Assembly (NCBI GenBank): GCA_000708835.1
Contig: DF237405.1
Location: 11,718 to 75,717 of the forward strand
Length of the DNA stretch: 64,000 nucleotides
From: Klebsormidium nitens
Lineage: Eukaryota > Plantae > Klebsormidiophyceae
Direction of reading: 5' to 3'
This document shows, piece after piece, positions 1-64,000 of the stretch (the first letter of the stretch is position 1; each line of letters begins with the position of its first letter). The notes beneath the pieces were generated by a model that saw nothing but the letters and a program-made list of their open reading frames with translations, was not told where the DNA came from and searched no databases. A program made the translations under genes and the position numbers.

Positions 1-90
1 TGACTACGCCAGCTCCTGGAGCTTGCTTCAAGTGGACCGGCTAGCTGTGCTTTGCAACCCGCCTGCTTGCTTAGTGCAGCGTTTCGACTC

Positions 91-120
91 TGTTGCCAGA
101 GCCGGTGTTGCCAGAGCCGG
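91..120. repeat. Perfect 15-bp tandem duplication (tgttgccagagccgg x2), intronic
   Basis: Read directly at 91-105 and 106-120. Confidence 0.9.
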
Positions 121-246
121 CTGAGGTACCCTGTGCTCGCCTTCAGACCATGGCCGCATGTCATGCTAGCACCGTACTTTCCCTCTGCCCCCCCCTGGGA
201 CAGCTGGCCCCTACCTGAGGTGAGTATGTGGGTGTCTGGTGCGCAG

Positions 247-2795
247 GGCGCGTCGGAGCTGGTGGTGGGCGCGCAGAGCAGCAGCGGCGCCACGCTGAGC
301 CTGTATGGGCAGGGCAGCGGCACCGCAGCGGCGCAGGCGCGCGAGCAGGGCAAGCTGCCGCCGCCGGAGGTGAAGTGGGCCAAGTCGCGTGTGCACGCGG
401 ACAAGGGCATCCTCACGCTGCACGGAGCGGCGGCCACAGCGGGGAGCGGGGACGGCACCGCCGTGGTGGCCTCGTGCTCAGAAGGTGAGGGGCCGCGGAG
501 GAGACGAGGGGCAAGCTAGAAAGAGCAGGACAAAGCTGGCATTGGGGACTGCAGTCAGGGGATGGATGAGTGCCAGCTGCACTTATACTCTGCTGATTTA
601 AAATTACAGTTTGGTCGTTTGTTGCTTGTGGAGAGGAGAGTATTAGTAGAGTCCAATCCCTTTGGATTGTGCTCGATTTGAGCCTTCTAGTTGCCCTTTA
701 CTCCGTAGAAAAGTGCAAACTTGTTGTGAACTTTTTGGTGGCATACCAATTGGAGCAATGTGGCAGCAGTTCGAGTGACTCCTTGCAGAAGCCCCTATGG
801 TGATGCAACATGAGGGCCAACCTGGAAACACAGTCTCTGTTTAGAAGAGGAGCAACTGGGTCCAAATTCCAAGCACCGAGCTACTAGTGCCATCATATGG
901 TTACAGAACGTTGGGGCCGACGACGGCCAGCCCTTGCACTTGTGTAGTCTTTGAGGGGCCTGCTGCCAGTCCGCCCATACTGGGCGGAGGCGCTGAACGG
1001 TGCTTGGTGGTGCAGGGACGGACATTGCGCTGTTCCACGTGGCAGACGGCCGCGCCGTGGGCCGCGTGGACACAAGCCAGCTGCAGAACCACATGGCCAG
1101 CCTCTCCCCCGACGGCCGCTTCCTGGCAGCAGCCGCCTTCACCGCCGATGTCAAGGTGCGTGTACGCGCGCATCTTGTGGAGCCAGCACTGAGGGCCACA
1201 AGGGTGCACGCTTTGATGTCTGTACGAAGTCTTTCGTTTGTCGTCTGCTGAGGGTCGTTGGGCGTGTCCCTGGCATAATGGCAGCTCTCTGTCTGCGCAA
1301 GGCCTCTGCCGTATGCAGCCTTGGTGCCGGTCGTGTAGCTGGCGCTGCGGGGGTGTGGCGGAGCTGGTGGTGACAGGGTGTGGCTGCGGGGCTGCGCAGG
1401 TGTGGGAGCTGGTGCTCACCAAGGACGGCGCGGTGCGCGACGTGGCCAAGGTGATGCAGCTCAAGGGACACAAGGTGAGCGCGCACGCCACAGTCCCGCA
1501 CGCACACCAAGAGCTGGCAGAATGGGGCGAAGAGCAGGCCAGCAAGTTGCGTCGACTGCTCAGCCTGTCTTTATGTGGACCATCACTGCGGCTCTGCTGG
1601 CAGCCTCACCGCGTGCTGCTTAATGTAGCGATACCGCAGACTGTCCGAAGCATTTCTTGTTGCATGCAGGGTGCGGTTTATTGGCTGTCGTTCACGGACG
1701 ATTCGAAGCGCATTGTCACGTCGTCCAAGGACGGCACGATCAAAGTATGGAATATTGATGGTGAGGAGGGCGCCCTGAAGTGCGTAGAGGAATCGAAGCA
1801 CTGCTTTGTGGCCAGATATTCAATGATAGACGTGAGACACACGCGGTGACATCTACGAAGACGTGTCCTTTTCTATAGTGGGCGCAGGCCATGCATGGAC
1901 AAGCCCGATCACGGCATTTAAAGTCCCTCACAAAAGCGCCGTCCGAAATCGAGACCGTTCATCATGTGACGCCGTCCAAGATAGCGCTGACGTCCGCTCA
2001 CTTTAAGCTCGGCATCTCCTCATGGTCGACTCTCAAAGACGAGCAATCAGCCGCAATTATCACTGGCTACCGCCTGCTTGGTCCCGGAGATCCGCAGCCG
2101 TTCGGGTGCTCTGACCGTCCGTCCGTTGCTGCTGCAGTGCGGTACCAGCTGGACGAGGACCCCCGCTGCCTGGCCACGTTCCCGTGCGGCCTGCCCGCCG
2201 TGGGCAAGGCGCCGCCCCACTACGACCGGATCGCGGTGGCGCCGGGGGGCGCCCTGCTGGCGGCGGCCGCGGGGCACACGCTGCACTGGCTGGACCTGCG
2301 GACGGGCGCAGTGCTGGAGCGCGCAGAGCACGCACACGAGGGTGAGCCACCGAGGGGGAGCAGGCGTGCACCGGGAACTGGGTGCCAGCAGCGGTGCGAG
2401 CTGCTTGTCGACGGGAGATGCTTGTCCGGGGTTGCCGTTCGTACGGCCTGCTTCCGTCTCACGCCCCTCATTTGTTTTGCTTGTGCAGGGGAGATCAGCT
2501 GCCTGGCATGGGCCCCGCAGCCGCGAGGTAGGCGCGCCTGCTCTGCTGTGATTACTCCTCTCTGATCGAGTCTTGTGTACCACCCTACGGCCGTTAGCTC
2601 ATTGCAAGAAATTGAGAACGTCCTGACGTTGTGCTGATGGACAGGTGTGGGCATGGCCGTTCCATCAACTGTGATACAAAAGTCGTAATGCTTTCTTCGT
2701 TCCTCCATGCAGGAGCTCTAATTCTAGCAACGGGCAGCACTGACAAGAAAGTGAAGCTTTGGAAAGCCCCGCCAGTAGATGGGGAATCGAAGTAG
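247..2795 (+). CDS. TBL2: WD40-repeat protein, transducin beta-like 2 (TBL2) family; 5' part lies upstream of the window
   Basis: Spliced exons at about 247-487, 1018-1156, 1341-1473, 1670-1759, 2140-2341, 2490-2527 and 2713-2795. They give VDTSQLQNHMASLSPDGRFLAAAAFTADVKVWE..QLKGH..SSKDGTIKVWNI..RYQLDEDP..AHEGEISCLAWAP..ATGSTDKKVKLW, the pattern of plant TBL2-like WD40 proteins. Confidence 0.88.
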
Positions 2796-4358
2796 GACAA
2801 ACAGCCCTCCACTTTACTTAGTAGAGGGCAGAGGAATGAAGTTTGAGAGCTGCATATGGTCATGCTTTGCTTTGTTCTAACGATGGGTTTGACCTTATGC
2901 GAATGAAGCAATGAAGCCGAGCACCTAGATTTTCTGATCCAGCCTTGCCAAGTGCTAATACACAATGTTTGAAGGATGCTGCAAATGACTCAAAGAGTAT
3001 CTGTAGTCGCTGTAAGCAAGTTTGGCTAAGTTTTGTATGCTTGTGAGTTGAGTCACGTTGCAATCTCTTGACCTCAGTTGAGCTGGATCTTGTGGTTTAA
3101 ATGGGCACGCCGCATTCAACGTCACCTATCTCTAATTGAATAGCAATTTGACCTAGTTCAGTCGAGTTCTAGCTGTAGGCCTTGCTAGGCATGTAATGCA
3201 AGCTAGCTGTGCAATTGACTAGCATGATGATGCAAGCACATACTGGTCATAGTAATGGTTTTTTGCGATGCTGTAGCGCTACTGCAGCGCGGCCTGCCAT
3301 TTTCTTAGTTCTCATGTGTTTGTTTGGAACACGATATTTTTAGCGGATCTGTTCCTCATGCGGCCAATGATCAGCGACAGATTCGATCGACTGTGTTGCA
3401 CACACATATTCGACGCAACTGAGCTACAGTAGGCTAGGCATGACATATTGCTCTTGTGCTCAGTAGGCAACATGACGCTGTTGTTCAGGTTTATCACAGT
3501 TCTATCGGATCTACACATATCATTCTATATCTACCATTCACATTTCGAAAAGATCATTGTTTTTCCTTTCATGGCAGTTCCGTTCGCCTGACTTGCGCAT
3601 ACAAGAATGCGACGGAAGATCTATTTTGGCGAGAAGTATTTTGGCACTTTCAAACAGTAGGTTCTCTCTCCATTGAAAGCTCCACAAGGCAATGTTTCCA
3701 ATCGACCTCATTATTGGCTGAGGACGTGCCTTGCGCATTCGCTTACATGCTAGCTTGTAAGCGTCTTCAAGTTGCTAAGTTGCCTTGCTAGGTCAGCAAC
3801 TTAAGCATGCCCGCATTCGAAGACATTCGACACAAGTTCATCGGACCGCCAAGATTGACGCTTCACATTCCGATCGACGGATCGAAAAGTTTCACTCGTC
3901 ACATCTTGACAGGTGATTGCAGCCTTCGATTGGCGAATCGACGGCGCTGCGTGACTACGCGAGTGATTTACGGTGACTCGTCCGATCGGACCGGACCCGG
4001 CGCCTCGGTTGGCGTCTAGTTGCAGTCAACGGCGTCAACTTACGTAGCATTTTTCCAATCAAATAGGGCGATACGAATGCAGGCAGCAGGCGCCTTTGGC
4101 AATCGAGCCGACGTAAGGAACTGTTATGGTGACAAAGAAGTGCCGCTACCACACGACGTTATGTCTCTGATCCTCGGCAACCGGTGAGGTATCGTTGGGG
4201 AGCACATCAGGTCATGGCACATATAGAAGCCGTGAGTGGGATCGAAAGGGCTAGCATCCCGCTAGCATCAGCACGACAAGCCCTGCTTCTTTAACGCCGG
4301 TATCATTCTGAGTGGTGCTTTCTGTCTCGAAGGGTCGAGCACTTGTTTCAGATGAAAG

Positions 4359-5804
4359 ATGTCGAGCAAGGTTGACTATAGTCGGGGACGCCCCTTCTCT
4401 CGGCCAGTCCTCATGTCGCGCTGCCTCCTGGTGTGCCAGCTGGGCCTGCTCTTCGCGGCCCTCTCCGCCGTGCAGGCCGTCCACGACACCGTGCAAGAAT
4501 GGGTGGCCCTCGCACTGGGCGGGCAGCCCCTGCGCCGGGCCGCGGGCCTGGCCGTACTAGTGTCTGAGGCTCTCGCAGGCCGCTTCAGCGGCAGCCCCGC
4601 CGCGAGCGTGGCGGGGTCGGCCGCGGCAGAGGGGGGCATGCGCGTGCTGCTGGTGCAGGTGGCCTCCCAGCTAGCGGGGCCGGCCGCGGTTTGGCTGCTG
4701 GCGTGCGCCCTGCTCGCACTGCAGCTGCGCACAACAGGGCTGCCACGCACCGCCTTCTCCGCTGGCCCAAGGAAGGCCCGAGCTGATGGGCTCTTAACAA
4801 CATCAAACTTCGACTGTGTTGTCCGCCCCAGAGCAACCGTTGAACCTGCTGACGATTGTTTGAGTCTGGCGAGCGGGCAGGGAAAGGAGCAGTCCACCGG
4901 TACTCTTGCAATGGAGAAGAGTAGGCCTGAAGCTCGACTGCACAGATTGATTCACGGGACGACCAGACAAGAATGGAACATTTGTAACACGTTTGGCGAC
5001 GGTTTGTCGAGCCCGTCCAGCTACGACCTAGGGGAGGTGCTCGACGAAACGTCCAAGTCTGGAGTGGGCGATGCGGGGGATACTGCTGTCCCATGCCCTG
5101 CGGTGCGCCCGCCCTTCCACACCCGCTCCAACGCAAGGGCCATCCGTGCGGCGGCCCGCCTCCTGGTGCATGTGCTGGGGCGAATGCAGCCCGCGGACGT
5201 GCTCCTGCCGTACCGTCCGCTGCGCTGTGCGCGCCTCCTCCTGGGTGTCCCGCTGGCGGCATCGGCGGGCCAGCTGGCGTGGGTGGCCGTGTCGGGCAGC
5301 GTGGTGTGCGCGGCGCTGGGCCTGCTGCCGCTGTACCCGGGGGCGGACGGCGGCCGCCTGCTGTGCGCCGTGCTGGGCAGCCCCCCCGCGTATTGGGCGG
5401 GGCTGGCCGTACCGTGCAGCAGAGTGGAGCACGCGCAGCGGTTGTGGGCAGGTGCTGCAGTGACACTGCTGACGTTGTGGGACGTGGCGCAGCTGGGGGC
5501 CGAGGCCTGGGCCAGGCCGCCCTGGTTGTGCCACAAGCGGAGGCGACCCTGCGAGCCCGCTGTCGACTTCCCGGAGCCTGGCTCGTCAGGTGTGGGCGAG
5601 GAGAGTGCGGGGCGGTGGCGAGCGCCCCGGTGTGCATGCGGGGCCCCCATGGTGTTGCGGTCCGTGTGCCACCGGAAGGGAACCGGCGCATGCCAATACG
5701 ATGGGGGCACCAGCAGGCGGGCGGATGTTGGCAGCGCCTCGACGTACTTCCTGAGGAGGGCGGGGCCAGGCGCAGAGTGTTGGCAACAGCGTCCGTGCTC
5801 ATAG
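4359..5804 (+). CDS. Intronless multi-pass membrane protein resembling peptidase M50 (site-2 protease) with degenerate zinc motifs
   Basis: 481-aa uninterrupted ORF with hydrophobic segments. AVHDTVQEWVALALGG sits at the HExxH position, QLAGPAAVWLLA matches the AGP motif, and LGLLPLYPGADGGRLL matches the NxxPxxxLDG motif. Confidence 0.6.
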   Translation: MSSKVDYSRGRPFSRPVLMSRCLLVCQLGLLFAALSAVQAVHDTVQEWVALALGGQPLRRAAGLAVLVSEALAGRFSGSPAASVAGSAAAEGGMRVLLVQVASQLAGPAAVWLLACALLALQLRTTGLPRTAFSAGPRKARADGLLTTSNFDCVVRPRATVEPADDCLSLASGQGKEQSTGTLAMEKSRPEARLHRLIHGTTRQEWNICNTFGDGLSSPSSYDLGEVLDETSKSGVGDAGDTAVPCPAVRPPFHTRSNARAIRAAARLLVHVLGRMQPADVLLPYRPLRCARLLLGVPLAASAGQLAWVAVSGSVVCAALGLLPLYPGADGGRLLCAVLGSPPAYWAGLAVPCSRVEHAQRLWAGAAVTLLTLWDVAQLGAEAWARPPWLCHKRRRPCEPAVDFPEPGSSGVGEESAGRWRAPRCACGAPMVLRSVCHRKGTGACQYDGGTSRRADVGSASTYFLRRAGPGAECWQQRPCS

Positions 5805-6930
5805 GCAGGAGGCTGCGGCCATTGGTTGGAAATCTTGGAGTAGTTGTTAAAGCCCTTTGAGCATGCTGCAGTCGAATAAGGAAGCCAAACGGTCGAAGTC
5901 TCTACGACCCCCTCAGATTGGTTAGTTGTCTGCACGTCGTCGAAGTTCGAAAGAAAGGCGCGATCTTCTCTACATTTGAGCCTCTCGCACGAGTACTCTA
6001 CAAAACAATGCGCAAAAGAAGGGTAATGTCTGGGCCTCGTTGGACAGTCTGCGCAGATACCAGACCAAATGCGGTTTGCAATGAGTGCATGACTGCTACC
6101 AAAAGCGGACTGTCCTTGCTCGCTCGCCATATAGCAACACGACGCTGCAGGCGCAAGTCATTCACCTATTCTGTAATTCAAAAGCGCACGTACTCAGTGG
6201 GTTATTGATGCATTGGCATGCCTGATCCCGTATCCATGAAAATGTCTGTCCGATTACCAGTATAGTATAGGTACAAGAGATAGATGGGTGCTGGTGCCGC
6301 TCCTATTTCGTTTCTGGTTACCGGGAGCAACGTCGTTCTGGAAGGTCTTCAAATTGCATGATCGATGTGGTTAAGAAGCATGTGCAAACTTATCTCACAG
6401 TGGAGATGAGAATGAAGCAATCCAAACAAAAAGTTTATAGTGGAAAGCTATGACCAAAACGCGCGGCATAGGGACAGTGGTCAACATTTCGAGCCAAATA
6501 TCATAGTCGACCTCCAAGAGCGAAGCTGCAGTCAGCAAGTTGCTCATGGACTCGACATTCAAGCCATTCAACGTCAGCATGTGCCTCGCGGTTGTGGTAA
6601 AAAATGGTCTTAGTTCGCTTACAACCTGTCAATTGTAGACTATCTGAACAGAACACCTCTGCGTGCCACGTCGATCAACAATTTCATGTGCCAGAACTCT
6701 GATAGCAGACCAATCCTGTCGTACTGCAGGCGCTGATTTGTTTGACGAGGTACAGTAGCTGTGCTCTCATCAGACCACCTAACCAGACACGAAGACAAGA
6801 TATGCAGCCTCAGTGCCGACTACATCAACGTCGCAGGCACTCCCATCTGGACCCCAAGCCCAGGGGTGACGCGTTCCTTATTCACGGGCAATCGGCCCTT
6901 CGCATGCGGGAGGGCCTTCCTGGCCGGCGG

Positions 6931-9900
6931 TCATAAGGGCCGGGTGTCCATGGGATAGCTGCCCAGAACCCGCAGAAAAGGGGCGATCTCCTGCACAGCC
7001 GTGAGGTCCATTGTCGTCAGCTTGCGTTACGCGTGAGCAGGGACGACAGCCACCTACGGACCAGCCGGCAGAGAGTGCTCCGACAGTTTCGCACCAAGGA
7101 CGGGTTTGCCAGAGGTCCCTGCTGCCTCAGCCTGCAGGCCTGCCCTGCTGCATGCTGAGTCTGCTGTCTGGTCCGGCGGAGTGCTCACCTGGAGGTGGCG
7201 CAGCGCATTCTGGGCCCGCTCCTCGGCCATGCTGGCCATGAAGTCGATGTAGAACAGGAACTGAAACGCCCTGCACCGCAAGCACGCACGGCCGCTGTCA
7301 GCCATACGACTGACAGAATCTCAGCAACTGACGGGAAAGACGAAGTGTCAAAAACGTGCATGCGGGAGCTGGCGGGGATAGTCAGCGTCGGCTAACAAAA
7401 GAGGCCAGTGTGGTTGGGAGGGGGGCCTTACTTGGTGGAGGTCTGGTTGCGGAGGTCCTGCACGACCTGGAGGGGCTTGGCGCGCTGCGGCCGACTCTCA
7501 ATCTGCATGCGAAACCCCGTGTGCAGTTCAGGCACAGCATCACGCGACGAGTAGACAACAAGCGCAGCTGCAGACATCAGGCAGCAGGTTCAGGGCCTAC
7601 GACAGGCGGCCCGGTCGTCGACTGTGACGGCCGGGCCACAGTGCGGGCTGCGCGCTGACCTTGGTGAGGTTGATGTCGCGCAGCGAGAAGACGGCCAGCG
7701 CCTTGAAGAGGGCGCCCGGGGCCTCCTCCAAGGTGAACACGATGCTCGTCTGTCAAGCAGGCACGCCACAACAAACAGGCGTCAGCCGCAGGGAAATTAC
7801 GAGAAGAAGGGCAAGGCAGGCGAACGCACGTGGGACTGTTCCGCTGCCAGACACGGGCACAAGGGTCTCGCCCTGCTGAGCGACATGATACTTTCTACGA
7901 CGATGAATGGACTGCTAACATCGATCCTACGATCGCTGGGTCTTCAAAAGGAGAGAGGAGCAGGATATGAGGTTGTGCAGTTGCGGCGTGGTTAGGCCGC
8001 AGCGGTGGTGGGCAGTACCTTGTAGGGCACGCCCAGGCGCGGGATGTGCTGGTCGCGGGCCAGCATGAGGAAGCGAGTCACGTTGTCGGCCTCGTCCTGC
8101 ACAGGCCACCGCAGGGAGGGCGGTCAGCAGCCGGGCGATTCGTGAAACAGGAAGCAGAAGGCTCCCGTCTTGACGAGTAGCGGCAACTCCGAGCTGGGCC
8201 GTCCGCCACCGGGTGGAAGCGACATACGAAGCAGCACGTATCCACTCTGAAACATTCCGTTGAGGCCTGAAGCATTAGTGGGGTCTAGATCTGAGCAGGT
8301 TCGAGTGATAAGCGGATTGTATGCCTTCAAGGATGACGAAAGAAGTATGTCTCAGCCGATTCGATTATATTTTCGTACAGCTGCAAATCAAAGATCGACC
8401 AGCGGCGGAGACTGGCAGAGTCGTCGCTGTGTGTACGCAGGAGGCCGTGTATGCCTGCCTTACCTGGACCCCCTCTGCCAATACGTCCAACCCGTATATT
8501 TCGCCCGCACGCCGGCTGGCAATCGCCCCCGCGTCGGTCCACCCCTCCTGGGCGATCAGCTGCACGCGCCAAGCACACGGAGTCAGGCATACCTCGGAAG
8601 TCGAGACAGCCGTCCTCCCTATGAGCAGGGGGCCTCCTGTGTGATGTTGTGAGAGCGATGCCTGGACGGCCCCTGCCAGGAGGGCGGAGCTGCAACCTGT
8701 TACCTGGAGAAGCATCCTTCACCGCCCTGCCCTAATTGCCGGCGAACTGTCGGCAATTGTCTTGCAAGAGCACCTTGTGGTTGTCCCTCACCTGCGCAGA
8801 GCCTGCGGTGTCGGCTGCGGCCTCCCTGATGACCCCCAGCGCGGACAGGTAGCCCTCCGTCTGGGCGAGGGCCTGCGGGTGGCTGAGCACGCGCTTGAGG
8901 TCCTCCTTGCGCACGCCCGGCAGCGCCAGCAGGCAGTGGTTCACCGGGAAGTTGACCTGCGCACAACGCCGCCATCGCCACATCAACCAGTGCACCGCCA
9001 CACCAGCAAGGGAGCCTTACTTATTGACGAGCTACATTGTCGAAAGTTACTTAAGAAGCAGGACGTTGCACCCAAGCTCAATCTGAGTGATTTGTTCGAA
9101 TTCTTTGGCTTGACAGATGCCCTGAGAGAAGTGACAGTGCACCACCTTCCAATCAATCTCCGCCCTATGAAAAGCGCCTGTTTCCGAGGAACTCGCCCGG
9201 AGTGTGCAAGTTCATGCGTTGCTCACGACCAGCCTTGACCCGCAGCCAGTGATTGCGGGCTACTAAACCAGAGGCTGCCCCCCAAAAAGCAGACATGTGA
9301 TCATTGAATTAGGATCTGCCGGCCAGTGGCCAGACGGGGCGGCAGGCGCTGCGCTGCTTGCCTCGCCCACAATGTAGAGGCGGTGGCGCATGAGCAGGTC
9401 GTAGTTGCGGTGGATGCTCCCCCCCAGGGAGTTCTCAATGGGCAGCACCGCGCGGTCCACCAGCCACAGCTCCACCGCCTGCAAGCCACGTGGCGGCAGA
9501 AGACCGTCACAGGGGCCAACAGCAAAGATCTATCGGCAAACAAGACACTTCTCCATCTCCCAATGCGAAAATGTCTCAAATGCCAGCATGGGAACGTGAG
9601 GAGGCCTATAGCAGGGCCAGGCGCTGGGGGACAGAGCAGGCAGCCCGGTGGTGGCGCACCTGAAAGGCGGCATCAAACTGCTCACACGGCACCGCTTCGC
9701 ACCCGGGGAAGGCATCATATGCAGCTGCCTCGCTGTAAGCCCCCGCGGCACCCTGGACAAGAAACCAGGTTGAGGATAAGCAGACGCAAGGACAGGGAGA
9801 GCAATGCAGGGAGGCGTGCAAGAGCCCTTCAACAAGATGGTCCGTTCCTTATGAGATACCTGTGCGACTTCGTACCTCTCAGGCTCGCAAGCGGCACAAC

Positions 9901-10669
9901 ACAACGTAAGCCCACTCTCATGGCAGGGGCACCCACTCTCATCAACAGCTGGATCAGCACGAAGTCAAGCACGACCATACCTGGTACGCCACCCGCAATT
10001 GCCCCGTCCTGTTGATGTTGCTTTGATTGGTGGACAGAGGTTCTGGAGACGTCCCAGCAACACAGCGACAGAGAGCTGTCAGTGGCAGGGCCCATCGGAG
10101 GAGGCAGCCAGCTGCGGCACCAACAGTGGCGCAAAGATGGACGAGACATAGATCTGGCAGCACTGGCCTAGCTCATCATGCCGCACCTCGGTTCGCTTTT
10201 CAAATCATGTGGAAGCAGACAATCACGTCACAACGCTGCTTATGCGCCCTCAGCGTGGTGCAGTTAGATACGACTCACTGGGCAGGTGGGCGGGCGTCTG
10301 CAGGCGCTGGTCTTCAGGTCCCCCGGCACCCTTTTCTAGTGCATCCTGACTGACACTTGCTGGCTGCGCCTCTTCCCCGCCACTTGTGCTTGCAACACTC
10401 CTGCTCCGCAGCGTATCTTTCCTACCATCCAAGTCCTCATTGCCCTGATACCGCCATTGCCATGCTTGGATGGATTCCATGCTCAATTGTCTGGGCTGGA
10501 CCGCGGTGGCAGCTCTCGGAGGGGTCATCCGCTGCCGTGCAAGCTTCCACTCAGTGGCCGCTGACTTGCTTGATGATCCCAACGGCCTTTCTGCGAAACT
10601 ATCCCGGAATGGACTGGAGAAGACGAACGATGATGGACACAACTCCGCTGAAATGCAGGCGGCCTCCAT
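6931..10669 (-). CDS. ADT: Arogenate/prephenate dehydratase with N-terminal plastid transit peptide
   Basis: Multi-exon gene giving [98 protein letters not shown] and [20 protein letters not shown] (PDT plus ACT domain). Confidence 0.96.
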
Positions 10670-11254
10670 GAAGAAGCTCCTCTGAATACTTGACTCGACT
10701 CAAAAGAAGAAATAAAAAGAACCAGTTCTCTTCAAACATTTCCAAAGCCAGCCCGGCCATGCATTGCGCTAATTCAATGCAAGGCTGCGCATGCTGCTGT
10801 TCCCGGTTGTCTCTAACCGGGCAGAATACTGCCCCAGTGGGTGCTGGAAGCCTGCCCCGGTCGCTGCTAAGACATACCGGTACACGATCATGCAGCTTGC
10901 AAGACAGCATTCCACCGAAGTCCCACCTGGCCACCTCACCACAGCCCTGACGCAGCGCAAGCAACCAGTCTGAGTTGGCAAGCTGCTACACAAGCCTGCT
11001 TGCGCCACTGAATTTTAGCCCTACCTCCGCAAGGCGCTTCCCTGAGTATCCTGCTGCCTCTTGGGAGAGGTTGTTTTGTAAGTGCACTGCCACAGGCAAG
11101 GTTTATTCCTGGCGGCAGCTTCAGGCGAGCTCGTTGTTAGAGAGCTCTTGCAGGGGCAGCTGGGGCTGATTCATTGTTGAGCAACTCAGGCGGACTGGTG
11201 TTTGGTTGCTCATTGTGGTGGCTTTTCTGAGTGGGAGCAGCTTTGGAAGGCGCC

Positions 11255-12801
11255 ATGTCAAGTCCAAGTAAACGGAGGGAAATGGACGTCATGAAGCTGT
11301 GAGTTAAGACTCTGAAAGCTGCGGCAGAACGTCATGAGGGTTTTGCACCCTGTATTCCACTTGATTTGAATGTGATTGTGCTCGTTCTCTTGCTCTGAAG
11401 GACGTCCTTCATTTCCCTTTCCAATAAGCCTTTGTGCCTGTCTTCAGCATGATGAGCGACTACAAGGTGGAAATGATCAACGATGGTATGAGCGAGTTCT
11501 TTGTCGAGTTCCTTGGGCCAAAGGAGAGTGAGTACAATGCCCCACTTCACAATATGTCCTCCACTCTAGCTCGCGTCTCCTTCTGTCGCTTTCCTCAACA
11601 TTGGCTTGTCCCCTTAAGAGCAACTGCTTGTGCTGCAGTGCTGCCGCTGTCTCTGACCAGTCCTCCAGTAGCCAAGCGGTGCTGCTCCTCTAACCCTGTA
11701 GATTTACTTGTTTTGTGCACCTTCTGCCCAATCTCAAGCTGAAGCCCTCGCTTGCACATGTTGGCAGGCCCGTACGAGGGAGGAGTCTGGAAGATACACG
11801 TGGAGCTGCCTGATGCATACCCTTACAAGTCACCATCGATTGGATTTATCAACCGGATATTCCATCCAAACGTTGACGAATTGTGAGCAACTCTGCTTGA
11901 GCTTTCTTTCGAACATTCTTCCCAGTTTATAGCATCTTCCTTGGGCAGTACTCTCTGAAGGAGGATACAGCATTGCTTGATGTTTGCAGTTTGCTTCTGA
12001 AGGGCTAGCAGGGACTCTTAGAGCATTAGTGCTGTGCGCCCCCCTGAGTTCTCTCGTCCAGATTGTGGAGCCTGTGCCATGCTCGAGTCTGCTTCTGAAG
12101 GGCTTTTCCTGCAGGTCGGGCTCGGTGTGCCTTGACGTCATCAACCAGCGGTGGAGCCCCATGTTTGGTGAGTGTCCCCAGACGAGCCCCCCAGATGCCT
12201 TACCAAAAGAGTCATGTAAGTGTGAATCATGCTTCGGGCTGCTGACTTCTGTTCAGCTCTCAAGTTTGTGCACCTAGGATACAAGCCCAGCAGTCATAGT
12301 TGTGGAAGGTCAATGGAAACTGGCGCTGACATAGTGTGTGTGTGCCTCGTGCAGACCTGATCAACGTGTTTGAGGTGTTCCTGCCTCAGCTCCTCCTGTA
12401 CCCCAACCCCACGGACCCGCTCAACGGGGAAGCTGCGGCGCTGTTGATGCGGGAGCCAGACCTGTACAAGAGCAAAGTCAAGGGTGCGCACACATGGGCC
12501 CTGGGCCTGCGGTCTGGCTTTTGCTCAGTCAAACAGCCTGGGTTGTTGCAGTGTCTGAAGATATTTCCTTTACTGACTTAAGAAGTGTGCTTGCAGATTG
12601 CGGGTTCTGTAGTTTTGCTTGTGCTGTGACGGTCATTGTTGAACGTGCTGCCCCTCTCTCTATTTTGCAGAATATTGCCAACGTTTTGCCAAGCCCGAGG
12701 ACCTTGGCAACAAACCGGAACCGGAGAGTGAGGATGAGAGCGAGGATGATCTCAGCGACATGAGTGACGATGACGAGATGGCGGGGCATGCGGATCCCTA
12801 G
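11255..12801 (+). CDS. UBC4: Ubiquitin-conjugating enzyme E2, plant UBC4/5/6 group (UBE2H/Ubc8 type), with acidic tail
   Basis: Six exons: [15 protein letters not shown] / [14 protein letters not shown] / [33 protein letters not shown] / [17 protein letters not shown] / [19 protein letters not shown] / acidic C-terminus ending HADP*. The catalytic Cys is present. Confidence 0.96.
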
Positions 12802-14261
12802 TGCGTTATTTGGTCAAGCGCGCCTGGCAGACATCCGTCTCCACCATTTATTGCAGCACCTGTCCATAAGCGCAGTGTAAGCGCCACAGCTCTAGGGAGG
12901 ACTTAGTCCTTCTGCTGGCGCTAACGCTGCCTAGTCTAGGACTCCACTGACGGTAGCCTAACGAGGGGAGCGGTTTGAAAGTACAGGTAAAACAGGTTCT
13001 GTACTTTCAGTGGTCAAGCATTGGTTGAGAACTCCAACAGACCATCTTGTAGACATGTACATACAGCTGGTAGAATCTTGGACAGGTGCGAGCGTCAGCA
13101 GTAGCAGGTGTACAGTATTCGCTAGATCTTGGCAGCGTTTCATTGGACAGCCAACAAAAGGCAATCAGATATGGTGAGCTTTAGCACTACTCATGTACGT
13201 GGCCTTTGAGGTGCCTACATGCATGGACATGATCGTGCCGGACCAGCTCTTGCAACGACCATGCGTTGTATGTAAGGAAACAACTTGGGTGGCGGCTGTG
13301 ATCCTTTGATTGACGCGCGGGCATTTGCGGAGCAGCTATGGAATTACTTTGATCAGCAATCTCAGCTCTTGAGTCAGCCAGCTCTTGGCGGTCAGTCGAT
13401 GAAGATTGTACATATATGCCATGCTGCAGCTACGGTCGACATGCATGCTGATATATACATATACGAGACGTTGCGCCCACAGTGCGATCCACCGGGCCAG
13501 GCTGGCCGTTTCCGAATTGCCGCCATGTCTCGATCAATTCAGCTCTTCGATTAAGTCATGCAATTACTGCAATTCATTAAACGAATCACTTAACACTCTT
13601 GTGCGCAGCTAATCTAAGTGACACATTACAAGTCTACAATTATAGATCGGCTATGGACAGTTGACCTGATTCGCGCCCATTATCATGCATGACCGCCAAT
13701 GATGCAGCGCAAGTATTGAGTCAATGGCCCTTAAAATTGTTTGTATACGGTGGGTAGTAAGCTCCGAATGTGACCCGAACTTCTAGCAAGTCATGCGTTG
13801 AGAACGTATATCTCTTGTGAGTTGATGATCAGCTCAAGATCTGTTGATGACCTCTGTAGATTACCGTATATATCCCCCAACGTTCGATCAGACAGTCTGG
13901 ATATTGACAAAAGGACCACATGCAGCGCTGTTCATGTCAGCACAAACGATTTTCTAAGTTGACTCCGGCTGTAACCGGCTATTGCTACCCCCACTGCATA
14001 TGGAAACTCGAAATAATTGCATTGATCAAGCCGTCATCCTCTACTGTAGTATTGGATGAGACATGTTGGTCCGAAAACAGTCAAGTCAGGCTTATGTACA
14101 GGAGATGTACAGCTTGCAACCTATGATAGTTAAAATCTTTGTGACAGTTGGCAACGATCGGCAACCGCCTAAGGGTCAGCGCTTGTTTGCGTGCGCGTGC
14201 TTCAGACCAGAACGTCCTGATGTCGGGGCAGGATTGACCTGTATGTCAGCGTCCTTTCCGG

Positions 14262-17200
14262 TCAGGTTTGTTGCTTCTTTGAAGTTGCATCTCGTTTGTC
14301 AGCCTCGTCTGGAAGCACCTTGTACGGGTTCAAGATGCCACGCGGATCCAGCAACCTCTTCAGACTCGCCATCAGCTCAATCTGCAAACACCAGGACCTG
14401 CGAGTCAGTCCTGTACATTTCAACAATCCCATTTTGGATTCAGGTCATACCAGGACTCCTGTTCATCTAAGGCGGCAGAGAGACACAAAAATGTTACTTC
14501 GTCAACCGCACGAACGGCGGGGTGCGCCACGATGCGAGCCCCATGCAACTAAAGGGTGTGCACACGTGGCCGAACCTCCCTCACCGCGCTGTCCGCCTTG
14601 CTGTAGCGCAGCGCGTGCGGCTTCATCTGGCCCAGCCCGTGCTCCGCACTGATGCTGCCGCGGTGCTGCGCGGTCCACTCGTACACCCACGGCTCCAGCC
14701 GCGCCCGCAGCGCGTCGCTGTACGCGGGCGCGGACACGTTGAGGTGCAGGTTGCCGTCGCCCAGGTGACCGTACCCAACCGCCACCCCCAGCGGCCCTGC
14801 AACAGCACGAGACACGACGCGGGCTTCAGCGGCACAGCAAGCCACCAAGAACACACCCCACGGTGCACCAGGAACAGCATCCAAGCTCCTTTGCCAGGCC
14901 CTTTGACAAAACTGGAAGGAGCATCGATTAACGTCCTGTGAATCTCAAAGCGGTCCAGAAAGCACTCCGAATCGTCGGAAAGTCCGTTGGTTCTCCCCCC
15001 CTCCTTGTCCGCTTCACCTGTGGACCAGCGCGCTCACCGATACGCTGCTGGGTGTCCTCCACGAGGCGGTACAGGTCCGTGACGGGCAGCGAGAAGTCGT
15101 ACTTGTAGACCACGCCGTTTTTGGCCAGCGACTCGGTGATGCCCTCGCGGATGGCCCACAGCCCCGCCGCCTGGCCCGCATCCTGCGCAATGGTGCCGTT
15201 CTGCACCACCTCCCCCGCAGAAGCAGCTTCCAGGAACGCGTCCCATTTGGCGCTGCACGGGCCAAGCGGAGAGCGACTTCAAAGACGTCTCGACGCAGGA
15301 AACGGCAGCCGTTGAGGTCCAGGAATTGAAGGAGATTCGTTGGGGGCGGTGACAGCATTTCCCCAAACGAGCGAGCAGCTTTATAAGAATAATAGAGCTT
15401 GCCGAGGATGCTTTTCTGTCAATGCATCCATTCCTGAAGTTCGACATACGTGGCAGGACGACTTCGGGCAATGAGCTTCATGGAATAATCGGACGGTCTA
15501 AGTCAAGATCGCCAGTCACAATGAGCGGACGGGGACTTCTGGCTTGGCTCTCGCATATTATGATATGCCCCAAGAAAACGAAGTCAGCTAGAGCAATTTT
15601 CCACCACTGTCTGTGCCAAATCAATGAATGGCATCAACTTGGGCCAGACCGCAAATGACGGCACGCAATTGCTCTGACCTGTCGTGCTCCTGGTTGCTGC
15701 CGGCGGTCTCGACCAGCAAGTAGAAGGGGTACGGCGGGGCGCCATCCTCCTCAGGGGGCAGGGGGTCGCGGATGGCGGAGTGGTGCTTGAGGACGAGGTC
15801 CAGGCAGGTGCGGTCGAAGAACTCGAATGCTGACAGGACTTCGCCCAGCTCCTGCTTGGCCAGCCGGAATGCTGTCTGCAAGACCACGCAGCAGGCAGAG
15901 CTGTCAGAGATTGATACTCCCTAATCACGCGAAATTGATTTATCTGACTCAATCAGGAGCTCAATCGGCATCTCAGACTTATCTGCACAAAATAGCAGAT
16001 TGTGACTGCCTGTCCGTGACAGTAGCCCCCCGAAAACCTCTGGTCGTACAGAACCACCGAAGAAAGGGGAGAAGTGCAAATAGAGCCGCTGCTTTCACTT
16101 GAGACTTTCGTCACGAAAACGAAGTCCAGTTTTGTCGTCCTAGTACAATTAGTGGAGCAAGCACGACTCACGAGCGCATCCTGGAAGCTGGCGCAGGCGA
16201 GCAGTGCCACATTGACAGCGCGTGCCTTGGGCGGGGTCAGAATGGCGGCCTGCGTGACCACGCCCAGCGTGCCCTCCCCCCCGACAAAGAGCTGCTTGAC
16301 ATCGTAGCCGGTGTTATCCTTGCGCAGGGTCTTGAGTGTGTCCACCACCGTGCCGTCCGCCAGCACCACCTCCAGCCCCAGCACGTTGCCGTGCAGGCTG
16401 CCGTAGCGCAGCAGCCGCAGCCCGCCCGCGTTCGTGCTGATGTTGCCCCCAATCTGGCAGCTGCCCTTGGCGCCCAGGTCCAGCGGGAACACAAACCTGG
16501 GGGGAGCAGGCGGGCATAAGTACCAAATCCAGCTCACAAGCCCTGCTGAAAACATTGGACTCGATCTTATCGAAGTTGTCATCAATAAACTCATTGGCCA
16601 TACTCAGTGGACAAATGCGAACCATGGAGTGACTTTGTTGCACGCGAAGACACCACTCGAGCACACAACGAAGCATCAACTCCTTGGCGCAGAACCACGA
16701 TCTATGGAGCTGACGCAACTCGGCTGGTCTAACTGGTGGCAGGCCTCACCCGCGTTCTGCCAGGTACGCGTCCACCTTCTCCAGGATGCAGCCCGCTTCA
16801 CAGACCAGGATGCCGCTGACTTCGTCGAAGGAGACGATGCGGTCCATGGCCCCCAAGTTCAAGATGACCTCATCGAACAGGGGCACGCTGCCCCCCACCA
16901 GCCCCGAGTTGCCCCCCTGGGGCACAACGGCCAGGCGCCGCTCATGGCAGTGCGCCAGGACGCGGGACACCTGGGAGGGGAGGAAAGAAGTAAGGCTGTC
17001 AGTGCTTGGGGAAAGGACCACCAGCTGAACTACAGGGACTCTCCGAAGAGGGCCGATCCTTTGCAGTATGTCTATGTCACAAGGGCAAGCACTGATGATT
17101 GCCTCTTGATACAAAGGGTGACCGTTTACCTGCTCAGTTGTACGTGGGCGCAGGAGCAGCTTGCTCTTGCCATGGTACTTGTTCATCCAGTCCGTGTTGG

Positions 17201-17711
17201 CCACCGCCAGGAGGTCGTCGTCCGTGACAACACCACCAAGGCCCAGCACCCCTTGAAAGAAGCGAACGTCATCTGAGGTCAACTGCGCAAAGGAGGGGTC
17301 CCTAGCTGGCACAGGGGCACTCGCAGAGTAGCTTCTCCATTGCTGGCTTTGCAAGGGTGGTGTCCAAGGAGAGACTGCCATTTGTGGCCATCGCCAGCTT
17401 TGTGATCCCGGCCACTGCCAGCTGGCATCCCTGCAATTCACCTCAGAGCAGGTCCCTGACGCTGCCCGTGCTGCATTCATCGAGCTGCGCAGCCTATCGC
17501 CACTGCCAGCTGAAGCAGAGGGCATGGAGGCGGCGAGCTCTACGAACTCGTGCCTGCATTGCGACTCAGCATTCGACCCATGGCCAGCTTCAACACGAAG
17601 AGGAGCTGCAGGCAAGGGCGTACACAACTCCAGCCTCTCCGCAAATGTGGCTAGCACGCCTGTCCATGAAGCTCGCATGCGGGCCAGGCTGCCCACCCGC
17701 AAGATCCCCAT
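14262..17711 (-). CDS. D2HGDH: D-2-hydroxyglutarate dehydrogenase (FAD-linked), mitochondrial presequence likely
   Basis: Exons give [82 protein letters not shown]-like [41 protein letters not shown] and a final exon [14 protein letters not shown]. Confidence 0.95.
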
Positions 17712-18837
17712 TGAGAAAGTCCTGCTAAGAGATTATTGAAGCTCCACCATCTTCAATCCCAGGTACAGAAGAGCTCTGAAGAGGGCCATATTCTGGCGTG
17801 GCGCAAATGTATATGGCCCTGATAAACTTATAGGTGCTGCCCCACGGGCCACTGCATTTGCATGGATTTTGAATGAGACTTGACTAGGCCGGCGATTCGC
17901 CATGATTCGTTGCGATCGTTCGGCCTCCTTTGCCGAATCAAAATCGTTATATTATCCACATGGCAGCCTTGCTCAAGCTTGGAGCTTGTTGAGCCATCCG
18001 ATAAACGCTTTTCTAATAGATCCGACGGCCAACGTGACTTTTAGCTTTTGACTCAAAACTCGGGCCATCCAGGTACCTACGGTATATGTATTCGGTACCT
18101 TTGTCAAGACTACGGTATGTAGGTACATTACCTAGGACTACAGGTCATTGCGTCACTGGTCACTTGTGAATCGTTGTTTCAACCTGAGAGTTCTGCAAGC
18201 TTTTCGGTCAATTGCGGAATGCTCTGATTTAGCTGTACACAGGTGGGGATGGTGGCTTAGCATACCTATCCGCCCCTACATCTGAGAAAAGGCCACGATT
18301 CACAATCACGCTTGAAGGATGGAATGCACCAACAAGTCTTGCCACGAAACCGCTGGTAAATATGACTTTTAGGGGATCGCAGACACATCATGCATAACTC
18401 AATATTCGAATTCGGAAATGCAGATCAATCACGATTCGCGACATCCTTTTTAAAGTACGCCGTAGCCAAACCACTTAGAGATACCCACTTTCTGATAGGT
18501 CGTGACTAACAACAGATGCCATGATGTCAGAAACCCAAGCAGTCTGGAACTACCACTCATGACAGATAGAGACGTATTGAGATCCAAAAAATCCACCCTC
18601 GTTCTAAGCACTTCAAAAACATACCCACACATTCCATGTGCCACATTGCATAAAAGCGTTCATGAACATTTACGACATCCGATGCCCAAACCTGCATTAA
18701 ACTCAGTGCATCCAAACAACCTCGATATGCATGTGTACACGCCTTTCGCATGAAAGACCAATCTCCTCCAACAACTGCACCAAGTGCGCATGAGTCCGGC
18801 CACACCGTTCCCGACCAACTTTTGTCCGTCAAGCCCC

Positions 18838-21817
18838 CTATTGCGACACGCCCAGCCACTTCTGGAAAACGTCGAACTCGGTGTAGTCGCTGTCGCTGAT
18901 CATGGTCTTGTAGTGCGCCTCGCCCGCCTTCTTCACCTCCTCCTTGCTCGCGCCAACCGTCCGCTTGGCCGCCAGCTTCTCCGCTCTGCCCTTGGCCTGC
19001 CGGGCCTGGATACGGAGAACCCCAGGGTTCAGGAACACATGGGTTGATTAGACGGCTTGGGATAAGTAAGGAGGCAATCAGTCCAGCAACTTGCTAATCT
19101 GGTGGCTTTGTCAGGTGGGCAAGTTGAAGCGCTAGCATCTGCCCGTTTTGGTACAGCTGCTACGCAAAATATCAAGCACTTGCTGACTGTATCCATCAGA
19201 CGTTTTCCACAATCGACTTAAACTCGCAATTGTTGAGCAGACTCCACAGGGACAACGAGAGAATTCCCCACCGCCATCAGGATGAAAAAGGAACTTAGGA
19301 GGCCCCTATGCAGCCCTGACATGCAGAATACAACCGTGGGTCCATGCTCCTCACCGACGCCAGCAGTTCCAGCCTGCGAGCGGACTTGGCGAAGGGGTTG
19401 AGCTTGAGGAGGGCTCCCAGGTTCTTGAGGGGGTTCTTCTTGAGGGGCCGCCTCTTGAGCTCCTTCTTGGGGGCCTTGACCTGGAGCAGGAGTGCCTTGA
19501 CAGGTCAGAGAGGATAGAACGGGGCGGCTTCAGTGGCAACCGGACTGGCCGTTGCCTGTGCATACACCGTATAAACGAAGTGATGACCATCGAATTGCCG
19601 GGTGGCAAGAGTATTGGTGTCAGCGGAGACTGGTTGTGGGAGGGACGGAAGCGTTGCGGGGCTTACGATGCTCTGGATCTCATCGCTGTTGATGATGCGG
19701 GTGAGGTCGGAGTTGGCCATGATGGAGCGCGGCAGCTTGTAGCCCTTCTTGGCGGTGGACGGCTTGTCGTGGGTGCCGTAGATGCTGTCCAGCTTATCGA
19801 AGGCGCTCTGGGTCCACACGATGAAGCGCCCCAGGTGACCTCCGGGCGCCAGCTGCAGCAGGTTCAGCCTGCACAGGACGGGGGCTGCGTCCGGCAACTA
19901 ATGCAGCGTGCGGAATACCAGGGATGCTGGTTGCGAAATCAAAGTACAACAATCAAACATCCAAGCTGCCCGTGCTCGGGCTGTGCCGAGCAAAAGGTAT
20001 CCTGATTCACTGTCAACTTTGGCCAACCCATGTTGTATCTTGTGGGGCGACCGTAAGACTAAAATATGTTTGCCTTCCACCTTGATCTAGACCTGCCGGA
20101 TCGAAAGCAACATACGTGGACATGCGGTGCCTGCACTTCATGTAACCGTCTGAGTTCACCTTGCTGAATTTGTCGCTAGTTTGCGAAACCTGTGCTTGAC
20201 GGAGAGCATCTTCGCATGAATGCTAAACTTACTGAAACTGTGCTTCAGCTGCTTCGATCAAAGGCTATACAGCAGACAGCCCGCACGACCCCGCGTCAAC
20301 CACACTCTCAGACAGACGTGTTCGAAATCATCCCTGCTTCTAATCCATGATGAGAACTTGTCAAATCAAAAGTGGTTCAATGCATTGAACCGCCGTTCTT
20401 AGAGGCAGGATATCACACTGCACCTCAACTTATAACCCTTGCTCCACTTCTCTCGAAAACCCATCGCAACCGTCCCCCATGCTTGCAGTTGAAAGGCTGC
20501 ACTTTCAACCTGACTGTCAGAGGGATGCAGGCAACGAGGCTTGAGGGCAGACAGAGTAGACGTTTGTCCCACCTGTCCACAGACGCCACCTCCACCCCCG
20601 GGATGTTCCTGAAGGACTTGGCAATCTTGGCCCCCTCCGTGCCATAGACCACCAGCGGCCCCTTCCTGGACACATAGCGCCGGTTGCGCATCTTGCCCTT
20701 GCCCGAGCGCAGGTTCCTGCTGTCCTTGGCCTTGAGCACATCCTCGTACGCGCCGATCTTCCTCAGGATCTGCACAGCAGATACAGGCCTGCCTAAGGCA
20801 CACAACTCGGAACAAGAACCTTGAGAGTCCCTGTCCTACCCATCGATATGTCATACCTGGTAATGGTTCAGATTGATGCGGCTCACAGATGCTGGTACAG
20901 CAATTAGTGAAGTTGCACTGTTTGAGGAATTGCTGCCTATGCTAAACAAGGCTGTATTTGAATCTCCGCTAGAGCATACATGATGCAAATACCAAATACC
21001 TGTCTCTGTCCCAGCCGTGTCCCGGCAACAGATACCTGGCCCCAACAAGCTGGACACATGCCGGTCATTTGCGACCAGTCAAACCATTACCGCATCAGCA
21101 TTGAGAAGCACCCAAAATCTTAGAGAATCACAAGCCGCCCAAAGGTGCACATCAAGAAGTAAAAGCACATTTGGTAATGGTTAATCAACCACAGCAACCT
21201 ACGTAAGTACCGTACTTTACTTCCGGCCAGATGGGATAAGGTAAAATGCATAAGCCAATAAATTATCTTGGTGCAACCTTTACCAAAACTTGCTCCCCGC
21301 GGCTCACCTTGACAGCGTCCTTGGTCCTCTCGAGGCCCTCCACCTCATCATGCAGGACCAGCGGGACCTCCGCCACCTTCTCAATCTGGTGACCGCGGGC
21401 AAGGACCAGGGCAGGCACTGCGGACGCGGCCAGAGCGGAGGCAATTGCATACCTCTTCTGGTTCACATTCACCTTCCTGTGCCATCTCCTCCAGGTCTTG
21501 TTGGGCGCAAACATGCGACCCCCTCGGCACATGTTGCCAAACGCTCCCTGTCCCGCCCGGTGTGTCCCGCCACCAGGAACACGAGGGATACGGGACACGG
21601 CCCGACCCGTCCCCCATGACTCTGCTGACGTCTGGTGCCCAGCCTTCACGCTGACAGCATACGCCTGCCTCTTGTTCTTGTTCAGGCTGGTGTGCACAAA
21701 TTGCACAATATCGGGACGGATGGGGGCAGTGAACACGGAGGGGAGGTGGGTCTGGCTCTCATCCTTGCTGTCCCCTCCCCGCTGCACGGTCACGAGGGGT
21801 CTCGCAGCGGCCGCCAT
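18838..21817 (-). CDS. RPL4: 60S ribosomal protein L4 (uL4)
   Basis: [53 protein letters not shown]; KMRNRRY; [15 protein letters not shown]; LKLNPFA; C-terminus [13 protein letters not shown]. Five exons with GT-AG introns. Confidence 0.98.
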
Positions 21818-21853
21818 CGTGATCGTGCCGTCTCACCTGCCCTGCAGCAGAGA

Positions 21854-21863
21854 GAAAGAGGAC
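21854..21863 (-). promoter_or_regulatory. Pyrimidine-rich GTCCTCTTTC element upstream of the RPL4 ATG (TCT/5'TOP-like)
   Basis: The identical 10-mer occurs in sense orientation upstream of RPS4 (35656-35665). Here it could alternatively be part of a 5'UTR-intron polypyrimidine tract. Confidence 0.4.
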
Positions 21864-22598
21864 CAGAAAGCCACGCAGGCTTGGGCTTTCAATCTGCTCA
21901 GTCAAAATTCCAACTCTATCGGGGGGCTAGAATCGTCCGTAAATTCGAGGGGGCTATGTAAGATCTTCGCCAGTGTGCGCGCGCGGTTTTACTAATATTA
22001 ACAAGTGCTTGGACGTCAAAGACCGGACGCAAAACGGCCCCTCGGAAAATTCAAAATCTGTGCAAGAAGCCAGCTAGCTTGAGCAGACGCACTGGTCTAC
22101 AACAAGGGAGCAAGGGCGCTATGGGTCCTTTCTAATAGTAGAGGAGAGGCTGGAAAGCTGTCCTGCATCTGCACTCTGCTTCTGGTGTAACAAAGCTGCG
22201 TGAACTGAATCCAAGGTAGGTGGTCACATTCCAAAACAGGTGAAAAGGCCACCTGACCTGGGAGGAGCCTAAATGGGCCGGACGAAAGAGCAGGACTTCA
22301 ATATTCAAGGCAAGCACTTCCAACCCTATCCGTAGCTACAGTTTGGAAAGGGCGACTCTAATGGATGTGTTACCCGTTGGTAAAATGCTGGAGAACATCT
22401 CACTGGTTGGGACACACCATTTGGCCTTTCTGCACAAGGTGCCCCTGTTGAAAGCTGCGTGGGGTGCAAGATGCTCCAACCATGTCGGTTGTCCTCCAAT
22501 CACGGCATCAAATGAAGGCAGGAGGAGTGGCACTCAAAAAGCTCCCTTACAATGTGGAGTATATGAACCGCTGTACTTGTTGCAGGCGGCCCAGCTGA

Positions 22599-25500
22599 AT
22601 GAGCGACTTAGCCACAGCAATGGACCCCGATCAGGTGTACCTCTTCAGGATTAGTGTGGACGTCAGGAACTTCCGAGCTCTTAGAAGGTTGCCCCTGCCT
22701 GTGGCTGCCATCTATGTCAAGGTCCTCTTCCCAAGGGAGATTGTGCAACTGGCAGCAGAGGGCACAGCCAAGCAGCCAGGTACGAGAGCAAGCCCGTGCA
22801 TCCCCCAGGTGCATTGGTCAAATAGAGAATTCTCGCAAATTTCCTTCACATTTGCTTCGCTTGCAGGGCGCTTTTTTGGCAATACCTCAAAGCAGAAAAT
22901 TATGGTCCCAGTTAATGGTGACATGTGTCGCCTTCTTTGTGCAGGCGCCAGCGTCGCTGCCCTCACAGCTCCACTCCGGACGCACCCCCCTCAGGAGGTG
23001 GCGCGGCAGACAGAGGTGGCCCTGACGAATGGCTTTGTTGCCCTGGAGCTGCCTGCCACTATCCTGGCCATGGCAACAGCACTGGCCAGGGGGGCAAAGC
23101 TGGTGGCGGAGGTGAGACCCGCATGCCACACAGCCACCTCGCCATGGAGGAGACGCCACCAGGGTGGCTTGAAGAGCAAGTCAGGCAGTGCATGGTGCAC
23201 CCTGCTACAACACTAACGGCAAGCTGGGAGGGTCTACAGCTGCGGAACTTATAACAGCCCAACTTGCAGGCCTGCACCTCCAAGCCACGGTCTTCTGATT
23301 CTTCTTCCTTAAGGGTTAACATAGGACGACGTTTGCCATTTCCTTATGAGAATCTCAGGCTACTGCGATCAAGCCAGATCAATAGAGCTGATGTCAGAAG
23401 GCCACTTTGCCACACTCCGTTCAACCCTTCCTCGCGGTCAGCCCCCCACCTTCACCCTGCATCAGGTATACCACCGCGACCGCTACACTGCGGACCGTCT
23501 CCTGGGGCGTGGCACCGTCCCCCTGGCTGCGCTGCTGGAGGAGCCGTGGCTGGACGGCTACGTCCCCATGCTGGCCAGCAAGGCCGTGCGCACGCAGCGC
23601 GGGACCCCGCCCGCCATGGAGCGCGTCGCAGTGGGCAGCCTGCGCCTCGTGCTGCTCATTGAGGAGCTGGGGCCAGCAGTGGGGCCGGCCCGTGTCAAGC
23701 GGCGCTCGGAGGCGGCCATTCGGCCCGAGGTGCCGCCGTCGGCAGCAGAGGACCTGCCGTGGCCCGAGGCGGAAGGTGGGGTGGAGTTACCAGAGTATGC
23801 GGGCAGTGTGTATGCGTCAGATGCAGAGGAGAAGCAGGAGGGGGGAAGCGCAGCATGGGCGAGCACGCCAGGCAGCCGGCCAGCGGCGCTGGCAAGGGAC
23901 CAGGATGCGAACGGGGAGGGTCGGGAAGAAGTCGAACGGAGGGTGCTTACTGATGAGGTTTTTGGTGAAGCGGCGGAGTTACGCAAGGAGGTACAAGGGG
24001 GCAGTGGCCTTGAGCCAGAAGCCAAGGTAGTGGCCGAAGCAAGTGGGCTCAACGGGATCGAAAGAACAGAGGGGGACCCGGATACGCTGGAGCAAAGGGC
24101 GCAGCGACCAGTTTCCCGCTCGGCAACCCCAACGGAGGTCAGGATTCAGGACAGAAGGATAGGGGAGAGCGGAAGGGCAGAGTCTGATGGGGTCGAAGCG
24201 GCTGCAACAGGCAGCAGGGCAGACGGTGAGGGGCAAGACGCTGTGCTAAATGGGGGGAACCATGGAGCGGGGACGCCGGCAGGCATCCGGGAAGGGGCAG
24301 AGTATGAGGCAGCGTGGGCACTGGAGATGTGGAAGAGGAGCGAGGTAAGTGGCGCAAGCAGGGCCAGTGGCAACCGACACGTATGCCAGCAGGCTGATCA
24401 GAAGTCACAGACCCAAGGACACGTTCTACTAAGCACGCTGCACATGCTGGAACCTGTTCAATATTCCGGTCAAAATTCGAGATGATGTTTAGACCCTCGA
24501 ATACGATTGCTGCATGGAGCTTGGATTTGGAAGGCGTGCTGTTTTGGCTTCTGCAAGTTGTTTTTCATCTCTTAGGGCCTCACAATGTTTGCTATGCTAC
24601 AGAGGCGTTTCAGAGCCCACCCCAGCTTCTCCAAGCTGTGGTGGTTGGACATTGACACTGGTGTGCTTTGAAGCAGACTCTCCGATGTGACGCCACCACC
24701 GTGTGCAGGAGTCAAAATTCATGGCCGAGCTTAAGGAGCGGGAGGCGGCGAGGATGGCAGCTCTAGAAGAGGAGTGGAAGAAGCGGGAAAAGGAAAGGGT
24801 GAGCCTGCTCTTCCAGTTTACCTTGAGGCTTTTTTTCATGGGCTGGTGCTCAGCTGAAAATCTTCTTCTAACAAAGGATCACCGAATCGAGTGTCTGTCT
24901 AGGTTGAACCGGTGATTCTAAGTATACAAGGTAGAAGGCTGGCTGCCTCTATCATGTGTAACGATTCATGAATGCTTGGCAGCCTGCTCGACGTCATCAG
25001 CTTTAGCCCCGCAGCCGGGATCCGCATGCATCAAGAAATGCCCATCACCCTGCTGAGGCCCTTGAACCTGCTGATATGCAATACGGAACGATTTTGAACT
25101 TCAATTCCGAGGACAATCTATGGCAATGCTCTCTGATTGCAGTCGCTTGTTGCAGTGCATTGAAGTTTGCTTGTAGCTGTAGTGGTCAGTGCGCTTGCTG
25201 GCGTGCAGGTGGCGGAGGTGGCGGCGGTGCGCGCGGAGCACGCTGTGCTGGGGGCCAAGCTGGAGGAGCAGCTGGCCAGCCTGGCGGGGCGCGAGAAGAA
25301 GCTGCTGGCCGCCGAGGAGGCCGCGTCCACCAGGAGGGAGGCCCTCGAACGGGACCACGCGCACAGGACCGCCGATGCCAAGGTGGGCCACGTGGCAGGA
25401 ATGGTCGAGGAAAGGACGATGGACGCGCGACCCCGAGAGTGGGAGCTTGGAACATGCGACTTCCGCGTGCGTGATGATTGTAAAGAAGGGGGCTCGTTGT

Positions 25501-27679
25501 TAGAAACTTGCTCCTTGACTGATTGAGTGCAGCAGACGTAGATATATTCCTGCTCTTTCCTCGACTGGCCGCTGAAGTGTCCAGTGTGCCGCCCTGCCAG
25601 GCTGCCATCAAGCGGTTGAAGGAGGAGTGCGAGCACCAGCTGCAGCTGGAGCGCAGCCGCTACGAAGAGCTGGCGCGCCAGAAGAAGGGTGAGCACCAAC
25701 GGGGCCTGGGATGGAGTCAAAAGGGTTTCTCCACAGCCGTGGCACTAGCTCGTCGACTGGGTTGTGTTCGTAGTAGAGAAGGGTGCTTGATGAAGGTGTT
25801 GAAGCATACTTTTCTGCCGAGAATCCAAGCTGTCGAGGGCAACAAGTACGCTGATCATCTCCCTCAAAAGTTCCAACGAAAAAGTCTTGAGGAACTTCCA
25901 GTTACACGAAGGTACAGCATGGTCCGCTTTCGATCAAGAGCCGGTGCTTTCGGGAACTCCTTTGCCCCTGCGTTCGGACGTCGAGCAGCACAAATCCACA
26001 GAGCCGGCCCATGCCCAACACTGCATCTCCTGAGCCCCCAGAGCCGCCAGAAGTGCAGAGACTTGAAAGGCGGCCACCGCTCGGTCCTGAGACACCAACT
26101 TAAGGCTTGATTGTTTTGCTCCAGGACTAGAAGAGCGCCTGTCGGCGACGGAGGCTGCCCGCGCCCGCCTGGAGCGCGAGTTTGCGGAGCATCGCGCGGC
26201 GCAGCGGGGCACTCCGGAGGCGGAGCTGGCGGCGCAGGTGGTGGCGCTGCAGCAGAAGAACCTGGACCTGCAGCGCAGCGCCGAGAAGGCGACCGCCGCC
26301 AAGAAGCAGTACAAGGCGCAGGTGCTGCGCATGGCGCGCGAGCTGGCGGCCATGCACCGGCAGCAAGCCGCGGGTGAGACGGCGCACCGGCGACCACGGC
26401 GGCTCAGCGTCACGAGTATGCAATAGGCAGCGGGAGTATGTGAGAAAGCGGGAGGACAGCGGCTGCGGATTGGTTGAATCATTTGCCAAGCAATCGTCAA
26501 AACGTCGTCACTTTAGATCCGACTTCTGTGTCGACGATTATGTTTGCACCTGAACGTCATCTCGTGCGTGCTTTGGCTGGCCAACCACGGGGTGCTTTCC
26601 GACGCTCATTCTTCGCTGGACCCACCTCTTGCGGATTGGCCTAGGATAAGTGACGTGTCTCGCGCTCTTCCTCGTGGCTCCTGGTGACTGACCAGCGTCG
26701 CTTACCTGCAGACGAGGCCGCTCGGCTGGCCAAGGAGCGGAGACGGTTGGAAGCACGGGCGCTGGCAAGCACCGCCAAAGAGGAGGCCGACAGAGCGAGG
26801 TAGGCAGTCTCTGCCCTCGCCGCCCATGCACAGCGAGTCCACACATAGGAGTCGACGTTTCAATTAGCAAAGGCGGCGGCGCTATTGAAGTCTTGCAGCT
26901 CTCTGGCAGTGCGTCACGGCTTCACTGCCGATGGAATTCGACCTCTACTCGACTTCTCGTTTCTTGATTACGGGTCGTTGTTATGCTGTGTACAAGTACG
27001 GCCGATGACTTGCCCGGACAGGATGTGCTGTGTTGGACCCCACGTTCCCCCTCCGTGCAGGGACGAGCGATTGGAGCTGGTAGCGATCAAGGAGCAGCTG
27101 GCGCGCCTCCAGGACCAGGAGCAGGCGTCGGCCGCAGCCACGGCGGCCGCGCTGCGGGCCCTGGCTCTCGACCGAGTGGTCAGCGGCGACGAGGCGGAGC
27201 GCGCAGCAGGGAGCCAGCGCCGCAAGAAGCAACCGGCTGCGGCAGGGGCCCCAGGCACCGCGAGGAGGAGAAAGCAGCCCCCTCGAACCCGAAAGGAAGG
27301 GCAAGTGGACGCTTTGGAAGCCGCTGAAGCGAAGCTGCGGAGAGGCTCGGTGAGGCGGGAGGAGCAAGCGAACGAAATGAGCGGGAGCGACAGTGGGATG
27401 CGGGAAAAGGGGATCGACTGGCCAGCGCTTCAACCCGTGGATGATCCCCCAGACGAGGCACGTTGCAAAGACGAAGTAGATGCCCCAGCTTTTGTCGGCA
27501 CCATGTCTCAGGAAGAACTTCGAGTAAAGTCGCTTAGAATACCGGACCAAGACGTTATCCGGTTGCTTCGGGAGCGGGCAGCACTTCTACGAACTGGAGT
27601 TTATCAAAGGGGCGACAAAGTGATAATCGCGCTTGAAAAGGAAATTGAGAAACGAAGTGGTGAGAAGCATGAAGTCTGA
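22599..27679 (+). CDS. CEP120: Centrosomal protein CEP120 homolog (single C2 domain plus coiled coil)
   Basis: C2-like YLFRISVDVRNF..LRTHPPQEVARQTEV..LVAEVYHRDRY..LLG. EYEAAWALEMWK..E..ALEEEWKKREKER and a coiled coil follow, then a C-terminal RLLRERAALLRTGVYQRGDKVI, all CEP120 hallmarks. About 9 exons. Confidence 0.88.
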
Positions 27680-28468
27680 GCGAATTCTTTCCCTGAGTTT
27701 CTCCCTACATTACTGGTCTACACTGGAGCTCTCGTGCTTTCTTTAAGTTGCGCAATCCTGCATATCGTCATTTGTCCGCGCATTTGTGTCAGTCGCTTGG
27801 GACCAAATCGTTGTGAGCAGGCATATTTGATAACTAGGATCTGGTGCACTTTTCTATGTATGTAAAGGAGATTCGATTCTTAAGCTTTGTATCCCTTGCA
27901 AGATAGAGGCCCGGCCATGTGCTGCACCAAGCACTTGCAGGTATGCAGTCATATCCAGAAACCAGACATACCCCTTCCGTATCGCATGAAGGCATATGGA
28001 GCACGGCTCAGTAGTATTGCATCATTCATGATGTAGCTATTTAGCGGGCTTTGGCGGCCCACATCATTGAAAGCTAAAAGTGGATTAGCATGCTGATAGT
28101 TTAAGATATCGAGGATAAGGTATACAATTGCATAGCATTATGCAGCTCTAATCAAAAAAGTAAGGCAAAATGAGCGCACCTCTTCATATATATCTAATCA
28201 AATCGATCGCAATGCACTTGAGGGATTCAGAATGGCCTAACGTGCGGCAGCGAGCTCAGTCCGACTGGACTTTTGTATGAAGACGGTCTTCATACAGGCT
28301 CCGGCGACAGATGCGAAACTAGTACGGGTATTGTCTTCCAACACACTCACATACGTAACTCCTAGCAACTTCTGCAATGCTTCCCTTCTTTCTTCCGACT
28401 TGCTGTTACTTGCACACACTGCTACAATACCATCTTCTGCAGCAACTTCGCAAACAATATTTTTCAGC

Positions 28469-29939
28469 CTACTTGCCTGCATGACTCTTCTTTTTTTTCT
28501 TGGACTTGGACTTGTGGTGATCAGATCTATGCTCGTTGCCTTCTGCAGAATGAAAGGAAGGAATTGCATGAAGTCTATGCACAGACAATTGAAAAATAAT
28601 CTTTCTCATGCACAAAGAGCACACTGCCGATTATCAGCACATGGGAGAATTTAAAGCAATAGGATGCTTATACTTCTGAGGTATGCTCTGGTAGTATGCA
28701 CGCACAGAGATGTCCCACATTCAGAACTGCCACCATCGTTGAGGTTCCAATTGCCTGTTGACATCCATAGATGTTGCTGACACGAGAACTATATAAGTTG
28801 ATGCGGTTGCTTATAAGTTGATGCACTCTTGCAACCTTACCTTGACCATTGCTCCCCTTCGTTTCTTTTGGTGAGATTGCAACTGACGGCACTGGTTCAG
28901 ATGATGAAGACGGTGCAGACTCCGTTGTAGCCGCCAGCACGGGGCGTGCTCTGGTATCCAGGGCGCGGGACTGTTCTTGCTTCCCAGATGCAGGAAGCTG
29001 TACATGTACAGCTTGATCCTCTCCACTGCTTGTTCTCGCTGCAGCTGCATGAGAATTTTCCGCTTCATGCCCTGCCACTGCAGAAGGCTCCTTTGGCGTC
29101 TCCAGTGCCTTGGGTGCATCGAGGGACTGTTTCTTCGAGGGCTGCGCGACCACTTTGCCAGGTGCTTCTGTCCCCTTAGCAACAGCAGAACCATCAACTG
29201 GCTTCTCCGCAGGCTTCTTGGCTGGTGCAACTTCCAACTTCTTTGCAATGTGATCTGCTGACTTCTTCGGAGAGCTTACAGGAAGCTTCTTGGGAGACAC
29301 TACTGCGGGTTTTTTTGGGGGATCTGCGCTCACAGATATTGTGAGAGGTTGGCTCTTAGGCTTGCCCAAGGCTGGGTTTGCCGCCTTTGTTGCTGATGGT
29401 TTGGAGCTAGGAACATCTACATCTTGTGCCGTCAAGTTCCCTGACTGTTTAGCCTGCATGCTCTCCTCACCATTGCCCTGGGTTGAAAGGTTGGCTTGGG
29501 TTGGTGAAAACAGCGACCTTTTCTGATGATCAATGTCACTTTGAAAACCCGTTCCTGAGCATCTTCCCTGGTCTGGAAGAGCATCCTGATCGGATGACTC
29601 ATGCTTCTCTTCACTTTTCTTAGCCACTTCCGCACTCCGATCTTCCTCTACATGCTTGCATGCAGGATCAGATGCCTTGTCTGAAGGCAATTGAGCTCCT
29701 GATGCTGGTGTCACAACGTGCTTCTCAGTGGTGGTGCAATCAACCGGTTCCCCCTTCCCAATGCTAACCTCACTGCTTTGCCCTGGATCCACCTTCCACT
29801 GGTTATACCTTACATACAGGACATAGAGCAGGACTGGTGGGACGTAGACAGGCGAGAAGATCAATAAAGCTGGCCAAAAGATGCAGATCAGGACTCCAGC
29901 CAAAAGCCAGTGTTCTTGCATAAGTTTGACAACCTCCAT
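28469..29939 (-). CDS. Orphan protein with an N-terminal hydrophobic hairpin containing an oleosin-type proline knot, a long Lys/Pro/Ser-rich disordered region and a polybasic C-terminus
   Basis: Large exon from ATG 29939 to donor CAAG/GTAAGG near 28843. The last exon after the ctgcag acceptor near 28545 gives EGNEHRSDHHKSKSKKKKKSHAGK*. PALLIFSPVYVP fits PX5SPX3P. Confidence 0.7.
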
Positions 29940-30565
29940 CTGCACATGGCGAATCGTGAAACGTAAGCATTGGGCCTCCGTTTCTAAAGATCTTGGTGGT
30001 GTCTCAAAAGGTCTGATGCACTAAAGTCCTTTTTACATTGCCAATTTGCGAGCCAGTCTTGATTGCATCTCTCAAGAATGGATCGCGCAAGCAAGCCTCG
30101 GCAATTCACTGTTGCAAGAATGAAACATCAGAGGACCCTCACATGAAAAAGGTGGTGGGACAGGGAGGGTACATGAAAATGTCGTACAGATTGCATGCAA
30201 AGCTGCCTTCGCATGTTTAAAGGAAAGACGCCTTGGACCTCGAACAGCACGAAGGCTCACCTTTGGGCAACACACAATGGCCGCTCCTTCCAACAAGCTC
30301 TTCTGCATAGGATTTACCTAGGGAGATATTCTGGCGTTTGCACCCTCTTGTCATTGACAAAATTCGCGTCATGAAATGCAGCTCTGTGCGACATGGTGAC
30401 TCAGCATGTTGGCTGGTTGCCCGGACTGGCGCCAAACTCAAATGCATCTCCTGCATTGTCCGATCGGACGACTGGGAATCATTATCAAAGAAACACGTCA
30501 GCACATCGAAGGGCCTCGGCAGAATTTTGCAAAGGGATAAACTTTAATAGTAATAAGGAACTTAA

Positions 30566-30685
30566 GGTACACGAGTACGGGTGGGGTTAGTTTGGTGGTT
30601 AGGGTGGGTTCGGGTGCGGAGCAGGTCATTTTGTCCTTAGGGTTTTAGTGTTGGTTAAGCCGAGACATTGAGTACTTTCAGTACC
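30566..30685. mobile_element. Short non-autonomous DNA element (MITE-like), copy A of a family with a telomere-like core
   Basis: Termini GGTAC...GTACC flanked by TTAA and TAAG. The core aligns in reverse complement with 58841-58917 (about 66/77 by hand, including a 26-nt exact block gctccgcacccgaacccaccctaacc). Confidence 0.6.
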
Positions 30686-30854
30686 TAAGATCCTTGTACT
30701 ACCTACTAAAGTTTATGGTTATGAATTTTGCCCTGCGCATTGATCGCCGCTGCTGCGCAGTGCATTGCCAGGGAAGAGCTTTTAGGGTTTGCTTCAATAC
30801 GGTAGATCCACTTTGGTGCGGCACCAAAGCAAAGGTCCAAGGAGGGAAGGGGCC

Positions 30855-33800
30855 ATGGATGCTATGGGGGGCGAGGAGCGGCAGGTGCAAGTACGTTTTG
30901 TCACAAAACTTCCCGAAGAGTATAGGGTTACCAACGCATCCTTTGCTGTTCCTGCAAGATTGACCCGTTATGGACTCTCGGAGGTCATCAATAGCCTGCT
31001 AAGCACAGGTAAGCCGTCATGAAGTCCGCTTTCAATAAGGCAGAAAATCCTGCTGCAGAAACGTTGCCTGCGATGGTGTGAGGTTGAGGTCTGCCAGCAT
31101 GTTGTTCCTGGTGGCCACCACAAGCCCCCGAGCAACACCACTAATATAGTACTTGCTTGCTACTGTTTCTCAAAACAACTTCGGCCAACTCCCTGTACAG
31201 AAAAGCTGAGGCCGTTTGACTTCCTCGTTGGCGGGGAGCTGCTCAGGACCTCTCTGGAGAGCTTGCTTGTCTCCAAGAAACTTTCAGCGGTGAGTTATTG
31301 TCTTTGGTTACCGAGATGCCTAAGCCTTGACATGATGGAGAACCCGCTGCAAAACGCACATTGCTGACCACATTGCCATTCTCTGAAGAGCGATCTAAGA
31401 ATGCAACACTGATCTGGCTGCAGGAAACCACTCTAACGATCGAGTACATTCCTGCGGTTGGACTGCCCAAGCCAGTCTCAAGCCATGTCCACGACGATTG
31501 GGTCAGCGCAATCAATGGAACTTCCCCTGAGTGAGTGGGCCCTGTGGTGCACCACCGCAGCATCGGGCGCTCTTGGCATAATGTTCACCTTAAGGTCCCT
31601 TTTGAAAGATGGTAATGGTGGGGTGCAATGTTCAATTACGCTTCTTGCGGTGATTGGGTTTCTCGGTCTGTGAAGGCAGCTGAGTGGTGGTGTGCATAAA
31701 GGGGTGGTAGCGGCTTCAATCTATGGTAGATCAGAAAAGTCCTTGGTGCGCTTTGGCCTCTGAACAACTGTGTCTGACCTTGTGACTTTGGTCTGCGCAG
31801 TGTGCTCGTAAGTGGCTGTTACGATGGTGTTGCAAGGTAAGGCACTTACAAGTCTCAGATGCCAACACATATAGAGAGAGTTGTTATGCCCTATCGTTAA
31901 TTGGATGTCTTTATATTTGTCCCAGTTTGATCATGGTGCTTATGTACTTTGTTTTTCTTTTCATTGGACCATGAGACTAAATCATCTACGCATCCTGCCA
32001 GGTTATGGAGTTCGTCAGGGGAGGCTCTTACCTCATTACAGGGGCATTCCGATGCAATCACCTCCACCGCGGTCATACCACGGGCATCGGGCTCATGTGA
32101 TGTCATAACAGCATCAAAGGACAGGACACTTCGAGTGTGGCAGGTGCGTAGTACGGTATTGTGATTCTCACTCACCACTTTCCGATATTCATCATCTGGG
32201 TGAGCAGAATTTCAGTGCCTTGTCAAGAAAGTAAACGGAGGGGCAGGACAATGATGTGCACCGATCGCACAAAAAATGGCCTCAGGTTGTTGCAGTACTC
32301 CATGGCTGCAAAAGCTACACAGAACTTGAGGCCGGAAAATGTGTCACGGTTGTTTCTTCAAAGCTCACTCTCTAAGAGACAGTTTATGCTGTGCCAATGC
32401 TTGCTGCTACCACAGATCTGTCTGTCAAGCTTGCCAATTGAAGAGGATGCTGAGGGTGACCTCAACAAATTGAACAGCCAGTCCACGGTGGTCGACTCAT
32501 CTACTTGTCACGTGTCCTTTATAGGTAAAAGGAACTGATTCACAACCCTCGGGTGACCTTCATCAAGTGCTACGAGGTCATAGTGCAGCAATCCAGTCTG
32601 TGGTCGCCAGTCCGTCAGGGAATGAGGTAAGTCCACTTCAAAGCAACCGGTTGTTCTATTCTTTAGCAATTGTCAACCGTAAGCATGGCTTCCTCGTTGC
32701 TGCCATGCTTTGAAAGCGTTCCCGACGTTGAGCCCCATATCCAGCCCCCTGTTCGTCAGGGTACCCAAAACTCTTCTAGAGGTCCGTTCATCAGGTTACC
32801 AAAGTTCTTTGTCATCTGGAACGCAATGGCACTGTCAATGTTTCTCAATGATAGTTTGGCCTTGTGGCTTCGACCCTTAGGGTAGCATCCAGTCAGGGCA
32901 TACTGAATTGACCCCTTACTGGTGGTTCTGGCTGGATGTCGAGCCCTTGCGAATTCATGCGTGACAGTCTTGGCCTCATCTAATATGGTGAACCCACTTC
33001 TTGCAGGTGGCTTCGGGGTCCTGGGACACGACCATCAAGGTGTGGTCTGTTAGTAGAGACGCTGAAGATGGGGGCAGTGCGCCCAAGAGACAAAGAGTCG
33101 AGGACAGTGGGGCAGCCCCTGCCGGGGAGCAGGAGGCCAGAGAGGCGCGGGTCACGCTGGAGGGTCACTCGCAGTGCGTTTCAGCGGTGGACTGGTCTCG
33201 AGCTGACACAATCCACTCCGCGTCGTGGGACCATTCCGTTAGAACCTGGGACGTGCAAGCGGCAGTCAACACAAGCACCATTGTGAGCCCTCTGACCAGG
33301 CCTGGATGCGGTGTTGCTGGTGGTTGCAGCTTGCGTTCTAGAGATCGAGTGGGCCGAAAAATCACACCTTGCTGGAGCCTTGCTGGAGCTAACCGGCCCA
33401 TCAGAAGAATCCTCACTTCAGGAAAAATATCTTGGTTCGTTCCCATCTATAATTGATGGGATCATTGCCAGGACTTTAGTCAGCAGATAGAGAAGTGATA
33501 CAGGCATCTAAGAACTGGTGAAGCTACCATGCTGATTCGTTTTCTGTGTTGGATTGTAGGGAGCTGTCGGAGCTAACACGCTTGATTCACTTTGCAGACT
33601 GGTAGCAAAGTCATCCTGGCCCTAAGCGTGGGAGGTGAAGGCGGGGCTTTGCTGGCAACAGGGGGAGCAGACCCAGCCATTCGAATCTGGGATTCACGAG
33701 ATTCAAGTGAGCACTGGACTCGCTTTCTTTGCACATTGGTATCGAACATCAGCAGCGGTTCTCACAGCAAACCGACTGTCCTGACATGTACTACTCCTGT

Positions 33801-34491
33801 CCACCTGAGCCTTGACATTCCGTGCATTCATCCCTGGCAGGTTCTACTGGTTCTGCGATCCAGTTGCTATCGCACAAAGGCTGGATAACGGCGGTGAAAT
33901 GGTGAGCTAGCCTTCTTTCGATGCTTGTCACCGCTCGTGTCTACACAGTCTGCTTATCCTCGGGTATCTGCTGTCTCTTTTTGAACAGCACGTAAGACTG
34001 GGAAGGATGCTCTTGTACAATTTCTGTGCTGATTGCAGACTCATTATTGAATGTTCATGACTTTCAGGACGTCTTGGCTTCTCACTTTCTGAATTGTTTG
34101 GAAGCATTGGAAGCACGTGGCAGAGTTCCAATTCCCATGCTGCACGCAGGCACAAGACCAGAACACACCAGTTGCTCTCCACTTCGCATGATGGCACCGT
34201 CAAGATGTGGGACGTTCGGAGTAAAGTACCTCTGCATACTGTACAGGCGCACACTGTTAAGGTGAGGGTTTCTTATCATGGTCTACGTTTTCTCCCACAC
34301 TGATTGAAGTCGAAGATGAAGTTTCACGCTTTGGTCGACAGTGTCCTAAGACTCTGACAACGTCTCTGCATCGAAGTAAACCTTCTCTGCCTCTATTGCA
34401 GGCTCTGTGTGTGGACTGGTTTCAAGAGGCGACAATCGTCAGTGGTGGGGCTGACAATCAGCTCCGTTTTCACGCTCTGGACAACCCATAA
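30855..34491 (+). CDS. WDR12: Ribosome biogenesis protein WDR12/Ytm1 (NLE/UBL domain plus WD40)
   Basis: VQVRFVTKL..FAVPARLTRYGLSEVINSLL / RPFDFLVGGELLRTSLE / EYIPAV..HDDWVSAI / GHSDAI..ASKDRTLRVW / ASGSWDTTIKVW / SASWDHSVRTWD / STSHDGTVKMWDVRS / VSGGADNQL. Confidence 0.94.
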
Positions 34492-35655
34492 TTCTGATTT
34501 TGTTCAATGTGAAGGAACCCAAATCTGTATAGACGGTAAGAGGTCGCGAGCATTCTTTTGCGGCGTCAACAAGACGGCCAAACAACTTTTCTGAAAGGTC
34601 GGATGCTTGGATGCGAGCTCGAGAATCATGGTCATTTCACCTAGGGCCTGATTTGATTTGGTCGAGCACATGGCATCCGGACTTTCTTGGTGTAAAGTGA
34701 GCCGGCTGGCTTGCTAGCGTCCAATGGATTGAAAATTTATCTCGGCCAAAATAGAAGTGATCTGGTCTTTGAAAGCTGCACACAAACAGTTCTCATAATA
34801 GACTATGGTCCCTGCATAAAGGTGGATGGCAAGGGCTGTCCGGAGCCAAATACGAAAACACACTTACAACTTCCCTGCATGTGTGAGTAAACCGGATTTC
34901 GGTGTTTCATGCTTATAAATCTGACCAGGGGCTTAACTACCATGGCTGGTACCAAAGCTTGTGGTCGAATGACTACTTTGCTCAGTGGCAAACGCTTTAC
35001 TCCTTTTACCAACCGGCCTCGCATGAGGCACATCTGCCGGGCATCTGCCGAACGACGGCCTTGCAAAATGATGGATTTGAGAGTAATGAAAGCCGTACAC
35101 ATGCATGTACGCGTGAGTGTGTTAATTATGGAACTTGCGGATATGCTTTTAGACATGTTGAAGTTCTCTTTTACACGCCGTAGCCACCTGCGCCATAGGC
35201 TTCTCATGGCATGTACGTAAATGAATGTCAGTGTGTGTGTGTATCGACCTGAGGGATATGGGGAGTTGTTCACGGAGACAGCTTGCAGGTTGGTTTGTGC
35301 GTTTCGATCACTAGCAGAGTGGGTACATCCTCTTCGTCACCATGGGCATTATGTATAGGTACGGTGGAATCATTGCATATCGTACTTCGTCTACCTAATG
35401 AGTTGTTGATTTAGAAATCCGATCTATCTTCTCATGCATGACATGGCATGAGGGCAAGCGTCGTGCCCGGCACTGTACGCGCGCTCAACGCGAGCGAATA
35501 CCTGTGGCGGCCGCGCAGGCACCGGAACGATCGACGCCTGGCCGGGCCCGGTTGCTCGCCAAATCGTCCCAGTTTCACCCCGTTGAAGCTGAACCATCGG
35601 GTTTTACAGGGCCTCGAGCATCCTGGGAAGTTGGGAAGGAGACGAGGACGCATTT

Positions 35656-35665
35656 GTCCTCTTTC
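35656..35665 (+). promoter_or_regulatory. Pyrimidine-rich GTCCTCTTTC element upstream of the RPS4 ATG (TCT/5'TOP-like)
   Basis: Identical to the 10-mer upstream of RPL4, and lies 67 nt before the ATG. Confidence 0.4.
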
Positions 35666-35731
35666 GCGTGCGGCTGATCAAGCAGCAGGGCGGCCCTGTA
35701 GCGTCTTGACCCCTCTAGGAGGGCTGCCAAG

Positions 35732-38505
35732 ATGGTGAGTAGCACCTGCCTTGTCTACGGCTGGTTCCTTTGATGTTGCGAATAATCCTCTAGTGCCTCG
35801 TCTGACGTTTCACTCTGAAAAGACTACGGTGCTGCCATCGCATATCTTGGGTCCAAAGGAGAAAGGGGCACGTCTTTTTCTGGCGCTGGAGCTTACAGGC
35901 CTGGATGAGATTGAGATTGTTGCAGCTGGCTGCGCCTCTCAAGTCTGCATCTGTATGCGCATCGCACAAGTTTTTCAGCTTCGGTAATGGTGAAGTCATA
36001 AAGCAACACCTGACATAGTAGCTGTCAATCAATCTCATGCCCTTGAATTCTCTGTTTTGCAGGCTCGTGGTGTGAAGAAGCATCTGAAGAGGCTCAATGC
36101 CCCGAGCCATTGGATGCTTGACAAGCTTGGCGGAGTGTTTGTGAGCATCTTTGCCTTTTTCTCTCACCGGAAGGGCAGCAGTAGGACGTGAGGGCAAAGA
36201 AGCTTTGTCACACGGCACTTGTTGCTTAGGCTTTCGAATGTTTTTATATCACATGGTAATGGTGTGGTCGACAGAATCTGCAGCTGCACTGTACTGTCTG
36301 CGCGGGTCAATGATTTCAAAATTAGATGTCCAAATTAGATTCTTTAGCAGCGCCCGGTATTTTTGATGCATTTGGCGCCAGCATCAGTTGTACAGATGGT
36401 TGGGCAACAGGTGTTTGCAAGAACGATGAATAGCCTGTTCCGCTGGGAAGAGGTTCCTTGGTCTTTACCAGCAACACATGGCAGAGGGGCCAGGACAGAT
36501 TGCTTGCTCAACCTTGGAGATTGAAATGGAACGCAAAGAGGTTGGAGAGGGTTGGCTCGCGTCAGACCGCTGCTGTCTCAGCGACGTTCAAGCGGGGTTA
36601 AAGGGGACAGGCAGAGTTCTAGTCGACATAGCATTTCTTAGAGGACCTTGGGGATACTTCATGGTGGAGAATTGGGGAACAGGGGGACATCGCATGGAGC
36701 CCTGCCCAAAGCTTTATCAACAAACGTCGCGACGGCACTTTCAGAAGGGGCGAGGAGAGTGTTCGTTCAGGACTGTGCTAAGAAGTGGGAAAACCTACGA
36801 TCTTTTGTAGAGCTGATGTTGGTGTCTTTGCACACCTTTTCAGGCCCCCAAGCCGTCCCCTGGTCCCCACAAGGAGCGCGAGTGCCTCCCTCTCATCCTC
36901 ATCCTGAGGAACAGGCTCAAGTATGCCCTTACTGGCCGTGAGGTGACGGCAATCCTCATGCAGAGGCTGGTGGAGGTGGACGGCAAGGTCCGCACTGACA
37001 AGACCTACCCGGCAGGCTTCATGGGTAAGCAGCCAGGGCCATGCGCCGGCGCCGCCCTTTGGAGTGTGCTGTCAGTCGGTCCCAGCTTCCTTTCCATTCC
37101 TTGCCTTCATGTTCTAACTGTAGGACAAGCCCTCAGGACCAGTGCTTGATCAAGTCAAGATAGTTGTCATGGTCTGAGCGCATCTCGGCAGGCGGGACAC
37201 AGCAAAAAAGTATCTTTGCAAGGTGCGGAGCCCTTGTGGCAGAGATTGTCCCTTGTGGACATCAGGAGGAAAGGGACCATCTCTGCCGTAGTAGTGTCAG
37301 CAAGGTCCCGGAAAAAGTTTATCACCACCAAAAGGCGCACCGAAGATGTTTAGAGCCAAGTATGCCCAAGGCACTTACAGCGGCTGTAATGTCATTGGGG
37401 CATCAGTCAACATCTCGCACTGAGGTTGCTATCTGCTCATTCACAGATATCATCCACATTGCCAAGACCGACGAGCACTTCCGTCTTCTGTACGACTCCA
37501 AGGGGCGCTTTGTGACCCACAGGGTCACTGCTGAGGAGGGAAAGGTGAGGCCAACGCACAGCATCAAGTTTCTCAATCATGGCACAAAGACGGGAGGCTC
37601 GCATGCACCTGGCTGGCATTAGAGGCGCTGGAGCTGTTGGCAGCTCTTGGGCCGTTGATCAATGGATAACTTGTCAGCCGTGAGCGCTGTACTGACATAT
37701 CCTGCTTGGGTGGTTGTGTGCAGTACAAGCTGGCCAAGGTGCGCGCCCAGAAGGTTGGCGACCGCGGCATCCCGTACATCTCCACCTCCGACGGGCGCAC
37801 CATCCGGTACCCGGACCCGTTGATCAAGGTCAACGACACGGTCAAGATCGATATTGAGACCGGCAAAGTGATTGACTTCATCAAGTTCGATGTGGGCAAC
37901 ATCGTCATGGTCACGGGAGGGCGTAACAGAGGGCGAGTGGGGATCCTGCAGGTGAGGCGGGCAAACAGAACGTGGGCATCATGCATCCGGCAGCCTTTAA
38001 GAGGATCGCACTGGCGTCCGTAACCAAGTCATAATTCTGTGCATCGGTTTTTCCTGCATGTTTGTCTTGTCTCTGAAGTGCCGGCTCGCTAGCTTTGCAA
38101 TGCCGATGGGGTTGCATGGGATCACAGAGATTGGTTTTCGTGTTCTGCAGAAACACATCCTTGTATTTGGACTTCCATCCCCTGAACATTCCGCCGAGGA
38201 ATCTCGATTGGTTCAATCTGCCGTTTCTTGGGTTTCTCCCTGGAGCGTCTTGTTTCTTGAGGCAAGTAGGTGACGTCTGTTTGTTCCTGCGTGTGCAGCA
38301 CCGTGAGAAGCACAAGGGGAGCTTCGACATTGTGCACATCAAGGATGCGGCGGGCCACCAGTTCGCCACGCGGCTGACCAACATCCAGCTCATCGGTTCG
38401 GGCACCAAGCCGTGGGTCAGCCTGCCCAAGGGCAAGGGTATCAAGCTCTCCATCGTCGAGGAGGCCAGGAAGGCACGGGCGGGCGCGGCTAAGGTGGCGG
38501 CATAA
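35732..38505 (+). CDS. RPS4: 40S ribosomal protein S4 (eS4)
   Basis: ATG-only first coding exon, then [24 protein letters not shown] / [40 protein letters not shown] / [11 protein letters not shown] / [17 protein letters not shown] / [28 protein letters not shown]. Confidence 0.98.
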
Positions 38506-39600
38506 GCGACCGTTCAGCAGGGAGAAACTGGGCTTGGGATGAGGGACAGTTGTATATGAACCGAAACTCTGTCTGCAACCCCGTGCCCTCGAGCATGTTG
38601 CACTCGCTTCCCCCGCTTGTTCTTTATACTCAAATGATCATACGACGCGTGTCATCAGCGACTGGTTCACATGATTCTTAGTGATTGCCGCATGATTGAT
38701 TCACATAGATCGAGGATACGTCGTCTGCACTTCATCTTATATATGAGTCATTGCATCGAACAGCTTGATGTTTTTTTAGATTCAATTTTATGGTTTTGAA
38801 CATGCGTGTGCTTACATTGACATTGGCCTCGAGCTATCATACGCTCATGCAGTACACCTTGGTCTCTATTTGTTGCAAGAAATACGGCTTCTGCATAAAA
38901 GGGGACCGTGATCATGTTCGAACAGCTAAGTGAAAAATGATTGCATGTGCAGCCGCCCGGGTAGATATACAGTAAGACGAAATCATTAGATTGTGTACAC
39001 TGTACTTTCTGTACACTCCCGGTTGTGAATCTTCAAGCAGACTTCACCAGTGCATTTGACAGGTCATCTTCGATCACAGAAGACAACACTGAGCTCGATG
39101 TTCATCAGGTTCATCATGTACTATACCATGCTATATTAGCACGTACCATACATCAATCACAGGAATGGGTCAACTGCATGCGCCATAATGCACTGCGGCA
39201 TGCATTAGGAGTAGGATTCAATTCAAAGCTTGCATGAAGCAACTATGCTAGTCAAATAGCACGAAGATGACAAAGGACAGAGCTATTCAGGTTATCCAAC
39301 TCGAAAGTTTGCAGGCCCTTTCAAAATTCAGATTTTCATGCAAGACATATCGGTCCGACCTAATCTGAACGGTTTTTCGACGGCACCTCCTAATGGTGCC
39401 CTTCTCCTTGATCACAATTCAAAATTGCGTCTCGTTACTTGCAGCTTGTACACATTGATACAATCCTATGTCTCTCTCCCGGTGCCAGAATAGTGCTCCC
39501 GATGTATACGTAAGATCGGTTATGCGCAAGCCTTGATGTCGGTGTCTGATCCTGCAACGAACTGTGTCTACCACTGCCTAAGTTGACGTCAAGTATCCGC

Positions 39601-41916
39601 TTATTTGTTCTTGACGAGCTCCACCTCTTTGAGTTCCAGGGCAAAGCCCTTCCCCGTCTTCCAGTAGTCAGACAGCGGATGTATACCACCTTCGGGGGGT
39701 TCGAAATCCTGAGAGCAGACAAACGAGCCGCCACCTTTAGCAGATCATGGGTCCACGTCTTAACTTCAAAAGTAACTTTGTCGATTAAATTCGGCTGCAG
39801 GACAGGCGTGAAAAAGGGAAGCTTGTCTAGAACGATTTCAGGAGAACCCGCAAAGTCGATGTGTTATGAAGCGCGCTCGCCAAGCCCACAGAGTCTCAAC
39901 ACCAATGTTTTGCGTAAGTCGAAACATCTCGCGCCTGAGGGACAGATTGCAGTGTGGAAGAGGAAACACTCGCACAAATGATAAACCATGAGCGAGCCTG
40001 GGACACGTCAACGAACACCTCCAGCCAAACCCTTCAAAAATCCCTTTCTGGACCGCCGAAAACTGGAGTCCTCGGCTTTCCCCTGTTGATATACACAATT
40101 GGGTTGTGATCTAGGTTCAAAGCGAAATTTCTTTGCCTAGAACTTTCTCTCCCGTGGTACTTCAAGAGGGTCCGTCAGTCCTTGACAAAGCAATTTGCCA
40201 TGCGTCTCGTTTAACCTAAGCGTTTCGTTTCTACTCTCTAAACTCCCGTGCGTTCTCTCCGCGAGTGCAGAATCAGAACAACCCGCCGAGCTTCCGATTT
40301 GAGAGAGCGGTGTTGAGATGCTTTGAACCCGCTCACCCGCCGTTCCTCTTCCTTCTCCTGTGTCGAGATGCCGTAGCGCTTGTCGCGCGCGGCCACCAGG
40401 TCCGCCGGCACGGGGGCCTGCTCCTGCGGTGACGTCATGAGCGCGGGCACGCCCAGCGGGAGGCTGTGCTTGTCGGTCTGCCACGTGTTCCAGAACTTGC
40501 CGTACGTCTTGGCCATCTTGGGCAGCAGGCCGCGCTCCGCCGCAGACGGCACGCCCGGCAAGACCCACAGCCCGGTGCGGATCTCGAAAAAGTGTGAGTG
40601 CCACAGCTTCTTCTCCTGAAAACGGAGGGGACCACGAGTCGGACATAATTCGAAGGAAATTCTTGTCCCGGAGTGGGGGTAAGACTTCGCTCATGTCGAC
40701 TGCTTTTGGCAGAAAAAGCCGCCTTGCACAGGGCTGGCGTGTTCATCGATCTTGACTTGCTAGTCGATTTCCGGATATTGTTTTGATAAAAAAGAAGAAA
40801 CGTGCGCAGAGCGCAATGCTGACAATTGTATAGCGGCCAATCGAACGGAACAGAGAAGAAGAGCCACACTGATTGGTGACCGATCGAAGTTTCGAAAGGC
40901 TCAATGAGAATTGGGGAAGAAGGGGCATACCTCGTCTGGCAAAGTGTGGAACAACTTCTCAGACACCACATACTCCACGCCCACAATCCTGCATACAAAG
41001 AAGAGAGTAAGATACACGAAGTTACGGTAAGCAAGAGCTAACAAACCGTTAAAGCAATTGATCAAGACCCTCGTTTCCAAGATGCAATTGGCTCGATTGA
41101 ACAGAGTGTATCAACATACTCGTCAAAAGAATTAGGTTGTCTCTGGCTTAGGAAAACGAGTAAGTGGTACCAGTACAGCAGAAGGTATTATCAGAGCGCC
41201 AGAGCGGCTGCAGAAACGGACAGGAAGCTTGAATAGCAGAGGTCAAATCCAATACACCGACCACTCTCACTCTCACTCTCCCCCTCCCCTCCCGCCCCTG
41301 CCCCTGCAAGCTGTTCCCCAGCTCTCCCCTCTCCACCCCCCCCCCACACTGGTCCTTTTAAGTGGGCGTGTCGGGGCAGCTACCTGGCATCCTTTTTGTC
41401 TGAATCATAGACGACGCACTGGAAGAAGTCGTCATTCACTGCTGCCACGTGGTGGTGGGTCTCGATGCAGCGGCTGGGGTTGTCATGGAACATCGCCCAG
41501 GTGCACACGTGCTGGTTGATCTGGCGCAGACAATCACAGCGGTGAGAAACAGAGCACAGGTTTCGAACATCACATGCAACTTCTAGCTAGCCCTGAATGA
41601 TCAGGAGAGATCTTCACCAAGGACGAAGGGTGTAGTGACCAGCTGAAGTATTCAAAGAATTGACTGATTGAACATTCGTCAGAACATTTCTTTAGGTACT
41701 GAAGGACCGCCAATATAAGTCTTCTGTTTTGAGCCTGTCCCCCCAAGCTGCCCCCACCTGGTTGATGGGCTTGAAGCTCTGCATGACGGCCGCACCCGTC
41801 TCCAGCACGGCCGTCCCGGTGCTCTTCTGCTCCCCGGGCACATTCTCCCCGCCCCCAGCCGAGCCGTGCGTCCGCACGTGCTCGCGCTGTGTGGTGCTGT
41901 CGGGCCCGCTCGACAT
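39601..41916 (-). CDS. OBAP1: Oil body-associated protein (OBAP, DUF1264 family)
   Basis: GTAVLETGAAVMQSFKPINQ / QHVCT..IETHHH..QCVVYDSD / GLEYVVSEKLFHTLPDE / LWHSHTFEI..KTYGKFWNTWQTD..LPLGVPALMTS / final exon GIHPLSDYWKTGKGFALEL. Confidence 0.9.
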
Positions 41917-42478
41917 CCTCGTAGCTTGCCTGCTTAGAAGCTACGTCTTCGACCAAAGAGCCAAGGTGCCTTCGAAGCTCAGACAGAAGATAAGCGGCGA
42001 AAGATCGGTTGATGCGAGGACCCCACGAACAGTGCTTTATGTGTCTTCGGCGTCCTCCTGACCAGAGGGGCGCTAGCGGGAGGCCTATCGTATCCTAGCT
42101 GAGAGCTCCAGTGTGAAGGTCATTCTCGGAGCCGCTCCTCGGGCGCATGCAATTGCATGCAGGCGGACCCTCTTTGAGCCGGCGCGTGGCACAGTAAAGC
42201 ACACGGTGAATGTACGCACGCGGTCCCGCGCGCGGTACGTGCAAGCTGCCGGCCGCGCAAGCCGGCGGCAGCGCCATCGATCTGCGGGGATCCCGGAGAA
42301 CAAGCTTTGCGGCAGTTTGCCTTCTCGCAAGAGAAAGCTGCGCATCTGCATATGCTTTCTGATAGCTCCTCCATCGCTTCAATTTCAGCCTTGGAGCCTA
42401 GCGAAGGTCAGGAAGAGGTGATAGACGCATTGCCTTTGTGTACCGAGCCATCGCGTGCTCCATTGATTCAGCAATCAG

Positions 42479-45400
42479 ATGGAGGATCTGAAAAAGAAAG
42501 GCAATGAAGCTGTTGCGAAAGGAGACTTTCAAAAGGCAGCCGACTTCTATGCAGAGGCATTCAAGTTCGTTCAGCCAGGCAGCGAAGCAGCTGCAGCATT
42601 GCACAGCAACCGCTCGTACGCCCTTCTAAAATTCGGCAAGGCTACTCAGGTAGGCACCACTGAGCTGAGCTTTCTGATGACATGGACAATTCTGCTGTCC
42701 TTCGTATCCTCAGGTTCCTGTGCAATTGGTTACAGTCGGCCATGTTGAAAAGGTGCCTGTAGTTTGCAGAATAGTCTCGGATCCTGGTGGCACTGATGCT
42801 GGTTGCAGAGTCTTGCTTGAAGTTGACTTGGTTTTTGTCGTGCCTCTAGGCAGCTGAAGAGGCGGGCCGCGCAGTCACCTGTCGGCCAGAATGGAACAAG
42901 GTATGGTCCTCTGCTTAATGTGCACCACTCCACCATCAGTTTGATTTGGACGTTTGATTTGGCTGAGGTCTTACAAGCAAGAAAAAGTTTGTTCAGATCG
43001 TTCGTGCATTGACCCTGTGCTGCCACTACTTTGATGAAAGGGCCGATATGAGTCATGTGTAACTGAATGTGTGCTAGAACGTTGTGCCTCAACATCTTCA
43101 ACTCTGCCACACATGCGCTCTCACATGCATGGAGCTCAGTTGATAGGGGAATTGTTGTATGCAGGGTCACTTCCGCCTTGGAGAAGCCTTGTTTGCACTG
43201 GAGGACTTTGACGGCGCAGAAAAAGCATTCGCAAGGGCGCATGAGCTGGCAAGTACCTGTGCCCAAAGTTTGCAGCTCCTGAGTGATTGAGTGCTTCGAA
43301 AGGTTGGCTGATCAAGTGATGGTCCAATGAGGGTGACTGTTTCTTGCAACTTGGTCTTTGGTTTTTGTGCCCACAGTTTTTGTGTCTTCTGAGAATGTCA
43401 GGTCCATTTTGTTCCTTGCTCCTTGTGAAGCATTGATCTGGAGCTCTGCTTGACCACCAGCGGCACTTGTGCAGGCTCCAGATGACGCCCATGTGCGGGG
43501 AAGACTGCAAGCGTGCAAAGAAGCAAACAGTGGCTACTTCTTCAGGCAGGCAAGTAGGCTTTACGTCAATCGTTTGAGGTTTGAAAGAAAGACGTGCACT
43601 TCGATAGAGCTGTCTATGGATCCTAACCTGGAAAGCTGGGTGACTGGCCTGGGAGTCTGTCTATGGTATGTACTGGTGCCTTTCATACCATCGTCATTCC
43701 CTCTTTCTCAGCCGGTGCGAGTTGGTGTTTGCAGTTGTTCGCCGGTCGAGACTTTGCCGTCGGCACTGGCGGCATGCTCAACTTTGTGCAGAACCAGGTC
43801 TTCAGTGCGGCTCAACAGATGCGCAACTTCAGCTACCTGGTAGGCGACACTCAGACGCGCGAGTGCGTCGTGGTGGACCCAGCGTGGGATGTCAAGGTGC
43901 GGGAGCCCGTTCTCAGAGTCACTGTTACAGAAGGATTCTGTTGTCCTCTATGGAACTCAGCATTGCCACGATGAGGATGTAACAGATCAGTATGTCATCA
44001 CCTGTGCGCCGATTGGGCAAGGTGAAGATGGATACCGGACAGGTCCAAGATCGTACCTGAAAAAATGACGGCGGCCGTCCCAACCAACCAACATTGTAAC
44101 TACCAATGGGGTCAGCGCTCTTACCAGCAACTTCTGCAAAGCACCTTTTTAGTATGAATCCAGACATCACCATCTAACAAGTAAGTTGACATTCAAAGGC
44201 AGAGGAAAAGCCTAGCAACCTCAAGCCGATTTAGTCCAGTTGTCATTGCACAGTGAAGGTTTGTTGCTGCTCTTCAAAGACCGATCTCCCGTGTGCATCT
44301 GTTGCAGGCCATCCTGGCCCGTGTGGAAGCGGAGCACATGAAGCTGGTGGGCGCCATAGCGACCCACTATCACTTCGATCACACCGGGGGGTTGCCGCCA
44401 CCGCCGTTCGACTCCCTGGGAATCCGGCTGGCGGGGGTCAAGGAGGTGGCGGAACAAGCCAAGGTGCCGGTGAGCGACGGGCCACTGAAACGGCAGGGGC
44501 CGGAGTCTATTGACTTGAAGCTTGGCGCTGACGTGGATATTGTTTTTAAATTCGTCGCCGGTAGCACGAGAGTCAGTAGGTAGCACAGGACTTGTCTGAC
44601 GGCAGCCGTATGTGCGTTTCGCTTGGGAGACAGAGTGCATTATTATGAGCAGCTGGGCTGACATGTCACAATTGATCTAACGTTCTCATAATCTTGGGAC
44701 AGGTGTACGTTCATCGGGACGATGCAGCCACCATTCGGGAGAAGAACCGGGTTCCCGCATCGTCGATCCACGAAGTGCAGGTACCTTCTTTGCTCCTTCC
44801 CCTGCTGCGCACATCGTGACATGCTTGTTTACGGGGTCCTCCATCTTCGAGCGAGCTAGCCTGCTGTCTAAAGAACCAGTCCATCTACGTATTCAAGTTA
44901 CAGGTTACCGTCTCAAGGCAATGTCCTTCCGAGACAAGCCGCTGCAGTGCCTGCTCCTTGAGGCGTGAAGGCATTCTGCTGTGCAGGACGAGGAGACTCT
45001 GCGCGTGGGGCGCGTCGAGCTCAAGTTCCTGCATACCCCGGGCCACACCCCGGGGAGCATGTGCGTGCGGATCAAGCGGACGCCGGACGACGCAACTGGC
45101 GCCCTCCTCTCGGGCGATACTCTGTTCATAGGAAGGTAAGACTGCTTCTCTGCGTCCGAGCTGCTGACACGATGGAAGAAGAGCAGTATTTCGCTGTAGC
45201 CACCAGGAGTCGGAAAGCAATATGTTTGTCCATGTGAGGTCGCTCTGCAGCAACTTCCGCAGTGCCAGGACAAGCCTTCCTTCCAACGTTGATAGTAGTA
45301 GCTGTCTTTTCGCACGTCGCCGCTTCAGGAATGATTGAGGGGCACTCCAGGGCTGAGATCTGGCTCCCCGCCTGCAGCTGTGGCCGGCTGGATCTCCCTG

Positions 45401-45815
45401 ACTGCGACCAGATGGCCATGTACAGCAGCCTGCAAAGGAAGCTGGCCACCCTGCCAGACGATACAAGGTACGCGAGCTTGGACGGAGGCTTTCCGCACTG
45501 AATTTCATGGTACAGGCGAATCCAAATCCGTGACAACCTCTAGCTTATGTTTGATCACGACGTTGCTATCTCCTCTTGCTTGGCAGTGGCCAACCATTGT
45601 ATGTGGTCAGGTACATGTCGTTCCTTGCGAAGCCGTCGGATTGCATGTGGCGGCCATTATTGGGAGAACGATGCTCATTTACTCTTTGATTCTGCAGGGT
45701 GTACCCAGGTCATGATTACGGTGGTAAGTTCACAACTATTGGCTCCGAAAAAGCACGGGGCCTTTTACGGCCACTGTCAGAGGGCCAGTGGAAGGCTATG
45801 CACAGTAAAATCTGA
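42479..45815 (+). CDS. TPR-repeat / metallo-beta-lactamase-fold hydrolase fusion protein (glyoxalase II-like)
   Basis: N-terminal TPRs (LKKKGNEAVAKGDFQKAADFY..HSNRSYALLK..RPEWNKGHFRLGEAL..ELAPDD) are spliced in frame to an MBL domain with THYHFDH, TPGHTPGS, SGDTLF and YPGH metal ligands. Confidence 0.88.
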
Positions 45816-46473
45816 GGAGATTGCCAGAACCAGCTTGACGAGCTTCAACAGCTTCTAGATCAAGCGGCCAGCGGGCGTAACAAACTTATACATAGACCAG
45901 AATAAAGCAGGCAGCTGTAGCAATGGTCCGAGCCTGAGTATGGGCCTTGTGTAACAGCGTTTGAAAGCACGCATCTGATATAGCGGCCCAGGAGGAATGT
46001 GCAATAGTATGTAGGTGCAATATATTCATTGGTGTCCTAGCTGAAGGTGATAGGTGTAACGTTATACCAGCCCAAATACAAATCTGAACCCTTCGTCCTT
46101 GATCGATCTCAGCCTGATGGTCGACTAAAGCTTAGCATGTCACATCATGTCGATTCACTAGGTGCAATATATAATATATGGCGGGTGCAATCTTTCGAAC
46201 TTCTCAAAACTCTACCGCGAATAAATTTGGTGATTCTGATAACATGCCGTTAACAACATAATCAAGCATGTGCACATGGATTGCAGGGATATTACGTACC
46301 ATGCAAGTTGCAACACTATGATATGGCGCGCCGCTGTCTAGCTGCATGATGCACATGGCGGTGCATCAACGTGGCATGCTGGCCGCGCGGGGACGGCACA
46401 TGCATCGCAAGGTACATATTGTTAAGTCAGCCTGCACGCATGGAAACTGCTTCCAACGATCGACATCTTTCCA

Positions 46474-46677
46474 ATGTTTTATATGCCAGACGGCCTCGTA
46501 CCCATACTGCAAGCTACTGGAGGGACTTGCAGCGGGCATGGTGTATGCGCTGACCAAAACTGTATTGACCACTGCAATGCTCAAGGGCTTGCAAAGCACG
46601 TGACCCGTTGCTATTGTGCCACAGGACTTATGGATTGCTTCGCAACCACAGCGAGTCGACTAGACCCCCAGAGGTGA
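46474..46677 (+). other. Small Cys-rich ORF or exon (EGF-like/defensin-like spacing), gene status uncertain
   Basis: TCSGHGVCADQNCIDHCNAQGLAKHVTRCYCATGLMDC has 7 Cys in 37 residues. No signal peptide or upstream exon was identified. Confidence 0.25.
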
Positions 46678-46887
46678 TGGGCCACCATACATAGCGTGCC
46701 CCCCTCATTTAATATCGTCAATGGTGGAGGGGCGAGCTTGTTTCTCTCGTCTTCTGTCTTTGAATCGCTTGCAAAGCAGGCTGAGATGCCCGATCGTTGA
46801 GCCTCGTGTATTTGACAGAGGTGGAACTATGTAGTCAACTCGACATTTTGGATTTGTAGCGCTTTTTGAGCTGGACTAAGATGATAA

Positions 46888-49800
46888 CTAACCTGTCGTT
46901 GCTACGGCAGGCAAAGGTGTCGGTATTCTCTGCACTCCCACGTCTTCTCGGCTCTTGCCCGCGTTTAAGCTCCCAAATCCTCCAACACCCAGTCCGCTGC
47001 TTACTGGCCTTCGATAACCCGTGTCGAAGGCCCCCGGCCGAGCGCCCTCTTGAGCCTGCCACAGGCCTAAGGTCGCACTAGACAGGCGGTCACCATCGCT
47101 CCCGTTCGGAGGCTTGTACAATACCTTGCCACCCGCCGGTGGAATGGATGCATACGTACTACTGGGAGGTTTGTACGAGGTGGTTGTCGAAGGGACACCA
47201 GATGCCGGGCCCGACCCCGGCCTTGTGTACAGCGGTGCTCCCCCGGCTGCCGTTGGCGCCTTGTAGGCACTACTGTGCGGCTGGGGAACGCTTGTGAAGG
47301 GACGAGTGGTCGGGGCAGGGATAGAGGCGCCTGATGAGCATACAAACGTCTCGTGTGAGAATGATTCCACAAGCCTGCCAGGCGTTTGGAAGAATGGGGA
47401 GGAGTGCCAAGTCTGCGAAGGTCTTTCGCTTTTCAGAAAGAGCGGTACTTTGGGAGAAGGTTGCGCGTTGTCCCAGGTTGTCTGCGCCACACATCGAAGA
47501 TGAGAGCCTCGATTCCATCCGCATTTGACAAGTGAGAGACGAGCGTCGAGAAAGATGAAATAAAACCAGAATTCGAGCCTGCCGGAATGACGCACCGTAA
47601 GAGGTGCCGGCCGATGGCCGCGCGGCAGCATCAGGGGCTGCGCTCGGTGCGGTGAAGGACGTGATGGGCTTGAAGGAGAAGCGCGTGGCCGCCGGCCCGG
47701 AGTTGAGCTTGCCGAGCTGCGCTTCCGTGACCTGGGTGTTGAGCCACTGGATCATCTGCTGGTCCGACTTGAGCGTCTCCTGCGCCTCGTCCAGCTTGGC
47801 CTTCAGGTCCGCAGCCTGAGAAGCACAGAAAGCGCGTCAACGGCGTGTTTTCTTTGGGGGAGTCGAGAAGCACAGAGCTTTAGAATGGCTTTAGAAATCT
47901 CTTCGGTATCATTTCCACGCTCCGGGCTTTCTCACGTTGGAGAGTCTGAATCTCAAAAATCCGCTTGCGTCGCTCAACCCAGCCGTTCCACTTGACCCCG
48001 TCCTCCATTTGATCTCATCCTCGTGTGGCGGTTCGTGACCGGATACAGGAAGTTTTGATGCGGAAGAGACGGTTTGTGCACCGCTATGAAAGGTATCGAC
48101 TCACCTTCGATCTGAGGGTCTCATTCTCGGCCTTGAGCTCGGCTACCTGTTCCCTGACCGCACTGTTTTCGCGCAAACTTTTCTCGATCGTCGCCTGCCG
48201 TTCGGCGAGCAGGTTCTCTTGCTGCGCTGTGACTGCTGCCTTCAGCTTCAGCTTCGATCTGCTGGCACGAAGCTCCGTCTGCAAGAGAAAGCACCAATCT
48301 TCCGGTCTAGGCGAAAATCTTTTAGGCAAATGGAGACGACTGAGAATCGGAGATTTGCAACCGATTGGAAAGGTGGCGAACAGAATTGACGAGAATCAGA
48401 TCGGGTTTTCAGAAACGTTCTGAGGTTGTCAGAGAAGAAACGAAGATGTCACGAATTCCCTTTAGAATGTCAAGAAATGGATCTTGCAAGCTGAAGACCT
48501 TTACAAATAGCCGCGCACCTGCAGTTTCTCGATGATCTGATTCCCCTTGTTGATCTCAGCTGCGCTTGCTGTGACCCGCTCCTCTGCCCTCGCTGCCGCA
48601 GCCTGGCTTTCTTTCCAGGACTGTTCCACTGCCGCTCGGTGGCTCTGCTCACTCTCCAGCTGCTGACTGACTTTCGACAGAAGCTCCTCCTTGTCGTGAA
48701 CCTACAGGAGCAACAATTGACGTCACCAAGGGGACAACGATTTCTCGAAGGCATCTCTAGCTCACTCTGACAAGCTTCGCGTCACATAGTCAAGTCCCCA
48801 TTTTCGAACTATCCAACAAAGCATTGGCAACAAATTGCAAGCGTAAACCTACCTGCTGCTCAAGGGCACTCAGCCGAATGAGATGCCTGTTGAGGACCTT
48901 TTCGGCCTCGTGCTTCTCTCCGTCTAAGGCCTTGTTGTCTGCTCGGAGCTTCTCGCACTCCTGAGGGAAGCCAGAACAAGCGGTTTGACAAAGCCACCCT
49001 GAGCGGAGTTTTCACCATTCAGATTGACAGAAACATCCGAAGCGAAGCTCTCACCAGACGAGGCGACCAGTGCTGATTGCCATGCAGTCGTCATCGAATT
49101 TGCAAATCGTCCAAGACGCTTAATCGGATGCAAGCCATCAGCAGCGTGACTCATACGGATCAACAATTCTTGGCCGATCTTACCTTTTGCATCTGCTGGA
49201 GATCATCGTCCACTGCGTTGAGCTTGCCGTTCAGCTCAGCCAATCGCGTTTCTAGTGCATACTTGGTGTCCAACAAGCTTCGCACTTGCTTGTCCAGGTC
49301 AGTGTTCCGCTCTTGCAACTTGTCATTCTGGGCCCTGTACCGGGCCTCGGTTTCTAGCCGCTCCCGCTCAAGCCTGTCCTTCAAACTGGTCAAGTCTTGC
49401 AGTGCCTGGCAAAACAGGTGAGAAAGCATCAAGAGTGTACGAAAAACGCTCGCAAATTCGTCATGGATTTCAGGACTTGTTAACAGATCCAAACGGCCAA
49501 GAAACACAAATTGCAACAAGGGCGAGAAGCAATCATCCCGTGTAGTTCAAAGGGCAACACCCTACCTTCTCTTTCTCTGCGGTGACCGCTAATGCTTGTT
49601 CGCCCTTCAATTCGCTGACATACCGGGTGTTACTGTCCTTCAGCTTGGATACCTCACTGTGGAAGAACGCAAACGGTAAGTGATGAAACCAGAAGGCTAC
49701 ACCTGGTTGCCATGTGAATGGAAGAAGCATGACTGTCAGGAACATCAGCAGCTAGCTGAGACGCTGGCAGGTCAGTCAAGATGGCAGGAGGAGACAGGAA

Positions 49801-51190
49801 GTGCGTACGACGTCCCACCTTGCCAACCTCGAATTATCCTTTTGCGCTGTGTCCAGCATGTGCAGTGCCCTTGTTAGTTTTTCGTGATAGTCATGGTTGG
49901 CTGCCTGTACACAGGGAAGCCAACTCAGTTGTATTATCAGCCATTTGATTGTGAATCCACCAACGTTCACTTTTAAAAAGGAATCAGTTTACAGCATGGG
50001 AAGAGTAACTACCAGTGTGAGGAGATGCAAGAGTCTCATCATAAAAGATGAGAAAAGATTGCCTTGAAATAAAAATGACGGTGTGGGCGAGTAGAATAAG
50101 GGCTCACCTTGAACTCTGCCAGCCTCCCTGCAAGATACTGCTTCACCGCAGCATCATTCCCAGGACGAAAGTTCAGGGATATGTGGCTCAGATGCTTGAA
50201 CTGGTTGGTTTCTACAATGCTGACGGACGAGTCTCCGCCTCGGAGCCGGAGAATGGCAACAAATCTGCAAATAAAGGGCAAGTAAAAGTTCGCAAGTCGC
50301 CAAGATGGTAGGAAGCATCAGGTGCTCGCTTCTCTATCTAAGGACCACCTGCAGACTTTTGTAAGCCCATGCTGTTCAGTGTCCTTGGCAGGCAAGACCA
50401 GTGCGAGGTTCTCACCTCGGGGAAGCCTGTACCCTTGCTTCGACGCACTTCTCCAGCAGCTCAATGAATTTGGAAGGGAAGGTTGCAAAGTCGACCAGGA
50501 TGCACTGCTCCACTTTCAGGGACTGGAAGTCCTCTTCGCTGACTTCCAGAGTGTGGACAAAGAACGGGTCTGCTTCACTTGTGAGCTGAACCCTCAGCAC
50601 CTAAAAACCAGATATGGAGTCAGGCAGAGCAGTAGGCTTCGATAGCAAAGTATGTTTCCTGCGGTGTGGGCAGCAGGAACCATCTGTGGAACATTACCAT
50701 CTCAGAGACCCTGACAGTTTTCTCGCTGAAAGCAACACTTGCAAGTTTCCCCAAAAATGATCATCTAAGTAGTCTGCTTGACTGAGATAGCTTGTTGATA
50801 CCCGCCTGTTGCTTGTATGCTTGTTCATGCCCAAACCCTAATCAGCACCGCCTGCCGAAAATGGCAGCATCCTGAACCAAGAAGTACCATCTTGGTCTCC
50901 AGAAGCTGCAGACCTTTCTGGAGCTTTGCACCATGTGCCGCATCCTGTTTATATTGCAGAAAAATACATTAGCAGTCCCAGAAAGTCTTGCAAATCCATG
51001 ATCTTGAAGGTGCTTAGTACCTTCGTACATGCTTTCACTTCATCTTCCTTGAACTCACCCGGGTGTTCCTGTTCTGCCGGCTTGAACCCAGTGTTATCCT
51101 CACAGATAGTTCCTCCTGCCTGTCTTCATGGCCTGCCTTGCTAATACGAACAGGAACAGGCTTCTCAAAAAGATCATTCATATCCTCCAT
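46888..51190 (-). CDS. SAS6: Spindle assembly abnormal protein 6 (centriole cartwheel)
   Basis: LFEKPVPVRI..EELSVRI / LRVQLTSEADPFFVHTLEVSEEDFQSLKVEQCILVDFATFPSKFIELLEKC / IVETNQFKHLSHISLNFRPGNDAAVKQYLA (SAS-6 head and PISA motif), coiled-coil exons, MIQWLNTQV and a low-complexity tail. Confidence 0.95.
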
Positions 51191-51758
51191 GCTTTCCAGT
51201 GCTCTGGAAGATTCACCAGTAGAAAGTGTCATGTTCTGCCCTTTCTTCTGGACTCTAGAGCAATGCCCTTGACAGGATGTCCCCAATGCAGAGCTTTGTC
51301 GCTATCATGAATCAGTCAAGACGTGAATTTATGGAGAGCTACAAGACCAGCCGCCGCTGTCGCAAGCAGCTCAAGAAGGCTGGATTAATTGTCCTGACTT
51401 CAGGTTGGGGAAAAGCTGGTGCTTTTTTTAGGCTCTCTTAAAACATAGCGTGTGCATTCTCTTTATGTGTGCACTGCATGCACTGCCAAGTGGCCACTTT
51501 CAAGTTTAGGGTATAGATGTGAGAACTTGAGTCCGTTTCAGATCCCCTCTCTTCGGTCCTTGTAATCCTTTTTCCACCTCGTCCCTGATCAGAGCTCTCG
51601 TCTTTCGATCAGATGTCAGCAGTGCTTGCCAGGGCAGGAGCGTGCTTGCCGTTCTGGCGTTCTGCCCTGGGCCTTAGGTACCTAAGAACTTGAAATCAGA
51701 GGTGTCAAACAGTCAAAGCCTCTACCAAATTGAGGCTAGGACACCATGATGCGCCCTT

Positions 51759-51841
51759 TTTGAATTTGAAATTTTGATATGCACTTTCAAATTGCGATAA
51801 CATCCAACCGTCAATTGAAACTCAAAACAAACTTTGAACGG
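51759..51841. promoter_or_regulatory. Cluster of TTTGAA/TTCAAA hexamers plus an AACGG core in the SAS6/GH17 divergent promoter
   Basis: TTTGAA at 51759, 51765 and 51833; TTCAAA at 51786; AACGG at 51837. Confidence 0.3.
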
Positions 51842-52102
51842 TTCCAATCATCGGCCTCGTGTTGATTCGCGCCAGGCCCCAGGGCTCATGCTGGAATTCT
51901 GGCATTTGCGCGTACACCTAGTTTCCAGCATGACATCTGGAGGAGCTCTTCCCTCTTCCCTCTTCCCTCTTCGGACTTCCCTCTTCCTCTTCAAGTTCTG
52001 GTACTTTTTTGTCTTTCATCCAACTGACGCAGTTGCTAAAGTCCTTCTGCCCATCCTGACTGCCTGTCAGTGTTAAAACGTGAGACAAGGGGCATACGAC
52101 AG

Positions 52103-55100
52103 ATGGCGGGACGCAAATACTGTTTCCTGATGGACACACTGCAAAGTCAGCTGTTTTGCATCTTTTTCTTCGCCAGCGGGCTCTTTCTTGGTGGAACATG
52201 GACCGCCGATGCCGCAAACTCTACCGCTCTTGCCAACACCACACTCGCCCTTAATATTACTGCAAATTCGTCCACTCCCAGTGGTCGAAGCAACTCCACC
52301 GCATCTGTGGGGGCCAACTATGTTGGTGTCAATTGGGGAGTGCTTTCATCACAGCCCCTTCCTGGCAATGTCACCGTACGGATCTTACAGGTATAACAAC
52401 TGACAAAGTTCCTGCCCTACTTTTCCTGCCTACCTCAGCAGACTTCTTTGTTGGCAGCCAAGATTTGGGGGAGGCCCCCATCAGCACATGTGTCAAACAG
52501 AAAACCTATGCCTAGCCAGCTTTGAATTACTGACCAGGAGCTCGCGTTGTTCATCAGATTTTTAACAAATTTTTGGCTTCCTGCCTTTTTCTGAATAGAG
52601 TCTCTTATGAAATGAACTGGATAGTTCAAGGCGCTTGCTTGACTCTCTATAACTCTGCCGCTTCTTCGATTTCAGGATGCGGGCTTCACTTCCGTGAAAT
52701 TCTTCTCGGCACCACCTGAATACCTCCGGGCGCTTGCAAACACAAGTATTGAAGTCCAGGTATGTCACTTGGCGCCTGGTCACTAAAGAGTTGTCAATTG
52801 TATGGTCAGTAGCCGTCCATGTTGTTCCACTATTGTAATCTGTAGATGGGGGCACCTGAGCTTTGAATAAACGCCCTCAGAAATGATGGTAAAAGCAGGG
52901 GCTATGAGCACACTGCAGTTGTTTAGCCTGTCTTTGACTCATGGCCACCATCAGCTTTCTAAAGGCACCACTCCGCTGACAATCTGTTCAAAAGTTTGAG
53001 CTTGTTTTTTCTGTCTCCAGGTGCTCATGCCTTTGGACCAGGTCATGAACGTCTCCAGTTACAACCAGTCTCTTGCCCTTGCACACACCAATGCCCTGGC
53101 TTGGGTGGACGCTAATGTGGTGCTGTGGATCAGACAAGGAGTTAACATAACCTCCCTAGCGGTCGGGAATGAGCCGTTTGTTCTTGGGTAAGCCAATCAA
53201 GCAACCATCTTGCATCGTCGCACCTCAGCTGTGGTTAGCCCCCACCTGCAGTCACTTGCAGCTGCCTGGTGTGAAGGCATCTTCTTCCAGCTTGCTCCCA
53301 CAGTGTAAAATGAATCTGTTAGCAGGGATGCCGGTGGTGAGTAGTTTGCGGTGGCAATCTTCATGCACCAGACGGAATTGTGCCTTTGCCGCCTGCAGGT
53401 TGAATGTGACATTTGGGGCGTATGTGATGCCCGCCGTGCGGAGTGTCTATTTTGCGCTGCAGCAGCGGGGCCTGAACGACACCGTCAAGTTGACGGTGCC
53501 CATGGACGCGGGCAGCACCTTTGGCAACACGTATCCCCCCTCCGTCTCTGAATTCCAGGAGCCCATGAAGCCCATCCTGCTGGACATGCTGCAGTTCCTG
53601 GCGCAGACCCGCTCCTTCCTGACCCTGAACCTGTACCCGTTTGTCTCGCTGAAGGTGCGCCATTCTTGCACAGAGAGTGCCCTTCTTGGACCCCAGTGTC
53701 TCACTCATGCCCCCTGCTTCATTGACGTCCCGTCAGCTGTAGAGAACAATGGGTGTTGGAGGCGTCATGAACAAAGCTGCCAGCAGTTGTGTCGTCATCT
53801 CCGAATGTATCTGCTTCCTTACAAGTGGCGTAATAGGCTGTCTGTACCATTTCTTAGTATTTGTCATTCTCTGTAATTTTGTCTAGCGAGGCGCACAAAC
53901 ATTTGTCTTTCATATTGCCCGTGGCGAACCAAGGTCAAGGTCGTACACCGTTGTTGACCAATTCGTGTTGAACTCTGTACGCAGTATGACAACACTATTG
54001 ACATCGATTTTGCGGTGGGGAGACCTGGACACGGGTTCACGGATCAAGGGTATTACTACTCCGATCTTCTGTCCGCCCAGATCGACGCCACATATATTGC
54101 AATGAATAAGTTGTACCCGCAAGGTGCTCAGAACGTTTCATTGCAGGTGAGCGAATCTGCAGACCGAAAACGGTTGGACACTTTGCCCTCTTTATGCGCC
54201 TGACTAATCCGGCATGTGTGCAACTGAAGATATCGTTTGTTAGAGTGCTTTTAGTATCTCGTTTCGAAGGAGGACATGTCGAGCTGGCTTCCGACACTAC
54301 CGCAGCCTTCGACTGACTGACCGCATCCACCTTTCATCCAGCTGGGCGAGACTGGCTGGCCCAGTGCAGGCGGCTATGGCGCCACTCTCCAGAACGCGAG
54401 CGACTATTTGACCTACAGCGTCTCGCCCCTTGCCGGTGGGCAGGGCACGCCGCGGTACCCCAACCGCACCGTCAAATCCTACATCTTTGCTTTGTTTGAT
54501 GAGGACCTGAAATACACCATCGGCATTGGGGATTACGAGTTGCACTGGGGGCTGCTGTATGCGAACGGGACGGTAAGCGTCTCGATTTCGGAGGGTCAGA
54601 TAGCAAGTTTTCAATGTCAGGTTGAGAAGCGTGGAAACGTTTGGTGGCTCTGTATGTTCTGCAAAAGTGAGTTCGAAAACTCTTATGTCACCTACAAAGT
54701 TTCGAGTGAGATAGAGAGGACGAGACTGCAATCTGGTGAATCGACAGCCCGCCAAAATTGGTAGGCACATCCAGGGGGCCTATGGGACAGAGGAGATCAG
54801 GTTCCAAGAGAAGAGGAGCCTATCTTGATCTGTGATGCCGCTCGAAAGGTGCTCTGGATTTGACGTCCTTTCTTGCTTCTTCTCACAGTCTAAGTATGCG
54901 GGCAACTCGTCATCGGGGGTCCCTGCCGCGGCGCCGTCAGGAGCACTGTCGAACACCACCGCACTCGCCCCATCAGCGGCCAACAGCACCAGCCGGACCG
55001 GGACCTGGTGCATAGCGGTTTCGAGTGCAGACTCGCAACAACTGACTGCGGGCCTCAACTATGCGTGTGGGCCAGGGGGTGCGGATTGCACTGCAATCCA

Positions 55101-55590
55101 GCCAGGGGGGCCGTGCTACGTGCAGCTGGGGGTGGCCAATCGCGTACAGGTTTGTAACTTAGCTATATTTTTGACGCTGATTTTTGACGCTGATTGTGTA
55201 TCATGCATAATGTTGGTCGAGCCTCGTTTCCGCTTGTAAGTAAGCCGCAACACGTTCTTCGTGTTGGCGTCGATTTCAATGTTCGCAAGGCGATCTGATG
55301 CTTTGGCCTACTTCTGCCACGTCAACATCGAGCAGCATTTTGCCTGCTGGTTCGTGACAATCAGGACGGCCCATCCGACATGCTTCCTCGAGCTACTCTG
55401 TTGGTTATGCAAAGACGTCGAACTGATTTGTTGTGCCCTTGATTCTGCGCAGTCGTTTGCATCGTACGCCTACAACAGCTACTATCAGTCGCACAAGTTG
55501 GATCCCGGGGCATGCTTTTTCAACAATACTGCCGTTCTGACAAGGGTAGATCCGTCCCCAAACAGCAGCTGTCAATACCCAAGCTCGTAA
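52103..55590 (+). CDS. Glucan endo-1,3-beta-glucosidase (GH17) with C-terminal X8/CBM43 domain
   Basis: Signal peptide, then VGVNWG, ITSLAVGNEPF (acid/base Glu), KLTVP..YPPS, FLTLNLYPF, GETGWPSAGG (nucleophile Glu) and YIFALFDEDLK..ELHWGL. The X8 domain reads WCIA..LNYACGPGGADCTAIQPGGPCY..ASYAYNSYYQ..ACFFNNTA..SCQYP. Confidence 0.95.
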
Positions 55591-56758
55591 CTTGTTCCGG
55601 TATGGCTTAACTTAACAGGTCAGTTGTTACAGTTTCGGACTTTGAAAAGTTCTGAGTTGAATTTTAGACCTATTTTCGGTTCTTAGCGATTAAATTATTG
55701 TGAGAGTGGCATGTAGCTTTAGACGAGGCAAAAAACAGAGGTAGATGACGGTATCATCCTGAGTACAGGAAGACACGGCAAGAGCAAGTACAAGCAGAGA
55801 CCTTATGAAAGCATCACTGATCAGAAAATAATCTACATTCGTATCTTTGTGACTGTTTGCACTTAATGAACAACGCTTTTAAGTTATCAGTGGTAGCCAT
55901 CCAAGGCGCACTTGGCTGGACATGCATGCTCATGTGCTTGCATGGTCATTACCATATGAAGATGTACAAGGTGCTTTTCTCCAAGATCTTTCGACCTGGT
56001 GTACAATTGCCAGCGGCCATACTAGGCCCTGCGACCGTTCCGGTCAGGACTCAATGCCCAATTCTATATACACAAACATGACCATAAAAGTATACGCATG
56101 TGGCATGTCGGGCTGACAAGCTAATCATCAGTACACCTACGTCATGACTGCAGCATATTCACGAATATATATTACATGGAGAATTTCCATAACATGCATG
56201 GCGGTTCGAGCAGGCTGCAGGTAGCTGTCTAGCTCGATCCATGATGCATGCATGGGCCATGCCTGCAGCATATAGGTGATTGCAGATCAGCGCGCTAGCC
56301 GCCTTGTACTCACCGTCTAATTGCAGATCGTTACAGATATTTAAGACTTTGAGACTAGGTACCTACTAGCTCCGATATATCTACAAGGATGCTGGCCCTC
56401 GACCAATACAATCTCCCAGGCTGAGCCCCAGATATCGCGCGTCGATCATGCGATGTATATATATACGCGCATCGTACAGCTCCGTGACCAACAACATACT
56501 TAATCCATCTCCGCAGGTCCAAAGCTCATGATGGCTGGATAACTTCAGTTCCATGAAGGGAGACAACTCATGGCATATACCGTGCGGGCTGCCAGACAAA
56601 GTGTATGCAGCAATTGCGGTGTAAAAGTGGCAGTATTGATCGGCTAGCGACAGCTGATCTACTGCTTCACTTTCACCGTGACCAATTTTCGTCGAAGTGA
56701 CACGGTCACTTTGATATGTGACAGAGTTAAAAAGGCAGTTCAACGGAATCTGAAGTGT

Positions 56759-58241
56759 TCAACGGTACACAAATCCAGCGCCTCTCTGAGCTGCTTTCGT
56801 CAGCATTGGAGAGTAGCCCTCCTGGTTGACATGCACTACTTGCAATGCTTCGAAAGAGCAGTCACCTGAACCCACGACGCGACCCACTTCGTCCACCTCC
56901 CCTGTTCGCCGTCTCCGCATCAGCTTCTGCTCGAACTCAATCTCGCCAGGGTTTATAGCATAGGTGAGCAGGATGCCGTCCTCCTTGACTTGGGTGTAAA
57001 CCGGTAAGGTTAACCGCGGCGAGTACTCTAGCAGTATCACCACATCGTAAGGTGCAAACTCCGGCGCCCCCGCCCGCCCGTCCCCGACCACGAAAGACAG
57101 CGCGCCCGCGTCAACGAGCTTCTGCGCAGGCGTCTGCTGAACACTCTTCCGCATGGCGTAGATGAGCTCCGGAATGTGGTCCAGGGCCACCGCTTTCCCT
57201 CTCTCGCCCACCAGGAGTGCCATGCAAGCGGTCAGGTAGCCAGAACCGGAGCCTACTTCGAGCACGCGCGCCCCAGGTTGCAAGTAGGGCTCTAGCGTTT
57301 CCAGGACTTTTGCATGATAGCTTGGCTTCTGCAGACATCGTGCATGGGGACTAATTGTCAGAGGCGCTAAAAACAGACTATGTTGAGTGGCTCTGAAGAA
57401 GACGATGACGTGATTTGGAGGACCGAAGGCCCCCAAGAATCTATTTCACTGCAGTAGCTTGGAGGGTTCAACCAGCAGAAAAGTTCAAGGGGCATTTGAG
57501 CCATCGATCACCTTGTTGTTCTCATAGCAGCCTTCACTTTCAGTCCTACCATACCACTGGTGATTTTATGTTTGATCAATCAGGCCACATCGACGACTCT
57601 CAAAGCTTCAAGGGCAATTCAGACAGACAGTTGAAGCATGGAGTTTGCGGCGCCCTCACGTGCATAAACGTGTTGTAGCCCAGCTCCACCACCAGATTGG
57701 AGTACCGCCCAATGGTGGCGGTCTCCGGCATGAAAGCCCCCCGGTCAATGTCATGCATTGCCTTTTCTACCCTGTCCGACACAAAATACCCCTCTCGCCG
57801 CAGTCGCTCCAGCAGCTCCCGCTTCTGCTGCCTGGGCCCAATCCCATAATCTGGCCACTCAGTCGGCCGGCCGTACAGCTGGATTGGCTTTGTGGCCTGA
57901 ACCTCGTGCTTTGCCTCTGGGTCACTCTCCTGCAGCCGGCGCGCTTCTGCTGCCAGAGGTCGTTCTGCAAAAGAGCCTTCAAAGGCACATATAGTACTGC
58001 ATCCCCCATGCCTCCGAGCATTTACTCCAACCGGTTTTCTGCCTGGTCCTCCGCGCGCATACTTAGCAGGCTGGGCTGAGAGGCGACGACCAACTTTCAA
58101 GCTCGGAGCTGGCAGGGGCGTTCTGAAAGGGGAAAGATTCGCAATCGTAGGATTGCAGTCCAGCATTGGACTCTGAGAAGGGTTCAGTGCAATGGGGCAA
58201 TGAGCGCCATTTCCCAGGCGAGCAGCGAAGCTGGTTGCCAT
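56759..58241 (-). CDS. PIMT: Protein-L-isoaspartate O-methyltransferase-like, divergent, with a probable plastid transit peptide
   Basis: Two exons (58241-57660 and 57328-56759) give LLERLRREG..DRVEKAMHDIDRGAF, YLQPGARVLEVGSGSGYLTACMALLVGERGKAVALDHIPEL and VGDGRAGAPEFAPYD. The first about 85 aa are Ser/Arg/Ala-rich and acid-poor. Confidence 0.82.
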
Positions 58242-58793
58242 GTCTAGGAGCCTTCTAGAACAGTGCAGCCTTCTCTTCAGCAGAGCACCCCAGGCAGCGC
58301 CACCACCATCGGCGTGAAGCACCACAATGATGCCAAACGTTCACAGATTACAGTCTCTCGCACACTGCAAACTCTGCTGCTCAGCCTGCTCAGGCTGCTG
58401 CATAACAGCGCCGCCTCTAAACAAAGTGCACATGGTATCACCCGTACTGCCCCATGCATGAGCCTGATGAGGCATAGTGGCTGTTCAAACTTCGAACTCT
58501 TCTTCAAAGGGGGTGGCAGGATCCTGGATTTGACCGGACGGTTCAAGTTGGTAAAGGTTATAGGCAATGCAAGGGAGTAACTTCATCAATTACCGCGAAA
58601 CAGTGGACTGTGGACCCCAGTCTAGATCGAACTCGACAATCGGAAGCCCCTGATTCCAGCGGAATCTGCTGCAGTCTCATGCCATTTATAACCGGTTTCA
58701 CATCTTGCATAACAAACCCAAAACTTGACCAAGCGCTTTCTTTGCACAGAATCTAGCGAAAGGCTTTCAAAGGAAGCCATTTTTTGCATGTCT

Positions 58794-58976
58794 CTTCAAT
58801 TTAGGTAAAGTAAGCTCTAGGTAAAGTAAGCTCCCAGCCTAACACTAAAAACCTAACCCTGAAAATCACCCGCTCCGCACCCGAACCCACCCTAACCCCC
58901 TAACTAACCCTACCCGTCCCAGGCTGACAGGCTGCTTGGCTTACTTTACCTAAACCTTACTTTACCTAAATTGAAG
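58794..58976. mobile_element. MITE, copy B of the telomere-like-core family
   Basis: 21-bp perfect TIR cttcaatttaggtaaagtaag / cttactttacctaaattgaag, with TCT on both flanks (3-bp TSD candidate). The subterminal taggtaaagtaag is duplicated at each end, and the core is shared with 30577-30652. Confidence 0.8.
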
Positions 58977-59232
58977 TCTTATATTTTTTGCCATTCCTTC
59001 AGCAGTAAGACACGCAACTACTGAAAGCATGTGTCTTACTGCTTTTCAATGTTGAAAACAGTGGAGAATTGACGACGCTATAGCACTCCGTCTTTTGCGC
59101 AACCAAGGAGGACGCCATTGCCAAACCCTACAACGTGTGGTTGCGATTGCTCGATGATCACGTGGCAGTGCAAGATGTGGGACCGGCTATAATCGGCATG
59201 AGAGTGGCGCTGCACAGCGCCATGCCTTGGTA

Positions 59233-59522
59233 CCCGTAGTCCAAAGTGATGATTCCGAATAAATAGATAATTATTTGCAATCGGAAAGTCAAAAATTCGG
59301 ATTTCCCATTCGGAAAGTGGATTCTCGGAAAGGTAAAATAACCTTGAAATGGTCCTCGGAAGCCGTAAACTGTTAAAAATAGCCAAAAACTCCCCATTTA
59401 AGTGAGACCATAGGGCATTCGGATTGTTTTCGGAATCAGCATTAATAATTCCACTTTCCTGGTCGGATTGTTGGAAAATATTCGAAATAAAATCTTTTGG
59501 AATCATCACGTTGGACTACGGG
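59233..59522. mobile_element. MITE with 24-bp TIR and TA target-site duplication (Tc1/mariner-type)
   Basis: CCCGTAGTCCAA(A/C)GTGATGATTCC is inverted at both ends with 1 mismatch. TA lies at 59231-59232 and 59523-59524, and the interior holds many TCGGA(A) motifs. Confidence 0.85.
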
Positions 59523-60170
59523 TATACGCACGGGCTTTCATAAAATTGTCCGTTGCATATTAGAACCCGGCTGTCGCAGGGGGCTAGGCCCTGAATGGTC
59601 CGAGTTTGCATTGTCCCCGTCGGATGAACGGACCCTGCTTATCGGATGGCCGTAGGCCTGTCGACATTCGGAAACGAGGCCCTGCAGTCGAGCGCAGGCT
59701 GGTTAAACTGGTTAAAATGTACCTCTGTTGAAGTCTGGGGGCCTTCTGCACCAATTACGAAGTTATATACGGTTCACAACGCCTCGAGAACTCGCCACGG
59801 CTTGGGCCTGGCAAGATATCCGATCATCCAGAACGGCGAGATGGTCAGACGGCGGGATGATAGCTCATTATGACATCGCATGGTCCAGCTATATGAGCGC
59901 AAGTGTCCATATTACTCTATATTAGAATATTACCCAATCATGGCGTTGAATGGTTATGTGCAAGAAGCGGATCTTCAAGTCGAATGGCACATGTACTTAA
60001 TCAATGCTTGTAGTTGAAAGCATACGATATGACACAAAGGGAATTTGCAATCACAATTGGCTCATATCAATTATGGTTTACAACGCATCTGATATTGGAT
60101 ACCACAGAATAGGCTGAAGGCGCGCAGCGGGAACGTGGTAGAACGTCTTGAGTCTTCAAAAGACAATTGT

Positions 60171-62779
60171 CTAAATGATACAACAATGGAGCGGCTGTAA
60201 ATGTGTACGTTGGCCCAATCTAAGACTGTCTGCAATATCCAATGCACGACAGGACTGCATTTGATCATAACCGAAGGCCTGCAGAGGAGCGAAGCCTGAA
60301 GTCAAGCACTGAAGCTCCAACGTCAAATAAAGTAATAAAGTCAACAAGCGACCCACACGTATCCATCGCATTTGCCGATGTCAGACTGCAACTGGCAGAG
60401 CGCGAAGCACATGATAAAGCTAGATATAAAGAGCAGATTGCAACAACTTTGGCAAGGTTTTTGATGAACAGCACAGTGTGAACAGCAGAGTCATGTAAGT
60501 TTGCACTGAGAATCGGGTGAGTAACATAACGACGATCTCGACGGTTGGAGGCTTGAGTCAATGAATGAGACGAGAACTGAGGAGACGCCAGAACAAATAG
60601 ACTGTTCAAAGGACCTGGACTCATGGTCAGATTGGAGAGGAGCCTTGAATTGCTCAATGGGTATCCGATGCAATCCTACAGATGGCCGCCAAACTCACCG
60701 AATTCGAATACGATGCTGATGGAATCTGTCCCCTACGGACAATGTCAGAAGAGCTCAAGCCGCCTCGTACAGCTAAGCATGTTGTTGCTTGAAGGATTGG
60801 GTGCAACTTGTTTTGAGAGGCTCGGCAAGTCGACGGAGAAGTCCTGCAAGGGGCGACAGATTGAGCAACTCTGATGTTTGCCAACACATTTTCAGAAGGT
60901 ATGAAACGAGATTGCAATACTCGCACAGCAAATCGATGACGTGGATACCAACAGCTGTGTACCCTGTTCATTGGGAAACTGATTGGAAGTAGAAGAGTGT
61001 CTGATTGTGGGGTGCTAGGTCATAAGGAGAAAGACCGCGAGTGGCAAAGAAACCTCGTACCTGGCGCAATGTAAAGCGAGTTTAGATGCGCAGATGATGT
61101 AAAAAACATGTACGAGCAGTAAATACTCATCGGAAGCTGTCAGAAAAAATATAAGGTGTCAGCGGCAAAGATTGAACCGTCAAGAGCGCTGAACTGCTGA
61201 AATGAAAGCTCTGGATACGTAGCAGCCGGGCGACTCAAACCGCAATGTGATACGTGGAAGTCACCTATGGCACACTGGGGAAAAGCGAAAAGAGTGTCTC
61301 AAAGAGTCAAACTTGCTTTATGGATTTGTCACGGCTCCCAAGAGCAGAAATTCAAAAAGTACTAAAAGCTTTGAGCTGAGTTGGATGCATGTTGAATGGT
61401 TCAAAACAAACGAGAAAGCGAGTGCAGATACATTGTCACCAGAGCAGCTGAGGTTGATTGTGAATGTCCAGATACAGTAACCAAAAGTTAACTCGGGCGC
61501 CAACAAATCACCGAAGAATGGAGGGCAAAGCAAGAGCTGAAGAACCTAGAGCTGACAATCAACTGGGAGGTTGGTTCAAAGAACGAGATACAGAAGTTGC
61601 AAGGAGCGAGGCATAGCAGAGTACAGGCTTCTCTTAACAACGTCATATCATCAAGTTCATTCTCTGCCACTAGAATATGGTCAGCATAACGCGTCAAAGC
61701 GAGTAGTTCGTCCCAGAGGTTGAAAGGAACAGATAACCTTAGCATGTGCAGCTTCGATTGAGTGAACTTACTGTCCAGATAATGTTGACAGCTGAGTTGA
61801 GCGCCAGCAAAGACTCGTCGTACGGGCAGCAAGCGAACGCTAATAAGGAGCTATGCGAAGCGAAGCAAGTCGCCGAGGAAGCGTTCAACGAAGATAGAGG
61901 TCTGGCGAAGAGAGAACGATTCGGGAACTGGAGTACGCAAGCTCCACTTTCCCAGTCCTGCAGCAGAAAATTGAGGTTAGAAATGGTTTTCATGCTGTAG
62001 ATCCAGAAGTGAAAAAGTCACAAAACAGATTGGAATGCATAACATGAGACTGCGATATGAACAACGTCGCTAGACAAGTCGGGCGCCAGCGAAATCTCAC
62101 TTTGCATGAGGAGCAAAGCCTGCAACTGAGGCCAGACGAAGTGGATGGAGCGCAGCGAAGCAGCGTCAGCATTTTTAAAGGTACATCAGAGTGGTTTCTG
62201 AAACTGGAGTACACAAGCTCCAGTTCAGCCTGCAGACAAAAATGAAAAAGCCTGAGTGTTTGGAACAACAGGTAAGATGGAGTACATTGACTGAATCATC
62301 AGGGCAATAACATCGACAACAACACCCACGCCAATGCGCAGAACTTTGCTGGCAATGAGAAGCACCATTGAGTGCATTTGTTCTGCCTTGCCCTGCTTCC
62401 TAGACAATGCTCAAAGTTAGCCACAAAGTCTGATTGAACCTGATGAAGCCCTCAAAGATGCCACATTCTTACCTGGCACCAGCAGTTGCCAAAGGTGGTC
62501 ATCAACTTGGTGTGCCCACCGGAGGAGCCCACGACGCCCGCGCGCTTCATTGGCTGCCGCCATTTGAGTAAGACCTGAGTCGATCGCACTGACTTGGAAA
62601 AGGAGAAAGTGGGTCCTAGACTCCCAGATTGAGTAGGAAAGGAGGTGAAGCATTACAAAAGCGGCGTGCAAAGGCAAGCTGATCTCAAGAAATTCTCGAA
62701 TGATCGAATGAACAAATGACCCAAGCTTACAAGTTGGCAAAGCTTGCCAAGCATTGAGCAGATGATTGCCAATTGCCAT
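60171..62779 (-). pseudogene. Possible degenerate multi-exon gene of unknown family
   Basis: Several minus-strand pyrimidine tract + CAG acceptors and GTAAG/GTGAG donors bound short open segments, and one exon start is duplicated (61926-61946 vs 62202-62222). No consistent reading frame could be assembled. Confidence 0.25.
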
Positions 62780-64000
62780 TCGTCAGCTCCCAGTCGGATC
62801 TGCATCTAATAGCCGTCGATATCCTGAAGATGACAAAACAGGCCGTCAGATGAAGAGAACCTTCAGATATTTCACGTATCTTAGTGCCATTCTTTAAGTT
62901 TCATAGATGTTTGTCAAATAAAGCATGGCGCATTCATTCATTCATACTTCTATTATAAGGACCGTAGCTTGCGCCATGGGCCCGAACGGTGTCAACACAG
63001 ATTCCGAGTCGATCGAGTTCGAACATCTTATCTGAGATACTACTTAGCTCTCTAACCTAGCTAAAGCAACGTCTGACACTGTAACTCGGATAATCCACTG
63101 AGCGAAGGAGAAGACTCTACTCTAGGTAGCTGTACCTTGCCAGTGACCTATGGAAGAACCGGTACTAGTAATTATACCAAGGTACTGAACTTGAAGGGCA
63201 GCGCCATGTGTGACTGCTTCGCCAGTGGTGGAGTCCGTTGGTCCGTTGTGGATGAATAGAAGCATGGGGCTAGCAGAGCTATGTAGCAAGTATCTCAGTG
63301 CTTCGTTCGATTTTCAGAAAAACTCGTCGAATCGTGTGCCATGACAAGACCGAGCCGGAACAGTTGCTCAAGATGCGTCTGCCTGCCGGTGAAGCCATCT
63401 GCAGACCTCTTCCGTAGAATATGGCAGGCGGACTCCTGCATCCTCAGCATGAACGCGCAGGGTTTAAGATTTTGGAGGGTCATCTCAAACTATTTGAAGC
63501 ATGCCAAGTCCAAGCGTGAACACCGTTGCTGAGCAGCGGGAACTGCATTGCCCCTATAAAAAGCCTTTCCCGGCACGCCCTATTTTCGCACTGCGTCCGG
63601 CTTTTTGGGAAAGGGAAAATGGTGGCCTAGTGTGCAGCCTTTCCATGCATGTAGCTTCACTAGCGGACATGCAAGGCTTTGGCAAAACTACCAAATACTA
63701 GAGGGTCCTCTAGGAGCTTACCATCCTCTTACACATGAAGTCCAACTATTACTACATAATGTATAGTCGTGTCACGCCAGATTGGCTCCTTGCCATAGCG
63801 TGTCCTGAGCGCGCGCGTGCGCGTATCGCGCCGCCGCCACAGGCTCATAGCCTATGCACGGCCATAGCCTATTCATGTTGGACCCTTCGTTTATTGGGGT
63901 CCATGCATTTTGGCCCCTTTGCATTATTCGCATTTAATGCATGGCGCAACCCTTGACCCCCTCAAGGGGGATACCTTTCGACTTCGCATGCTCCTTCGAC

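Follow-up and report, generated by a model that had tools for sequence, protein, structure and literature searches.

A lineage-restricted orphan protein of Klebsormidium nitens with an exact oleosin-type proline knot in a short N-terminal hydrophobic segment

The proline knot, P-x5-SP-x3-P, is treated as a hallmark of oleosins. An exact copy is encoded on the minus strand of a 64,000-nucleotide stretch of the Klebsormidium nitens genome (contig DF237405.1; the whole stretch that was analyzed is referred to as the window), close to the N-terminus of an otherwise orphan protein. A first-pass annotation, made from the DNA letters alone, interpreted this protein as a short-hairpin, oleosin-related anchor of lipid droplets or the ER that carries a large basic, phospho-regulated arm. 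Here, we ask whether the knot marks an oleosin, and what the remainder of the protein suggests about its role.

Gene structure and orthologs

The motif-bearing open reading frame belongs to KFL_004560120, with 100% identity to the 406-aa NCBI entry “hypothetical protein KFL_004560120,” which a literature search found named in no paper. Encoded on the minus strand, the gene comprises three exons separated by two GT..AG introns. It is expressed, and its splicing is backed by transcript contigs from 4 runs of 4 independent studies.

Relatives were sought among 5.8 billion proteins with a word-indexed search and among 1.84 billion representatives with exhaustive phmmer, and only two were recovered across both searches. 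One is P0002, an unspliced open reading frame on a Logan contig (L001) with 68% overall identity; the other is P0003, on a 52-kb JGI metagenome contig (L002), with 56% identity over the first 52 residues. The word-indexed search returned only P0001 and P0002 when queried with the K. nitens N-terminus, and P0003 alone when queried with P0003 itself. The sole addition from exhaustive phmmer was P0003, with no oleosin and no other family. When metagenomes were scanned with back-translated conserved peptides, none of the 222 pattern matches was confirmed. On L001, on L002 and in the window, the gene is arranged head-to-head with an NLE/WD40 gene (WDR12/Ytm1-like), and the genes on L001 and L002 are considered orthologs of KFL_004560120 because they share this neighbor. 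By sequence comparison, the family is thus lineage-restricted, with K. nitens and two relatives in the data searched.

Residues are numbered here from the ATG at 29939 in exon 2 (M1), which gives a protein of 390 aa, because the 16-residue extension of the deposited model is unconserved. At the extension site, L001 keeps the splice donor but lacks an ATG and is interrupted by an in-frame stop, and the start of P0003 (MDIV) corresponds to the exon-2 ATG. Absent from both orthologs, the extension was ruled out as part of the conserved protein, and the annotated N-terminus (ATG 30308) is probably either an error or a peculiarity of K. nitens. The features of the locus are as follows, in window coordinates.

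30261..30400, minus strand: exon 1, with the 5′ UTR and upstream ATGs (transcript contigs extend to 30385-30400, and their splice joins 30261 to 29939)
ATG at 30308 in exon 1, minus strand: annotated 16-codon extension MQKSLLEGAAIVCCPK of the deposited model, unconserved
29940..30260, minus strand: intron 1, GT..AG, 321 nt (junction in contigs from 4 runs of 4 studies)
28841..29939, minus strand: exon 2, with the conserved start ATG (29939-29937), the putative anchor module and the disordered linker; 81% DNA identity to L001
29787..29939, minus strand: conserved N-terminal module, residues 1-51 (MEVVKLMQEHW ... RYNQWKVD), from ortholog identity and a dN/dS of 0.135
29811..29909, minus strand: 33-residue hydrophobic segment W11-V43, WLLAGVLICIFWPALLIFSPVYVPPVLLYVLYV, from hydropathy
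29838..29873, minus strand: exact P-x5-SP-x3-P proline knot, PALLIFSPVYVP, from translation of the window
28842..29786, minus strand: disordered linker, residues 52-366, from composition and charge; dN/dS 0.47
29214..29321, minus strand: basic Pro/Lys patch, residues 207-242 (PPKK, SPKK, SPKK, PAKK), from motif positions
28543..28840, minus strand: intron 2, GT..AG, 298 nt, phase 1 (seen in contigs; position kept in L001 and L002)
28469..28542, minus strand: coding part of exon 3, with the tail EGNEHRSDHHKSKSKKKKKSHAGK and a TAG stop, conserved in L001 and L002
28472-28519, minus strand: polybasic core of the tail, in exon 3
28231..28468, minus strand: 3′ UTR (transcript contigs stop at 28231-28297)

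Several observations concern the 5′ side of the gene. Exon 1 (30261-30400, minus strand) contains at least three more upstream ATGs, in other frames or in short uORFs. Contigs at 29912-30263 read through intron 1 at a depth of 2-6, compared with 23-340 for the spliced form, and represent a minor unspliced or intron-retaining fraction. The block around the transcript start (window 30375-30443, minus strand) is 86% identical to L001:5608-5675, and a short uORF beginning MLSHHV lies in this block in both K. nitens and L001; the block is absent from L002. A divergent promoter of ~350 bp (window 30400-30860) is shared with the NLE/WD40 gene, a ribosome-biogenesis type of gene that starts on the plus strand at ATG 30856. 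Two telobox motifs, AAACCCTAA, lie on the minus strand of this promoter (30645..30637 and 30790..30782) together with degenerate telomere-like repeats, and one telobox is also found in L001. Several unrelated transcript contigs share ~45 bp of 30577-30626 at 2 mismatches and then run on into different sequence, which marks this stretch as a short dispersed repeat within the intergenic region.

To compare proteins region by region, the two orthologs were spliced in silico using the donor and acceptor sites that they conserve. Identity to K. nitens and dN/dS (K. nitens vs. L001) were as follows.

N-terminal module, residues 1-51: 86% identity to L001 and 57% to L002; dN/dS 0.135
Linker, residues 52-366: 69% identity to L001 and 15% to L002; dN/dS 0.47
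Tail, residues 367-390: 88% identity to L001 and 42% to L002, the latter from a MAFFT alignment that shifts the lysine run by one; dN/dS 0.08

These region-wise values indicate constraint at both ends of the protein and rapid evolution of the disordered spacer between them; the comparison covers three sequences from one algal lineage and has little statistical power.

The proline-kinked segment and the oleosin family

The exact knot and its placement near the center of an N-terminal hydrophobic stretch of about 33 residues, both reported in the first-pass annotation, hold up on inspection. Translation of 29838-29873 gives PALLIFSPVYVP, which is centered in the hydrophobic run W11-V43. The run is bounded by E9/H10 on one side and R44 on the other, has Kyte-Doolittle 19-residue means of up to 2.3, and measures 33 residues in the orthologs as in K. 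nitens. Four prolines interrupt it in the arrangement W-P-x5-S-P-x3-P-P. All three orthologs keep W22, P23, S29, P30, P34, and P35 unchanged, and with them the three prolines and the serine of the knot, whose conservation had been named as a check on the oleosin proposal. From the three-sequence alignment, AF2 predicts a helix at residues 2-28, a break at 29-32 (SPVY) and a second helix at 33-50, with pLDDT ~75. The segment carries R44 and K49 on its C-terminal side and a net charge of -1 on its N-terminal flank. Taken together, it looks like a proline-kinked membrane anchor under purifying selection. A cleaved signal peptide was rejected on two counts, the excessive length of the hydrophobic run and the net negative charge of the n-region.

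In form, this putative anchor falls between types, 33 hydrophobic residues being an excess for one span and insufficient for two. No solved structure matched at E<=10, and the ESM Atlas feature search gave no usable match. Shape searches of the ESM Atlas returned unrelated helical proteins only, at TM <=0.43; one oleosin cluster appeared among them at TM 0.35, a value that is not meaningful. The AF2 model, built on three sequences, and these unrelated shapes are therefore as compatible with a hairpin as with one kinked span.

If the knot is to be used as evidence of kinship, its background frequency matters. In the six-frame translation of the window (128,000 residues), a bare P-x5-SP-x3-P expression is found 8 times, compared with 3.4 expected, and only PALLIFSPVYVP among the eight has a hydrophobic context. 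The motif alone is therefore non-specific. Its frequency would also suit an ordinary single-pass signal anchor, for example of an endomembrane or the outer membrane of an organelle, that carries a disordered cytosolic scaffold and has no droplet, tether, or nuclear role, with a proline pattern that arose by chance or is merely structural. Knots inside hydrophobic segments are estimated, from the window frequency and rough assumptions, at ~0.3-3 per proteome; furthermore, the shape searches return N-terminal helices resembling signal anchors, and the family is tiny and orphan. However, 33 hydrophobic residues with four invariant central prolines are atypical of a simple span, and the strong constraint on both the anchor and the tail points to specific functions at both ends. 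We therefore regard an ordinary signal anchor as distinctly unlikely.

Oleosins are defined by a central, uninterrupted hydrophobic domain of ~72 residues and the hallmark -PX5SPX3P- knot (PMC4126676), and streptophyte algae, to which the host belongs, are their presumed origin (PMC13247531). Consistent with a relationship, no Pfam family other than Oleosin (PF01277) is reported at E<=10. The profile scores 14.2-16.9 bits for K. nitens and L001 (E 0.006-0.04), below the gathering score of 25, and the match covers only profile columns 29-56 (28 of 113), at the knot. This match is not independent evidence, because the sequence was picked by the same motif. The K. nitens knot (LLIFSPV.VP) agrees at 5 of the 8 “x” positions with what we take to be the typical oleosin knot. 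P0003, on L002, has no Oleosin match, although its motif is exact and lies in surroundings just as hydrophobic (PALLVFSPCYLPP); the additional similarity around the K. nitens knot is therefore no trait of the family. The profile search suggested at the outset thus gave a sub-threshold score for two of the three proteins and no match for the third.

Length and layout also differ from those of oleosins. The hydrophobic domain has 33 residues, under half of the ~72 that characterize oleosins (PMC4126676), with arms of ~12 and ~9 residues compared with ~30 each. The oleosin hairpin is central in a small protein of 15-26 kDa and is surrounded by amphipathic domains, whereas the K. nitens segment begins at residue 11, at the extreme N-terminus of 390 aa, and is followed by a disordered linker of ~320 residues and a polybasic tail, with no C-terminal amphipathic domain of the oleosin type. 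The word-indexed search restricted to the band of oleosin lengths (60-192 aa) found no oleosin at E<=10. Among metagenome contigs, a degenerate DNA pattern for the oleosin-type knot, written from a consensus that we presume to be typical, gave 4 matches, all by chance (stops, no hydrophobic flanks).

By these sequence comparisons KFL_004560120 is not demonstrably an oleosin, falling outside the family in length, layout, and profile score. A true relative in which the hairpin has shortened to ~33 residues, still targets lipid droplets through the knot, and is fused to a long regulatory arm would explain the exact motif in three of three orthologs, the sole Pfam match and the choice of host lineage. 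Against it stand the low score on a motif-selected sequence, the loss of the match in L002, the short hydrophobic domain, the missing amphipathic domain, the lack of any oleosin from exhaustive phmmer, the length-restricted word search or the Atlas feature search, and the ease with which the bare motif arises. Such a relative is therefore quite improbable. More improbable still is its most specific form, a minimal oleosin relative in an early-diverging streptophyte alga, with a 33-residue hairpin on ER-derived droplets and a tail that would tether the droplets to an anionic membrane. The proposal of a short-hairpin, oleosin-related anchor is thus retained for a proline-kinked anchor (dN/dS 0.135) and dropped for the oleosin family. 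The knot is probably a kink-forming element of the anchor, convergent with that of oleosins.

A structural parallel may lie among the class I or ERTOLD proteins, whose anchors are defined as two helical segments split by a kink, often with a central proline (PMC12687448). AUP1, METTL7B, and HSD17B11 have short N-terminal hydrophobic regions that enter the membrane during translation, with a role for the positive charges on their flanks (PMC12687448). The K. nitens segment resembles those of AUP1, METTL7B, HSD17B11 (steroleosin-type) and ANKRD22, and the intramembrane domain of caveolin-1, in being short (~30 residues), N-terminal, and flanked by basic residues, with a predicted proline-kinked pair of helices (PMC12687448), and, given the kink in the AF2 model, it may fit the description of a class I/ERTOLD anchor. 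It differs from this class in lacking homology and any attached enzyme or UBX/CUE-type domain, and in having four prolines in oleosin-type spacing instead of one central proline.

The disordered linker and the polybasic tail

More than 300 disordered residues were expected behind the hydrophobic segment, and the linker bears this out, with ~320 residues of low complexity, in which S, A, K, P, and E abound, and an AF2 pLDDT <50 from residue 54 onward in the modeled part. Its description as a large basic, phospho-regulated arm was overstated. The linker has a net charge of about -1, its first third being acidic and the basic patch lying in the middle, and it evolves rapidly (dN/dS 0.47).

SPKK is both a DNA-binding motif of the minor groove and a minimal CDK site. 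Repeated SPKK/PAKK motifs are real to the extent that PPKK, SPKK, SPKK, and PAKK occur at residues 207-242. Strict S/T-P-x-K sites, however, number only two, a count that composition shuffles match 18% of the time (P = 0.18), and S/T-P-x-K/R sites show no enrichment over shuffles (P 0.13-0.5). One SP[KR]K alone, the first copy at about residue 215-219, is kept in position in all three orthologs, and the other SPKK/PAKK motifs are lost even in the close relative L001 (SPKI, SVKK). What the linker keeps across orthologs is its composition, its acidic-then-basic charge pattern, and this single SP[KR]K.

The KSKSKKKKK tail noted at first is genuine and is encoded by a separate exon behind the 298-nt intron 2, with the splice seen in transcript contigs. 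Its form, HKSKSKKKKK(K)SHxxK followed directly by the stop, is conserved in three of three orthologs, and its Lys, Ser, and His codons differ synonymously among them. Judged from these sequences, the polybasic tail is a second conserved module, new in this analysis. A C-terminal dilysine ER-retrieval signal was considered and rejected, as lysines are absent from positions -3 and -4/-5.

Candidate modes of action

A conserved lysine run after a long spacer suggests, by analogy, either a membrane-binding end, as in Ist2, or a nuclear localization signal, as in Heh1/Heh2. We favor the former. The N-terminal 33-residue segment would be inserted into the ER during translation and form an anchor of two helices with a kinked break between them. 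This anchor would be either monotopic, as in the class I hairpin proteins, which pass from the ER to lipid droplets and have both termini in the cytosol, or a signal anchor of N-out/C-in orientation. In either topology, the linker of ~320 residues and the tail would be cytosolic, because the positive charges R44 and K49 flank the anchor on its C-terminal side. The anchor may stay in the ER or move to lipid droplets, although we consider its reaching droplets unlikely. The tail, HKSKSKKKKK(K)SHxxK, would act as an electrostatic module for binding an anionic surface. In its preferred version, the protein would be a tether with a logic like that of Ist2 or STIM, its anchor in one membrane and its polybasic end, across the spacer, on a membrane of acidic lipids. 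Taken whole, a proline-kinked ER or lipid-droplet anchor with a cytosolic disordered linker and a tethering polybasic tail is our tentative first choice, held with somewhat less than even confidence.

The architecture of a tether (an anchor, a disordered linker, and a conserved basic C-terminal element) is present, and its lipid binding is putative. In the yeast ER-PM tether Ist2, an ER anchor is followed by a disordered linker and a C-terminal element that binds the plasma membrane (PMC8282664). KFL_004560120 resembles Ist2 and STIM in this order of parts and in having conserved ends and a variable linker. It differs from Ist2, with which it shares no homology, in having one short segment instead of a multipass TMEM16 anchor and a bare K/S run instead of an amphipathic helix at its end.

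The KKKKK of the tail is equally a classical nuclear localization signal, which raises the prospect of a nuclear-envelope protein. With the segment as a bilayer anchor, the signal and the unfolded linker would drive import to the inner nuclear membrane by the logic of Heh1/Heh2, the basic SP[KR]K/PxKK patch would contact chromatin, and CDK phosphorylation may release the patch. In yeast, a nuclear localization signal and a disordered linker are required and sufficient for membrane proteins to accumulate at the inner nuclear membrane (PMC4695851). KFL_004560120 has a comparable set of parts, namely an anchor, a linker of ~320 residues and a cluster of lysines at the end; its two ends are conserved, and a conserved SP[KR]K lies inside a conserved basic patch. 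This resembles the basic import-type signal, long unfolded linker and membrane anchor of Heh1/Heh2 (PMC4695851), but the order along the chain is opposite, with the signal at the far C-terminus. Moreover, the Heh2 signal is high-affinity and bipartite, whereas the K. nitens lysine run is monopartite. Pfam reports no LEM, MAN1, SUN, or other nuclear-envelope domain, the conserved SP[KR]K is only one, in a linker whose S/T-P-x-K/R sites are not enriched, and the lysine run reads the same in sequence whether it is an import signal or a lipid-binding polybasic tail. A nuclear-envelope role, including the chromatin-contacting patch, is on balance unlikely, and the tether is preferred over it.

KFL_004560120 thus appears to be a lineage-restricted orphan of interesting design and putative function. 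If an exact and conserved knot indeed occurs outside the oleosin family, in a far shorter anchor, it would call for caution in annotating oleosins by motif; less probably, KFL_004560120 preserves a minimal form of the oleosin hairpin. The combination of anchor, spacer, and polybasic end is also a compact candidate for tethering membranes or for sorting to the inner nuclear membrane, in a lineage close to the root of the land-plant line.
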